Positions 1 to 64,000 of a stretch of 64,000 nucleotides of DNA are shown piece after piece. The notes under the pieces were generated by a model. That model was not told where the DNA came from and searched no databases. It was given only the letters and a program-made list of their open reading frames with translations. The first letter of the stretch is position 1. Each line of letters starts with the position of its first letter. The stretch spans positions 64,001 through 128,000 of the forward strand of contig JAZAMN010000008.1 in the NCBI GenBank assembly GCA_036229005.1, written 5' to 3'. Source of the stretch: Myxococcota bacterium. GTDB lineage: Bacteria; Myxococcota_A; UBA796; CAJQPC01. The translations under genes and the position numbers were made by a program.

Positions 1-349
1 GGGCGTGGGCGCTGTTGACGATCAGCAGGCCCTGGTGCACCTGCCCGTCCAGCCCGTGGTGGTTCAGGTGCAGCTCCGAGAGCCCGTCGAGGGCGACCGG
101 GCAGCCCTCCTTCCAGGTGCCGGCCTCCAGGATCGCGGCCCGGGTGTCCTCGCTGAGGGGCTGGATCGTCGCGGTGTAGGTGGGCACAGCAGGCTCAGGC
201 GGTGGGGAGGGATCGGGTGCAGGCCCATCTTCCCCCACCTCCTGGACCTCTGGGCCCCCGCCCTGGTCGGCACCCCCCTCCACCGACGAGGACAGGCTGG
301 GTGTGACCGGAGCGGGCGCAGTTGAGCAAGCGAGCAGGAGGAGCAGCAT
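1..349 (-). CDS. M15-family (D-Ala-D-Ala carboxypeptidase-like) lipoprotein, partial (runs off window start)
   Basis: My translation from ATG at 349 gives MLLLLLAC...TWKEGCPVALDGLSELHLNHHGLDGQVHQGLLIVN, resembling the N-terminal part of M15 peptidases. Not in the ORF track because it is open at the edge. Confidence 0.7.
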   Translation of the reverse strand, partial: MLLLLLACSTAPAPVTPSLSSSVEGGADQGGGPEVQEVGEDGPAPDPSPPPEPAVPTYTATIQPLSEDTRAAILEAGTWKEGCPVALDGLSELHLNHHGLDGQVHQGLLIVNSAHA

Positions 350-369
350 GGGGGGAGTCTACTGCGTGC

Positions 370-804
370 TCACTCCTCGCCCAGTTGGGGGGCCCCCGAA
401 GCTCCGACGCGGAGCAAGGGCAGGGGCGGCAGCGGGAGGCCCATGCGGGCGCTCAGGCTGGAGACGAGCTCGCGCAGGTAGGGCCAGGCGTTGAACAGGC
501 CGTTGTGCTGGGCGAACTCGTCGACGTCGCGCTGGGTGGGGACCATGCCCTCGGGCAGCCTGTAGTGGATCCGGTAGGTGGCCTCGATGTCCAGCGTCTC
601 CTCGTCTCGGCTCAGGCCGACGAAGCGCGCGCGCGCGAACACGGTGAGCCGGCTGTGCTCGGGGTCGAAGTCCGCCTCTGCGTCCTGTCTGAGCTGGAGG
701 TTGGGGGGCTCCTCAGGCAGGGTGAGCGGGTCCAGCAGTGTGCGGGCAGAGCAGGACAGGAGCGCGACGTGCTCCAGGGTCACGAAGGGCGAGAGCACGG
801 ACAC
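370..804 (-). CDS. SecB-like chaperone (chaperone component of a TAC system)
   Basis: C-terminal FAQHNGLFNAWPYLRELVSSLSARMGLPLPPLP matches the SecB-fold signature. Its GTG directly abuts the antitoxin stop. Confidence 0.8.
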   Translation of the reverse strand: MSVLSPFVTLEHVALLSCSARTLLDPLTLPEEPPNLQLRQDAEADFDPEHSRLTVFARARFVGLSRDEETLDIEATYRIHYRLPEGMVPTQRDVDEFAQHNGLFNAWPYLRELVSSLSARMGLPLPPLPLLRVGASGAPQLGEE

Positions 805-1152
805 TCAGGCCGCCCCTTGCCAGGTCGCGGCGTGCCACTTGGGGCGGCTGGGGAGGATCACGGGGTTCCAGGTCGCAGGCTGGGGGCTGGGGTGTCCGAG
901 CGAGGCGACGAACTCGAGGTCCAGCGCGCGCGCGACCTGGCGTAGGCGGCGCACGCCGACGTTGCCGCTGGCGTCGAAGAAGCGGGTGACTGCAGCTCGG
1001 CTCCAGCCCAGGCGGCGGGAGAGCTCGGCTTTGGAGATCCCTTGTAGCTGCATGCTGCGGTGGAGTTGATCCACCAGGTCGAGCACAAAGTGCTCGTCGG
1101 CCAGCTCGTTGGCCAGGGTCGGGTCGTCGCGGAGGGTGTCCAGGTAGCTCAT
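805..1152 (-). CDS. XRE/HigA-like HTH antitoxin with Trp-rich C-terminal tail
   Basis: HTH ISKAELSRRLGWSRAAVTRF; tail PATWNPVILPSRPKWHAATWQGAA; ATGA overlap with the toxin stop. Confidence 0.8.
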   Translation of the reverse strand: MSYLDTLRDDPTLANELADEHFVLDLVDQLHRSMQLQGISKAELSRRLGWSRAAVTRFFDASGNVGVRRLRQVARALDLEFVASLGHPSPQPATWNPVILPSRPKWHAATWQGAA

Positions 1153-1604
1153 TCTTCCTCTCCAGTGTGCGTGGGGCGGGCGCGGTGCTCCGTCAGGATG
1201 CGCAGGGCCCGCTGTCGGTCTTGGGGCCGGGTCCTCTGCTGCTTCTTCACAAAGCCGCAGAGGAGCAGGAGCAGCACTCCTTCTTCCTGCCAGGCGCAGG
1301 CCAGCCGCAGGTTCCCGGCCTTGAACTCGTAGAGCTCGTCCCCCAGGTGCTTGAAGTGGTGCTCATTGGAGTCCGGCCCGTTGTCCGCCAAGCGCTCCAT
1401 CTTGGCGAGCAGGTTGGGGACCTTGGTGTTGCGGCGCTTTCCCTGGTGGAGGCTGTCCAGGAACTCGCGGGCAGGGAGGCGACCCCGCGCATCTCGCGCG
1501 AAGCGCAGGGTGACGGCCCTGCCAGCCTTGAAGAGGTCATCCTGCACTCCGGTCCCGGGTCTCCGGTCCCCGGTCCCCTGGTGTGTTGACTCTGAAGTTA
1601 ACAC
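1149..1604 (-). CDS. RelE/HigB (Gp49-like) toxin; true start may be further downstream
   Basis: GRLPAREFLDSL...FKHLGDELYEFKAGNLRL...LLLLCGFVKKQQRT is the typical Gp49/RelE pattern; toxin-first gene order. Confidence 0.8.
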   Translation of the reverse strand: MLTSESTHQGTGDRRPGTGVQDDLFKAGRAVTLRFARDARGRLPAREFLDSLHQGKRRNTKVPNLLAKMERLADNGPDSNEHHFKHLGDELYEFKAGNLRLACAWQEEGVLLLLLCGFVKKQQRTRPQDRQRALRILTEHRARPTHTGEEE

Positions 1605-1619
1605 ACCGAGCCGGAGCGT

Positions 1620-3428
1620 CTACCCCCGGCGCCGCCGCAGCAACGCCAAGCCCCCCAACACCACCAGCGCACCACCGCCGCCGGTGCCGCCGCATCCGCC
1701 GCATCCGCCCTGGGTTTCGGAGCCGCTGCCCTCGCCGGTGTCCACAGGCTGTTGATCGTCCTGGGGATCACTGTCCGGGACGGTGGAGTCTCCCGTGTCG
1801 CTGTCCATAGGCCCCGTGTCGACCCAGGCCTGATCGAAGCTCCAGGTGGCGTCGTGGGCCAGGAAGCCGGTGGGGTCGGCGCTGCCGCTGGCGTAGGGGG
1901 CGTTGAGGTAGTCGGCGCCCTCGCTGCTCAGGACCAGGCGGGCGGTGAAGGGGTAGTCGCCGGCCTGGGTGGCCCGCAGGGTGAGGCCCACGGTGCGCTG
2001 GCTGTGCTCGGGCAGGGTGCCGACCAAAAGGGTGCCCGCGCTGGTGGCGGTCCAGGCGCCGGCGTCGGGGAGCGCCACGCTCTCGCCGTACACAAAGGGG
2101 GTGGCCGTCCAGTTGCTGTTCTCGGGCTGGATCTGCACCTTGGCGTCGTGGGTGAGGACGATGGTGGCCTCGCCGACCGCGCCGCGGTTCTCCAGGTTCA
2201 AGCTCCAGCTCCCGGTGGTGTCGAAGTAGCCGTCGCTGGGGGCCTCGATGCCGGGGACCGCGGTGGCCAGGGCGCCGTGCACGCTGAGCCGGCCGTGGGC
2301 GACCTTGGTGGGCAGGTCGCCGACCTCGACCGCGGAGGCCTTGAGGACGCGCGCGACGTCGACGGCGGAGAGGTCGGGGTGGGCCTCGAAGACCAGGGCG
2401 GCGGCGGCGGCCACCAGGGGCGCGGCGTAGGAGGTGCCGGCGGCCACGTCGTAGTCATCGGTGGACTGCACGCCCAGGCTGCACAGGCTCACGCCGGGCG
2501 CGGCCAGGTCCACGGTCGCGGGGCCGTAGTGGCTCCAGGTGTTCAGGTCGTCGGTCTGGGTGGAGCCCGCGACGCTCAGGATGTGGCTGCCCGACAGGTT
2601 GGCCGGGTAGAGCGGGTAGCTGTCGTTGTTGGCGTCCGTGCAGTTGGCGTAGCCGCAGTTGCCCGCCGCCGCGACCAGCAGGATGTCCGCGCTGCCCAGG
2701 CCGGCCACCGCCTCCGTGAAGCCCGTGGTGGTGCTGGAGCTGGCGATGCTGTAGTTCAGCACCCGCACGCCCAAATCGCCGTCCGCCAGGTCGTCCATCG
2801 CCCGGATCGCGTAGGACCAGTAGAAGTTGCCCCCGCTGTCCGCGATCTTCTGCAGGTTCAGCCGCAGGTCCGGGCCCAGGCCCGCCCGGCCGATGCCGTT
2901 GTCGCCGATGGCGGTGATCATGCCGGCGATGAAGGTGCCGTGGCCGGGGACCCCCGCCGCCCAGGCGACCTCGGGGACGCTGTCGCTGTCGCCGTAGTCG
3001 AACTGGCCGCTGATCTTGGCGTTGCCGAAGTCCTCGTGCTGCCAGTAGAAGCCCGCGTCCTCGATGGCGACCACCGGGGCGTTCACGCCGGTGACCGGCA
3101 GGGTGCCGGCCTCCAGCAGCTCCAGCTCCCAGAGATCCGGGCACTCGCTGGTGCCGGTGCCATCCCAGGGCGCGGCGGGGAGCTGCGGCGGCTGCACGGG
3201 CCACTGGATGTCCATGACCGCATCGGCCTCGACGTAGCGCACCCCGGGGAGGGAGGAGAGGGCCTGCAGGTCCGGCGCACGCGCGCCCTCAACGATGCAG
3301 ATGGGGGCGATGTCCAGACACTCCACGGCACCAAATGGCGCCAGCGAGGTCATCGGAAAGTCAGCTTCGACGCCCACGATCGCGGTGTTGGGGCCAGCGT
3401 GTGCGCTCAGCACGGACAGCAACCACAT
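1620..3428 (-). CDS. S8 subtilisin-like serine protease with MYXO-CTERM-like C-terminal anchor
   Basis: Catalytic motifs VVAIEDAG, GHGTFIAG, AAAGN, GTSYAAP; tail GCGGCGG-hydrophobic-RRRR. Confidence 0.9.
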   Translation of the reverse strand: MWLLSVLSAHAGPNTAIVGVEADFPMTSLAPFGAVECLDIAPICIVEGARAPDLQALSSLPGVRYVEADAVMDIQWPVQPPQLPAAPWDGTGTSECPDLWELELLEAGTLPVTGVNAPVVAIEDAGFYWQHEDFGNAKISGQFDYGDSDSVPEVAWAAGVPGHGTFIAGMITAIGDNGIGRAGLGPDLRLNLQKIADSGGNFYWSYAIRAMDDLADGDLGVRVLNYSIASSSTTTGFTEAVAGLGSADILLVAAAGNCGYANCTDANNDSYPLYPANLSGSHILSVAGSTQTDDLNTWSHYGPATVDLAAPGVSLCSLGVQSTDDYDVAAGTSYAAPLVAAAAALVFEAHPDLSAVDVARVLKASAVEVGDLPTKVAHGRLSVHGALATAVPGIEAPSDGYFDTTGSWSLNLENRGAVGEATIVLTHDAKVQIQPENSNWTATPFVYGESVALPDAGAWTATSAGTLLVGTLPEHSQRTVGLTLRATQAGDYPFTARLVLSSEGADYLNAPYASGSADPTGFLAHDATWSFDQAWVDTGPMDSDTGDSTVPDSDPQDDQQPVDTGEGSGSETQGGCGGCGGTGGGGALVVLGGLALLRRRRG

Positions 3429-3505
3429 TCAAGCCTCCCGGCAGGGTGCCCAGGCTATCCCGCTGCTCCGCCGGGTGGCGCACGCCGACTGGGGCGGCTC
3501 CGTGT

Positions 3506-4168
3506 CTATCCGGCGCAGAGGCTCCCGGCGGCGGCGCCGTCCACGCCCCAGGCCGCGCAGCCGCTGCACTCCTGGCCCAGGCGCAGGGTGTGGGTCTGCT
3601 CGCCCTCCAGCAGCAGCAGGCCGTCCACCGGGCTCTCGCACTCGGGCATCAGGCGGAAGGTGCCCTCGACCTCGACCGCGCCCAGGGAGGGGGTGAGCAG
3701 GGTGCCGCTGACCAGCACGTCGGTCAGGCCCTCGCGCTCCACCAGGGTCCAGCTCAGGTCGGTCTGCGCGCAGCCGTCGGCGTCGCAGAAGGTGCCCGCC
3801 ATCTCCAGGGTGGAGAGGTCGCCGGCGACCTGGTGCTCGATGGCGCCGTCCAGCTGCTCCCCGTTGAGGACCAGGCCGGAGACCTCCATCCAGGCGCCCT
3901 GTCCGTCCTCGTAGCGCTCGAGGGCGCCGCGGGCGGGGGCGTCGGGGCAGGCCTCCCAGTACTGACGCAGGCCGGGGCCGTCGTCGAAGTCCTGGGTGGG
4001 GCAGGCCAGGGGCAGCTCGGTGATCAGCGCGTCCAGGGGGACCAGGGCGACGCTGGGGTCGAGCCAGGTCACCGCGTCGGCCACGGCCCGCTCGGTCTCT
4101 GCGCTGGGCGCGGAGCTGCGGGGGGTGTCTGGGCCGAGGCAGCCCAGGGCGAGCATAAGGAGGGTCAC
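3506..4168 (-). CDS. hypothetical Cys-containing lipoprotein
   Basis: MTLLMLALGC lipobox-like start; coding-like GC3 bias. Confidence 0.65.
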   Translation of the reverse strand: MTLLMLALGCLGPDTPRSSAPSAETERAVADAVTWLDPSVALVPLDALITELPLACPTQDFDDGPGLRQYWEACPDAPARGALERYEDGQGAWMEVSGLVLNGEQLDGAIEHQVAGDLSTLEMAGTFCDADGCAQTDLSWTLVEREGLTDVLVSGTLLTPSLGAVEVEGTFRLMPECESPVDGLLLLEGEQTHTLRLGQECSGCAAWGVDGAAAGSLCAG

Positions 4169-4310
4169 TGACTGGATCTAAGGTCCGCAGGCTCGGGGCG
4201 TCAAGGGGGCTGCGGGTGTCCTCGCTGTGCAGATCGGGTGCGGGATCGCCTGTCGTACGGGAAATCGTTAGGTGGTGGGGAGCGTAGTGTCGCCAGATCT
4301 GGAGTCCCCC

Positions 4311-4895
4311 TTGTCCCGCAAGTACAGCATCTTCGCTGTGGTCGCCGTCCTGAGCGTGGTCATCGACCAGGCCACCAAGTGGTGGGTGAACCAGAACATC
4401 GACCCGTGGAAGGGACGGATCTCCGTCATCGACGGCTTCTTCGAGCTGGTGAACTTCAAGAACACGGGCGCGGCCTTCGGCGTGGGCACTGGCTGGGGCA
4501 GCGCGATGCTCGTGTTCGCCATCTTCACCATCGTCGCCCTGGGCGTGATGGGCTGGATGCTCTGGAAGCTCCCGGACGAGGACCGCTTCGAGGCCGGCAT
4601 GATGGGCCTGATCACCGGCGGCGCCATCGGCAACGCCATCGACCGCGCCCGCTTCCAGGAGGTCACCGACTTCCTGCGCTTCTACACCTCGGACCCCGAG
4701 CTCGCCGCCAAGCTGCACGACAACTTCGGCATGGCGGAGTGGCCCAGCTTCAACGTGGCCGACACCTGCATCGTGGTCGGCGTGATCGTGTTCTTTGTCT
4801 ACACGCTGGTGCAGGACCGGATGCGCAAGCAGGCCGACGACACCCTGGCCGAAGACGAGGGCGCCCTGCCCGAGCTGGAGAAGGTCGCCGACTGA
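4311..4895 (+). CDS. lspA: signal peptidase II (paralog 1)
   Basis: DQATKWWV, NTGAAFG, GAIGNAIDR, VTDFL, WPSFNVAD. TTG at 4311 follows GGAG; the ORF track starts at 4272. Confidence 0.92.
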   Translation: MSRKYSIFAVVAVLSVVIDQATKWWVNQNIDPWKGRISVIDGFFELVNFKNTGAAFGVGTGWGSAMLVFAIFTIVALGVMGWMLWKLPDEDRFEAGMMGLITGGAIGNAIDRARFQEVTDFLRFYTSDPELAAKLHDNFGMAEWPSFNVADTCIVVGVIVFFVYTLVQDRMRKQADDTLAEDEGALPELEKVAD

Positions 4896-4908
4896 TGGGG
4901 CGCCGCTG

Positions 4909-6396
4909 ATGGGCCGCAGCGCGGCGGTGGCCTGGAGCGCGCTGACCGGTGCGCTGATCCTGTGGATGGCCCGGGACCTGGCCTGGGCCAGCCCGGAGGC
5001 CCTGCAGGCGCTGATGGCGGCGGACCTGTTCGTGGACGGCGGGCCGCTGTCCCTGTCCACGCGCCTTCTGTGGAAGCCGGCCGCGAGCCCGGGCTGGGTG
5101 CGGGTGGCCCAAGGGGTGCTCGCGCTGGGGCTGGAGCCGGTGGGCGCGCTGCGGGCGCTGGGTGTGGCCGCGCTGGTGGGGCTGGGGGTGCTGTGGACCT
5201 GGGCGCTGCGGACCCCGTGGCCCACCGCTCTGATAGCGCTCTGTGTGCCCCTGATCCAGGCATCGTCCGCCGGCGAGGCCATGTCGGTGGCGTCCTTGCT
5301 GGTGGCCCTCTCGCTGCTCGCGGCCGCGTCGAGCCAGGGGCGGCGCCTGGCGCTGGGCTCCCTGGCCGGGGCGCTGGGGGCGGGGCTCTATCCCCCGGCG
5401 GCGGCGGCCTGGTTCGTCGGCCTGGCGGTGGCCTGGCGGCGCGGGCTGGCCCGGGACTACGCCTGGGGCGGGATGCTGCTGGGGCTCTTCTGGGCGTGGT
5501 CGGCGGGGCTGACGGGCTGGAGCTGGCCGCAGTGGGACCCCGCCGGCGGCTGGGCGGCGCTGTGGCCGATGTGGGTGGGCACGCCCCTGGCGGCGGCGGC
5601 CTGGCTGGCGCTGCCGAGCGCCTGGAGTGACCGCCGGGTGCAGGCCCTGGGCGGCGGGGCGCTGGCGGTGTGGGGCTGGGCGCTGTGCACGGGCGGCTCG
5701 CTGACGGTGGGCAAGCCCTACTTTGTGGCGCTGCCCTGGCTGCTGGCGGCGCTGGGGCTGTGCATGGCGCGCTGGCGGCGGGATCGGCGGGTGCTGGTGG
5801 GCATGGCCGCGGTGTCCTCGCTGGCGCTGTCGGTGCAGGTCCAGGGCTTGCTGCCCCAGGAGCCGGACGGTCTGCCACCCCGTGCCGTGGGCTACACGCA
5901 CCTCTTCTTCTCCCTGGACCGCCTGGAACAGGCCCGCCAGGACGGGCTGGCGCTGGGGGCAGCGCTCCCGGACCCGACGCCGGGGATCGCCCTGCAGCCC
6001 GGACAGGAGGCGCTGGCGTACTACGCCGGGGTGACCTCGCTGGTGCCGTGGTTGCCGGAGAGTGAGGCGGCGCCAATGGCGGCTCAGGGGGTGGACCTGC
6101 GGCTTGCGTGGCACTCCCCAGCCCCTCCGGCCAACTCCCACACCCTGGCGACGGTGGGTGGGCTGCCTGTCGAGCTGCTGCGCTACCACACCCCGACGGT
6201 GCAGGGGCTGGTCCGGGAGGGCGCGGTCATCGTGGACTTTCCGGCCAACCTGCCGGCGTGGATCCAGCAGGTCCTGCCCGGCCTGAGCCCCGAGCAGGCG
6301 GGGGCGGTGCTCGCGGAGTTCGACGCCTACTACTTCGACCACAACCTGGACCCCGGACTGCGGGCGCCTCTGGCCGCGGCGGCGGGTCGCGATTAG
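4909..6396 (+). CDS. polytopic membrane protein of unknown function (possibly GT-C-like) between the two lspA genes
   Basis: Many hydrophobic Trp/Leu/Ala segments followed by a soluble C-terminal domain; ATG 13 bp after the lspA1 stop. Confidence 0.7.
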   Translation: MGRSAAVAWSALTGALILWMARDLAWASPEALQALMAADLFVDGGPLSLSTRLLWKPAASPGWVRVAQGVLALGLEPVGALRALGVAALVGLGVLWTWALRTPWPTALIALCVPLIQASSAGEAMSVASLLVALSLLAAASSQGRRLALGSLAGALGAGLYPPAAAAWFVGLAVAWRRGLARDYAWGGMLLGLFWAWSAGLTGWSWPQWDPAGGWAALWPMWVGTPLAAAAWLALPSAWSDRRVQALGGGALAVWGWALCTGGSLTVGKPYFVALPWLLAALGLCMARWRRDRRVLVGMAAVSSLALSVQVQGLLPQEPDGLPPRAVGYTHLFFSLDRLEQARQDGLALGAALPDPTPGIALQPGQEALAYYAGVTSLVPWLPESEAAPMAAQGVDLRLAWHSPAPPANSHTLATVGGLPVELLRYHTPTVQGLVREGAVIVDFPANLPAWIQQVLPGLSPEQAGAVLAEFDAYYFDHNLDPGLRAPLAAAAGRD

Positions 6397-6405
6397 CTGG
6401 CCCGG

Positions 6406-6960
6406 GTGTCGGACACTCCCCTCTACGCGCAGCGAAAGACCGGGCTCTTTGTGGGCTTGACGGCGCTGCTTGTTGTGCTGGACCAACTCAGCAAGTGGTG
6501 GGTGCGCGAGAACATCGCGCTGGGCAGCGAGCGCGTCGAGGTCATCCCGGGGCTCTTCGAGCTCGTCCACGTCGAGAACACGGGGGCGGCCTTCGGCATG
6601 CTCTCGGGGCAGTCCTGGGCCATGTGGCTGTTCATCCCCTTCACGGTGATCGCCGGCCTGGTGCTGGTGTCCATGCTGCGGGATCTGCCCGATGACGTCG
6701 TGCTGGAACCCCTGGTGCTGGGCAGCATCTTTGGGGGGGCCATGGGCAACTTCCTGGACCGCGTGCGTGTGCAGGGGGTCACGGACTTTCTGCGGGTCTA
6801 CACCGAGCAGCCGGACATCCAGGCCTTCCTGCTCAAGAACCTGGGCAGCGCCGAGTGGCCCAGCTTCAACGTCGCGGACATCGCCATCGTGGTGGGCGTG
6901 ACCTGCTTTGTCGCCATCGAGATATTCGGGCGGGGCCGCCACCCCCAGAAGGAGGGCTGA
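6406..6960 (+). CDS. lspA: signal peptidase II (paralog 2)
   Basis: DQLSKWWV, NTGAAFG, GAMGNFLDR, VTDFL, WPSFNVAD. Confidence 0.92.
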   Translation: MSDTPLYAQRKTGLFVGLTALLVVLDQLSKWWVRENIALGSERVEVIPGLFELVHVENTGAAFGMLSGQSWAMWLFIPFTVIAGLVLVSMLRDLPDDVVLEPLVLGSIFGGAMGNFLDRVRVQGVTDFLRVYTEQPDIQAFLLKNLGSAEWPSFNVADIAIVVGVTCFVAIEIFGRGRHPQKEG

Positions 6961-7829
6961 TGCATCCCATCGCCTTTGAGATCGGAGAGTTCGCCCTGCA
7001 CTGGTATGGCGTGCTCATCGCCATCGGCGCCATCCTGGCCATCTTCATCGCCAACAAGTGGGGCGACGCGGAGGGCCTCCCCAAGGGGCTCTTTGGGGAC
7101 CTGGGCTTCTGGAGCATCATCCTGGGCATCGCCGGCGCCCGCGGCTGGTACGTGCTCCAGCACCTGGACAAGTTCGACAGCGTGGGCGCGATGCTCAACG
7201 TGCGCAGCGGCGGCCTGGTCAGCTACGGCGGCCTGCTGGGCGTGCTGGCGGCCTTCGGGATCGTGGTGATCCGCAAGAAGCAGCCCCTGCTCAAGGTGCT
7301 GGACATCCTGGCGCCGCTGATCCCCCTGGGGCACGTGTTCGGGCGCCTGGGCTGCTTCATGGCGGGCTGCTGCCACGGGCACGCGACGGACGTGGCCTGG
7401 GCGGTGACCTTCACCGACCCGCTGGCGAGCATGGACCCCACCATGCTGGGGCAGCCTCTGCACCCCACCCAGCTCTACGCGGCCGGCTACCTGGCGGCGC
7501 TGGCGGGGGCGCTGATCTGGTACCGCGGGCGCAAGCGCTTTGACGGTGAGCTCATCCTGATCTACCTGACCGCCTACCCCATCCTGCGCAGCATCAACGA
7601 GATCTACCGAGGTGACTCGGTGCGCGGCTACCTGATCGAGGGCTGGGTGACGACGGCCCAGGCGACCAGCTTCGTGATCGCGCTGGTGGCGCTGGCCGGC
7701 TGGTGGTGGATGGGCAAGGTGAACCGCGACCGGGCCGAGCGCAAGGCGGCGGCTGCGGCCAAGGCGGCCGCCAAGGAGTCCGCTGGGGAGTCCACCGAGG
7801 AGCCCGCCGAGTCGACCCCCGAGGCCTGA
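6960..7829 (+). CDS. lgt: prolipoprotein diacylglyceryl transferase
   Basis: MHPIAF..HWYG, GARGWYV, GGLVSYGG, GRLGCFMAGCCHG, HPTQLY, RSINEIYRGD; TGATG overlap with lspA2. Confidence 0.92.
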   Translation: MHPIAFEIGEFALHWYGVLIAIGAILAIFIANKWGDAEGLPKGLFGDLGFWSIILGIAGARGWYVLQHLDKFDSVGAMLNVRSGGLVSYGGLLGVLAAFGIVVIRKKQPLLKVLDILAPLIPLGHVFGRLGCFMAGCCHGHATDVAWAVTFTDPLASMDPTMLGQPLHPTQLYAAGYLAALAGALIWYRGRKRFDGELILIYLTAYPILRSINEIYRGDSVRGYLIEGWVTTAQATSFVIALVALAGWWWMGKVNRDRAERKAAAAAKAAAKESAGESTEEPAESTPEA

Positions 7830-7830
7830 C

Positions 7831-10050
7831 TCAGCTCTCGGACGGCAGCGCCCACCAGGGCCGCTCGGGCACCGCTGCCCAGTCGCTCCAGCGCCCGTCC
7901 CAGGCCCGCCAGCGCAGGGTGTCCCCCAGGGAGATCTGCAGGGTGCCCTGGGTGTCGGTGCGCAGCACGGGCCAGCCCCGGTGGGCGTGGAGGGTCTGGG
8001 GATGCGGGTGGCCGAACTGGTTGTCCACGCCGCAGGAGATCACGGCCACCCGGGGGCGGAGGGCGGCCAGCAGCGCGGGGTCGGAGCTGGTGCGGCTGCC
8101 GTGGTGCGCGACCTTGAGCACGTCGATGGGGCCGGGGTCGCTGTGGCGCAGGGTGTCCTCGCCGGCGGACTCGATGTCACCGGTGAACAGCACGCTGTGG
8201 CCCCGGTGGTGAAAGGAGATGACCAGGCTGATCTCATTGGCCTCCTCCTCGAAGCGCTCCAGGAAGGGGGCGCTGGGGTGGTGCAGGCGCAGGCGCGGGT
8301 CGGGCAGGGGGTCGTCGGGCCCCAGGATGGGGACGCCCCGGTGGATGGCCAGGGCGAGCAGGCGGGCGTAGTCGGACTCGCCGGGCAGGGGGCCGCGGGG
8401 GACGCGGACGGCGCCGACCTCCAGAGACTCCAGGAGGGGGGCGAAGCCGGCGTAGTGGTCGGGGTGGGGGTGGCTGATGATGAGCTCGTCGATCCGGGTC
8501 AACCGCCTGCGCCGCAGCAGCTTGAGCAGGGCCGTGTTGGACGGGCCCCCATCGACGAGGACCAGCTTGCCGTCTCCGAGCTGGAGGATCGCGGCGTCCC
8601 CTTGGCCGATGGCCAGAAACTCCACGGTGGGCTGGGTGGGGCGCGCGCGCAGCAGGCTGAGGGTGAGCAGCGCCAGGGAGAGCTGGGGGCGCTTGACCAG
8701 GAGCACGGCGGCGGCGAGCAGGAGGACGCCCAGGGGGCCCACAGCGGGGTGGAGCAGGGTCCAGTCGGGGGCGCGGTCCAGCCAGTGGAGCCACTGGAGG
8801 GTCCAGTGCACGGCGCCGTCGGCCAGAGCGGCGGGGAGGGTCCAGCCGCGGGAGCCCAGCAGGCTGGCGGGCACGGCGACGGCGCCCATCAGCGGGACTG
8901 CGACCAGGTTGGCGATGGGGCTGAGCAGGGGCAGCTCCTGGAAGTGCCAGGCGACGGCGGGCAGGGTGCCCAGGCTGGCCCCGGTGGACGCGGACACCGA
9001 GCGCGCCACCCAGGCCAGGGGCCAGGGGGTGTCGGGGGGCAGCAGGCGCTCGATGCGGGGGCTCACGCTGAGAAGGCCGGCGACCGCGCCAAAGGAGAGC
9101 TGAAAGCTCAGCTCTGTGGGGGCGGCGGGCTCCACCAGGCAGACGGCGGCCATGGCGCCGCCCCACAGATTCCAGGGTTGCACGCCGCGGCCCATGGCGT
9201 TGCCGATCAGGCCGCAGCCCACCATCCAGGCGGCGCGCTGGGCGCTCACGGGGCTGCCCACGGCCCATGCGAAGCCCGCCGCGACGCAGACCCCCACCAG
9301 CGCGGGCAGCAGGCGGGTGGGCCAGGCCAGGCGGGGGCGGCGCAGGGCGAGCAGGGGCAGGGTGAGGGCTCGGGCCAGCCAGGCGGCGCCCAGGGCCAAG
9401 AGCCCGATGTGGAGGCCGGAGATGGCCAGCAGGTGGCGGGTGCCGGTGCGCTTGAGCAGGGCGTTGTCGGCGGGGTCCACCAGGCTGCGGTCGCCGCTGG
9501 AGAGGGCCCGCAGCAGGCCGGGGTGGCGGGCGTGGGGGAAGCTCCCTTGGAGCACGCGGCGGCCGGGCCGCAGGACCACCAGGCGCTGGGCGCGCAGCTC
9601 GCTGTGGACGCCGCGCAGGCGGGTCTGGGCGTGGGGGTCGGGGTCGCCGGGCAGGGCGAGCTCCCGGAGGGGGCCGATGGGGCCGAAGGCGGCGATCACG
9701 TCGCCCACACGGGTGTCCTCGCTTGTGCGCACGAGCAAGGGACCCTGCGCGGGGGCGCCGTCCAGCTCCCGGAGGTGGACCAGGATGCGCGAACCCTTGA
9801 TGGACCGCACCTCTCCCTGCACCGTCACCCCGGGAGCGCGCTCCACAGGCCCCGACAGCCGCGTGGCCCCGGCGAGGACACCGAGGAGCAGGCTGGCGGC
9901 CGCCGCAGCAGGCCAGGAGCGCCCCGCCCACGCCAGCAGCGCGCAGGCCAGCAGGCCCGCCAACACGGGGCCCGGCGCGGGGTCCAGGTGGGGGACGCAG
10001 AGGATGCCGGCGGCGATCAGCGGGCCGACCAGGAGCAGGGGGTTTCGCAT
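7831..10050 (-). CDS. comEC: ComEC/Rec2 competence protein
   Basis: TRHLLAISGLHI, SFQLSF, GQGDA, SHPHPDH, VAHHGS, NQFGHP. Confidence 0.92.
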   Translation of the reverse strand: MRNPLLLVGPLIAAGILCVPHLDPAPGPVLAGLLACALLAWAGRSWPAAAAASLLLGVLAGATRLSGPVERAPGVTVQGEVRSIKGSRILVHLRELDGAPAQGPLLVRTSEDTRVGDVIAAFGPIGPLRELALPGDPDPHAQTRLRGVHSELRAQRLVVLRPGRRVLQGSFPHARHPGLLRALSSGDRSLVDPADNALLKRTGTRHLLAISGLHIGLLALGAAWLARALTLPLLALRRPRLAWPTRLLPALVGVCVAAGFAWAVGSPVSAQRAAWMVGCGLIGNAMGRGVQPWNLWGGAMAAVCLVEPAAPTELSFQLSFGAVAGLLSVSPRIERLLPPDTPWPLAWVARSVSASTGASLGTLPAVAWHFQELPLLSPIANLVAVPLMGAVAVPASLLGSRGWTLPAALADGAVHWTLQWLHWLDRAPDWTLLHPAVGPLGVLLLAAAVLLVKRPQLSLALLTLSLLRARPTQPTVEFLAIGQGDAAILQLGDGKLVLVDGGPSNTALLKLLRRRRLTRIDELIISHPHPDHYAGFAPLLESLEVGAVRVPRGPLPGESDYARLLALAIHRGVPILGPDDPLPDPRLRLHHPSAPFLERFEEEANEISLVISFHHRGHSVLFTGDIESAGEDTLRHSDPGPIDVLKVAHHGSRTSSDPALLAALRPRVAVISCGVDNQFGHPHPQTLHAHRGWPVLRTDTQGTLQISLGDTLRWRAWDGRWSDWAAVPERPWWALPSES

Positions 10051-10126
10051 GCCCCAGCGCCCATGCAGGGAGCGGGCCAGCTCAAGCAGGGCGTGATTTC
10101 AGGTGCTTGGAGGGTCGGGTCGGCCG

Positions 10127-10150
10127 GGGGTGTCGGCTGTTCGACACCCC
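10127..10150. terminator. GC-rich hairpin, possible terminator of the upstream minus-strand gene
   Basis: GGGGTGTCG-GCTGTT-CGACACCCC immediately after the stop at 10153; no U tract. Confidence 0.4.
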
Positions 10151-10152
10151 TG

Positions 10153-10974
10153 TCAGGGCAGGGCGGCGCTCATGTCGCTCAGTCCCCAGCAGCTCGGGCC
10201 GCTGTCCAGCAGGGCGCACATCAGCGTGCCGTCTCCGGCGTCCAGGGCGCAGGCGTCGCTGGGGGCGGTCTCGGTCAGGTGCTCGCCAGCGTGGCCGTAG
10301 CAGGAGGTGCTGCCCTCGGCGTCCAGCACGCAGGTGAAGCCCTGGCCGGCGCTGATGTCCACCCAGCCGTCGCCGGGGGGGATCAGCGCCTGGGGGGCGT
10401 TCCAGCAGTGGGCCCGGCCGTCTTCGTCCAGCGCGCAGCCGTGGCAGCCGCCCTGGTCGACCTCGGTGTAGGCGATGTCGGCCTCGGGGGCGCCCTCGCC
10501 GCAGGTGGACATGTTGCCGTCGCAGTCCACGGTGCCGTCGGAGTGGACGCCGCAGAGCTGGTGTCCGGCCAGGTGCAGCTCCACGAAGGGGCCGCGCAGG
10601 CTGGGCATCACGCGCTCCCAACCCCAGCACTCGGGCTCTCCGGCCAGGGTGAGGCCGCAGGAGAGGCTGTCGCCGACGACCACCTGCAGGAACGCGGTGC
10701 TGGGCGGCTGGGTCTCGCCGTAGTGGTCCTCTCCGGCGCAGTGCGCCTGGCCCTCCGCGTCCAGCCCGCAGGCGTGGTTGCGGCCCAGGGAGACCGTGGC
10801 GGAGTCCAGCTCGCTGGCCCACTCGGCGGCGGGTCCCCAGCAGTGGAGCAGACCCTGGGGGTCCAGGGCGCAGACGCTCTGGCCCGTCACGGAGAGGCTG
10901 GACCACTCCTTGGGGGCGGCGCTGTCACCGGTGTCTGCGGGGGGCTCGGCGCAGGCGAGCAGGAGCAAGAGCAT
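10153..10974 (-). CDS. RCC1-like repeat lipoprotein
   Basis: MLLLLLAC start; repeats such as SLGRNHACGLDAEGQAHCAG and ISAGQGFTCVLDAEGSTSCYG. Confidence 0.8.
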   Translation of the reverse strand: MLLLLLACAEPPADTGDSAAPKEWSSLSVTGQSVCALDPQGLLHCWGPAAEWASELDSATVSLGRNHACGLDAEGQAHCAGEDHYGETQPPSTAFLQVVVGDSLSCGLTLAGEPECWGWERVMPSLRGPFVELHLAGHQLCGVHSDGTVDCDGNMSTCGEGAPEADIAYTEVDQGGCHGCALDEDGRAHCWNAPQALIPPGDGWVDISAGQGFTCVLDAEGSTSCYGHAGEHLTETAPSDACALDAGDGTLMCALLDSGPSCWGLSDMSAALP

Positions 10975-11069
10975 GGGTGCAGGCTAGCCGGGTCCAGGGC
11001 GGGGTGGCAGCCCCCTCGGCCTGACATCTCCCTGCGCGCCGGCCCAAAGCTCAGGGCTGAGGCCGGGGC

Positions 11070-11636
11070 TCAGTACTGTGTAAAGAGCGTCAGGGTCTCG
11101 ATCTCGGCGTGATCTCCGACCGCGCTGACCTTGGCGAGCTGGGCCCGGTCGGGGCCGACCGAGATCACGACGATTCCGGGCTCCGGCAGCATGGACCCCG
11201 GCGCCACGACGATCTCGGTGCCGTCGGGCAGGCCGATGGCTGCGCGGGGGGGCTGGGCGTTGGGCAGGGTCTCCAGCAGGCGCACGCCCCAGGCGGCCTG
11301 GGTGGCCATGCCCACGGGGGGCGGCGGCGGCGCGGCGGGCTCCGGGGTGGCCTCGACGATGGTCTCGGTGACCACAGGGCGCGCGGGCTCAGTGGGCTCA
11401 GCGGTGGGCTCCGGCTCTTCCTGGATCAGGTTCCCGTCGGAGTCGCAGGCGAAGGGGTCGTCGATGCAGATCTGGGGCTTCTTGTCGCCAAAGCCGCTCT
11501 CCGCCGGCGCGGTCTCCTGGGCGCCCTCGCAGTCGCAGGGGGGGCACTCGCTGGCTTGCGAGGTCTCCACGGGCTGGACGAGGCCCTTCCAGGAGGGTTC
11601 GGCGGACTGACAGGCGATGAGCAGGGCGAAGAGCAC
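11070..11636 (-). CDS. lipoprotein with C-terminal PilP/GspC-HR-like domain
   Basis: MLFALLIAC; Pro-rich linker; VRLLETL...RAAIGLPDGTEIVVAPGSML...VVISVGPDRAQL resembles the PilP beta domain. Confidence 0.55.
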   Translation of the reverse strand: MLFALLIACQSAEPSWKGLVQPVETSQASECPPCDCEGAQETAPAESGFGDKKPQICIDDPFACDSDGNLIQEEPEPTAEPTEPARPVVTETIVEATPEPAAPPPPPVGMATQAAWGVRLLETLPNAQPPRAAIGLPDGTEIVVAPGSMLPEPGIVVISVGPDRAQLAKVSAVGDHAEIETLTLFTQY

Positions 11637-11676
11637 TGGGATCTCCAGGGGACTCCGGGCACCCTAACCCAGGCGA

Positions 11677-13437
11677 TCAGAGGGGCACGCCCACCGACAC
11701 GGTCCCAGCGACCAGGTCCTGACTCCCGGCGCGCACGCCCGCCTGCACCCAGGCCCGGCTCCACACCAGGCGGCGGGCGCTCACGGAGAGCTCTCCCCCC
11801 AGGCTGGGCTGCACCAGCCCGCGCGCGCCCAGGGTCACCCAGTTGTCGGTGCCCACGGCCAGCTCCAGGGCGCCGGCCAGGTCCAGCTCGCTGTCCGTGG
11901 CGCCGTAGCTGTAGACGTCGATGCCGCCCTCGTCCAGGGCCTGCTCCCAGTCCAGGGCCCAGGTGCCCTGCTCCCAGCCGGCGCGCACGCCCCAGCGCAG
12001 GCGCTCGCTGGGCTGCCCCTCCACCCGCAGCACGAGCTGCTGCAGGCGCTCGCTGTAGAGGTCGTTCTGGATGGGGTCGTCGTCGTCCACGAGCCCGCCG
12101 CCGGCGGCCAGGAAGCGGTAGCGGATCAGCAGGTCGATGTCCTCGCTGAGGGCCAGCCGCGGCGAGATCTCGAGCTGCACGCGCTGCCGGGTGATGGGGA
12201 TCCCATCCTGAGGGAGCGTGGCCCCCGCCGCCCCGAGCTGCAGGAGCAGGGACTGCCGCGGGTCCTTGCCGAAGCGCAGGCTGGCCGCCGCGCCGCCCTG
12301 TCGGGTGTCGGGGTGGCTGAGCCCCCAGGCCGAGACGCCGACGGAGGGGTGATCCCGGAAGCCCAGGGCGACCCGCCCGCCCAGGCCGTCGCCGGCGCTC
12401 CAGGGCTGGAGCTGTCGGGTGGGGCCGCCGTCCAGGGAGACGCCGTGCAGATCCAGGCTGCCGGGGACCTGCTGGGCGTAGCGCAGCTCCGCGCTGATGC
12501 CGTAGCGCCCGGTGGACTGACCGAAGGCGGTCCAGGCGCTGACGCCGCTGTCGGGGGAGAGGCTGGTGCCGAGCTCGGCGGCGCGCATGGGCAGGTCCGG
12601 GAGCCAGGCGCCCTGGAGGCCCCGGTCCAGGTTCGAGGGCAGGGCGCCCATGGACGCGATGGTGCGGGCGCGGCCGCCGTCGTAGGCCCGGGGGTCCCGC
12701 TCGCTGACCCAGCCCTCGTCCTTCTCGGGGAAGGTGGGCTTCACGCGCTCCACGCCGGGCTCCAGGCTGCCGTCCCAGCGGGGGCCACCCACGTAGCCGT
12801 TGTCCTGCAGGGCGACCTGGCAGACCTGGCCAAAGCTGAGGTTCTCCGCGCCCTCTACGTTCTGGGGGACCCAGCTCGCCAGGCGCTGGACGCCCTGGAG
12901 GGTCCAGCCCTCGGCGGCCAGGGTGTAGATGCCGTCGATGTCGTCCTGGGGCGGCGGATCGGGGACCTCGCGGTCGGTGCGGCCGTAGAACTCGGCGAGG
13001 ATGGCCTGGTTCTGTGTGACGGTGGGCTGCCAGGCCGGGGGCGCCGGCTCCGCCTCCTCCAGGACCTCCTCCTGCGGGGGCGGATCGGGGCGCACGACCT
13101 CCTCCTCCTCGCCCAGGGCGGTCGCCAGGTGGGACTCCAGGATGGCGGCCAGGGTGGCGCGGTCGGCCCCGTCCACGTTCGCGGCGATCCAGCGCACGGC
13201 CTGCTCCAGCTCGGCGGCGCTGCGGCGGCTGTCCAGGAGGGCCTGCACGTCGTCCTCCAGGAAGGCCTCGGCCGGCGGGGTGCGCCCGGTCAGGCTGTAG
13301 AAGAGGCGGGCGATGCGCACGGCGTCCGCTTCGGCGAGCTCCTCGTTGGGGAGCTGCTGGGCCTGGACGACGGGGGAGGAGAGGATCAGAGTGAAGAGCA
13401 CGCCCAGGGTGTATCTCCTGAGCGTGCTCCCGTTCAC
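11677..13437 (-). CDS. exported protein with duplicated helical N-domain and probable C-terminal beta-barrel
   Basis: Signal peptide; two similar FY..T.R...W...NV.GA segments; amphipathic strands ending VSVGVPL. Confidence 0.6.
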   Translation of the reverse strand: MNGSTLRRYTLGVLFTLILSSPVVQAQQLPNEELAEADAVRIARLFYSLTGRTPPAEAFLEDDVQALLDSRRSAAELEQAVRWIAANVDGADRATLAAILESHLATALGEEEEVVRPDPPPQEEVLEEAEPAPPAWQPTVTQNQAILAEFYGRTDREVPDPPPQDDIDGIYTLAAEGWTLQGVQRLASWVPQNVEGAENLSFGQVCQVALQDNGYVGGPRWDGSLEPGVERVKPTFPEKDEGWVSERDPRAYDGGRARTIASMGALPSNLDRGLQGAWLPDLPMRAAELGTSLSPDSGVSAWTAFGQSTGRYGISAELRYAQQVPGSLDLHGVSLDGGPTRQLQPWSAGDGLGGRVALGFRDHPSVGVSAWGLSHPDTRQGGAAASLRFGKDPRQSLLLQLGAAGATLPQDGIPITRQRVQLEISPRLALSEDIDLLIRYRFLAAGGGLVDDDDPIQNDLYSERLQQLVLRVEGQPSERLRWGVRAGWEQGTWALDWEQALDEGGIDVYSYGATDSELDLAGALELAVGTDNWVTLGARGLVQPSLGGELSVSARRLVWSRAWVQAGVRAGSQDLVAGTVSVGVPL

Positions 13438-13479
13438 CCTCTGCCGGCAGCTCTGTGCGCCAGCGAGGTCACCCTGGGC

Positions 13480-13977
13480 TCAGCCGCGCCGCTCGCGCTC
13501 GCCGTCGGGGCCGCGCCGCTCGGGGCCGCGCTCACCGTCGGGGCCGCGCCGCTCGCCGCCGCGGGCCTGCTTCTCGGGGCCGTGCTTTCCGTGGCTGCGG
13601 GCCTTGTCGGGGCCGCGCTCGCCGGACTTCATTCCGCGCTGGTGGCGCTCGCCGCGGGCCTGCTTGTCCGGGCCGCCCTTGCACTCGCCGGCCGCGAAGG
13701 CCTCGCCGCGCTCGGGGCCGCCGCGCCGGGCCTGCCGCTCGTCGTGCTTGCCGCGCCGCTGCTCGCCTCGGGCCCGGCCGCGCTCGGCGTCCATCTGACC
13801 GCGCTTGTGCTCCTTGGCGTGCTCCCCGCGCTCGGGGCCGCGCGCCTGCTTCTCCTCGCCCATCGCGGAGCGGAGCAAGCGGGCGGGGGCGGCGTCCGGG
13901 GCCAAGACGCTCTGCGCGTTCATGGCCAGGGCGGCGGCGGGCTGAGCGAGGGAGAGGAGGAAGAGGATGGGGCTCAT
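13480..13977 (-). CDS. exported low-complexity charged protein (GPER / GPDKQARG repeats)
   Basis: GGAGG RBS before ATG 13977; signal-like N-terminus; G/E/R/K-rich repeats. Confidence 0.6.
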   Translation of the reverse strand: MSPILFLLSLAQPAAALAMNAQSVLAPDAAPARLLRSAMGEEKQARGPERGEHAKEHKRGQMDAERGRARGEQRRGKHDERQARRGGPERGEAFAAGECKGGPDKQARGERHQRGMKSGERGPDKARSHGKHGPEKQARGGERRGPDGERGPERRGPDGERERRG

Positions 13978-14077
13978 GTGAACCTCCCTTGTGTTGGGTT
14001 CGCTGGGTACGACGCGCTGGCCCCCGGGACTCTTCGCCGCCTTTACACTCCTTCGGAATCCATCACAGAAGGCCGGC

Positions 14078-15019
14078 ATGCTCCCCTCCGACGCCCCCCC
14101 GCTGCGCGACCCCGAGGCTCTCCTCGAGGCCCCCCCGGACGCGCCCCAGACCCCCCTGGAGCGGGTGGCTTTCACCCTGGACTTGTTCAGGTGGACCCTG
14201 GGTTCTGGGCGCGGTCAGGTGCTGCTCCAGCGCATCGAACAGGAGCCCCGCGCCATCGGCTGGCTGCGGGACATCGCCTTCAAGGCCCAGGCCCTGGACC
14301 CTGTGGCCGCCGCCCGGTGGGACCACATCGCCCTGAGCGTCGGCGATCAGATCATCTGGTCCACCCAGCGGCTCTACCAGCTCTTTCACCCCGAGCTGCG
14401 CCCCTGGCTGCTCCAGGTCCTGGCCTGCTGGCCGGAGTCGCTCCCGGTCGAGGTCAACGTGGGTCCTCCGCTGGGCACCCGCACCCCACCGTCCCACAGC
14501 GGGGTGCGCTTCCCCTCCGCGACGCTGAGCTACCCAAGCGAGGTCACCGAGACCGAGCGCACCGACGGCGTGCAGATCGCTCTGGAGCGCGCCGGAGCCT
14601 CCCTGGCCGAGCAGGACGCCTGCCTGCGCGCCATGCAGGACCAGGGCTTCACCGCCGCGGCCCGCTGGCTGGCGCTGCCCGATCCCCTGCCCACGCTCTA
14701 CTCCCCCTTCGCCCGCGCGGTGGGCCTGCCCTACATGACCGCGATGGGCGTGGTGATCCAGCGCGAGCCCCCCGGCCGCGCCGAGCTCCGCGTGGTGGAG
14801 GCCGTCGACCTGCAGAGCCTGCGGGCCGCCACCCGCATGGACCCCGACCTGATCCACATCCCGCCCCAGGGCCTGGACGCCATCGGCGACGAGCAGGTGG
14901 AGCAGCTCCTGTACATGGGCCTCACGGTCTGGATGGAGGGCCTCAGCGGCGCGCGCGCCGAGCGCTGGGCCGCCCACCAGGCGCAGGTCTACGCGGACAA
15001 CCCACCCGAGGCGCTCTGA
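14078..15019 (+). CDS. hypothetical protein
   Basis: Long ORF with strong GC3 bias; no motif recognised. Confidence 0.6.
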   Translation: MLPSDAPPLRDPEALLEAPPDAPQTPLERVAFTLDLFRWTLGSGRGQVLLQRIEQEPRAIGWLRDIAFKAQALDPVAAARWDHIALSVGDQIIWSTQRLYQLFHPELRPWLLQVLACWPESLPVEVNVGPPLGTRTPPSHSGVRFPSATLSYPSEVTETERTDGVQIALERAGASLAEQDACLRAMQDQGFTAAARWLALPDPLPTLYSPFARAVGLPYMTAMGVVIQREPPGRAELRVVEAVDLQSLRAATRMDPDLIHIPPQGLDAIGDEQVEQLLYMGLTVWMEGLSGARAERWAAHQAQVYADNPPEAL

Positions 15020-15034
15020 GGCTGGACACCCCGC

Positions 15035-15352
15035 GGCTACGCCGGCTGAATGAGCGGACCCCCATGGCTACGGGGTCTGAGTGAGCGGCCCCCCCTGGCT
15101 ACGCGGTCTGAGTGAGCGGTCTGCTGAGGCTACGCCGGCTCGGTGAGCGATTCGTCCACCGGTGGAGCCCGATTTCGCTCTCCAGGGCCCCAGATGGGCC
15201 GATTTCGGCCCCGATTCGGCCAGATCGGTGGGCAAAACGCTCACTGAGTCCCCGTAGCCTCGCGAGCTCGCTCATTCAGGGCCCGTAGCCTCGGGGTCTC
15301 GCTCACTGAGTCCCCGTAGCCTCGGCTGCCCGCTCACTCGGAGCCGGTAGCC
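15035..15352. repeat. inverted 31-bp-period array element, family 1 (4+4 units)
   Basis: GGCTAC-N10-TGAGCG at 15035/15066/15097/15128; 88-bp core; CGCTCA-N10-GTAGCC at 15238/15269/15300/15331. Confidence 0.95.
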
Positions 15353-16216
15353 CTACTCCAGCGTCACCCCAGGGAACTCCGCCGCCTCCCAGGCCGCTGT
15401 GTCGCCCAGCATCGCCGCGTCCAGGTAGCTGTCCAGCACCCGCCAGGCGTCTGCGCGGCTCTCTTCGGCCGGGCGGTCGTGGGGGCTGTCCTCTTTCTCC
15501 TGCTCGGCCTCGGTGACGTCGTCGGTCCAGTCGTAGTGGTTCATGCCGTCCACGATCGCCAGGGTCCCGTCCTGGAAGCGCTGGGCGCCCTCCTCCACGT
15601 CCTCCAGGGCCGCGCTGCCGTCCAGCACCCCCGTGATCGAGAGCACCGGGGTGCCCCCGCGGTCCTCCACGTCGTCCCCGCCAGTGGGGTAGGAGGCCAC
15701 CAGGATCAGCGCCTCGAAGTCTCCCGGGTGCCGGGCCCACTGCTTGGCTGCGACCACACCACCCAGGCTGTGACCGGCGATCCCCGCCGGCTCAGGACTC
15801 AGGGCGCCAGCCAGGAGCGGGTCTCCGTCCTGGTCCAGGTTCCGGGCCCGCTGCAGGGCCTCGTGTGCGCGGTTGGAGCCGAAGATCGCCAGGTCATTGG
15901 GGAACTGGGGGGTGAGCACGACGTAGCCCCGCGAGGCCAGGTGTTCGCCGATCCAGTGGTAGCGCTCGCGCTCGACCGCGCCGCCCTGCACCCAGAGCAC
16001 CACCGGGTGCTCGCCCTCCGCCATCCAGCCGTCGCTGTCCGCGGGGAAGTGCAGGTCCACCGGGAAGCTGCGCGAGGTGGCCCGCGTCGCCCGGTACTGC
16101 GAGCGCCCCACCCCGAAGGGGCCCAGCTCGCCGGGCTGCCCGCCGCGGGTCTCGTCGGGGTCCAGCAGCAGGGTGGGGTCGGAGGTGGGCGCGCAGGCCA
16201 GCAGGAGCAGGAGCAT
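15353..16216 (-). CDS. alpha/beta hydrolase lipoprotein (chlorophyllase-like)
   Basis: MLLLLLAC; HLASRGYVV; GHSLGG nucleophile elbow; GMNHY. Confidence 0.85.
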   Translation of the reverse strand: MLLLLLACAPTSDPTLLLDPDETRGGQPGELGPFGVGRSQYRATRATSRSFPVDLHFPADSDGWMAEGEHPVVLWVQGGAVERERYHWIGEHLASRGYVVLTPQFPNDLAIFGSNRAHEALQRARNLDQDGDPLLAGALSPEPAGIAGHSLGGVVAAKQWARHPGDFEALILVASYPTGGDDVEDRGGTPVLSITGVLDGSAALEDVEEGAQRFQDGTLAIVDGMNHYDWTDDVTEAEQEKEDSPHDRPAEESRADAWRVLDSYLDAAMLGDTAAWEAAEFPGVTLE

Positions 16217-16288
16217 CAGATCCACGGGGGTGGGAGGGGGTGTCCGATCTGGGCCGGCAGGGTCTGCGCGATTGCGTCCAGGGTGGGT

Positions 16289-17977
16289 TCAGCCCGCCTT
16301 GCGCGCCGCTTGACCCGGGGCCCACTCGGCCAGGGCCCGCAGCAGGGCGTCGCGGTCGATCGGCTTGCTCAGGAAGGCGTCCATGCCTGCTTCGAGGCAG
16401 GCCTCGCGGTCTTCGGCGAATGCGCTGGCGGTGAGGGCGATGATGGGCCGGTCAAAGCCCTGCGCGCGCAAGGCGCGGGTGGCCGCCAGGCCGTCCATCA
16501 CGGGCATCTGCTGGTCCATGAGCACAAGGTCGATGTCTTCGGTGGCCAGCTCCAGCGCCTGCCGGCCGTTGGTGGCCACGGCGGTCTGGACGCCGGCGTG
16601 GCTGAGCTGGGCGACCACCACCTTGCGGTTGATGGGCTCGTCTTCGACTACCAGCACGCGCATCGCGGCCGGCAGCAGGGTGACCTCGTCGATGCCAGCG
16701 GGGGCTTCGGCCTGGGGGAGCAGGACCTTGGCCTGGAAGGTGGACCCCTGACCCTCCTGGCTGTCCAGCAGCCGCAGCGTCCCCCCCATCAGCGCGATCA
16801 GCCGCGCCGAGATCGCCAGCCCCAGCCCCGTTCCGCCGTAGCTGCGGTCCCGCCCCTGGTCGGCCTGGGCGAAGGCCTCGAAGATGAGGCTCTGGGCCTC
16901 GGCGGGGATGCCGACCCCGCTGTCCTGGACCTCGAGCTCCAGGTGCAGGCCCTGGCCGCTCTGCACCGCGCGCAGGCGCAGCTCCACGAAGCCGCGGTGG
17001 GTGAACTTGAGGGCGTTGGAGAGCAGGTTGACCAGCACCTGCCGCAGGCGCTGGGCGTCGCCGTGTACCCACAGGTGCTCGCCAGCGGGCAGCGCGGTGC
17101 GGAGCGTCACGCCCTTGGTCTTTGCGGTGGGCTGCAGCACGGAGACGACGTTGCGGCACAGGGCCAGCAGGTCAAAGGGCGCCTCCTCGAGCTGGATGCG
17201 GTCGGACTCCACTCGGGACAGGTCCAGCACGTCGTCCAGCAGCCCCAACAGGTGGCTCCCGGAGCGCTGGATCTGCTCGGCCATCTCCCGGTCCTCGGCG
17301 GGCAGAGGGCGCTCGCAGAGCAGGCCGGAGAGGCCGATGACGGCGTTGAGCGGGGTGCGGATCTCATGGCTCATGGTGGCCAGGAAGGTGCTCTTGGCCT
17401 GGCTGGCCACCTTGCTCTGGGCCTCGCTCGCCCGCAGGGCCTGGTTGCTGCGCTCCAGGGACTCGGCGCGCTCCAGGGCGATGCGGTGGAAGGCCAGGGT
17501 GATCCAGCCGCTGGCCACCGTCGCGCCCACGCTGGTGATCAGCAGGGAGGCCTGCATGCCCAGGTCCTCCCAGGTGGTGCGGGCCACGATCACCGGGAAC
17601 ACCGCCAGGGAGGCCCCCAGCCAGAACCGCCCCGAGCGCTGGCCGCCGGTGAGGGTGCCGAAGGGGGAGGCCACGATCAGCGCGGAGATCAGGGTGGTCT
17701 GCAGCCCGAACTGCCACGCAGAGCTCAGGGCCAGCAGCAGGATCAGGGTGGCCAGGATGTGCCCCACCAGGGCCATGCGGTGGGTCTTTCGGAGCAGCGC
17801 GGCCATGCCCCATGCGCTCAGCCAGAGCACCAGCGCCCGGTAGAAGCCGCTGGCCATCCCCTCCCCGCTGCCCACGGCTACGAAGGCGAGCGCTGCGACC
17901 GCCGCGAAGCCGCCGATCAGCATCAGGCCCTTGGTGAAGGCGGTCTCGAATGGGTGGCGCTCTGGTGGCATCTGCAC
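16289..17977 (-). CDS. membrane hybrid sensor histidine kinase (HisKA-HATPase-REC)
   Basis: FLATMSHEIRTPLN, NLLSNALKFT, DSGVGI, GTGLGL, VLMDQQMPVMDG. Confidence 0.92.
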   Translation of the reverse strand: MQMPPERHPFETAFTKGLMLIGGFAAVAALAFVAVGSGEGMASGFYRALVLWLSAWGMAALLRKTHRMALVGHILATLILLLALSSAWQFGLQTTLISALIVASPFGTLTGGQRSGRFWLGASLAVFPVIVARTTWEDLGMQASLLITSVGATVASGWITLAFHRIALERAESLERSNQALRASEAQSKVASQAKSTFLATMSHEIRTPLNAVIGLSGLLCERPLPAEDREMAEQIQRSGSHLLGLLDDVLDLSRVESDRIQLEEAPFDLLALCRNVVSVLQPTAKTKGVTLRTALPAGEHLWVHGDAQRLRQVLVNLLSNALKFTHRGFVELRLRAVQSGQGLHLELEVQDSGVGIPAEAQSLIFEAFAQADQGRDRSYGGTGLGLAISARLIALMGGTLRLLDSQEGQGSTFQAKVLLPQAEAPAGIDEVTLLPAAMRVLVVEDEPINRKVVVAQLSHAGVQTAVATNGRQALELATEDIDLVLMDQQMPVMDGLAATRALRAQGFDRPIIALTASAFAEDREACLEAGMDAFLSKPIDRDALLRALAEWAPGQAARKAG

Positions 17978-18037
17978 ATTCCATCGGACGACGGGTGCCT
18001 TTGCCAGAGCTTTGTTTTCTCCGCCCCCACCCTGCGC

Positions 18038-19516
18038 TCAGTCCATGTACCCCAATGCCCGCAGCCGCTCGCGCTCCGCCTCGCTCAGTCCGACCTCCTG
18101 CATGGCCGCTCCGGTGTGGGTCAGCGGGCCGCTCTGCTGTCCGGCCTTCACGGGCGGCTGCTCGCCGTGCTGGAGCTGGGCATCGACGGGGATCACGGCA
18201 AAGTCCAGGGGCTGGCCCACCTCCCAGGGCTGCGTCTGCAGCGCCCCTTGGGCGAAGATCGCTGCGTCCTGGGCGACGACGAGGCCAGGCTGGGCGTGCC
18301 AGGGGGTGCCCAGGGCGGAGATCAGCTCGGCCTCCAGGCGGGCGCGGTCCTCGGGGCGCTGGGCGGCCACGTCCTGGGTCTCCAGGGCGTCGGCGTAGAG
18401 GCGCTGGGTGCCGCTGACCAGGTCCCAGTCCAGGCGCAGGCCGTGGGCGTACCAGCCCAGGCGGTTGGTCTCAAAGCGGCTGGTGTCGCCCAGCAGGCCG
18501 CGCGCCGGGATGTCCTCGCCGGTGGAGAGGTTGTCCCAGAGGCTCAGGCCATCTCCGGTCCAGCCCTCCCCCAGGAGGGCGGCCAAGGTGGGGGCGATGT
18601 CCTGGGTGGCTACGGCCCCCTCCTCGACCTGGACCTTCACGCCGGGGCCCTGGACGATCAGCGGGACGTGGAGCTGCTCGGGGTTGAGGGTGTGGGCGTG
18701 GCCCCAGCTCCCGCGCTCGCCGAACTCTTCGCCGTGGTCGGCGGTCACCACGATCAGCGGCTGGCGGCCGGCGGCCCAGAAGGACTCGACGAGCTGGCGG
18801 AAGGCGTGGTCGACGTAGGCGATCTCCTCGTCGTACTGGGCGATCTGGTGCGCCATCTGCTCGTCGCCGACGGGGTGCTCCAGGTAGCGGAAGTAGTTCT
18901 TGTAGCGCAGGTCGCCCTTTTGGCCCTTGCGGTCGTACTTCTCCTCCCAGTCGCCGGGGGCGGCGTAGGGGTAGTGGACGTCGTAGACGTGCAGGAACAG
19001 GAACACCGGCTCGCCGGGGTGGTCGGCGGTGAACTGGGCGGCCGCGCCAAAGACCTGCTCGGCGTCGACGGTGCCCTTGAGGTTGTTCTTGCGGTTGACC
19101 CCGAAGTCGTCAAAGCGCTCAAAGCCGCGGGAGAACCCGAACTTGCGGCCCACAAAGAGGGTGGCCACGGCGGCCCCGGTGGCGTAGCCGGCCTGGGCGA
19201 AGCGCTCCTGGATCAAGGGCACCTGGTCGGGGATCCCGCCGCCGTCGTCGACCACGCCGTGGTGGATGGGGAGCTGCCCGCTCAGCATGGTGGTGTGGGT
19301 GGGCAGGGTCCAGGGGCTGGGGCTGCGCGCGCTCTCGTAGCGGGTGCCCTTGGCGGCGAGCTCGTCCAGGAAGGGCGTGGTGTCGCGGTGGTAGCCGTAG
19401 GCGCCCACGTGGTCGGCCCGCAGGGTGTCGATGGACAGCAGGATGACGTCGGGCTGGGCCCCACCGGCCGGGATGTCCGGGGTCTTGGTGCAGGCGAGCA
19501 GGAGGAGCCAGGTCAT
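18038..19516 (-). CDS. sulfatase-like / alkaline-phosphatase-superfamily lipoprotein
   Basis: MTWLLLLAC; ILLSIDTLRADH, PWTLPTH, YDVHYPY, TADHGEEF. Confidence 0.88.
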   Translation of the reverse strand: MTWLLLLACTKTPDIPAGGAQPDVILLSIDTLRADHVGAYGYHRDTTPFLDELAAKGTRYESARSPSPWTLPTHTTMLSGQLPIHHGVVDDGGGIPDQVPLIQERFAQAGYATGAAVATLFVGRKFGFSRGFERFDDFGVNRKNNLKGTVDAEQVFGAAAQFTADHPGEPVFLFLHVYDVHYPYAAPGDWEEKYDRKGQKGDLRYKNYFRYLEHPVGDEQMAHQIAQYDEEIAYVDHAFRQLVESFWAAGRQPLIVVTADHGEEFGERGSWGHAHTLNPEQLHVPLIVQGPGVKVQVEEGAVATQDIAPTLAALLGEGWTGDGLSLWDNLSTGEDIPARGLLGDTSRFETNRLGWYAHGLRLDWDLVSGTQRLYADALETQDVAAQRPEDRARLEAELISALGTPWHAQPGLVVAQDAAIFAQGALQTQPWEVGQPLDFAVIPVDAQLQHGEQPPVKAGQQSGPLTHTGAAMQEVGLSEAERERLRALGYMD

Positions 19517-20862
19517 TTCGGCAGGTACCCAGGCAGGAGGAACCAGGTCATCAGCGGCGTGCAGATGAGCAGGAGCAGGGTCGCGGCGACCAGGCGCCAG
19601 CGGGTGGCGCCCAGGGTCTGGAGGGTGCCCTTGGGGTCGGCGGCCAGGGCGGCGGTGAACACCAGGAACAGAGCGTCCAGAGGCACGCGGTAGCGGGAGA
19701 GGCCGGCGACCAGGCCGATGGCGGCGACGTGGTAGCCGACGATCAGCAGGGGCACCCACAGGCGCCAGGAGCGGGCCTTGCCGAAGGCGCCCACGATGCC
19801 GCCCAGCACGGCCGCGAAGGACCAGAGCCAGGTGGCCCACAGGATGGGCTCGCCGATCCACGCGGGCAGGTCCCAGCGCCCCTGGCGGATGTGCCGGGTG
19901 ACGAAGGAGTTGGGGTTGAAGAGCTGGGCCCAGCGCAGGGGGATGCGGCGGATGAACTCGCCAGGGTTGGCCGCGATCCAGGCCTTTCCGTTGGCGGTCT
20001 CGCAGGCGTCCCAGGCCTTGACCCCCAGCTCCAGATCGCAGTGGGGGCGCCCGGCGGCCGTGTGGGCGTCGTACTGGGTGACGTGCAGCGGCCCGACCCC
20101 GTAGTCGAAGGTGACCGGCGCAAAGTCGTTGTTCCCCAGCCACATCATCTGGCCCAGGGTCGCGTCCGAGAGGATCAGGCCCCCGAACCTGGCGCTCGCG
20201 TAGGCCGCGTAGGGAGCGACCACCGCCGCCGCGCCCAAGACCAGCGCCCCGGCGCCCAGCCAGGCCTTGGGCTCCTTGTGGCGCGCCCAGAGGAGGCCCA
20301 GAGCGAACAGCGGCAGCATGTAGGTGGCCACGCCGCGGAAGAGCACGCAGGTCCCCACCAGCACGCCGGGCAACAGAGCGCGGGCGATGCCCCCCTTGCG
20401 CGCCCAGCCCAGGGTCCACAGCGCCCCCAGCAGCAGGGTGGTGTAGATCGACTCGCTCCACAGGTGCCCGGAGAAGAACACCAGGGTCGGCGAGCACGCC
20501 AGCAGCCACGCCGCCCAGCGCCCGGCCTTGGGCCCCGCCAGCTCCCGCGCCAGCAGGTAGCCAAAGAGGATGGCCGCGGAGAAGAGCAGGATCTGCGTGC
20601 CCACGATGCTCTCGGCGAACCCGGTGAGCTTGGCGTGGCCGGCCATCAGAGTGGGGTAGCCCGGCGCCCACAGCCAGCCCCGCTCGCTGGCGGTCATGCC
20701 CTGCCCCTTGACCATGTTCTTGGCCAGGTGCATGTAGGTGCACTCATCGCGCACGCAGGGGTCGGACTGCCACATGGCCAGGGGCAGCACGCGCAGGAAG
20801 GCCCCCACGAGCATGGCCCACCACAGGGAGAAGTCACGGGTCCAGCGGGGGTCGTCGGCCAT
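19513..20862 (-). CDS. GT-C (ArnT/PMT-like) membrane glycosyltransferase
   Basis: DECTY, PGYP, WSESIY and many TM helices; ATGA coupling to the sulfatase-like gene. Confidence 0.75.
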   Translation of the reverse strand: MADDPRWTRDFSLWWAMLVGAFLRVLPLAMWQSDPCVRDECTYMHLAKNMVKGQGMTASERGWLWAPGYPTLMAGHAKLTGFAESIVGTQILLFSAAILFGYLLARELAGPKAGRWAAWLLACSPTLVFFSGHLWSESIYTTLLLGALWTLGWARKGGIARALLPGVLVGTCVLFRGVATYMLPLFALGLLWARHKEPKAWLGAGALVLGAAAVVAPYAAYASARFGGLILSDATLGQMMWLGNNDFAPVTFDYGVGPLHVTQYDAHTAAGRPHCDLELGVKAWDACETANGKAWIAANPGEFIRRIPLRWAQLFNPNSFVTRHIRQGRWDLPAWIGEPILWATWLWSFAAVLGGIVGAFGKARSWRLWVPLLIVGYHVAAIGLVAGLSRYRVPLDALFLVFTAALAADPKGTLQTLGATRWRLVAATLLLLICTPLMTWFLLPGYLPK

Positions 20863-20871
20863 CGCGGGCGT

Positions 20872-21738
20872 CTAACCGGTCTCCGTCTGCCAGCGGGCCA
20901 CTTCCTGCCGAAGGAAGTCCAGCACCGCGCGCAGCCGCGGCACCCCCCGGAGCTGGTGGTGGAACACCGCCCAGGCCTGCTCCTGTCCCGGGAGGGTCTG
21001 AAGCCGCTGCCAGCCCATGCCCCGGCCGATCAGGTCGCCCACCACCATCGCCCCAAGCCCTCGGTCGACCGCCTGGATCTGCACGCTCAAGGAGTTGCTG
21101 CGCAAGGCCCAGGAGGGGGAGGGATCCAGGTCCGCGAGCATCCTGGCCTGCCGAATGTGGCTGAACTCCACACTCCAACCCACCCAACGCGTCGGCATCG
21201 GCGAGGACAGGCTGGCCGCGAACGCCGGGTGCGCCCACACCCCGACGCCGCCCTCCCAGAGCTGGACCCCCACCAGCTCGGGGTGGGTTGGGGCGGCGGT
21301 GCGCAGGGCGAGCTCGGCCTGGCCGGCGACCAGGTCCACCACCCGCGCGGACTCCAGCAGCTCGACGTAGAGCTCGGGGTACTGGGCGTGCAGGCGGGGC
21401 AGGGCGGGCAGCAGCAGGAGCTCGGCGGCGCCGGGGGGGATGGCCACGCGCAGGCTGCCGCTGGGGGCGGCGTCCAGGGTGGCCAGAGCGCTGCGCAGAC
21501 CCCGGGCGCTGCGCTCCATGGCCTGGGCGTGGGGCAGGGCCTGCTCGCCGGCGGGGGTCAGGCTCAGGCCGCGGGGCCCCCGGTCAAAGAGGCGGTGGCC
21601 CAGGGCGTGCTCCAGGGCGGCCAGGCGGCGGGAGAGGGTGGCTTGGCCCAAGCCCAGCTCCCGGGCGGCTTCAGTCAGCGTGCCGCAGCGCGCGGCCACG
21701 GCAAAGAGCTGCAGGTCTCGCCAGAGTGCGGCGTCCAC
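20872..21738 (-). CDS. LysR-family transcriptional regulator
   Basis: WRDLQLFAVAARCGTLTEAARELGLGQATLSRRLAALEHALGHRLFDR. GTG 21738 preferred over the ORF-track start 21819. Confidence 0.9.
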   Translation of the reverse strand: MDAALWRDLQLFAVAARCGTLTEAARELGLGQATLSRRLAALEHALGHRLFDRGPRGLSLTPAGEQALPHAQAMERSARGLRSALATLDAAPSGSLRVAIPPGAAELLLLPALPRLHAQYPELYVELLESARVVDLVAGQAELALRTAAPTHPELVGVQLWEGGVGVWAHPAFAASLSSPMPTRWVGWSVEFSHIRQARMLADLDPSPSWALRSNSLSVQIQAVDRGLGAMVVGDLIGRGMGWQRLQTLPGQEQAWAVFHHQLRGVPRLRAVLDFLRQEVARWQTETG

Positions 21739-21746
21739 AAAGAGCC

Positions 21747-21760
21747 ATCCATTTATGAAT
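21747..21760. promoter_or_regulatory. candidate LysR-type binding box
   Basis: AT-rich imperfect dyad ATCCAT-TT-ATGAAT just upstream of the LysR gene, in the divergent intergenic region. Confidence 0.4.
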
Positions 21761-21857
21761 AGCAGGGTGCCAGTTTGGGCTATAGCTTGTCCATAACGGA
21801 TGGACAAAGTTGTGGACAAGCCCCGGGCGCTGGAGCCCGGGTTCAGGAGTTGTCCCC

Positions 21858-22739
21858 ATGTCCCTGCTCGCCTCTCTGCTCCCCGCCCTGCTCTCCGGCT
21901 GCGCGACCCCCCACCTGCCTGCGGCGCCCGTCGCGCTGGAGTCGGCCCCGGTGACCTCGCCGGCGCCCGATGTGACGCTGGGCGTGGAGACGCACGTGAT
22001 GGCCTCGCTGATGCTGCCCAGCGCGGGGGTGCTGGACCTGCAGGATCCCAAGGCGGTGGACTACACAGCCCCGGAGACCGAGGTCCTCCTCCTCCTCCAC
22101 CTCATCGAGCACCCGCAGCACGGGGTGTTCGCCATCGACACGGGGGTGGGGCAGGCGCCCGGCGAGCGCGTGGGGGGCGTGGGGCCGCTGATGGGCGCGG
22201 TGCTCAAGGATCTGGAGGTCCAGGAGAGCACCGCGGAGGCCCTGGACGGGCGGGCGCTGGCGGGGGTGTGGATGACGCACCTGCACAGCGACCACGTGCT
22301 GGGGCTGCCCGACATCCCGGCGGACGTGCCGCTGTGGGTGGGGCCGGCGGAGGGAACGGATCGCAGCGGGCAGAACCTCTTGCTGCGGCCGTGGATGAAG
22401 GACGCGTTCGGGGACCGGGCGCTGCAGGCGGTGGACCCGGCGCAGGCGCAGGCTTTTGGGCCGGTGGAGCTGGCCTGGGACTTCTTCGGGGACGGCTCGC
22501 TGTGGCTGCTGAGCACCCCGGGGCACACGGCGGGGAGCCTGGCGATCTGGGCGCGGACGGACCAAGGACCGGTGCTGTTTGTGGGCGACAACTCGCACAC
22601 GCGCTGGGGCTGGGAGCACGACGTGGCGCCCGGCAGCTACACCCACGACCACGCGGGGAACCGGGAGAGCCTGGGGGTGCTCAAGGAGCTGGCGGCGCTG
22701 GATCCGGCGACGCGGGTGGTGTTTGGGCACCAGCTCTGA
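21858..22739 (+). CDS. metallo-beta-lactamase-fold hydrolase (AHL-lactonase-like) lipoprotein
   Basis: LLSGC lipobox; IDTG, THLHSDH, TPGHTAGS, VGD, GH. Confidence 0.85.
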   Translation: MSLLASLLPALLSGCATPHLPAAPVALESAPVTSPAPDVTLGVETHVMASLMLPSAGVLDLQDPKAVDYTAPETEVLLLLHLIEHPQHGVFAIDTGVGQAPGERVGGVGPLMGAVLKDLEVQESTAEALDGRALAGVWMTHLHSDHVLGLPDIPADVPLWVGPAEGTDRSGQNLLLRPWMKDAFGDRALQAVDPAQAQAFGPVELAWDFFGDGSLWLLSTPGHTAGSLAIWARTDQGPVLFVGDNSHTRWGWEHDVAPGSYTHDHAGNRESLGVLKELAALDPATRVVFGHQL

Positions 22740-22787
22740 GCGCAACCCCGGGGGGGCCTCTGGCATCCTGCGGACAACGGAGGTCCC

Positions 22788-23585
22788 TTGCTCGCTCTAC
22801 TGCTGACCCTGGCCTGCGCTTCGGACACCCCGCTGGAGTCGGACAGCGCGGTGGAGGCCGACGCGGACACCGACGCCGACTCGGACACCGACACCGACGC
22901 GGATACCGATGCTGACGCCGACACGGACGTGCAGGTCGCCCTGACGGGGGTGATCACGGACCTGGACGGGGACCCCCTGACCGGCGCCCGCGTGCAGCTC
23001 TGTCAGGAGTCGTGTTGGTTCGCCGAGACGGACGCCACGGGGGCCTACACCTTCGGGGACCTGCCGGTGCAGACCTACGCCTGGGAGGTCGTGCCCGTCG
23101 GCGAGGACTGGCCGGTCGCGCTCGCGCCCTTGACCCTGAGCGAGGGGCTCTCCGTCGACCTGGCCATGCCCCGCTTGAACACGGGGGCGGCGATGCCTGA
23201 GACCCCCACCGAGGTGTCTCCGACGCCTGGCCTGTGGCTGACGATCTCCGGAGGCGAGCTCACGCTGCCCTTTGGCGCGGATGGGAGCATGGTGCGGGGC
23301 GCGCCGATCCCGCTGGAGCACCTGCCGCCGACCGAGGGGGTGAGCGGGACGATCGTGGGGGGCTGGTATCTGACCCCCTTCGACGCCCACCACGACGCTG
23401 GCGGAGTGCCCTTCCGGGTGGACGCCGCGCGCCTGGGGATCGGCGACGGAACCCAGGTGGAAGTCTGGTTCTCCCGCTACCTGGAGGCGGACTGGGTGCG
23501 GCTCGGGCCCTTCACCGTCCAGGACGGGCGGCTGGAGGGTACGGGGCTCTCCGTACTCTCTACGCTGCTGATCACGACGCCCTGA
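22788..23585 (+). CDS. lipoprotein with acidic DADTD repeat and carboxypeptidase-regulatory-like domain
   Basis: [43 protein letters not shown]...TDATGAYTF. Confidence 0.75.
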
Positions 23586-23622
23586 CCTCAAGGGTGGGGG
23601 GTCGGGGTTCGATGCGCTCTGT

Positions 23623-24999
23623 GTGACGACGAAGACCCCAACGCCGAACGCCGCGCAGCCCTGGAGCCTGGGCACTCTGCTGCGCGTGCTGGTTCTACCT
23701 GCCCCGCTCCTTCCCCTCGGGGTCCTCTTGGGGACCGCCGGGCCGGAGGGTCCAGATCCAACGCTGCTGGGTCGCGCGCTCATGGTCGGCGTCGCCCTGC
23801 TGTTGGTGGTGGGCGTGCTGTTGGAGCGCCTTCGCAGCGTCGGCATGGGGGTGCTCCGGGAGCGGGAGCGGGAGCTCTCCGAGGCGCTGGAGCGGGCCGA
23901 GGCGGGCAACCGCGCCAAGGACGCCTTCATGGCGAACATCAGCCACGAGGTGCGCACGCCCTTGAACGGGGTGCTGGGCATGACGCGCCTGCTGCTGGAT
24001 GGCCCCTTGGACTCGGAGCAGCGCGAGCTGGCGGAGTCCGGGCTGCGCTCTGGCGAAGACCTGCTGGGGCTGCTCACCCAGCTCCTGGATCTGGGCCGCC
24101 TGAGCGCCCGCCGCCTGGAGCTGGACCCCCGGCCGCTGTCGCTGTCCCAGTTCATGCAGGCGCTGGAGCAGCAGCACAGCGCGCGGGCCCAGAGCGTGGG
24201 GCTGGACTGGCGGGTCGAGGCCGATCTGCCCACCACCCAGATCTGGGTGCTCGCGGACGCGCCTCGACTGGAGCAGCTCGTGCAGGCCCTGGTGGACAAC
24301 GCCTTCAAGTTCACTCCGGACGGCGGGGTGCGGGTGACGCTGGCCTGGGATGGCGTGCTCCAGGTGGACGTGCAGGACACGGGCATCGGCATCCCCGAGA
24401 CGAACTGGGCGGCGCTGTTCGACCCCTTCTCGCAGGTGGACGGCAGCAGCACGCGGCGCTTTGGCGGCAGCGGCATGGGCCTGGCCATCGCGCAGCGGCT
24501 CTCCCGCCTGATGGGCGGAGATCTGAGCCTGCGCTCGACGGTGGGGCAGGGCAGCACCTTCACCCTGCGCTTGCCTCTGGAGGCCTGCGCGGCGCCCGAG
24601 CCCATGGTGGTCCCCGACGTAGACGCGCCCCTGAGGATCCTGCTGGTGGAGGACAACCCCGTGAACCAGCTCCTGGCGCGGCGCCTGCTGGAGCGTCACG
24701 GCCACCACGTGGAGGTCGCGGAGAACGGGGCCGTGGGTGTGGAGGCTGTCTCGGCCCACCGCTTCGACCTGGTGCTCATGGACTGCCAGATGCCCATCAT
24801 GGATGGCTACGAGGCCACCCGTAGGATCCGCGAGCTGGGCACACGCCTGCCCATCGTGGCGCTCACCGCCAACGCGATGGCCGGCGACCGGGAGCGCTGC
24901 CTGGCCGCCGGGATGGACGACTACCTGACCAAGCCGGTGGACCCGGAGCTGCTGGAGAGCACGATCCGGCAGCTCACCGGGGTGGAGCTGGCCGCGTAG
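23623..24999 (+). CDS. hybrid sensor histidine kinase (HisKA-HATPase-REC)
   Basis: [44 protein letters not shown]. Confidence 0.92.
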
Positions 25000-25012
25000 C
25001 CGCCCGCGCCGA

Positions 25013-25537
25013 TCAGCCCTTGCGGGAGCTGACGCCGGTGGCCTCGAACTCGAAGACCTTGCCGTCCTGGGCGTTGGTCTTCTCGGGCATGTTCTCGGGG
25101 TGCTCCGACTCGCTGGCCAGGTGCTCGATGAACTCGGGGTCCAGCTCGCGGACGGTGACGGTGCCCTCGACCATGCAGTCCTGACCAGCGATGTCCATGT
25201 CGACGCCGAAGGCGTGGTCCTTCATGAGCACGCGCATGGTCTTGTCCTGGTCGGCGATCACCATCCAGCAGCCCTTGGCCTGGCAGACCTCTCCGATCTT
25301 GCCGCTGACCTTGAGGGTCTTGCCCTGGTACTCAGCGGGGTTGGCCAGCAGGGTGGCGGCGGGGGTCACCTGCTCGACGGTGAACTCCTCTCCCCAGTGC
25401 TTCCAGCCGTCGGCGTCGGCCTCGGCCTTGGGGGCTGCGGCCATGTCGGCCTGCTCCTGGACCAGCGCGGCGGACTTCTCGTCCTTGCTCTGGGGGGGCT
25501 CGGTGCTGCAGGCAAAGAGAAGCGTGAGGATCAGCAT
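25013..25537 (-). CDS. DUF4920-like lipoprotein
   Basis: MLILTLLFAC; VSGKIGEVCQAKGCWM; MRV.MKDHAF; FEATGV. Confidence 0.8.
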   Translation of the reverse strand: MLILTLLFACSTEPPQSKDEKSAALVQEQADMAAAPKAEADADGWKHWGEEFTVEQVTPAATLLANPAEYQGKTLKVSGKIGEVCQAKGCWMVIADQDKTMRVLMKDHAFGVDMDIAGQDCMVEGTVTVRELDPEFIEHLASESEHPENMPEKTNAQDGKVFEFEATGVSSRKG

Positions 25538-25608
25538 GTCGGATCTCCTGTTGAGCCGGCGATTAACCCGCCCGCCGCGCGAGATCCCCTCTCGGACAGG
25601 GGGTGCGA

Positions 25609-26055
25609 CTATTCGTCCTCCACCGCCTCATCGATCGTGCGCTCCAGCACCGGCTCGGCCTGGGGGCGGGGCGCGTCCTGGAAGCGCGCCGCCAGCGCCG
25701 CGATGGCGTCCTTGTCCATCCCGCAGGGGGCCGGCAGGGGGAACTGGCCGGGGTTGTCGGTGGGCACCAGGTGCACGTGCACGTGGGGGACCTCCCAGCC
25801 CATGACCGTGACGATCACGCGCTCGCAGCCCATGCGGGCCTGGATCTTGGCCTCCACCCGCCGCACGGCCTCCCACAGGGCGCCGTACTCCGCCGGGCTC
25901 AGGTCGAAGAGGTAGTCGACCTCGCGCTTGGGGATCACCAGGGTGTGCCCGGGGGCCACGGGCCGGATGTCCAGGAAGGCCAGGTGGTGCTCGTCCTCCC
26001 AGACCTTGTGGCAGGGGATCTCGCCAGCGACGATGCGGGAGAAGATGCTGGGCAT
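25609..26055 (-). CDS. HIT-family nucleotide hydrolase
   Basis: SIFSRIVAGEIP, FLDIRP..PGHTLVIPK, VPHVHVHLVP. Confidence 0.92.
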   Translation of the reverse strand: MPSIFSRIVAGEIPCHKVWEDEHHLAFLDIRPVAPGHTLVIPKREVDYLFDLSPAEYGALWEAVRRVEAKIQARMGCERVIVTVMGWEVPHVHVHLVPTDNPGQFPLPAPCGMDKDAIAALAARFQDAPRPQAEPVLERTIDEAVEDE

Positions 26056-26185
26056 GGGCGCTCCAAGTCAGGTGTCCTGGCGGCAGCATAGCGACTGGGA
26101 CGGGCGCTCGGGCGCTGGGGTCCGGGGGCGGCCTTAGGGGAGGCTCGGCCCTCCGGCGTTATCGGCGCTCACCCCGGAGAATCCG

Positions 26186-27322
26186 ATGTTGCTGCTGCTG
26201 CTCGCCCTCGACGCGCTCCCCACCCAGTATGTCCACGGCGACGTGGTGCGGGTCCGCGACTTCCCCGCCGAGAGCGCCGGCATCACCGCCCGGCTGCGCA
26301 TCAACACCCCCGTCAGCGTGCTGAGTCGCCAGGGCGACTGGGCGCGTGTGCGCATGGACCAGGGGCTCTTCGTGGCGGACCCGGTCGTGGGCTACGTCCA
26401 CGGCTCTTTGCTGGGGGAGGCTCCCTTGGAGGCCCAGGAGCTCCGAGCCGCCGCCGAAGCCGGAGACCGCAGCGCCGCCACCCGCCTGGAGGCCCTGGAG
26501 CCCACCCGGCGCTCCAGCGTCGAGCTCGCCGTCTGCCAGCGCCTGGATCAAGGCCCCAACCGCGCGCTGCACCTGGGCCGCTGGACCCCCGGTGAGCCCC
26601 TCGGCGAACAGGACTGGCTCAGCGAGAGTCAGCGCACCCCGGGGCCGCTGGGCGCGCTGGGCTGGCAGCTCCTGGACGCCGTCGAGGGCCCCGCCGCGCC
26701 GATCTCCGGCACCCCCTTCCCGCGCCCCTACCTGAGCTACGTCTACAACGAGGGCCCGTCCACCGCCCTGCGGCCCAGCCCCCAAATCCCCGCGATCGGC
26801 GGTGACGAGAAGGACCTGGTCGTCCTGGGCCCCTGCCCTGGGGAGGAGGGGGACTGGCTGGTGAGCGGACCTCTGGAGCCCACCGCTCTGGTCCAGGACC
26901 CCGCCCGCACGGAGCGGATGCTGCACAACGCCAGCGAGGTCAGGCTGGGCGAGATCACCTGGGCCGGACACCTGGACGGCAGCGGCTCCCTGGTGGGCAC
27001 CGGCACGCCGGCCGGACTCCCCGGCGAGGTCCACCTGGTCCTGCGCACCCACGACGAGCCCGCCGAGTACGGCGACACCGTCCACAAGGTCCAGACCCTG
27101 GAGATCTTCATCGGCGGCGAGCCCGTGGCGCTCAGCGACTACCGCTGGGGCTTCGTGGAGAGCATGCGCTGGCTGCGGGACCCCCAGACCGGGACCTACC
27201 TGGGCCTGCTCCAGACCCACTGGACCAAGCACCCCTCCCGCGCCCAGGTGCTGGTCGAGGTGGACCCGGACAGCCGCCGCGTCACCCACCGGGTCGTCCA
27301 GACCTACGGCGTGGGCTGCTGA
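26186..27322 (+). CDS. exported protein with N-terminal SH3b-like domain
   Basis: VRVRDFP...LRINTPVSVLSRQGDWARV...GYVHGSLL. Confidence 0.65.
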   Translation: MLLLLLALDALPTQYVHGDVVRVRDFPAESAGITARLRINTPVSVLSRQGDWARVRMDQGLFVADPVVGYVHGSLLGEAPLEAQELRAAAEAGDRSAATRLEALEPTRRSSVELAVCQRLDQGPNRALHLGRWTPGEPLGEQDWLSESQRTPGPLGALGWQLLDAVEGPAAPISGTPFPRPYLSYVYNEGPSTALRPSPQIPAIGGDEKDLVVLGPCPGEEGDWLVSGPLEPTALVQDPARTERMLHNASEVRLGEITWAGHLDGSGSLVGTGTPAGLPGEVHLVLRTHDEPAEYGDTVHKVQTLEIFIGGEPVALSDYRWGFVESMRWLRDPQTGTYLGLLQTHWTKHPSRAQVLVEVDPDSRRVTHRVVQTYGVGC

Positions 27323-27328
27323 GAGCGC

Positions 27329-28357
27329 TCAGGTGTGGGGGACCTGACCGCGCAGGTGCTCGGTGGGCAGCCCCCACTGGCGGAGCTGCTCGATCAGGGC
27401 GTCCTGGCGGCGCTCCTCGTCCTCCCAGCGGGCCAGGGTCGCCTGCCGCTCGCGGCGCAGGCGCACCGCGCCGAGCAGCATCAGGGGCACCATCAGCGCG
27501 AAGAAGCTGCCCTCGGCCGCGAAGGCCGCCAGCCACAGCCCGCTGTCCTGGAAGCGCTCCAGCCAGCGCTCCTCCAGCTCCACCGCGCCCAGGCCGGTCG
27601 CGGCGCGCAGCGAGGCGTTCATGGTCTGCCCGCGGGCCATCTCGGCGACCAGGACCTGTAGCCCGGGCTCACCGTGCTCGGAGGCGATCCAGTTGATCAG
27701 GTCGGCGGACTGGGCGTAGGCCAGATCGGCGCGGCGCGGGTCCCGGGGGAAGCCGTAGGAGAGGTCCTCCAGGGACAGCAGCCCGCCGCCCACCATCCCG
27801 CGGGCGATGCGCTCGGGGAGTTGGGGGCTGATCTCCCCGGCGTAGTACTGGGCCAGCCCCTCCTGCAGCCAGGTGGGCACCCGCCGCTCGCCGAAGGCGC
27901 GGCCCAGCAGGACGTGGATCAGCTCATGGTCCAGCACCTGGGCCAGGGGCTCGGCGGTGCCGGCGCGGGCGCCGGGGGCGTGCAGGTAGATCAGGCTGCG
28001 GTGGGGCCACGCAGTGCCCTCGGCCCAGTCGTGGGTCTTTCCGGGCTGCAGGCTGTGGAACTCGCGGTCGTCGTGGGCCAGCACGATGTCCATGCTGCGG
28101 CCGGTGCCCACGCCCAGACGCTGCGCGAGGGTGGGGATCCGGGTCTCGGTCAGGGCCAGGACCTGGTCGGCGGCCGCCCGGTCGCTGTTGCGCGCATAGA
28201 CCGTCGCGTAGGTGCCCACGAAGGCCCGGTATTCACCCGGGAGCGCCGGCATGGGCTCCAGCGCCACCGAGGTGTCCACGCTGGGCGCCGCCTCCCAGGA
28301 CTGGGCCTGAGCGGGGGAGAAGAGCAGGGAGAACCAGAACAGCAGGGCAGCGAGCAT
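27329..28357 (-). CDS. peptidase MA-like zinc metallopeptidase
   Basis: HELIH...WLQEGLAQY, AYAQS; C-terminal TM helix. Confidence 0.85.
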   Translation of the reverse strand: MLAALLFWFSLLFSPAQAQSWEAAPSVDTSVALEPMPALPGEYRAFVGTYATVYARNSDRAAADQVLALTETRIPTLAQRLGVGTGRSMDIVLAHDDREFHSLQPGKTHDWAEGTAWPHRSLIYLHAPGARAGTAEPLAQVLDHELIHVLLGRAFGERRVPTWLQEGLAQYYAGEISPQLPERIARGMVGGGLLSLEDLSYGFPRDPRRADLAYAQSADLINWIASEHGEPGLQVLVAEMARGQTMNASLRAATGLGAVELEERWLERFQDSGLWLAAFAAEGSFFALMVPLMLLGAVRLRRERQATLARWEDEERRQDALIEQLRQWGLPTEHLRGQVPHT

Positions 28358-28483
28358 GGGGGGACTCTGTGCGCGGGGGCGTGCTGCGACAAGGCGCACG
28401 CCCCAGGAACGCAGTGTTGCACCGGCTGGGACTTGTCGCCAGATCCACCGGGTCAGCGCCCAGGATCGCGGACCGACCCGCCT

Positions 28484-29614
<1,131 letters not shown>

Positions 29615-29690
29615 TCGGGTCTCCGGAAGGCGGGGGCGGGCTGGGAACTTGTGGCCTCTCTGTGCCACGTCGCGTTCTATGATGCAGGGC

Positions 29691-30695
29691 ATGTTCACCC
29701 TCCGCACCGAGCGCCTGGATCTGCACCCTCTGTCCATGCAGGACGCCGATCTGCTGCGGGCGCACTGGGACGATCCGGCCGTGCGCCGCTGGATGTGGGA
29801 CGGCGAGTCCCCCAGCGCCGAGCAGGTCGAGGAGATCATCACGGCCTCGGCCGAGCGCTTCGCGGAGGGCGGGGTGGGGCTGTGGTCTCTGCGCTCCGAG
29901 GGGTGGCTGATCGGGGTCGCGGGGCTGCAGCCAGTGACGGGTCATCCCGAGCACACCGAGCTGCTCACCTCCATACAGCCCGCCTGGTGGGGACAGGGGC
30001 TGGCCACCGAGGCCGCCGTCGAGGTGCTGCGATCCGGCTTCGCGTCCGGCATCGAGCACGTGGTGGTGGGCGAGACCGACAAGCTCCACACGCGCGGCCG
30101 CTCCTTCGTGGTGGGCCTGGGCTTCTCGGGGGTGCTGGAGCTGACGCAGCCCCTGGGCCAGGTGCGCTACTGGGGCCTGACGCCGGAGCGCTTCGCGCAC
30201 TTCCACCCGCTGCGCTGGCACTGGAAGAGCTTCGGCGCGCTGGACACCCGGGCGCTCTACGACCTGCTGGCCCTGCGCCAGGAGGTGTTCGTGGTCGAGC
30301 AGGAGTGCGCCTACCTGGACGCCGACGGCAAGGACCCCCAGGCCATGCACCTGCTGGGCTACGACGGTGACCGGCTCGCCGTCTATCTGCGGGCCTTCGC
30401 GCCCGGGGTGCTGCGGCGCGAGGCCGTGATCGGCCGGGTGGTCACCGCCCAGGACAGCCGGGGGGTGGGTTGGGGTCGGCGCCTGATGGAGGAGGGCATC
30501 CGCCGGGTCTGGCGACACTGGGGCCAGGGGCCCATCTTCCTGTCGGCGCAGTCGCACCTGGAGGACTGGTACCGGGCGCTGGGCTTCGAGATCTGCGGGC
30601 CGGGCTACCTGGAGGACGGCATCCCCCACCTGCCCATGTGCAACTCGGGCGAGGTGAGCGAGGTGATCGCCGACCCGCCCTCCGATCTGGCGTAG
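29691..30695 (+). CDS. tandem GNAT fusion: RimJ/RimL-like + ElaA-like acetyltransferase
   Basis: LRTERLDL...WWGQGLATEA, then LYDLLALRQEVFVVEQECAYLDADGKD...SAQSHLEDWY..LGF...EDGIPH. Confidence 0.88.
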   Translation: MFTLRTERLDLHPLSMQDADLLRAHWDDPAVRRWMWDGESPSAEQVEEIITASAERFAEGGVGLWSLRSEGWLIGVAGLQPVTGHPEHTELLTSIQPAWWGQGLATEAAVEVLRSGFASGIEHVVVGETDKLHTRGRSFVVGLGFSGVLELTQPLGQVRYWGLTPERFAHFHPLRWHWKSFGALDTRALYDLLALRQEVFVVEQECAYLDADGKDPQAMHLLGYDGDRLAVYLRAFAPGVLRREAVIGRVVTAQDSRGVGWGRRLMEEGIRRVWRHWGQGPIFLSAQSHLEDWYRALGFEICGPGYLEDGIPHLPMCNSGEVSEVIADPPSDLA

Positions 30696-30873
30696 TTCTC
30701 CGAATCACAAGTTCCGACACCCTTCGAGTGTCGGAACTTGTGCTGCAGAGAACTATTGTCTTCTCCGGGGGACACCCCCGGAAATGCGCCTCACGGCGCA
30801 ACCCCCGCGGGCCCACTCGGGCCCGGGTTCTGCCGGAAGCTCTACAGGCTTGTCATTTCGGACCGGCAGAACC
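30693..30873. other. cluster of five back-to-back hairpins between convergent genes
   Basis: 15-bp perfect stem 30706-30742, plus stems at 30764-30782, 30785-30800, 30809-30824 and 30826-30873. Confidence 0.75.
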
Positions 30874-30877
30874 AGGT

Positions 30878-31672
30878 CTACTCCAGGCAGCTCTCGGGCA
30901 GCCCGTAGCCGGAGCCGCCGCCCGCCTGGAGCTGGATGTGCACCACCTGGTTGGGCTGGGCGTTGAAGCGGCTGCGGGCGATCAGGGTGTGGCCGCCGGC
31001 GCCGTCGCTTACCCAGGCCTCCAGGGTGTTGGAGCCCGCCCGGGCGTCGAGCACAAAGAACTCGCCGCTGCGGTCGGTGGCGCTGGTCGCGGAGCTCGGG
31101 AGCCCGTCGCTGTTGGGATAGTAGGTGCTGCCGCCCTCGATCAGGACGATCTCGGCGTTGCCGACGCCCATGCCGATGCAGTCGACCACGCTGCCGTAGA
31201 CGTGCGCGCCCCCGTCGCGGATGGGCTTGCCGACCGCGCCATAGGCCACGCTGTTGGCGCTCTCGGAGACGTACTCCAGGTCCAACTCGCCCAGCTCGGG
31301 CACGGCCTTGGGCCAGGCGTTCACCCACTCACCGACGCTCACCTGCACGGAGGTCGCGGTGCACGCAGGCAAGGTCGCCGAGGCGCTCCCGTCCTGCAGG
31401 GCGACGCTGCTGCCCTCGATGGTCAGGGTCTCGCCGGTCTCCCAGCCCTCCCGCCAGTCCAGGACGCGGATGTCGGTGGGGGTGCTGGTGGTGGTGACCG
31501 GGCAGGCCTCCAGCCAGTCCGACACGCAGTCCAGATCGCCGGCCGGGGCCTCTGCGACGCTGAGGTCCTCCGGGGCCGTCCCCTGGATGTCCACGCTCTC
31601 GCAGGTGGCGGCGGAGTCGCTGTCGGAGGAGCCGCCCTTGGTGCAGGCGGCCAGCAGGATCAGGGGGAGCAT
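30878..31672 (-). CDS. hypothetical lipoprotein (carboxypeptidase-regulatory-like C-terminal part)
   Basis: MLPLILLAAC; VYGSVVDC.G..V.NA; ATDRSGEF. Confidence 0.7.
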   Translation of the reverse strand: MLPLILLAACTKGGSSDSDSAATCESVDIQGTAPEDLSVAEAPAGDLDCVSDWLEACPVTTTSTPTDIRVLDWREGWETGETLTIEGSSVALQDGSASATLPACTATSVQVSVGEWVNAWPKAVPELGELDLEYVSESANSVAYGAVGKPIRDGGAHVYGSVVDCIGMGVGNAEIVLIEGGSTYYPNSDGLPSSATSATDRSGEFFVLDARAGSNTLEAWVSDGAGGHTLIARSRFNAQPNQVVHIQLQAGGGSGYGLPESCLE

Positions 31673-31950
31673 TGCTGAGACCAGTCCGGGTCGTCGGGGT
31701 AGAGCACCGGGCTGTCGGGCAGGCGGCAGGCGTCGGTGTAGTCGTTGACCCACTGGCGGGCCTCCGACCGGGTGATGGGGCTGTCCTCGTCCCGGCACTG
31801 GGCCCAGGCGTCGGTGCTGCTGTACCGGGCCTCCCACTCCTCCATGCAGGTGGGGACATCCCCGTCCTGGGTGCAGGTGCAGTGGGCTTCGGAGAGGTCC
31901 GCCCAGTAGTCTTCGACGGTGTAGGTGCAGGCGAGGAGGAGCAGTATCAT
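31660..31950 (-). CDS. small Cys-rich lipoprotein
   Basis: MILLLLAC start, in-frame TAG 4 codons upstream, several Cys. Confidence 0.65.
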   Translation of the reverse strand: MILLLLACTYTVEDYWADLSEAHCTCTQDGDVPTCMEEWEARYSSTDAWAQCRDEDSPITRSEARQWVNDYTDACRLPDSPVLYPDDPDWSQQCSP

Positions 31951-33062
31951 GGCCCCACGCTATCCCCACCGCCTGGGCCTTGCCACGGCCCACACAGCAG
32001 GTCGGGGGGGAGGACCGCAAGCGAGGACAGGCCGGAGAGCGCCATGGCCTCGTCCAGCTCGTTGCGCAGCAGGCTGAGCACGTAGCCCACGCCAGCCGCA
32101 CCGGCCCAGGCCAGGCCCCAGAGCACGGGGCGCCCGATCCAGACGGCCTCGGCGCCCAGGGCCAGGGCCTTGAGCACGTCGCTGCCGCGCCGGATCCCGC
32201 CGTCCACGTGCAGGGTGAGGCTGTCGCCCACGGCCTGCTTGATCTCGTCCAGGGCCTGGGCGGTGGAGATGGCCCCGTCAAGCTGGCGGCCGCCGTGGTT
32301 GGACACGACGACCCCCGCCACGCCGGCATCTCTGGCGATGCGCGCGTCCTGGGCGTGGAGAACGCCCTTGATCAGGATGGGCAGGTCGGTGACCGTCCGC
32401 AGCCACTCCAGGTCCTGCCAGCCCAGGTTGGGCTCCAGCAGGCTGCCAAAGTAGGCGCCCAGGCCGGACTCGGCGGCCACCGGTGGCAGGGCCTCGCCCG
32501 GGGTGCCCGTCAGGTTCGCGCAATGCAGGTGATCGGGCAGGTGGAATCCCCGGCGGATGTCGCCCTCCCTGGTGCCCAGGATGGGGGCGTCCACGGTGAG
32601 CACCAGCGCGCTGCACCCCGCCGCCTGGGCGCGCTGGACCAGGGCCGCGGTCGCGCCCCGGTCCTTGTAGACGTAGAGCTGGAACCAGGTGGGCTGCTGG
32701 CTCGCAGCGGCCACCTGCTCGACGGGCTGGTTGGAGAGGGTCGAGAGCACCATGGGCACCCCCGCCATCCCGCTGGCGCGGGCCGTGGCCAGCTCGCCGT
32801 CGGCGTGGGCCATCCCCTGGAAGGCCATTGGGGCGACCACCAGCGGGCTGTCCTGCAGCCGCCCCAGCACCTTGCGGGCCACGCTGCGCTCCCCGACCTG
32901 CGCCAGCATGCGGGGGCGCATGCGGATGCGCTGCCAAGCCCGGGGGGCGTCGTCCAGGGTGATGTGGTCCCGCGCGCCGTCGGCGTAGTAACCCCAGGCC
33001 ATGGGGGAGAGCTGCTGCTGGGCCAGCGCGCGGAGGTCGTGGAGGTTCAGGGGGGTGTCCAT
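31947..33062 (-). CDS. FMN-dependent alpha-hydroxy-acid oxidase/dehydrogenase
   Basis: APMAFQ, WFQLY, LTVDAP, IKGV, SNHGGRQLD, DGGIRRGSDVLKALALGA. Confidence 0.95.
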   Translation of the reverse strand: MDTPLNLHDLRALAQQQLSPMAWGYYADGARDHITLDDAPRAWQRIRMRPRMLAQVGERSVARKVLGRLQDSPLVVAPMAFQGMAHADGELATARASGMAGVPMVLSTLSNQPVEQVAAASQQPTWFQLYVYKDRGATAALVQRAQAAGCSALVLTVDAPILGTREGDIRRGFHLPDHLHCANLTGTPGEALPPVAAESGLGAYFGSLLEPNLGWQDLEWLRTVTDLPILIKGVLHAQDARIARDAGVAGVVVSNHGGRQLDGAISTAQALDEIKQAVGDSLTLHVDGGIRRGSDVLKALALGAEAVWIGRPVLWGLAWAGAAGVGYVLSLLRNELDEAMALSGLSSLAVLPPDLLCGPWQGPGGGDSVGP

Positions 33063-33285
33063 CGGAGATCTATAGCGTTGTCCGGGGACTCTCGGGGGGC
33101 CGGGATTGGGTGTGTTGGAATGTGCTCAGGTGTATGGCTGGATGCACAGAGTTCTCAAAAGCTGATGGATGGCGGTTGCTTAGGGGTGTTGTACGGACTT
33201 TTCAGGGACCCTTTTGTACAGTACATGTGTGAGCTGTCTACCGAAGGTGTCATCCCAAGTGTCCGAAAACACGTTGGCTATAGAG

Positions 33286-33302
33286 TTGGCACGGGTCCTG
33301 CA
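33286..33302 (+). promoter_or_regulatory. sigma-54 (-24/-12) promoter
   Basis: TTGGCACGGGTCCTGCA: GG at 33288-89 and GC at 33300-01 with the canonical 10-nt gap (consensus TGGCACG-N4-TTGC); predicted start about 33313. Confidence 0.75.
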
Positions 33303-33312
33303 AACTACCCCT

Positions 33313-34925
33313 ATGACACCCGGCACAGTCCGGAGGTCAACCGAGAAAGACGCTCGGCACGTTCTTTGACGTTGACATCACTGATTGCAGATGGCCGCTG
33401 GGCCGGACTCCTGTCGGAGTCAGTCACTCGGGAGACCGGGAGACGGAAAGGAACCAGCGCCCTGGGATGCCTCTTCGGAGGGCCAGACCCAGGGGACCCA
33501 CCCAGCAAGACCAAGGCGACTTGGGCGAGCAGGGAGCGGGTCGGAGCACAGACGGAGCCTTCGGGCGACGAATGAGCCCCAGCCGGAGCGCACCGAGGTC
33601 CGCCTCGATGCCGCGAAAGGCGCGCTGCAGTCGGAAACAGAAGCCCATGGAAGAATCGAGCGGGCGCCCATCGGAAACGGTGGACGAACGCAACGGACTC
33701 TCTCAGCGGAGAAAAGCCTTGGAGTCGCGAGCAGGACAGCCCTCCGGCGGTCCAGCAGAAGCGCAGCCCTTCGGGGAGGCGCGGCAAGTCAGCCCACGTA
33801 CCTATGCGGAGGAACTGGCGAGAACGACAAGAAGGAAGCGCGGGTGCGGTGACGCATCAGCGGCTGCTGGAGAGGGAAAGTCTTTGAAGGGATCACGCTG
33901 TGGAAGCCAGCCGAAGGGGTCAAAGCGCGCAAGCGTCAAGACCAGGATGCTCTCAGAAGGAGCAGCCCAAGCGGAGGTGACGGGAACACAGCGAACCTCA
34001 TGACCGGTAGCAGGATGCAACAAGCCTGCAGCCCAGGTGCCCAGGCCGCCAGGGAGCTGAGAAAGCTCAAGGTGGCGCACGGCCGACCCGCTGGGGAAGG
34101 CACAAAGCATGGAAGAGCACGGCGAGCACAGCAATGTGCGCGGCGAGCGGTGACTGGAGACAGTCGCTGGGGTCAGGTAGGCGTCGAGGCCGACCAGACA
34201 CACGCCCAAGGCCATGTGGGAGCAAGCACCGCTCCGAGAAACCCGCTGGTGACAGCGAGGGTGGAACGGAGCTCGGGACACGACAAGGAAAGCCCCGGAG
34301 AGGGCGCTCAGAGCGGCGTTGGTGACAGCGCAGGCGGGGCGACCAGTAGGGACTGGAGCGGCGTGTCCGACGGAGATGTCGGTGGAGAGGCGGAAAAACC
34401 CTCGGGAGAAGGAGACGGCGAGCGGAAGCGACAGACCAAGCTCACAGGCAGGTCAGCAAACAGCACCTTGGTGTTGAGAGCGGGCAGGCTGCCGACTCAG
34501 GACGATTGGAAGAGTCTGAAAAGGCAGGCGCAGAAGGACAGAAGGACGCAGCAGACCAGAGGTTTCGGCCACTGGAACGCAGAGCGGACTGCGAGAGAAA
34601 CCTTGAAGGTCCCACCGATCCAGCATGTTGAACAGACATGGCGGTGAAGGCCAGGAAGGGACGCGGGAAAGAGCAACGACCCGCATCGCGGCCCAGGAAG
34701 GTCAACAGCAATGTTGAACGGCGACCTTGAGGTTCAGGCGAACCCCATATCAGGCGTACCGGCGCGCAAGCACCGGAGAGAGCCAAACGGTCCCGCATTC
34801 TCTGAAAGGAACCCTCCTTGGGCCGGGTGTCACCCTCCACCCCACTGGGACGGAGGGAGAAGGCAGACCTTGCCTTCAACAACAAAGCCCCGAACCACCT
34901 TGGTGGTTCGGGGCTTTGTTGCGTT
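33313..34925 (+). ncRNA. candidate giant (~1.6 kb) structured non-coding RNA of unassigned class
   Basis: No ORF with the genome's codon bias; A/purine-rich + strand; at least 11 GNRA/UUCG-capped hairpins with G-U pairs; bounded by a sigma-54 promoter and a terminator. Confidence 0.7.
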
Positions 34926-34926
34926 T
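34880..34926. terminator. strong, probably bidirectional intrinsic terminator
   Basis: CAACAAAGCCCCGAACCAC-CTTG-GTGGTTCGGGGCTTTGTTG perfect stem with T-rich tails on both strands; lies between the ncRNA candidate and convergent uvrB. Confidence 0.88.
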
Positions 34927-34976
34927 GGGACTCAGGATCAAGGATCCAGAGCGCTCCTTGAGTCCTTCCCCGCGAC

Positions 34977-36992
<2,016 letters not shown>

Positions 36993-37105
36993 CGCCAGCC
37001 CCTAACAGATGTTCAGTGCGCGGGCATCCAGGCGGATGTGGGACGGCGGAAGGGTCCCATCGCCGGGCTCGGACCATAGGCTGCGGCCCACCCCCGGGAG
37101 GCTCC

Positions 37106-38401
37106 ATGCTCGCTGTGATCGCCCTGTTGATGACCCCCCTCGCCTCCGCGGACTGGCGCGACACCAACGTCGGAGACTGGGGCGCCAGCGACTGGAGAGA
37201 GGCCGGCGCGGAGTGGCCGCAGGAGGTCGACGCGTCCTGGGAGGCGCTGCAGGTCCTCGCTGAGCGACTGGAGGGGCTCAAGGAGGACACCGGGGCTCCG
37301 GGGTGGGCCGAGCAGGCCCAGGCGCTGCGGGCAGACCTCGAAGCCCACGCGCAGGCGCGCTTCCACTGGGGCTACAACACGCAGGTCATCGGAGAGGACC
37401 GGGGCGCAGAGCACCTGGACGCCGAGACCCACGCCCGCGTGCAGCAGGCGCAGGCCAGGCAGGCCGAGCTGGAGGCGCTCTTCTACACCCTGGACACAAC
37501 GCTCCATGCGCTCTGGCTCCAGCACCTGGTCGACAGCGAGGCGTCCGACCGCTCCGAGCGGGTGATGGCGGCCGGCGACCTGCTCGGGGCCATCGGCTCC
37601 TTCGACCGACAGCCCGGCTACCCCTTCGACGAGCAGGCCGTGCTCCTGGGCCTCCAGCACAACGAGGGGAACGCTGCCTACGCGGCCACCGCCGAGCTCT
37701 GCCTGGAGCTCTGCACCGACCCGCAGGCGCTGGAGCTCTCCCAGCAGCTCCTGGAGATCGCCGCCGACCCCCTCCAGAACGGCGGCATGGTCGTCTACAC
37801 GGGCGACGAGGCGCACGAGATGCAAGGCATCAACGACGACCCCGAGCGCGGTCCCCTGGTGCGTTACAGCGGAGACATCTCCCTGCGCCGCCTGCCCAGC
37901 GCCCCCGCCAACCAGCTCCAGACCCGGGTGGATCTGCGCCTGGGCCGCAAGCGCGTGGGCGTGTTCGTGGGCGGGCGCTACCAGAAGGGTCTCCAGGAGG
38001 CCAGCAGCGGCTTCGCGGCGCAGGGCGGGCTCAGCCTGGACGTGGTCGCCCACCAACGCCTCCAGCTCTGGGCCAACGTGGGCTTGAGCTACGACGGCTT
38101 CGGGGCCACCGACGCGCCCGAGTACCACCAGGTGCGCGATCTGGGCCTGGTCGCCCCCGTGACGCTGGCCCTCCCGCTCGGCGACAAGCTCACTCTGTCC
38201 TGGTCCGCCGAGCCCCGCTGGACCCGCTCCCCCGACCGCGTCAACGACCAGCTCAGCGGCCTGGACGAGCTCCGGACCGGGCCCCGCCTGCAACTCGACG
38301 CCTTCGGGGACCTGGGCCTGGTGATCGCCGGGGAGCGCATGTGGGTCCCCACGGGCACCGTCAACGCCGTCAGCGTCGGGCTCTGCAGCGTCTCTCGCTG
38401 A
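37106..38401 (+). CDS. exported protein, helical N-domain plus probable beta-barrel C-domain
   Basis: GGAGG RBS; signal peptide MLAVIALLMTPLASA; amphipathic strands in the C-terminal third. Confidence 0.65.
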   Translation: MLAVIALLMTPLASADWRDTNVGDWGASDWREAGAEWPQEVDASWEALQVLAERLEGLKEDTGAPGWAEQAQALRADLEAHAQARFHWGYNTQVIGEDRGAEHLDAETHARVQQAQARQAELEALFYTLDTTLHALWLQHLVDSEASDRSERVMAAGDLLGAIGSFDRQPGYPFDEQAVLLGLQHNEGNAAYAATAELCLELCTDPQALELSQQLLEIAADPLQNGGMVVYTGDEAHEMQGINDDPERGPLVRYSGDISLRRLPSAPANQLQTRVDLRLGRKRVGVFVGGRYQKGLQEASSGFAAQGGLSLDVVAHQRLQLWANVGLSYDGFGATDAPEYHQVRDLGLVAPVTLALPLGDKLTLSWSAEPRWTRSPDRVNDQLSGLDELRTGPRLQLDAFGDLGLVIAGERMWVPTGTVNAVSVGLCSVSR

Positions 38402-39148
38402 TCAGGGGGCCACCTGCTGCATCAGCCACAGCATCTCCCGCCCGATCTCCTCGCTCTTGGCCAGGTAGGTCGCGGTCTCGTCCGGGCTGCCGTCGCTGGC
38501 CTTGGGGTCCAGGTAGGGCAGGGACACGCGCAGCTCGGCCCCAGGCACGTAGGGGCAGCTCGCGTCCGCCTCCGAGCACACCATCACCGCCGCGAAGCCC
38601 TGGCTGGGGTTGTAGGCGTCGCCGAAGGTCTTTGAGAAGCCCCGCAGGTCCGGCAGCGCAGGCCCCAGGCTCGTCGCGTACACGGTGTTCTGCGACCCGA
38701 TGACCTCGCCGGTGGACGTGATGTGCATTCCGTGGGTCTGCAGGGCCCTCACTGCCCGAGGGTTGAACGCAGTGGCCTCCGTACCACCCGACCAGCTCTC
38801 CACCCCTTGGACCCCAAGCTGCTCGGCGGCCGCCTGAGCCCAGAGCTGCCCCATGTGGCTGCGGCGGGAGTTGTGCGTGCAGACGAACAGCAGGTGCGCA
38901 GGCTCTCCAGCGGCCTGCTTCTCGGCGATCCAGCCGGCCAGCTCACCCAGGGTCTCGCGGCGCTCGGCGCTCAGGGTGTCGGGGGCGTCCAGAGCGGACC
39001 AGCCATTCAGGGTCGCGGCCAGCTCGGGGTGCAGAGGAGAGGTCATCGGGGCCTCCAAAGCTGGGGCCTGCACCGCCTGGTCTGGCGGGGCCTCCACCAC
39101 CTGAGGGGACTTCGGCGCGCAAGCGAGGACAAGCTGGAGCAGGTTCAT
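38402..39148 (-). CDS. LMW-PTP/ArsC-like phosphatase/reductase with lipoprotein-like N-terminus
   Basis: P-loop FVCTHNSRRS, SGGTEATAFNPRA, CSEADASCP, YLDPK. Confidence 0.85.
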   Translation of the reverse strand: MNLLQLVLACAPKSPQVVEAPPDQAVQAPALEAPMTSPLHPELAATLNGWSALDAPDTLSAERRETLGELAGWIAEKQAAGEPAHLLFVCTHNSRRSHMGQLWAQAAAEQLGVQGVESWSGGTEATAFNPRAVRALQTHGMHITSTGEVIGSQNTVYATSLGPALPDLRGFSKTFGDAYNPSQGFAAVMVCSEADASCPYVPGAELRVSLPYLDPKASDGSPDETATYLAKSEEIGREMLWLMQQVAP

Positions 39149-39214
39149 CCGCCACTCCTATTCCTGCCGTCGTGACGCCCAGGTGGCGCGGTGGGGGCGA
39201 CTGCGAGTGTCGGG

Positions 39215-41053
39215 TCAGGCGGAGACTTCGTCCCGCGGCTCGATCACCCCGCGCCACAGCTCCTTCTGGAAGAAGAGCTCGACGGCGGCGTCCTCCACGT
39301 GGCCCTCGTCTGCCTCCGCGCGCAGGATGCTGTAGGCCCGGGACAGGCTCATGGCGGCCTTGTAGGGGCGATCGCTGGCGACCAGGGCGTCGAAGATGTC
39401 GGCGATGGTCATCAGGCGGGCGCCGTAGGGGATCTGCTGACCGCGCAGCCCCAGGGGATAGCCGGTGCCGTCCAGCTTCTCGTGGTGGGCGTGGGCCAGC
39501 TCGGGCACCCGCTTGAGGTCGCGGGTCCAGGGGATCACCTTGAGGAAGTTGTAGGTGTGGACCACGTGCATCTCGATGGCCTTGCGCTCTTCGGGATCCA
39601 AGCTGCCGCGGGGGATGCACAGGCGGGAGACGTCGCGCTTGCTGACCACGGGGGCGCCCAGCGACTCGATCACCCAGCGCTCCTGGATCACCTTGAGGCG
39701 GTCGACGTCCTTGTCCGTGAAGCGGTAGGCGGGCCGGTTCATGGTCTGGATCAGCGCCAGGTCGGCGTCGAGCTCGTCCAGGGCGATCTTGAGGCCGGCG
39801 CCGTCCTCTTCGGAGCGCATGCGCAGGACCTCCAGGCGGGACTGCATGGCGGCCAGCTTGAAGCGGCCCTCGATGCGCTCGAGCTCCCAGGGGTAGAGCT
39901 TGTCGGCCTTGAGGAGGATCTGCTCGGGGACGCCGACTTTCCCAAAGTCGTGGAGCAAGCTGGCATAATGCAGCTCTTCAAGCTCCTTTCCGGAGAAGCT
40001 CAGGTGGCGGAAGTCGGGCTCGTCGCTGCGGCTGACCTGCTCGGCCAGGCGGCGGGTGAGCTCGGCCACGCGGTTGCTGTGGCCGGCCGTGGCGGGATCG
40101 CGGGCCTCGATGACGGAGACGGAGGCGCGGATGAAGCCGTCGAAGAGGTTGCGGATGTCCTGGTAGAGCTTGTGGTTCTGCAGGGCGACCGCGGCCTGGG
40201 AGGCGATCGAGCGGGCCAGGTCGGCGTCGCGCTCGGTGAAGGGCAGCACGCGGTCGAAGCTGGCCAGCGGGACGCCCGGCACCGTCTTGCGGTTGTAGAG
40301 CCCGAGCACGCCCAGCACCTCGCCGTCCCGGTCGAGCATGGGGACGAGGAGCACGGAGCGGGTGTGGTAGCCCAACTTCTTGTCGTTGCGGTGGTTGGGC
40401 CGGTAGGGCGCATCGGGGGGCAGCGAGGCCAGGTCGTCCACGCGCAGGAGCTGGCCCCGGTTGGCCACGAAGCCGGCCAGGGAGCTGTCGTCGATGGGGA
40501 TGCGCTCGCGGTTGGGCTCGAAGGTGACCGTGTCGTTCTGGGCCGCGGCGAAGCGCAGGGTCTGGTCGTCTTCGACCAGGTAGACGGAGCCGCCGTCGGC
40601 GCGCAGGGCCCGGCGGGAGTGGGTCACGATCCGGTGCAGCAGATCGCTGGTCTCGGTCATGGCCGAGAGGCTGGCCCCGATCTCGTTCAGGATGTGGACG
40701 GTCTCGCGCTCCTCCCGGACCTGGGAGCGCAGGGACTCGAAGGCGACCAGGTTGCGGAGGGCGCGGGGCAGGCGCAGCTCTACGTCCTCTGGGGGGACCA
40801 CCTCGAAGCAGGCGAGGTCCTGGCGCGGTGAGATGGCGATCACGGTGTCGCCCAGCGCTTGCTGGACCATCATCACGCGGGTGAGATCCACCACCAGGAT
40901 CCGGCCGGCGACGTCTGCGGGGCTGGCGACGTCCACGGGCACGAAGCTGGCCCCAGCGCGCTCGGTCGCCTGTCGGGCGATCGCCGCGTAGGGGCTGCTC
41001 GCGGGGACCATCGCGACCTCGACGCGAGGCCGATCCAGGGAGGGAGTGCTCAT
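39215..41053 (-). CDS. GAF + HD-GYP cyclic-dinucleotide phosphodiesterase
   Basis: GAF (ADGGSVYLV, YHTRSVLLVPM); TAGHSNRV, LLHDFGK, HHEKLDGTGYP, ADIFDAL..DRPYK. Confidence 0.92.
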   Translation of the reverse strand: MSTPSLDRPRVEVAMVPASSPYAAIARQATERAGASFVPVDVASPADVAGRILVVDLTRVMMVQQALGDTVIAISPRQDLACFEVVPPEDVELRLPRALRNLVAFESLRSQVREERETVHILNEIGASLSAMTETSDLLHRIVTHSRRALRADGGSVYLVEDDQTLRFAAAQNDTVTFEPNRERIPIDDSSLAGFVANRGQLLRVDDLASLPPDAPYRPNHRNDKKLGYHTRSVLLVPMLDRDGEVLGVLGLYNRKTVPGVPLASFDRVLPFTERDADLARSIASQAAVALQNHKLYQDIRNLFDGFIRASVSVIEARDPATAGHSNRVAELTRRLAEQVSRSDEPDFRHLSFSGKELEELHYASLLHDFGKVGVPEQILLKADKLYPWELERIEGRFKLAAMQSRLEVLRMRSEEDGAGLKIALDELDADLALIQTMNRPAYRFTDKDVDRLKVIQERWVIESLGAPVVSKRDVSRLCIPRGSLDPEERKAIEMHVVHTYNFLKVIPWTRDLKRVPELAHAHHEKLDGTGYPLGLRGQQIPYGARLMTIADIFDALVASDRPYKAAMSLSRAYSILRAEADEGHVEDAAVELFFQKELWRGVIEPRDEVSA

Positions 41054-41165
41054 GGGCCGCTCAAGGGTAGCACCGGCAGCCAGAGTCTGCCCGCGGGCGG
41101 GAGTAGGCCCCAGAGCAGCGACGGCCGGCGCAGGGCCGACCGTCGAAGGCGCAGGGGCTTTTTGG

Positions 41166-41576
41166 TCAGCGCCGGCTGTTGCCGGTGCCGACCTTGGTGT
41201 TGCCGGTGGAGCCGCTGGAGCCGGTGGAGCCCGAGCCACGCCGACCGCTGCTTCCGCCGACGGCGGAGTTGTCGGTCTTGACGGTCCCAGAGGGCTTGGA
41301 GCGGGTGGTGGTCTTCTTGACCTCCTCGGTGGCCTCCTCGGCGGCCTCTTCGACCTCCTCAGCGGCCTCCTCAGCGGCCTCGGCGGCCTCGGCGGCGGCC
41401 TTCTCAGCCTCGGCGGCGGCCTCGGCGGCGGCCTTCTCGGCCTCGGCAGCGGCCTCGGCGGCCGCCTCCTGCACGTCGGGGAGCACCACCACCTCGGGCT
41501 CGGTGACCTCGCCACCGCAGGCCAGCGCGAGGGCAGCGCCGATCACGGCGAGGGGGGCGAGAACAGAACGCTTCAT
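41166..41576 (-). CDS. Ala/Glu-rich low-complexity lipoprotein
   Basis: Canonical signal MKRSVLAPLAVIGAALALAC; AAAEAEKAA repeats; GGAGG RBS. Confidence 0.75.
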   Translation of the reverse strand: MKRSVLAPLAVIGAALALACGGEVTEPEVVVLPDVQEAAAEAAAEAEKAAAEAAAEAEKAAAEAAEAAEEAAEEVEEAAEEATEEVKKTTTRSKPSGTVKTDNSAVGGSSGRRGSGSTGSSGSTGNTKVGTGNSRR

Positions 41577-41780
41577 CGATTCCTCCAGGACCAGGCAGAG
41601 AAGTGCCGGTCAAGTACTTGGACGGTGTACCGCGGCGTGAGGTTCCAAGGCAAGCGCATGCCGCTTTCGCGGGTGACATCGCGGCAACAGCCTGTCACCG
41701 CGATCGGCCCAATGCTTGCACTCAAAGCCCGGTGTGCTTAGACGGGCGCCCCATCCCTCAAACCAAAGCAGGAGGACGCG

Positions 41781-43862
<2,082 letters not shown>

Positions 43863-43895
43863 TTGAAGCCGAGGTCTTTTTCGCCCTCAGAAACA

Positions 43896-43928
43896 AGAAG
43901 ACCGGTCTCCACGGAGGCCGGTCTTTCT
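43896..43928 (+). terminator. intrinsic terminator after fusA
   Basis: AAGACCGGTCTCC-AC-GGAGGCCGGTCTT followed by TCT. Confidence 0.65.
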
Positions 43929-43944
43929 GCATGGAGACTCCGAG

Positions 43945-45174
43945 ATGTACACGAGCAACGACCGCAGCCCTCTGCGCGCATTCGAAGCCTCCACCCGCGG
44001 CGGACTGGCCGCCTCTGAGACCGGCGTAGTCGTCGGTCCCACCGGGGTGGGCAAGTCCCAGCTTCTGATCCACCTGGCCCTGGCGCGGCTGCTCGAAGAC
44101 GAGCAGGTGCTGCACATCAGCCTGGAGGACAGCGCTCCCCACATCCACAACCGCTACGCCGAGATCCTGGACGGCGTCTGCAAGCACGGCAACCTGCTCG
44201 GCCGCGAGCGGGAGCAGGCTCTGGTGCGCGCCGAGCGCAACCGCCAGATCTTGAGCATGCTGGACAAGCAGGGCGTCGGCGAGATCCGCGCCGCCCTGGA
44301 CTTTGCCCGCGACTTCATGCACATGCAGCCCAGCCTGCTGGTGGTCGAGGGCCTGGACGCCCAGGACGCCCAGGGTCTTCAGGTGCTGCGTGGCCTGGCC
44401 ACCGAGCGCCAGCTCGGGGTGTGGATCAGCACCTCCGGCCCCGTGGAGACCGGCGATTTCGACACCGTGGTCGAGCTCTCCCCCCAGGACCAGAAGGTCG
44501 AGCTGCGGGTCCGCAAGGTCCACGGCCGCCCCCTGTCCGAGCCCAGCGGCCTGCGCCTGGATCCCCGCACCATGCTCGTGGGCGCGGAGGACAGCTGGGA
44601 CCCCAACACGGCCCCCGCCTCGCCCAGCAGCGACGCCTGCACCCTCTACTCGGGGGGCGCGCCCGGCGCCGAGGCCTGCTTCGGCGAGAACGCCGACCGC
44701 TACGACCTGAGCGAGGTGAACTTCACCTTTGACGGCCACAAGCAGGCCCGCACCGACAACTCCCAGCTCCTCAGCCCCCGGGAGCTGGCCGCCGGCGACG
44801 TCTCGTTGGTCTACGTGTCCAAGCGCCTGGGCCGCAGCTACTCCGAGGGCAGCATGATCCGCAAGGTCCTGCAGTCCCTCTGGCACCAGGTCAGCCGCGC
44901 CGGCCAGGTGTTCGTGGTGGGCGCCATCCAGTCCGACGGCACCGTCACCGGCGGCACCGGCTGGTCCGTGGAGCTGGCCCGCATGTGGCACAAGAAGCTG
45001 TGGGTCTACGATCAGGAGCAGCGCGGCTGGTTCCACTGGTCCGGCGAGCGCTGGGTCGAGGGCGTGCCGGTCATCGAGAGCCAGCACTTCTGCGGCACGG
45101 GCACCCGCTCCCTGAACGAGGCGGGCCGCAAGGCCATCGCCTCGCTGTTCGACCGCAGCTTCGGCCAGCGCTGA
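43945..45174 (+). CDS. KaiC/RecA-like P-loop domain fused to a SLOG-like nucleotide-binding domain
   Basis: GPTGVGKS + LHISLE; C-terminal LYSGGAPGAE, GGTGWSVELA, GTGTR. Confidence 0.7.
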   Translation: MYTSNDRSPLRAFEASTRGGLAASETGVVVGPTGVGKSQLLIHLALARLLEDEQVLHISLEDSAPHIHNRYAEILDGVCKHGNLLGREREQALVRAERNRQILSMLDKQGVGEIRAALDFARDFMHMQPSLLVVEGLDAQDAQGLQVLRGLATERQLGVWISTSGPVETGDFDTVVELSPQDQKVELRVRKVHGRPLSEPSGLRLDPRTMLVGAEDSWDPNTAPASPSSDACTLYSGGAPGAEACFGENADRYDLSEVNFTFDGHKQARTDNSQLLSPRELAAGDVSLVYVSKRLGRSYSEGSMIRKVLQSLWHQVSRAGQVFVVGAIQSDGTVTGGTGWSVELARMWHKKLWVYDQEQRGWFHWSGERWVEGVPVIESQHFCGTGTRSLNEAGRKAIASLFDRSFGQR

Positions 45175-45206
45175 AGGGGACCAGCGCTGAAGGGGACCAG
45201 CGCTGA
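45165..45206. repeat. 16-bp tandem duplication (2.6 copies) spanning the stop codon
   Basis: CCAGCGCTGAAGGGGA x2 + CCAGCGCTGA. Confidence 0.85.
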
Positions 45207-45215
45207 GTCCGACGC

Positions 45216-47459
45216 TCAGCCGCAGAGGTCCCCGATCAGCTCCCGCAGCTCCTGCATGTCCGGGGGCTTGTGGAGCAGCGCCTGCGCCTGGGACAGGTCG
45301 GCCTCCGGCTCCAGGTAGCCGGTGAGGATCACCACGGGCAGCTCCGGGTAGCGCTCCTTGAGGTGGCCCAGCAGCTCCTCGCCGGACATGATGGGCATGG
45401 AGAGGTCCAGCACCGCCAGGTCCAGATCGGTCTGCTTTGCGAGCTGGAGGGCCTCCAGACCTCCCTCGGCCTCCGTGACCTGGTGGCCCCAGCGCGTCAG
45501 GTAGCGGCGGATCGCCCGACGGACCAGGGGCTGATCGTCGACCAGGAGGATGCGGAATCCCTCGGTCTCGTTTTCCTGGCTGGGGGCCCTGGGCGCCTTG
45601 ATCCGAGGCGTCGCGCCGGGCAGCTCGGCCACGAAGCTCGCCCCAGTGGGGGAGTTCTCCACCCGCAGCGTGCCCCCGTGGTCCCGCATGATCGACATGG
45701 CCGTGGCCAGCCCCAGCCCCGTGCCCTGCCCCTCGGGTTTGGTGGTCAGGAAGGGCTGCCCCAGGTTCTCGAGGATGCTCTCGGGGAGCCCGGGCCCGTT
45801 GTCCTCAACCCTCAGAGACCAGCGGCCCTCGGCACCCGCTGACAGTCGGATGCGTATGCGAGGTGCGGCGTGGCCCACGAGCGCATCCCGCGCGTTGAAC
45901 ACCAGGGTGAGCAGCACCTGCTGGAGCAGGGAGGCCTGTCCAGACACAGGGGCGCTGGGCACGCAGTCGACCTCGAGGGCGAGCTGGGTGGGCAGGCTGG
46001 TGCGCACCACGCTCACGGTCTGCTGGACCACCTTCGCCAGGTCCATGGGCTCCAGGTTGAGCTCCGGGCCCTGGCTGGCGATGAAGAGCATCTGGGATAC
46101 CAGCTCCTGGGCCCCCTTCGCGGCGGTCAGCGCGTCCTCCAGGTCCTCGGTACGCCCGCCCTCCAGCGCGGACTGGATGTTCGGGATGATCGCGGTGAGC
46201 GCGTTGTTGAAGTTGTGGGCGATGCCCGCGACCATCTCGGTCAGGGCTTCGCGGCGCTGGCTCTGGCGGAGCTGGGCCTCCAGCCGGCGGCTCTCGGTGA
46301 TGTCCAGGATCACGCCGTTCCAGTAGACCTGGTCGCCCTCCCGCCGGGGGCGGGCGCGCGCCTGCAGCCAGCGAACGGGCTCGCCTGGCTCGGAGAGGCT
46401 GAACTTCACGTCCAACTGGCCCTCGCCCTTGCGCAGCGTCTCTTGGATGCTCGCGGCCTGCTCCTTGGGGAGGTGCCCGAACTCCACGGGCCGCGGGCAG
46501 TCGGAGGCCGGTCGGCCCAGGATCTCCACGGAGCCCTTGGAGAGGTAGCGGTAGTGCGGCGTGGGGAAGGTGGCGAGCTTGAACACGATCCCAGGGACCG
46601 AGTTCACGATGCCTTGGAACTGGTCCTGGCTGCGCTCGAGCTCGAGCTGGGCGCGGTGGGCCTCGGTGATGTCGGTGAAGGTGACCACGGCCCGGCGCTC
46701 CATCCCGTCCATGGGCGGGAGCAGGACGGCGTTGGTGCTCACGCAGCGGGCGTGGGGCCCCTCGCGCACCCAGAGCACCTGATCGCGGACCGGCTGGCCC
46801 GTCGAGATCACCCGCACCGAGGGGATCTCGTGCCGGGCCAGCTTGCGGCCGTCGGCGTCCCGGAAGGCTAACATGGGGTCCAGGTTGTAGCGGCCCTCCA
46901 TCTCGTCTCGGGTCAGGCCCAGGGTCTGGCAGGCGGCGGGGTTGGCGCGCAGCACCTCGCCCTTGTCGGAGACCACGACCACGCCCTCGCTCATGGCCTC
47001 GATGATGGCCTCGAAGAGGGTCTCGGTGGCGCTGACGTGGTCCAGGGGAGCGGTGGGTTGCTGCGCCTGGTCGGCCTGCCCGGGCTCGGTGCGGTTGAAG
47101 GTGAGCACGCAGCCCTGGACGCTTCCGTCCTGGGCCAGGATGGGCAAGGCGCTGGAGCGGAGCCAGAAGAGCCCGTCCCGGTGGGGGTGGGGGTGGCCGA
47201 TGACCTTGCTGTGGGTGGCCAGGCCCTGGGTGAGGGCCTTGTGGATGATGCGCTCCTCCATCGGGAGCTCCTGGCCATCGATCCCATAGGCGCGCATGCT
47301 GGCCAGCGGCTGGTAGCCGGTCGGGGCGCTCATCAGGTGGGCGATCGCGCGGGCCTGGCTGTTCCCCATGATCAGCGCACCCTGTGGATCCAGGATGGCG
47401 ACGCCGATGTCCACGAGCTCAAGGAGAGGCTCGAGCGCTGTGAGGGTCGGTTCAGTCAC
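45216..47459 (-). CDS. multi-PAS hybrid histidine kinase
   Basis: Three PAS-like segments; GIAHNFNNAL, FNARDA, DNGPG, GTGLGL; REC LLVDD...VLDLSMP. Confidence 0.92.
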   Translation of the reverse strand: MTEPTLTALEPLLELVDIGVAILDPQGALIMGNSQARAIAHLMSAPTGYQPLASMRAYGIDGQELPMEERIIHKALTQGLATHSKVIGHPHPHRDGLFWLRSSALPILAQDGSVQGCVLTFNRTEPGQADQAQQPTAPLDHVSATETLFEAIIEAMSEGVVVVSDKGEVLRANPAACQTLGLTRDEMEGRYNLDPMLAFRDADGRKLARHEIPSVRVISTGQPVRDQVLWVREGPHARCVSTNAVLLPPMDGMERRAVVTFTDITEAHRAQLELERSQDQFQGIVNSVPGIVFKLATFPTPHYRYLSKGSVEILGRPASDCPRPVEFGHLPKEQAASIQETLRKGEGQLDVKFSLSEPGEPVRWLQARARPRREGDQVYWNGVILDITESRRLEAQLRQSQRREALTEMVAGIAHNFNNALTAIIPNIQSALEGGRTEDLEDALTAAKGAQELVSQMLFIASQGPELNLEPMDLAKVVQQTVSVVRTSLPTQLALEVDCVPSAPVSGQASLLQQVLLTLVFNARDALVGHAAPRIRIRLSAGAEGRWSLRVEDNGPGLPESILENLGQPFLTTKPEGQGTGLGLATAMSIMRDHGGTLRVENSPTGASFVAELPGATPRIKAPRAPSQENETEGFRILLVDDQPLVRRAIRRYLTRWGHQVTEAEGGLEALQLAKQTDLDLAVLDLSMPIMSGEELLGHLKERYPELPVVILTGYLEPEADLSQAQALLHKPPDMQELRELIGDLCG

Positions 47460-47520
47460 GGGCTGATCAAAGCCGAATGCAAGCCATCTTTCAACGGCAA
47501 ACGGCCGATTTCATGAGATT

Positions 47521-48690
47521 TCAACCTGGACTCGAGGCAGCCAGCTTCGCGGTGCGGAGCTCGCCCTGGGGCCGGATCAGCCAGCGCGAGGGGTGCGGGC
47601 GTGCAGGGTTGGTGCCGGGTCTGTGCAGCCAGTCGGTGTCCTCGCCGCGGATCCAGGCGGCCAGCGCCTGCCCCACACCCACCGAGCAGGTCACCCCGAA
47701 GCCCCCCAACCCCGCAGCCCACCAGAGGTCGGGGCGCTCGGGGTCCGCGCCCAGCACGGGGCGGCGGTCCGGGGCGAAGGTGCGCAGGCCGGTCCAGCCT
47801 CGGCGGGGCTGCAGGTCGGCCAGCGCGGGCATGTAGCGCTGGAGCTTCTCGGCCAGCAGGTCGGTGGTGCGCTCGGGCAGGGGGCCCTGGGTCTCCAGAG
47901 CCTGGGGGTCGGGGTAGTCCAGGGCCTCGTCGCAGGCGCTGACCAGCACGCCCTCACCCTCGGGGCGGATGTAGAGGCCGATGTCGTCGATCCAGGTCCA
48001 GGGGTGGTCCCGGGTGACGAGGGGGTGGGGGGCGGCGTACATCAGGGCCCTCCTCACCGGCACCAGAGGGCGGCGCAGGCCCGCGCGGCGGGCCAGATCC
48101 CAGGACCATGCCCCGCCAGCGAGGACCGTGGTCTGCGCCTCGATGACCTCGCCGGTGGACAGGGTGACGGCGCCTGCTGTGAGCCCAGTGACCCGGGCGT
48201 TGCACCGCAGGGTGCCCCCCATGCGCCGCAGACCCGTCAGGAACCCCTGCAAGAGCCCGTGAGGGTCGACGACGCGCTCCTGGGGCAGGTGCCACGCGCT
48301 GACGATGGGCGCGCCGCGGAGGGCGGGGGCGATGGCGGCGGGGTCGCGCACCGCGTGGAGCTCCAGGCCCTTGGCGGCCAGGTGGGCGGCGGCGTCGTGC
48401 AGGTGCTCGGGGTCGGAGTGCAGGGCCATGACGGCCCCGGTGACCCGGGAGGGGTTGTGCTCCCAGTCGGCGGGCAGGGGGCCGGACAGGAAGTCGTGGG
48501 TGCGGACGGCCAGGGCGCGCTCGTAGGGGTCTTCGCCCATGCGGCGCAGCATGCCGGCGTTCTGGGCGCTGGCCTGGCTGCCGGGGGTGGGGCCCTGCTC
48601 CAGGACCAGGACGCGGTGGGTGGGGGCCAGGTGCCAGGCGACGCTGAGGCCCGCCAGCCCGCCGCCGACCACCACGACCTGTGGGCTCAT
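47521..48690 (-). CDS. FAD-dependent oxidoreductase (DAO/sarcosine-oxidase family)
   Basis: VVVVGGGLAG, ASAQNAG, WTGLRTFAPDRRPVLG, GLGGFG. Confidence 0.9.
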   Translation of the reverse strand: MSPQVVVVGGGLAGLSVAWHLAPTHRVLVLEQGPTPGSQASAQNAGMLRRMGEDPYERALAVRTHDFLSGPLPADWEHNPSRVTGAVMALHSDPEHLHDAAAHLAAKGLELHAVRDPAAIAPALRGAPIVSAWHLPQERVVDPHGLLQGFLTGLRRMGGTLRCNARVTGLTAGAVTLSTGEVIEAQTTVLAGGAWSWDLARRAGLRRPLVPVRRALMYAAPHPLVTRDHPWTWIDDIGLYIRPEGEGVLVSACDEALDYPDPQALETQGPLPERTTDLLAEKLQRYMPALADLQPRRGWTGLRTFAPDRRPVLGADPERPDLWWAAGLGGFGVTCSVGVGQALAAWIRGEDTDWLHRPGTNPARPHPSRWLIRPQGELRTAKLAASSPG

Positions 48691-49517
48691 GCGATGGGCC
48701 GCAGGGTGCCGATGCGCTGTCCGACCTTGACCTTCTGGTCCTTCTCGAGCTCCCAGTCCACGCTGCCCTTCTCCATGCACAGGATGACGGTGCTGCCCAG
48801 GTTGAAGCGGCCGGCTTCGTCCCCGCGGCGCACGGGCTGGGGCGGGTCGCAGTCCAGCTTGGACTCCACGCCGTCGGTGTTCGTGACCACGGGGCCGTGC
48901 TCACAGGTCATGCGGCCCACCCCGTAGGCGGCCACCAGCACCATGGCGATGCGGCCGTGGGCCTGGGTGTCGACGAAGAGGGTGAGGCGCTCGTTGACGG
49001 CGAACAGGCCGGGGACCTTGCGGGTGGCGGCCTCGAACACGGGCCAGAACTGGCCGGGCAGGTAGTGGTAGCCGGCGACCTGGCCGTCCGCGCAGTGGTG
49101 CACCCGGTGGTAGTCCTGGGGGCTCAGGTAGAGGATGGCGAAGTGGCCGCCCTTGTAGCGCTCGTCGCCGCCCACGAGCTGGGTGACGTCGAAGTCCATG
49201 CCAGCGGACTCGGGCAGGTGGCCGTCCGGCTTGACGTCGCCGAAGGCGTAGACCCGGCTGTCGCTGGGGCTGACCAGAGCCTCTGGCGTGGGGTCGATGG
49301 GGCGCATGCCCGGCTTGAGGGGCCGGACGAAGAACTCCTGCAGGGAGGGGTAGTCGTCGATCCCGCCGACCATCTCGTCGGTGTTGACCTGATACTTACC
49401 GGCGTACCAGCGGATGATGTGGCGGGAGAGTCCGCTGCGGCCAACCACGCCTTGAAGCTTGGATCCCAAGCGCTTGGGGACCAGGGAGAGGAGGGTGACG
49501 ATCAGGGAGTCGTTCAT
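48687..49517 (-). CDS. psd: phosphatidylserine decarboxylase
   Basis: FFVRPLKPGMRPI, SPSDS, YLSPQDYHRVH, NER, FNLGSTV (LGST cleavage motif). Confidence 0.95.
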   Translation of the reverse strand: MNDSLIVTLLSLVPKRLGSKLQGVVGRSGLSRHIIRWYAGKYQVNTDEMVGGIDDYPSLQEFFVRPLKPGMRPIDPTPEALVSPSDSRVYAFGDVKPDGHLPESAGMDFDVTQLVGGDERYKGGHFAILYLSPQDYHRVHHCADGQVAGYHYLPGQFWPVFEAATRKVPGLFAVNERLTLFVDTQAHGRIAMVLVAAYGVGRMTCEHGPVVTNTDGVESKLDCDPPQPVRRGDEAGRFNLGSTVILCMEKGSVDWELEKDQKVKVGQRIGTLRPIA

Positions 49518-49581
49518 AGGCCGGGCTCCTAACCCGGAAGCGGGGCGGTAGTCTCACCTCCAGTTCACTGGAGTCTCCGTC

Positions 49582-52131
49582 GTGAAGGACCGCTTCCTGC
49601 CCGTTCTGCTCCTGTCCCAGGCCTCCGTGGCCGCGCTGGGGCTGCTCGCAGTCGCACTCGTCCCCGAGCCCCCGGCCCCCCGCGTAGAGCGCAGCACCCT
49701 GCCGATGCCGATGATGCCGGCGCCCACGGAGAACTGGCTGGGCCCCGACGCCGAGTCGCAGAACAAGATCGCCCGCAAGGCCTGGATGAATGACTGGGCG
49801 CACCGCTCCCCGCCGGACGTGGACTGGAAGGAGATCGAGCGGGACAACGGCCTGGCGCAGATCGAGAAGCGCAACGCTCTGGCCCGGGGAGCCCCCCCGC
49901 CGCCGCTGCCCGAGGGCCAGTGGGAAGAGCGCGGCTCGGACAACCAGGCCGGCCGCATGCACGTGGCCACCCACGGCCCGGACGGGATGCTCTACGCGGG
50001 CTCCTCCAAGGGCGGCGTCTGGCGCGCGGACCTGGACGGCCAGGGCTGGGAGGAGCTGGGCGACAACCTCTACGGCGGCGCGCACTGGCTGGAGGTCCTG
50101 GACGACGGGCGCATCCTGGCCGCCACCGACGGCGGGCTGGTCCACACCAGCGACGACGACGGCCTGACCTGGGAGGCCGCCACCGGTCTGGACAACCTGG
50201 CCGGGGTGCGGCGCCTGGAGCAGGACCGCAGCGGGGGGCTCTACATGGTGGTCGCCCAGTGGATCTGGACCGACCAGTGGGACATCGAGCAGTTCCTGGT
50301 CCGCAGCGACGACGGCGGCTCGAGCTGGGACCGCCTGCGGCAGCTCTCCGGTCAGGGCAGCGATGTGTTCGTGGCGCTGCAGGGCGACCCCGAGCGGCTC
50401 TACCTGGTCGATGGCGCTGCGCTGTGGACCAGCAGCGACGGCGGCGAGAGCTGGGTTGAGGGCCCCCGCCTGCCCGGGGGGGACCTGCGCATCGCCGGCA
50501 GCGAGGCCTCCGAGCACCCGACCCTCTACGTCACCGCGAGCGACGCCAGCGAGGTCTGGGTCAGCCAGGACGGCGGCGACAGCTTCACCAAGTCCCCCGT
50601 CGTGTTGGACGACTACTGGGGCACCCTGGAGGCCTCCCAGGTCGACCCGGCGCTGTTCGCCTGGGGCGGGGTGCACGTGCATGTGACCCGCGACGCCGGC
50701 CAGAGCTTCGGCATCGTCAACCGCTGGGAGGACTACTACGGTGACGTGCGCAACAAGCTCCACGCCGACATCCCCGGCCTGGACGCGGTGCTCGACGAGC
50801 GCGGTGAGGAGGTCTGGTACATCTCCACCGACGGCGGCCTCTACCGCAGCGAAGACGGCCTGCAGAGCGTGGAGAACCTGAGCCTGCAGGGCCTGCGCGT
50901 CTCGCAGTACTACGACACCCTCACCTCGAACGTGGACCCCGACCACGTCCACGCGGGCGCCCAGGACCAGGGCTACCAGACCACCCAGGGCGTCTCTCAG
51001 GACGACGGTGTGCTGGGCTTCGAGCAGGTCTTGAGTGGGGACTATGGTCACCTGACCTCGGGCGACGGGTCCCACCACCTGGTCTTCTCGGTCTACCCCA
51101 CCTTCATGCTGGTGGCCCAAGGCGAGGACAGCGTCAGCCTGGGCTACGTCGGCTTCCCGCCGCTGGCCAAGAGCTACGGGTGGCTGCCGGCTCTGGCCGC
51201 CGACCCCCTGGACCCCGAGGCCGTGCTCTTCCTGGCCGACAAGCTCTACCGCTACGACTACAGCACCCAGTCGGGCACCTTCGAGGCCACCCTCCACAGC
51301 CAGCAGAACTTCCAGCAGAGCTCCGGTGAGTACCTGGCCGCCCTGGCCTTCGCGCCCAGCGACCCGCGGGTGGCGGTGGGTGTGACCTCCTACGGGCGCG
51401 TGTTCACCTCGGCGGACGGCGCCCTGACCTGGGAGCGCGCCCAGGACGAGGTGCTCTACGGCCACTACTTCTACGGCCACGCGCTGATCATCGACCGGGA
51501 CGACCCCCAGACGGTCTACGTGGGCGGCGCGGGCTACGGCGGCGACCCCGTCTTTGTGAGCCGCGACGGCGGCGACACCTGGAGCTCGATGTCCGAGGGC
51601 ATGCCCACCACCACGGTCTACGGCATGGCCCAGGCCCAGGATGGCAGCGGGCGGCTCTTCGCGGCCACGGAGCAGACCGCCTACGTCTACGACCCCGAGC
51701 AGGGCGCCTGGGAGGACCTGACCGGGAACGAGGCGCCCGTGACCACCTACTGGTCCGTGGAGATCCTGGCCCACGAGAACACCGCGCGCTTTGGCACCTA
51801 CGGCCGCGGCATCTGGGACTACCGCATGGAGACCCCGGCCTGCTACCCGGTGGTGGACGCCGACGACGACGGCTTGGACTGCCTGAGCGACTGCGACGAC
51901 AGCGACGCGGCCGCTGGCCTGCCGGGCGAGGAGATCTGCGGCGACGGCATCGACCAGGACTGCGACGGCGCCGACCTGGAGTGCGCCGACACCGGCGAAG
52001 AGGGCGGCATCGGACCCCGGGGCAACTGCGGCTGCAGCGCCCAGCCTGACCTCGCTGGTGGGATCCCGTGGCTGGTGGGTGTGCTGGTGCTGCTGGGGTT
52101 CCGGCGGTGTGGGCGGCGTGAGGAGGGCTGA
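49582..52131 (+). CDS. BNR/VPS10-like beta-propeller protein with MopE-like Cys/Asp repeat and MYXO-CTERM-like tail
   Basis: Repeated S.DGG..W Asp-boxes; TYGRGIW; DCDDSD...EICGDGIDQDCDG; CGCS-hydrophobic-RR. Confidence 0.85.
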   Translation: MKDRFLPVLLLSQASVAALGLLAVALVPEPPAPRVERSTLPMPMMPAPTENWLGPDAESQNKIARKAWMNDWAHRSPPDVDWKEIERDNGLAQIEKRNALARGAPPPPLPEGQWEERGSDNQAGRMHVATHGPDGMLYAGSSKGGVWRADLDGQGWEELGDNLYGGAHWLEVLDDGRILAATDGGLVHTSDDDGLTWEAATGLDNLAGVRRLEQDRSGGLYMVVAQWIWTDQWDIEQFLVRSDDGGSSWDRLRQLSGQGSDVFVALQGDPERLYLVDGAALWTSSDGGESWVEGPRLPGGDLRIAGSEASEHPTLYVTASDASEVWVSQDGGDSFTKSPVVLDDYWGTLEASQVDPALFAWGGVHVHVTRDAGQSFGIVNRWEDYYGDVRNKLHADIPGLDAVLDERGEEVWYISTDGGLYRSEDGLQSVENLSLQGLRVSQYYDTLTSNVDPDHVHAGAQDQGYQTTQGVSQDDGVLGFEQVLSGDYGHLTSGDGSHHLVFSVYPTFMLVAQGEDSVSLGYVGFPPLAKSYGWLPALAADPLDPEAVLFLADKLYRYDYSTQSGTFEATLHSQQNFQQSSGEYLAALAFAPSDPRVAVGVTSYGRVFTSADGALTWERAQDEVLYGHYFYGHALIIDRDDPQTVYVGGAGYGGDPVFVSRDGGDTWSSMSEGMPTTTVYGMAQAQDGSGRLFAATEQTAYVYDPEQGAWEDLTGNEAPVTTYWSVEILAHENTARFGTYGRGIWDYRMETPACYPVVDADDDGLDCLSDCDDSDAAAGLPGEEICGDGIDQDCDGADLECADTGEEGGIGPRGNCGCSAQPDLAGGIPWLVGVLVLLGFRRCGRREEG

Positions 52132-52152
52132 GATCTGCTCGGCCCCCTGAGC

Positions 52153-52611
52153 TCAAGCCTTGGCGGGGCCTTGCTGTGAGAGCCGTCGGGCTCCGGCCTG
52201 GAGCCGGCTCAAGGTCCCGCTGAGCTGCTCGCGCTCGGGCTCGCTCAGCTCGGAGGTCACCGCGTCGATCCAGGCGCGGTTGAAGGCGGCGATCTCCTGG
52301 AGCAGGGGCTGGGCGCTCTCGGTGGGGTGGAGGCGCTTGACGCGTCGGTCCGCGGGGCTGCGGCGCTCCTGGATGAGGCCCTTGAGGCGGAGGCGCTTGA
52401 GGCCGCGGGCGACGGCGGCGCGGTCCACGACGAGCTGGGCGGCGAGCTGGTGCTGGGTGGTGCCGGGCTGGGCCCCGACGTTCGCGAGCAGGATCCCCTC
52501 GGTGTAGGAGAGCTCGTGGACCGCCAGCGCGGCGCTGAACTGGGCCAGGAAGCTCCGGTTCAGGACGCCGAAGGCGCGCAGTAGCTGGGTGTCGTCCTGG
52601 GCGCGGGTCAT
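52153..52611 (-). CDS. MarR-family regulator
   Basis: TQHQLAAQLVVDRAAVARGLKRL..KGLI...SPADRRVK. Confidence 0.9.
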   Translation of the reverse strand: MTRAQDDTQLLRAFGVLNRSFLAQFSAALAVHELSYTEGILLANVGAQPGTTQHQLAAQLVVDRAAVARGLKRLRLKGLIQERRSPADRRVKRLHPTESAQPLLQEIAAFNRAWIDAVTSELSEPEREQLSGTLSRLQAGARRLSQQGPAKA

Positions 52612-53669
52612 GGGCGGTCGAAGGCCTCCTGGAGGACGCGGATGAAGGTCTCGGGGCTGTCCAGGTGGACCACGTGCTCGGCGTCAACCCGCTGGTAGCT
52701 CCCGTCGGAGAGCAGCGCCACGGCGCGGGCGGCGTCGGCGTCGTCCAGGGCGCCGTTGAGGGTGCCGTCGTCCAGGACCTCGAAGTTGGCGTGCAGCAGG
52801 AGGGTGGGGGCGCTGACCTTGGCCAGTGCCTGGGCCTGATCGAAGCCCGCGCTCCAGCTCCCGTCGTAGAACGCGGCGCCAAAGTGGGGGTCGTAGACGG
52901 CGAGGCCTCGGATCAGCAGCCGGATGGTGTCGGGCAGGGCGGTCAGCTCCAGGGGCTCTCCGGGGTGGTCCTCGCGGTAGCGCTGGATGCGGTGGACGAG
53001 CAGGCTGTAGCCGAGCTTGCCGACCTGCTTCTCGATGAAGGGCCGGTTGTCTTCCAGCCAGTAGGAGAGGAAGTCGGTCTCCCCGCTGGAGAGGAAGTCG
53101 TGGCAGGTGGTGAAGCTCCGGTAGGCCACGGTCTGCTTGGATCGCGGCAGCTCCGAGGTGAACAGGGGCGGGTCCTCCAGCACGACAGCGCGCACCCACT
53201 GGGGGGATTCGGCGGCGAGCCACAGCGAGAGCAGCGCGCCCGAGGAGTTCCCGGAGAGGTAGACGGGCTCCCCGATCACGTGCTCGATGAAGGCGCTCAG
53301 GTCCTGCCCGATGTCCCCGGCGTTCAGCCGCTCTGGCGGGGCCTGGGTGTCGCCGTGGCCGTGGTAGGAGACGGCGAAGACGTGGAAGGACTGGGAGAGC
53401 TCCGGGAGCACGCGGCTGTAGCTGAACCAGTCCATGTGTTGGGCGTGCAGGAGCAGCAGCGGCGGGCCGTTGTCGGGGCCCTCGGCGTAGCGCAGGGTCG
53501 TCTCTCCGACCTGGACCTGCATCTCCACGACGCCGGCCTCCGCGAGGGTCGCGTGCCAGGGGTCGCGGTGCTCGGCGTGGAGGTCTCCGGGATCGACCAA
53601 CTCGGGGGTGCCGACCTGGGGGGCGCAGGCGAACAGGACGCCGAGGGAACAGAGGGTCGCGGTGGACAT
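52608..53669 (-). CDS. alpha/beta hydrolase lipoprotein
   Basis: LFAC lipobox; GPPLLLLH, HGHG, GNSSG, LEDPP, HVVH. Confidence 0.85.
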   Translation of the reverse strand: MSTATLCSLGVLFACAPQVGTPELVDPGDLHAEHRDPWHATLAEAGVVEMQVQVGETTLRYAEGPDNGPPLLLLHAQHMDWFSYSRVLPELSQSFHVFAVSYHGHGDTQAPPERLNAGDIGQDLSAFIEHVIGEPVYLSGNSSGALLSLWLAAESPQWVRAVVLEDPPLFTSELPRSKQTVAYRSFTTCHDFLSSGETDFLSYWLEDNRPFIEKQVGKLGYSLLVHRIQRYREDHPGEPLELTALPDTIRLLIRGLAVYDPHFGAAFYDGSWSAGFDQAQALAKVSAPTLLLHANFEVLDDGTLNGALDDADAARAVALLSDGSYQRVDAEHVVHLDSPETFIRVLQEAFDRP

Positions 53670-53685
53670 GTGCACTCCAGAAAGG

Positions 53686-53706
53686 TGACTCAGTCATGTT
53701 AATGAC
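53686..53706. promoter_or_regulatory. overlapping dyads, candidate MarR operator
   Basis: TGACTCAGTCA and GTCATGTTAATGAC upstream of the hydrolase-marR operon. Confidence 0.45.
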
Positions 53707-53797
53707 AGGCCTCGGGATCTGCAAGCCCCCTCGGCCCCCCTCGGGAAAATGGTAGGGAGAAGGGGTGAAGGGACGCACCCTGTCCGCTGGAGTCTCC

Positions 53798-55765
53798 ATG
53801 CTGCTGCTGCTCGCCTTGGCCTGCGCCAAGGACACCCCCGCTGACGACACCGGCCGCGACTGGTCCTGCCAGCTCGACGCCAGCGCGGAGCACGACTACG
53901 CGCCGGAGCTGGGCTGCCTGGAGGACTTCGAGCTGCTCGCCGCGGCGCCTCTGGATGCGTCCATTCCGGGGGCCCGGTCCGCCAAGACGGTGGTGGACCG
54001 CGCAGACGATGGGACGCTCTACTTCCAGAACTCGGCGCTCTACCCCATCCACTGGGACTTCACGTCGGCCCACCTGAGCGGGAACGGGCTGCCCCTGGTG
54101 CCGGAGCTGGGGACCTTCAACGCGACGGAGTACACCTCGCCGGACCGGCGCTTTGTGCTGGGGGCCATCACCTTCTACGAGGGGCCGGGGGTGTGGGCCT
54201 ACGAGATCGCGCCCTACGACACGGCCACGCCGGAGATGGTGGAGCTGGCCTTTGACAGCATCCGCAAGCACGCCTGGATGGGGAGCGCGCTGCACTTCCA
54301 CCCGGGCTCCGAGGCGGTCGAGGCCGTGGCCGCCCAGCTCCCGGACGACATCCCCATCGTCAGCACCCAGGAGCTGTTCGCGGGCATCGACTACCAGCCC
54401 CTGAACCTGGGGGAGACCGTCGCCCTGCTGGCCTTCTACACCGCGGACGAGGTCGACGGCACCTACGTCAACCCCCGCGAGCTGGTGGTCCTGGACAGCG
54501 TGCCCAACGACATCTCGGTGGTCTCGGGCATCATCACGGGCACCTTCCAGACGCCGCTCTCGCACATCAACGTGCTCTCCCAGAACCGCGGGACGCCCAA
54601 CATGGGCCTGCGCGATGCTTACGACAACGCGGAGCTGCGCGCGCTCGAGGGCAAGTGGGTGCACCTGACGGTCGAGGCCAACGGCTGGTCCGTCCAGGAG
54701 GTCAGCGCCGAGGAGGCCGACGCCTGGTGGGAGGAGAACCGCCCCGAGCCGCTGGAGATCGGGGAGATGGACACGTCCATCACCGCGCTCACCGACACCC
54801 AGGACATCCTGGACCTGGAGACCTACAGCCTGGCCGATGCGCTCTCCCTGATGGTCCCCGCCTTTGGGGGAAAGGCCGCGCACTACTCCGGCCTCTCGCA
54901 GATGGAGGACTTCCCGGCGCCCCCCGCGTTCGCCGTCCCCATCGCCCACTACGACAAGCACCTGCGGGACAACGGCATCTGGGATCTGGTCGCCGAGACC
55001 CTGGCCGACCCCACCTTCCAGGACGACCCGACCACGCGTCAGGCCAGCCTGGAGCTCATTCAGCAGGCGATCCTGGACGCGCCCGTCGACCCCCAGCTCC
55101 TCGCCGACGTCGAGGCCAAGATCGTGGACGGCCCCTACGGCACCACGCGCATGCGCTTCCGCTCGTCCACCAACGCGGAAGACCTGGGCGCCTTCACCGG
55201 GGCCGGGCTCTACACCTCCAAGACCGGCGACCCCCTGGACGAGGACAAGCCCGTCGCCGACGCCATGCGCACCGTCTGGGCCAGCGTCTGGAGCCTGCGC
55301 GCCTTCGAGGAGCGCGAGTACTGGGGCATCGACCACACCCGCGTCGGCATGGCCCTGCTCTGCCACCGCAGCTTCCCGGACGAGGAGGCCAACGGCGTCG
55401 CCATCACCGCCAACCTCTTCGACCCCAGCGGCCTGGAGCCGGCGTTCTACGTGAACGTCCAGTACGGCGGCGAGTCCGTCGTGCAGCCCCGCCCGGGCGT
55501 GATCTCCGACCAGTACCTGCACTACTTCGACCTGCCCAACCAGCCGGTGGTCTACCTGGCGCACTCCAACCTCATCCCCTCCGACCAGACCGTGCTCACG
55601 GACCGGGAGATCTACGACCTGGGGGTCGCGCTCAAGGCCGTGCACCAGTTCTTCGCGCCGGCCTACGGCGACTCCGCGTTCTACGCGATGGACACGGAGT
55701 TCAAGTTCGACGAGGGCCAGCTCTACCTCAAGCAGGCCCGGCCCTACCCCGGCCGGGGCGAGTGA
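53798..55765 (+). CDS. lipoprotein dikinase-like protein (phospho-His swivel + PPDK/PEPS nucleotide-binding domain)
   Basis: MLLLLALAC; LSHINVLSQNRGTPN; FGGKA, RFRSSTNAEDL..FTGAGLY, DTEFK...KQARP. Alternative GTG start at 53765. Confidence 0.85.
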   Translation: MLLLLALACAKDTPADDTGRDWSCQLDASAEHDYAPELGCLEDFELLAAAPLDASIPGARSAKTVVDRADDGTLYFQNSALYPIHWDFTSAHLSGNGLPLVPELGTFNATEYTSPDRRFVLGAITFYEGPGVWAYEIAPYDTATPEMVELAFDSIRKHAWMGSALHFHPGSEAVEAVAAQLPDDIPIVSTQELFAGIDYQPLNLGETVALLAFYTADEVDGTYVNPRELVVLDSVPNDISVVSGIITGTFQTPLSHINVLSQNRGTPNMGLRDAYDNAELRALEGKWVHLTVEANGWSVQEVSAEEADAWWEENRPEPLEIGEMDTSITALTDTQDILDLETYSLADALSLMVPAFGGKAAHYSGLSQMEDFPAPPAFAVPIAHYDKHLRDNGIWDLVAETLADPTFQDDPTTRQASLELIQQAILDAPVDPQLLADVEAKIVDGPYGTTRMRFRSSTNAEDLGAFTGAGLYTSKTGDPLDEDKPVADAMRTVWASVWSLRAFEEREYWGIDHTRVGMALLCHRSFPDEEANGVAITANLFDPSGLEPAFYVNVQYGGESVVQPRPGVISDQYLHYFDLPNQPVVYLAHSNLIPSDQTVLTDREIYDLGVALKAVHQFFAPAYGDSAFYAMDTEFKFDEGQLYLKQARPYPGRGE

Positions 55766-55797
55766 GTCCGGCGCGCTTTCTGTAGAGTGGGGCGAAG

Positions 55798-56604
55798 TTG
55801 ACCTCAGTCCTTGCCAATGACGACCCCACCGCGCTGCCTCTGGGCGCCGAGGACTGGGTCAGGGACTTTGAGCGCGCCAGCGAGGAGCTGCTGGCCGCCC
55901 GCCTGCTCACGCGCCGCATAGACTACAAGTACCTGATCTCCTTGGGAGATCTGCCGGGGCTGCTGGCGTCGCTGCGGGGGGAGCACGCGGTGCTGTCCAG
56001 CGGCCGGGCCTGGGCGGGCTATCGCACGCGCTACTACGACACGGACGGGCTGCGCAGCTTCCACGACCACCGGCGCGGGGTGCCCCGCCGCTTCAAGCTG
56101 CGCCACCGGGACTACCTGGACCGCCAGGTGCGCTTCTTCGAGGTCAAGCACAACACGAACCGGGGCGGCACCCGAAAAGTGCGGCTGGAGCGGCCGTTCA
56201 CGGACGGGTTTCCTCGCTTGGGCCCGGAGTGCTTCGAGCTGCTGCGCGCCGAGCTGCCCGGCGGTGTGGACCCGCTGTGCGCAACGGTAGACAACCACTT
56301 CTTCCGCCTGAGCCTGCTGGGGATCCGGGCCGTCGAGCGGGTGACGGTGGACATCGGGATGCGCCTTTGGGCGCGGGGGATGGAGGCCCGCCTGCCGGCG
56401 CTGGCCATCGTCGAGGTGAAGACCGCCGCGCCGCGTCACCTGAGCCCCACGCTGAACGCCCTGACCCGCGCCGGGATGCGCCCGGGGGGCATGTCCAAGT
56501 ATTGTGCCGCCTTGGCCCTGCTCAGTGAGCAGCCCGCCTGGTTCCCCAAGCTGCGCCGGCGCATCGCCGCCTTGAGCCCCCTGGAGGTGCGCCCTGCACG
56601 TTGA
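55798..56604 (+). CDS. VTC-domain (polyphosphate polymerase / CYTH-like) protein
   Basis: RIDYKY, YRTRYYDT, RFKLRHRDY, FFEVK, ERVTVD, IVEVK, SKYC. Confidence 0.88.
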   Translation: MTSVLANDDPTALPLGAEDWVRDFERASEELLAARLLTRRIDYKYLISLGDLPGLLASLRGEHAVLSSGRAWAGYRTRYYDTDGLRSFHDHRRGVPRRFKLRHRDYLDRQVRFFEVKHNTNRGGTRKVRLERPFTDGFPRLGPECFELLRAELPGGVDPLCATVDNHFFRLSLLGIRAVERVTVDIGMRLWARGMEARLPALAIVEVKTAAPRHLSPTLNALTRAGMRPGGMSKYCAALALLSEQPAWFPKLRRRIAALSPLEVRPAR

Positions 56605-56620
56605 GCTGCCCCCTGGCCTG

Positions 56621-57175
56621 TTGATGCACCTGGGCCTGAACCTGCTCGCCGCGCTGGCGCTGATCCTGGGGGTCTACCGCTCCTTTCGGGACGACGGAAA
56701 GGCGGCGTTCACCTTGGCGATGCTGAACCTGGTGACCTTCTGCCTGGCGACCCTGCTGGCGCGGGTGAGCATCGATCTGGGGGTGAGCCTGGGGCTGTTC
56801 GCGATCTTCGGGATCTTGCGGTATCGGACCTCGGCCCTGGATATCGGCGACCTGACCTACGTGTTCGTGGTGATCGGGCTGGCGGTGATCAACGGCATCG
56901 CTGTCGGGGACGCGACGCTCTTTGAGCTTGCGCTGCTCAACGGACTGATCGTGCTCGCCGCGCTGGTGTTGGAGCTGCTGCGCTCCCGCTCGGTTCGCCC
57001 CACGATGCCGCTGCGCTACGACCGCCTGGACCTGCTGCCCCCGGGGCGTCGGACTGAGCTGCTGGCCGACCTGAGCGAGCGCCTGGGTGTGCGCTGCGTG
57101 GGCGTTCGCGTGGAGTCGGTGAACCTGTTGATGTCCACCGCGGAGCTGTCGGTCGAGCTGGAGGAGGGGCTGTGA
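56621..57175 (+). CDS. DUF4956-like membrane protein (possible CTG start at 56594 after GGAGG)
   Basis: SLGLFAIFGILRYRT, LTYVFVVIGLAVING, YDRLDLL.P..R.ELLADLSERLG. Confidence 0.85.
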   Translation: MMHLGLNLLAALALILGVYRSFRDDGKAAFTLAMLNLVTFCLATLLARVSIDLGVSLGLFAIFGILRYRTSALDIGDLTYVFVVIGLAVINGIAVGDATLFELALLNGLIVLAALVLELLRSRSVRPTMPLRYDRLDLLPPGRRTELLADLSERLGVRCVGVRVESVNLLMSTAELSVELEEGL

Positions 57176-57831
57176 GTCCCCTGTGGATCTGGGCCCACCT
57201 CTCGGGGGCGGCCTTGGCTGCGGAAGGCCACGAGCTTCAGATCTGGAACGAGGTGGGGGTGGAGCTGGACCTGCCCAAGCGCTGGGAGCTCCAGCTCAGC
57301 GAGTCCCTGCGCCTGGACCCCCTGGCGCCCCCCGCCGCCGATGAGCTGCTCACCGACCTGAGCCTGGGCTGGCGGCCGACCAAGAAGGCGCCCCTGGAGC
57401 TGAGCGCGGGTTTCCGCCAGGAGCTGCTGGGCGTGGGGAGCGGGGAGCTGGGAGCCGCCCAGCGGATCAACGTGGACCTGGGCTGGGAGATCGATCCGGG
57501 GCCCTTCGAGCTGGACATGCGCCTGCGCGGTCAGCAGCGGCCGCCCTGGAGCGAGGCCGAGGACTGGGCCGACCGGAACCCGACGCTACGCCTCAAGGGG
57601 GGGCTGGATCTCAAGCAGGACTGGGCGGTGGAGCCCGTGCTGGCCGTGGAGCCCTGGTGGCGCGCGGGGCAGGGCCTGCACAAGGTGCGCGTGGACGTGG
57701 GGGCCAAGGGAGATCTGGGCGACTGGGGGCTCAAGGTGCTCTACCGCTACGAGGAGCCGCTGTCCGACCCGACGGACCCTCGGCGGCACGTGGTGGCGCT
57801 GTCGGTGGAGCGTGGGGTGGAGCTGGATTGA
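57172..57831 (+). CDS. DUF2490-like outer-membrane beta-barrel
   Basis: Signal peptide; QIWNEVGVELDL and alternating strands; GTGA coupling to the previous gene. Confidence 0.65.
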   Translation: MSPLWIWAHLSGAALAAEGHELQIWNEVGVELDLPKRWELQLSESLRLDPLAPPAADELLTDLSLGWRPTKKAPLELSAGFRQELLGVGSGELGAAQRINVDLGWEIDPGPFELDMRLRGQQRPPWSEAEDWADRNPTLRLKGGLDLKQDWAVEPVLAVEPWWRAGQGLHKVRVDVGAKGDLGDWGLKVLYRYEEPLSDPTDPRRHVVALSVERGVELD

Positions 57832-57834
57832 GGG

Positions 57835-58091
57835 GGCTACGGGGTGTGAGTGAGCGCGGGGTGGTGGCTACGGGGTCTGGGTGAGCGACTTCCTGAGGCT
57901 ACGCCTGACGGGTGAGCGATTTGGGGACCGTTTGGGCGGGATCTGGGGTCGAATGGGGGTGGAGAGCGCTGTTCTGGGGGTCTTTGGGGCCGAATCGGTG
58001 GGCCGATCGCTCACTGAGCATGGGTAGCCTCAGCGAAGCGCTCATTGAGAGGGCGTAGCCTGGGGGTTGCGCTCATTGGGGGGGCGTAGCC
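57835..58091. repeat. inverted 31-bp-period array element, family 1 (3+3 units)
   Basis: GGCTAC-N10-TGAGCG at 57835/57866/57897; 89-bp core; CGCTCA-N10-GTAGCC at 58008/58039/58070. Confidence 0.95.
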
Positions 58092-58109
58092 GCGGGTGCG
58101 GTAGGTCGG

Positions 58110-58488
58110 CCTCCCTGAGCGCGGGCTTCGTCGCGGAGCTCGGGGGCCGCCGGGTGGGCTTTGGCACGATGGTCCCCTTCGATGAGAACCCGGGGCTGCA
58201 GCTCTTCGCCAACCAGTTCCGGAGGCTCGACGCCAAGGCCAGAGCCTGGGCTTCGATCGCCTCTTGGATGTGCAGGGGCCGCGCGCGCAGCAGGCTCTGA
58301 TGCTGCTGCCGCTCGGGACCAAGGCCGAAGCGCTCGGGCTGGGGTGGCAGCTCGCCAGGCTGCGCTGGCTGGCCGCGTTCTATGGTCGGCCGCTCTCGAC
58401 GCTGCTGGTGACGCTGCTGGTTTTGGTGGGGTACGGCATCGGCCTCGCAGGCGGTGTCACCTGGGTCTGGCTTCACCTCCTCGAGTGA
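58110..58488 (+). pseudogene. possible 5'-truncated, frameshifted gene remnant
   Basis: Two overlapping short + ORFs in different frames (58067-58300, 58264-58488), the second ending in a TM helix; no clear start. Confidence 0.3.
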
Positions 58489-58616
58489 TCGCAACCACCC
58501 GAGGCCCGCTTGGCGACGCCCCATCGGCCGCGCGGCGTCCGCATCGTGGACCGGGTGCGGGCGTCGTCGCGGAACCTCCGCGACAACCCGCTGTCCCACC
58601 CGACAGTGAGGCCCCC

Positions 58617-59501
58617 ATGTTCCTGCTCCTGCTTGGCTGCATGCCCGAGTCCCAGTGGCTCGCCGATCCCGGGCTGATCGAGCTCACCGAGCTGCAGGCC
58701 CGGCCGCTCCCAGGTGTCGTTGGCGCGCGCTTCACACCCGATGGGGACGACCTGGACCTCAGCGGATTCTCCTTCGTCACCCATGGCGTTGTCGAGCACG
58801 ACAGCGAGCAGGCGCGCTTGGCGGTCGACATCCAGGGGCTCCGCCTGCTCCTCTGGTTCGACCTCCAGGACCTCACCCCCGGCGCCTGGGCGCCCTTCAC
58901 CCTCGAGGGTCCCGAGCACGCCGTCCACCACCCAGGCGGCGCCCCTACGTTCGACGGCAGCGGCCTCTCCGAGCTCTGGTACGTCGATGCCCAGGAGCCG
59001 CTGCTGTTCACCCACGCCTTCCCTCGGGAGGAGCCGCTGCTGACCGCACCAGACGGCGAGCTCCTCACCCTCTTGAACCCGCGGATGCTCTGCGGCTGCT
59101 CCGTCTCCTGCCGCCCAAGCGAGGACACCCTGGCCAACCCCATCGGCCCCTCTCGGGACGGCTACCGACCCGTGGAGACCGAGGACCCCGTCACCGGACT
59201 GCGATTCGAAGGCTGGGTCCGCGCCGAGGCCCTGGAGCGCCGAAGCCGGCCGACCACCACCCACGCCCGGAACAAGGTCTTCCAACCCGGGGCGCACTTG
59301 CAGGGATGGAGTCCCCTCCAGGCCCTGCTCGCGGGCAACCCCGCCATCCAGCCCGGCGAGCCCCTCTACGACGCGGAGGGAGAGCTGGCCGCCGTCGCCC
59401 TCTCGGAGCTCTACGTGGACTGGGGAGAGCCCGAAGGAGACGGTTGGATCCCCCTGCATTTTGGTGGGTCTGAGCTCACCCTCTATCTCCCGCCGGAGTA
59501 G
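58617..59501 (+). CDS. hypothetical lipoprotein
   Basis: GAGG RBS then MFLLLLGC; coding-like composition. Confidence 0.65.
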   Translation: MFLLLLGCMPESQWLADPGLIELTELQARPLPGVVGARFTPDGDDLDLSGFSFVTHGVVEHDSEQARLAVDIQGLRLLLWFDLQDLTPGAWAPFTLEGPEHAVHHPGGAPTFDGSGLSELWYVDAQEPLLFTHAFPREEPLLTAPDGELLTLLNPRMLCGCSVSCRPSEDTLANPIGPSRDGYRPVETEDPVTGLRFEGWVRAEALERRSRPTTTHARNKVFQPGAHLQGWSPLQALLAGNPAIQPGEPLYDAEGELAAVALSELYVDWGEPEGDGWIPLHFGGSELTLYLPPE

Positions 59502-59505
59502 CCCC

Positions 59506-60171
59506 TCAGCCCTCAGCTCGCCGCACCATCTCCCCGATCCACGCCGGCGCATAAGGCGAGGTGCAGCCCTTGCTGACCGGGTAGTCGCGGTAGACGCCCA
59601 GGGCCTCGCCGATGGCCAGGGCGCGGGCGCGGTGCTCGGGGAGGTTGATGCCGATCTGCGCCAGGGTGTTGTTCATGGTCCACTGGACTGGCGCCGGGGC
59701 GCTGCCCATCTCGGCTTCGATGCGGTCCAGGAGCGCGTCCGTCTCCAAGCCCTCGGGGGCCTTCTGGGCGCGCTGGGCGCTCAGGTGCCAGCCGGCGCGG
59801 GCCACCCAGGGGTGGGCGCTGTCCATCCAGGTCTGCCGGCGCTGCTCGCGTTGGGGGTGCTTGCCCACCAGGTAGTTGTTCAGCCAACTGGCCACCTGCT
59901 CGCAGTCGCAGCTCTGCAGCATGGCCTCCAGCGCCTCCAGGCTGCGGTCCTTGGGGCGGACGATCAGGATGGCCAGCAGGCGGGCGTCCAGGTTGCCGGT
60001 GGCCCAGAGCTGCTCGGCCAGCTCGGGCTCGCGCTTGATCTCCTTGGCCAGCTTGCGGATCGCGCCCAGGGGCACGCCGAACTGCGCCTGGGCGCCGCCG
60101 CGGATCTTGACGTTGAGCATCTTGGGGTCCGCCAGGGACTCCAGGCGGGCGAGGGACTGGGAGAGGGTCAT
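59506..60171 (-). CDS. DNA alkylation repair protein (AlkD-like HEAT-repeat family)
   Basis: FGVPLGAIRKLAKEIK, LAEQLWATGNLDARLLA, VQWTMNNTL, GCTSPYAP.WI. Confidence 0.85.
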   Translation of the reverse strand: MTLSQSLARLESLADPKMLNVKIRGGAQAQFGVPLGAIRKLAKEIKREPELAEQLWATGNLDARLLAILIVRPKDRSLEALEAMLQSCDCEQVASWLNNYLVGKHPQREQRRQTWMDSAHPWVARAGWHLSAQRAQKAPEGLETDALLDRIEAEMGSAPAPVQWTMNNTLAQIGINLPEHRARALAIGEALGVYRDYPVSKGCTSPYAPAWIGEMVRRAEG

Positions 60172-60177
60172 GGGGCC

Positions 60178-61197
60178 TCAGTGCTCGTGGCGGTGGTGCA
60201 GGTCGGGGCTGTGGGCGTGGCTGTGCGCCTTGGGGGCGTGGGCGTGCTCGTGGCTGTGCCAGCCGGCCACCGGCGGGTCGTGGGTGTGGTCGTGGTGGTC
60301 GTCGTCGTGGCGGTGCCGGTGGGTGTGGGTCAGGGCGTGGTGGTGGTGGTCGTGGGCGTGCTGCTGGGCGAAGAGCAGGGCCAAGGAGCCGATGAGCACG
60401 CCGCCGGCGGCCAGGTGCTGCCAGAGGAGGGCCTCGCTGAGCAGGAGCAGGCTGGCGATGGCGCCCAGGAAGGGGGCGGTGGAGAAGGCGAGCTGGCTGC
60501 GGGTGGCGCCGAGCTGCTGGGCGCCGGTGATGTAGAGGACCAGGGACAGGCCGTAGCCGACCGCGCCGATGCCCAGGAGCAGGGCGACGGTGCTCCAGGC
60601 GGGGAGCTGCTGGGAGAAGAGCAGGCCCAGGCCCAGGTTCACGCTGCCGGCGACGGCGCCCTTGGCGAAGGTGGACTGGGCGGGGGTGAAGCGGTCGATC
60701 GTGGCGGTGAGGTTGTTGTCCAGGCCCCAGCACAGGCAGGCGGCGGCGACCAGGGCAGCGGCGGGCGCGGCGGAGAAGCCGTCCTCGGCGGCCAGGAGCA
60801 CGCCGCCGGCCAGGACGCCGGCGCAGGCGAGCCACTCCCAGCGGCCCATGTTCTCCTTGAAGAAGAGCACCGCGAGCACGGCCGTGGCGACGGTCTCCAG
60901 GTTGAGCCACAGGCTGATCGAGGCGCCGGAGCCCAGGGTCATGGCGGTCACCAGGGCGGCCGGTCCGAGCACGCCGCCAAAGAGCACGGCGCCGCCCAGG
61001 CGAGCCCACTCCTTGCGCGGGGGGCGCAGGTCCTGCTCGGGCTTGGGGCGGGCGAAGGGCAGGGCCCCCAACGCGGCGCCCAGGTAGAGCAGGCCGGCCA
61101 CGACCAGGGGCCCGGACTGGGGAAGCAGGGCCTTGGTCGCGGGCACCGTCAGCCCGAAGAGCAGGGCGGCGGCCAGGCATTGGATCAGGGGCAGCAT
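60178..61197 (-). CDS. DMT/EamA transporter with His-rich C-terminal tail
   Basis: AALLFG, AGLLYLGA, LNLE, WGLDNN, GYGLSL; tail HAHDHHHH...PDLHHRHEH. Confidence 0.88.
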   Translation of the reverse strand: MLPLIQCLAAALLFGLTVPATKALLPQSGPLVVAGLLYLGAALGALPFARPKPEQDLRPPRKEWARLGGAVLFGGVLGPAALVTAMTLGSGASISLWLNLETVATAVLAVLFFKENMGRWEWLACAGVLAGGVLLAAEDGFSAAPAAALVAAACLCWGLDNNLTATIDRFTPAQSTFAKGAVAGSVNLGLGLLFSQQLPAWSTVALLLGIGAVGYGLSLVLYITGAQQLGATRSQLAFSTAPFLGAIASLLLLSEALLWQHLAAGGVLIGSLALLFAQQHAHDHHHHALTHTHRHRHDDDHHDHTHDPPVAGWHSHEHAHAPKAHSHAHSPDLHHRHEH

Positions 61198-61265
61198 GTC
61201 CTCGCCTTAGCCGATTGGTGTCAGGGTGTGTGCGCACCGGGGGGCCTGGGAGATAGGGGCGGGGC

Positions 61266-62363
61266 ATGGGAAGCACCACTGGCCGTCTCTTCACTCTGAC
61301 CACCTTCGGCGAGAGCCACGGGGGCGGCCTGGGCGCCGTGATCCAGGGCTGTCCTCCGGGCATTGCGCTGGATGTCGCCGCGATCCAACGAGACCTGGAC
61401 CGGCGCCGTCCGGGGCAGTCCAGCCTGAGCACGCAGCGCAAGGAGGCCGACCAGGTCGAGATCTTGAGCGGCGTGTTCGAGGGGCGCACCCTGGGCTCGC
61501 CGATCGGGATGGTGATTCGGAACAAGGACGCGGACCCGCGGGCGTATGCGCCCTTCAAGCACCTGTATCGACCCAGCCACGCCGACTACACCACGGACGC
61601 CCGGTACGGGCTGAGGGCTTGGGCAGGGGGAGGGAGGTCCTCGGCGCGCGAGACCGCCGCCCGTGTCGCTGGGGGTGCCGTAGCCAAGCAGGTCCTCGCC
61701 GCTCTGGGTGCCGGCGAGGTCATCGCTTGGGTCGACCGCGTCGGCGACATCCAGGCCGATGTGGACCCTCTGACGCTGACCCTGGAGCAGGTCGAGGCCA
61801 ACGCCGTGCGCTGCCCGGACCCGCAGGCCGCCGCCGCGATGGAGGCCCGCATCAAGCAGGTGCGCTCCAAGGGCGACAGCATCGGCGGGGTCGTGCGCTG
61901 CGTGGCGCGCGGGGTGCCGGCTGGGCTGGGCGACCCGGTGTTCGACAAGCTGGAGGCCGAGCTGGCCAAGGCCATGCTTTCGCTTCCGGCGGCCAAGGGC
62001 TTCGAGTCGGGGGCGGGCTTCGCCGCGGCGTCGATGCTGGGCAGCGAGCACAACGACCCCTTCGAGCCCGACGGGCAGGGCGGCGTGCGCACCCGGACCA
62101 ACCACTCCGGCGGGATCCAGGGGGGCATCTCGAACGGGATGCCCATCACGCTCTCCGTGGCCTTCAAGCCCGTGGCGACCATCTTCACGCCCCAGGACAC
62201 GGTGGACCAGGACGGCAACGCGGCAGTCATCAAGCCGCGCGGCCGCCACGACCCCTGCCCGGTGCCGCGGGCGGTGCCGATGGTGGAGGCGGGCGTGGCC
62301 TTGGTGTTGGCGGACCACCTGCTGCGCCTGCGGGGGCAGACGGGGAGGCTGGGGCCGGCGTAG
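61266..62363 (+). CDS. aroC: chorismate synthase
   Basis: [50 protein letters not shown]. Confidence 0.98.
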
Positions 62364-62605
62364 GCGGGTTCGCGCGCTCGGAGACCGGCGATGACGGGGT
62401 GGGACGCAGGCCGGCGGGAGGTTCGCGGCGACCGAAGACCGGGAACCGGCGATGACACTGGAGGTGGCGTTGATGGGGTGGTGGCAGCCTGCAGGATGGG
62501 CGGCTCGGGGAGGGCCCGCGACTGGGGCACGGAGGGCGTTGGCGGCCCGGGCCGGCGTGATGCCTGAGATCTGACCTCTGAGACCTGACTCCCGACCCCG
62601 TCACC

Positions 62606-62905
62606 GCGCAATTGGGGTCGAACGCAACAAGGCCCCGCGCAATTGGGGTCGAACGCAACAAGGCCCCGCGCAAGTGGGGTCGAACGCAACGAGCCACTGC
62701 GCAAGTGGGGTCGAACGCAACGAGCCACTGCGCAAGTGGCTCTGAACGCAACGAGCCACTGCGCAAGTGGCTCTGAACGCAACGAGCTGCCCTGAGTCCA
62801 GCGACTTCCGGGGCCCTGCTGTTGCGTTCGCCAGGACTTGCGCAGCCCGCTGTTGCGTTCGCCAGGACTTGCGCAGCCCGCTGTTGCGTTCACCCGCCCT
62901 TGCGC
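62606..62905. repeat. inverted 31-bp-period array element, family 2 (6+3 units)
   Basis: GCGCAA-N8-GAACGCAAC at 62606/62637/62668/62699/62730/62761; 37-bp core; GTTGCGTTC-N8-TTGCGC at 62821/62852/62883. Confidence 0.95.
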
Positions 62906-62909
62906 GCCC

Positions 62910-63581
62910 TCACCCCATCCAGGCCAGCCCCTCGCGCAGCGCCTCGCGTCCGCCCTGCTCGACGATCTCGCCGTGGTTCATCACCAGGCGGTCCCACTCC
63001 AGCTCGGTGAGGGCCCGGGCCGCCTGTACAAAGGCGGCGAAGTCCTCCTTCACGAACACCCACTTGAGGCTGCGCGAGGCCGACAGGCACTGGTGACAGC
63101 CCACCAGGCGCATCACCCAGGGCGTGGCCCAGCCGCGGGTCTGCCGCAGGTTGAACACCAGGTCGGTGACCACCAGGGTGCCGCTCGCGGGGTGCAGGAA
63201 CACGGTCTCGTTGAGCTTGGGGCCGCTGGGCAAGGGGATGGCCCGGAGCCCCGGCACGTCGAACCCGGCGTCCAACACCCGGTCGACCCCCAGGCCGGTC
63301 TTCTCGCGCAGGCCGGGCGCGCCCCAGAGCACGGCGTCGGGGAAGGCGGCCTTGGCGTCGGCTGCGTAGAGGTGGTGGACCAGGTTGGGCGCGACGATGT
63401 GGCCCACCTCTCCGAGCTCCGCGAGCTGCGCCCGCGCCCCTTCATCCAGCGGGACCGGGCTGTGCAGCACCAGCGAGGCGTCCGCAGCGCGGAGCACCGT
63501 CATGCGCCCCGAGAAGCAGACGCCGCCGGGCATCCAGGTGTCGTGCGGCAGCTCCCAGAGCCCCTCGTTGATGCGCTCCAT
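62910..63581 (-). CDS. DUF4336-like protein
   Basis: RMTVLR, LHSPV, IVAPNLVHHLY, ETVFLHPASGTLVVTDLVFN, MNHG. Confidence 0.8.
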   Translation of the reverse strand: MERINEGLWELPHDTWMPGGVCFSGRMTVLRAADASLVLHSPVPLDEGARAQLAELGEVGHIVAPNLVHHLYAADAKAAFPDAVLWGAPGLREKTGLGVDRVLDAGFDVPGLRAIPLPSGPKLNETVFLHPASGTLVVTDLVFNLRQTRGWATPWVMRLVGCHQCLSASRSLKWVFVKEDFAAFVQAARALTELEWDRLVMNHGEIVEQGGREALREGLAWMG

Positions 63582-63593
63582 GTGGACCTCAAG

Positions 63594-63640
63594 TTGGTCA
63601 AGTAAGCCTTGCCAATTTTGGTCAGGTATACTTGACCAAA
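63594..63640. promoter_or_regulatory. tandem palindromic operators, probably for the adjacent MarR
   Basis: TTTGGTCAGGTATACTTGACCAAA (63617-63640, near-perfect dyad), a weaker TTGGTCAAGTAAGCCTTGCCAA (63594-63615) and a half-site TGGTCAAG at about 63648. Confidence 0.7.
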
Positions 63641-63654
63641 GCTGGAATGGTCAA

Positions 63655-64000
63655 GTGAGCCGTATAAAAAATCCCCAGGACCTGGAAGACGCCAAGGCCG
63701 CCAGCCTGGGCCAGGTGTTGTTCCGCAGCGCCCGCCTGCTCAACGACATGGGCGTGGAGCGGCTGCAGCGTGACGCGCCCCAGGTACGTCGGGCGCACAC
63801 CCGCCTGCTGCCGCACCTGGACTTCCGGGGGATCCGCCTGACGGAGCTCGCGGCCCGTCTGGAGGTCAGCAAGCAGGCCGCCGGCCAGCTGGTCGATGAG
63901 CTGCAGCAGATGGGCATGGTCGAGCGCGTGCCCGACCCCAGCGATGGCCGCGCGCGGCTGATCCGCTTCTCGCAGGCGGGACACCAAGGCCTGCTGCGGG
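63655..64000 (+). CDS. MarR-family regulator, partial (runs off window end)
   Basis: My translation from GTG 63655: ...HTRLLPHLDFRGIRLTELAARLEVSKQAAGQLVDELQQMGMVERVPDPSDGRARLI. Confidence 0.88.
   Translation, partial: MSRIKNPQDLEDAKAASLGQVLFRSARLLNDMGVERLQRDAPQVRRAHTRLLPHLDFRGIRLTELAARLEVSKQAAGQLVDELQQMGMVERVPDPSDGRARLIRFSQAGHQGLLR

Follow-up and report, generated by a model that had tools for sequence, protein, structure and literature searches.

Large ornate RNAs are a rarity in bacteria, and the handful of classes described so far has given RNA-only cages and stress-related RNPs. CsrB and CrcZ are purine-rich RNAs with repeated motifs that act as protein sponges, and CrcZ is driven by sigma-54. 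OLE is marked by a conserved adjacent gene for its partner protein. According to the available text of PMC3413148 and PMC12054373, OLE is a large, ornate, chromosomal and highly expressed bacterial non-coding RNA whose function is unsettled. The available text of PMC12286853 describes GOLLD and ROOL as multi-junction folds with variable linkers that form RNA-only cages, and it describes ROOL, GOLLD and OLE as assembling via kissing loops and A-minor contacts. The mean length of ROOL is 581 nt, and 800 nt is surpassed by many GOLLD RNAs (parts of PMC5737381 and PMC12286853). The myxobacterial non-coding RNA Pxr requires a sigma-54 response regulator (PMC10217877, in part), and SSR42, at 1233 nt, is a bacterial non-coding RNA longer than 1 kb (10.1101/2025.09.11.675593, in part).

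The gene described here shares with OLE the character of a large ornate chromosomal bacterial non-coding RNA, with Pxr a link to sigma-54 in myxobacteria, and with GOLLD and ROOL a multi-junction fold, a kissing loop and variable inserted segments. It lies at 33313..34925 on the + strand of the window, by which we mean the whole 64-kb stretch of DNA that was analysed, and it is a stand-alone gene for a large folded RNA with no protein product. The gene is approximately 1,610 nt long including its terminator. A sigma-54 (–24/–12) promoter box, TTGGCAC-N6-TGCA, is found at 33286..33302 (+) with a predicted +1 near 33313, and at the other end a 19-bp hairpin resembling an intrinsic terminator, with a U-rich tail, folds at 34880..34925 (+) as the initial annotation had proposed. 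Between this terminator and the closing helix P1 the window copy has two extra hairpins (34832-34879) that are characteristic of its clade and absent from most members. Upstream is a divergent gene for an FMN-dependent dehydrogenase (31947..33062, –) and downstream a convergent uvrB (34977..36992, –); neither is conserved as a neighbour. A separate perfect hairpin of at least 15 bp at 30706-30742, between convergent genes, is probably a two-way terminator.

The initial annotation had taken the open reading frames of this region to be non-coding, and the data agree. GC content per frame position is flat across the RNA region (0.64/0.61/0.65) as compared to uvrB (0.96/0.39/0.67). Nine homolog pairs contain 336 indels, of which only 35 have a length divisible by three, and their substitutions are spread evenly across frame positions. 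The two ORFs tested from the region had no Pfam match. The purine-rich + strand that had been claimed is also present, with an AT skew of +0.42 to +0.49 across 33400-34800; no other 1.2-kb windows in the 6.4-Mb genome are as purine-skewed as this region and its paralog. A strongly A-rich window elsewhere in the genome (L034 1930-6732, on G000:C54) lies inside a 1,600-codon ORF and is not a third copy of the RNA. GNRA or UUCG hairpins of at least 4 bp number 13 on the + strand and 0 on the – strand, and 500 dinucleotide shuffles gave 1.4 ± 1.2 with a maximum of 7. Among 7,892 genome tiles, with a mean of 1.0 such hairpin per tile, the highest count is 13 and the next is 7. All 12 of the tetraloop hairpins originally listed fold where they had been placed, and by stability 11 of the 12 prefer the + strand, the exception being the one at 34759-76. 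The first 988 nt fold with z = –3.6 (20 shuffles).

A second full-length copy with 73% identity occurs in the same genome (G000:C24:183722-185349), and it is not syntenic with the window copy. BLAST gave matches in 23 of 61 genomes, some of the weakest being chance. We built a covariance model, R1, from the central domain and searched with it within the phylum. Within the order, 150 genomes were searched and 74 of them match model R1 (31 of the 61 of high quality), and six of seven families are positive, the remaining one (f2) having 0 matches in 10 genomes. Outside the order 27 of 80 genomes have a match: 13 of 18 from other orders of the same class and 14 of 62 hand-picked genomes from other classes of the phylum. 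A strict promoter-plus-motif pattern had found 18 of 401 genomes, all within the order, and the restriction to one order that this suggested was overturned by the covariance model. In the order, 76 of the 150 genomes gave no match to this model, and the RNA is therefore probably dispensable.

A pattern for the central motif was also applied to larger collections. It found 43 loci in the genome collection, including MAGs of Myxococcota and Deltaproteobacteria as well as other groups, and at least 120 loci in the metagenome collection, where an estimated ~2,400 stored stretches place the family, as discrete contigs, in many environmental assemblies. There was no family match in phage or plasmid records, nor in two of three viral scans. 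The one locus from the viral collection (L082, 1-1530 and 2285-3814) is a family member lacking promoter and terminator and fused to a gene for an RNA-virus polymerase (Pfam RdRP_3); most probably this is a chimera created when an RNA sample was assembled.

Members, which come from uncultured myxobacteria-like bacteria, differ widely in length. In the order, the distance from promoter to terminator is 1,174-3,329 nt in the 26 of 42 loci where a hairpin of 10-19 bp was called automatically in the terminator place. Distant members are compact, at ~0.8-1.1 kb as judged by the positions of promoter, motif and terminator, and they retain the domain order; the length differences arise from inserted hairpins. 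One genome (G060) holds three members of ~2.65 kb (L030, L035 and L036) and another locus (L081) holds one of 3.3 kb, all four enlarged by 1.4–2 kb of tetraloop hairpins at a single site. Full copies in tandem or near-tandem, 1.6–3.6 kb apart and differing in the lengths of their insertions, are seen at L230 (G298), L231 (G454) and L232 (G031). In a variable segment of L227 (~2650-2990, in G194) there is a ~350-nt insert with repeated inverted ends that looks like the remnant of an insertion sequence, perhaps an IS21-like one.

The initial annotation had described the RNA as dependent on sigma-54. In the order, 43 unique genomic loci include enough DNA upstream of the RNA, and a strict sigma-54 box at fixed spacing precedes 41 of them (chance ~0.0004). 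One of the two loci without a box is a slicing artefact, and the box is seen there in other data. The host genome contains an rpoN domain, and a scan for sigma-70 promoters gave 0 matches. An IHF-like site upstream of 22 of 43 loci, against a rate of 22% in shuffles, is no more than suggestive. The conservation of the box thus points to sigma-54-dependent transcription within the order. Because the box is present at just 5 of 56 loci in distant relatives, sigma-54 control appears to be branch-specific, and the original claim does not extend to them.

The fold was assessed on 125 sequences, with an effective number of 104 and a mean identity of 54%, which were joined in a stitched alignment of 1,125 columns. 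Among the top 25 covarying column pairs 76% are Watson–Crick, and among the top 50 the figure is 66%, compared to a background of 4%. Strong covariation exceeds a tree-based null (8 replicates): 30 pairs were seen at G≥45 versus 3.9 in the null, and 14 at G≥60 versus 0.4. At G 20–25 the counts do not exceed the null, so the weaker of the 33 helices we assembled, which were obtained by stacking of sub-threshold pairs, rest on stacking only. For the central domain, RNAalifold returned the same fold from 49 rows, with 29 of 35 pairs compensatory; most of these rows overlap the 125-sequence set, and one misplaced row (L219) is noise in both this alignment and model R1. In 57 distant members, none of which was in the first alignment, 95% of the top 20 pairs are Watson–Crick; several of the covarying pairs fall outside the modelled domain, those inside it being biased towards model R1. 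An unconstrained fold of the window copy as a single sequence misses most long-range helices, and forcing 82 pairs on it costs 3.4% of the folding energy.

The ends of the RNA are joined by the closing helix P1, whose 5′ strand at 33315..33323 (+) has a 9-bp complement at 34823..34831 (+), just before the terminator. Across loci, the P1 strands of one locus pair better with each other than with the mean of swapped strands in 21 of 26 cases (–18.7 versus –15.2 kcal/mol), and the own pair ranks in the top tenth in 12 of 26. Three conserved domains follow, all on the + strand. The 5′ domain (33644..33891) consists of covarying helices with variable hairpins inserted, namely module M1 (33644-54 with 33881-91), a helix formed by 33698-709 with 33864-74, and module M2 (33716-27 with 33825-36). 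The central domain (33996..34390) is the most conserved and includes a ~230-nt clade-specific insertion; it holds modules M3 (33996-34008 with 34378-90) and M4 (34046-76). The 3′ domain (34398..34810) again has covarying helices, with modules M5 (34398-408 with 34800-10), M6 (34515-27 with 34743-55), M8 (34536-46 with 34725-35) and M7 (34601-11 with 34649-59) and a hairpin at 34663-84. This conserved core of long-range helices was absent from the initial annotation, and most of the hairpins listed there lie in variable insertions. The RNA is longer than 500 nt, is non-coding and has a covarying multi-junction fold with a pseudoknot, and it therefore belongs to the descriptive class of large ornate bacterial non-coding RNAs.

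Evidence for transcription came from public sequencing runs. Among 24 listed runs, 20 contain all or part of the stretch and 13 are recorded as RNA, with the limits that the runs were selected for containing this stretch and that their contigs carry neither strand nor level. Four runs were examined over 29600-38600, three of them metatranscriptomes from two studies and one guessed to be RNA. Run contigs cover 33326-34824, with word depths of hundreds to thousands in three RNA runs, and the flanking bins are zero apart from pieces that are short and divergent and fall mainly on uvrB. In one run (X2), the loose ends at 33326 and 34824 look like sequencing adapters. The coverage and the near absence of flank would fit the transcript of ~1.6 kb predicted at the outset. 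Some run contigs bear the letters of the paralog, therefore both copy types are present. The 80 fully fetched contigs from the metagenome collection are only 1.0–2.7 kb long. Of those with the 5′ motif, 57 of 59 begin no more than 66 nt from it and two extend to the promoter; at the other end, the last module lies at most 39 nt from the contig end in 51 of 61. These ends look like those of assemblies of a discrete transcript, a reading that applies to contigs of unstated library type. Contig ends cluster at the inner edges of P1, which could come from processing or from library preparation. Together, homologs, covariation, the lack of a coding signal and coverage in RNA runs support the original view of an independently transcribed, rRNA-sized structured RNA of unassigned class.

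Several motifs recur in the fold. Up to nine helices carry the same 3x3 internal loop, 5′-GAR-3′ opposite 5′-RNG-3′, and three of these copies show A·A / G·G covariation (G 63, 73 and 47); modules M0 and M4 are degenerate in the window copy. We presume that this loop resembles the bacterial loop E submotif, the one bound by L25, and our literature search for this likeness found no confirmation. The central domain also has two hairpins of the T-loop type, by the motif definition in the available text of PMC4810234. The first (34010..34029, +) has UGCAA plus CA, or UGAAA plus CA in distant members; its closing pair swaps between A·G and G·A (60 A/G and 56 G/A of 116), and in some distant members the loop is replaced by a tetraloop. 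The second (34054..34068, +) has the loop G-UGAGA-AA-C, in which positions 1 and 5 covary as U·A or G·G (67 U/A and 38 G/G of 116). A loop–loop pseudoknot, UGGN:NCCA, is supported by covariation in the family (G=41). In the window copy its 5′ loop is GCU at 34090..34092 (+), placed by eye from the alignment (UGGC in the paralog and most members), and its 3′ loop is AGC at 34672..34674 (+; GCCA in the paralog). With the window loop so placed, GCU:AGC in the window copy versus GGC:GCC in the paralog amounts to two compensatory changes; an insertion in the window's clade misaligns this pseudoknot. Symmetric bridges in GOLLD and OLE are marked by palindromic covarying loops; we saw no clear loop of this type here, and the conserved 4-mer palindromes ACGU, UGCA and GGCC are short and partly paired. 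Near the 5′ end, the pyrimidine-rich motif UCUUUGAC (33363..33370, +) is near-invariant, with 93–100% conservation per position in the 125-row set and some positions varying in distant members. Covariation gave no pairing partner for UCUUUGAC in either set. It may be complementary to a 16S rRNA segment and may resemble a tRNA-Gln anticodon loop; against such readings, distant members vary in the motif and the assembly contains no 16S gene.

When 224 flanking ORFs were compared there was no conserved neighbour gene, the largest homolog cluster covering 7 of 70 loci; 12 flanking proteins were run against Pfam, and a tRNA gene was near the RNA in 1 of 70 loci. CsrA and Hfq had no match in the host genome (G000, 94% complete). 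The conserved positions cluster in packing motifs, and the analysis turned up no partner gene, no complementarity to a target and neither CsrA nor Hfq, so the reading we favour, tentatively, is that the RNA acts as a stable structural scaffold or a self-assembling RNA rather than as a base-pairing regulator. In this model, an activator would turn on the sigma-54 promoter in some physiological state and the ends of the RNA would pair as P1, protecting it. The approximately nine purine-rich 3x3 loops, the two T-loops, junction adenosines and the kissing loop would pack helices within or between chains, while the tetraloop-capped insertions would point outward like the expansion segments of rRNA. 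The invariant, single-stranded UCUUUGAC would be the best candidate for a functional contact. The threefold range of lengths and the presence of divergent paralogs in one cell fit poorly with a closed symmetric cage.

The up to nine copies of one motif, three of them with the same A·A / G·G covariation, and the several gene copies per genome would also suit a multivalent sponge comparable to CsrB and CrcZ, in which the 3x3 loops titrate one RNA-binding protein upon sigma-54 activation. ANGGA occurs 23 times versus 13.4 ± 3.6 in shuffles. On the other side, CANGGA is not enriched (5 versus 4.2), the host genome yielded neither CsrA nor Hfq, no neighbouring gene is conserved, and the fixed nested topology of the modules with its tertiary contacts exceeds what a sponge needs. 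We consider this unlikely. A role in binding tRNA or the ribosome is distinctly unlikely. Here, the central T-loops would interdigitate as a platform for the tRNA elbow with UCUUUGAC as a second contact. In favour, the domain with the strongest conservation holds both T-loop-type loops, spaced by 30 nt, and distant members retain them; paired T-loops are also what RNase P, T-boxes and the L1 stalk use to bind the elbow of tRNA (PMC4810234, in part). Single T-loops, however, are common packing elements, the top pairs include no covariation between the two, and the first is swapped for a tetraloop in some distant members; in addition, a tRNA gene is nearby at only 1 of 70 loci, and separate genes for RNase P RNA, SRP RNA and tmRNA are present in the genome.

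It is quite improbable, in our estimate, that the RNA is a new type of large ribozyme or ligand-binding RNA whose active site is formed by the invariant residues. Its complex conserved core does contain invariant unpaired residues, large bacterial RNAs are often catalytic (PMC5737381, in part), and the contig ends at the inner edges of P1 could reflect processing. Against this, library preparation can also give such clustering, neither the window nor 20 distant loci had an Rfam match to a ribozyme or intron, and the gene is bounded by a promoter and a terminator rather than being inserted in other genes. A selfish or mobile RNA element, multiplying by self-copying, would account for the one to several copies per genome, the tandem copies, the shifting neighbourhoods, including the lack of synteny between window copy and paralog, and the patchy presence. 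Yet 41 of 43 copies are accompanied by their promoter, which is not part of the transcript, therefore they move as DNA; no neighbour protein recurs beyond local synteny (largest cluster 7 of 70, 12 proteins Pfam-tested), phage and plasmid records gave no match and the single viral match looks chimeric, which makes this idea very improbable. Finally, several ORFs of 80–215 codons overlap the region, but with mostly frame-breaking indels, no codon periodicity, no Pfam match and strong base-pair covariation, an unannotated coding gene or structureless intergenic DNA can practically be dismissed.

A bolder form of the scaffold or self-assembly reading, possible but doubtful in our view, would be a class of giant RNA machine, both new and old, found across the myxobacteria-like radiation. 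In some members, of up to 3.3 kb, it would equal or exceed the rRNAs in size; it would be built of about nine repeats of a helical module and be made in bulk by natural communities, and it would form a particle that binds tRNA, ribosomes or protein via the T-loops and UCUUUGAC.

As a comparison with known RNAs, Rfam 15 at its gathering scores, with classes that include rRNA, RNase P, tmRNA, group I/II introns, OLE, GOLLD, ROOL and Pxr, gave 0 matches in the 64-kb window and 0 in 20 distant loci, as the initial annotation had expected for the region of the RNA. Ranking by E-value added only chance matches at the level of terminators (best E 0.13–0.27, far below cut-offs), among them a weak one to Pxr that falls on the end with the terminator (E 0.27, 23 of 80 bits). 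Replacement of RNase P, SRP or tmRNA was considered and rejected, all three canonical RNAs being present elsewhere in the genome. 6S RNA and 16S rRNA were not found in the 94% complete assembly, which is uninformative. We found no description of this RNA family in the openly accessible literature; motifs that appear solely in the supplement of PMC5737381 may bear on its novelty. Neither by sequence nor by fold does the family match a catalogued class.

OLE is ~600 nt long, occurs in Bacillota and acts with OLE-associated proteins, whereas this RNA is 0.8–3.3 kb long, has no Rfam match to OLE and, unlike OLE, has no conserved adjoining gene, its largest neighbour cluster being 7 of 70 loci. The Pxr model is 109 nt, and its sole match here scores 23 bits against a cut-off of 80, at the terminator end. 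In CsrB and CrcZ the repeats are GGA hairpin loops or A-rich single strands, whereas here they are internal loops in long-range helices. GOLLD and ROOL are often found in prophages or near tRNAs, unlike this family, which was not found in phage and plasmid sets and is not near tRNAs. Bacterial non-coding RNAs above 1 kb exist, SSR42 (1233 nt) for example, so size alone is not unique; the unusual part is size combined with a covarying multi-domain fold. The family is larger than the known large ornate classes, GOLLD and ROOL included, its compact 0.8–1.1 kb form suits cryo-EM, and its architecture, built on a repeated internal-loop module, is relevant to the evolution of big RNAs through duplication. 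Should the RNA turn out to form a cage as ROOL and GOLLD do, the family would count as a variant of theirs.
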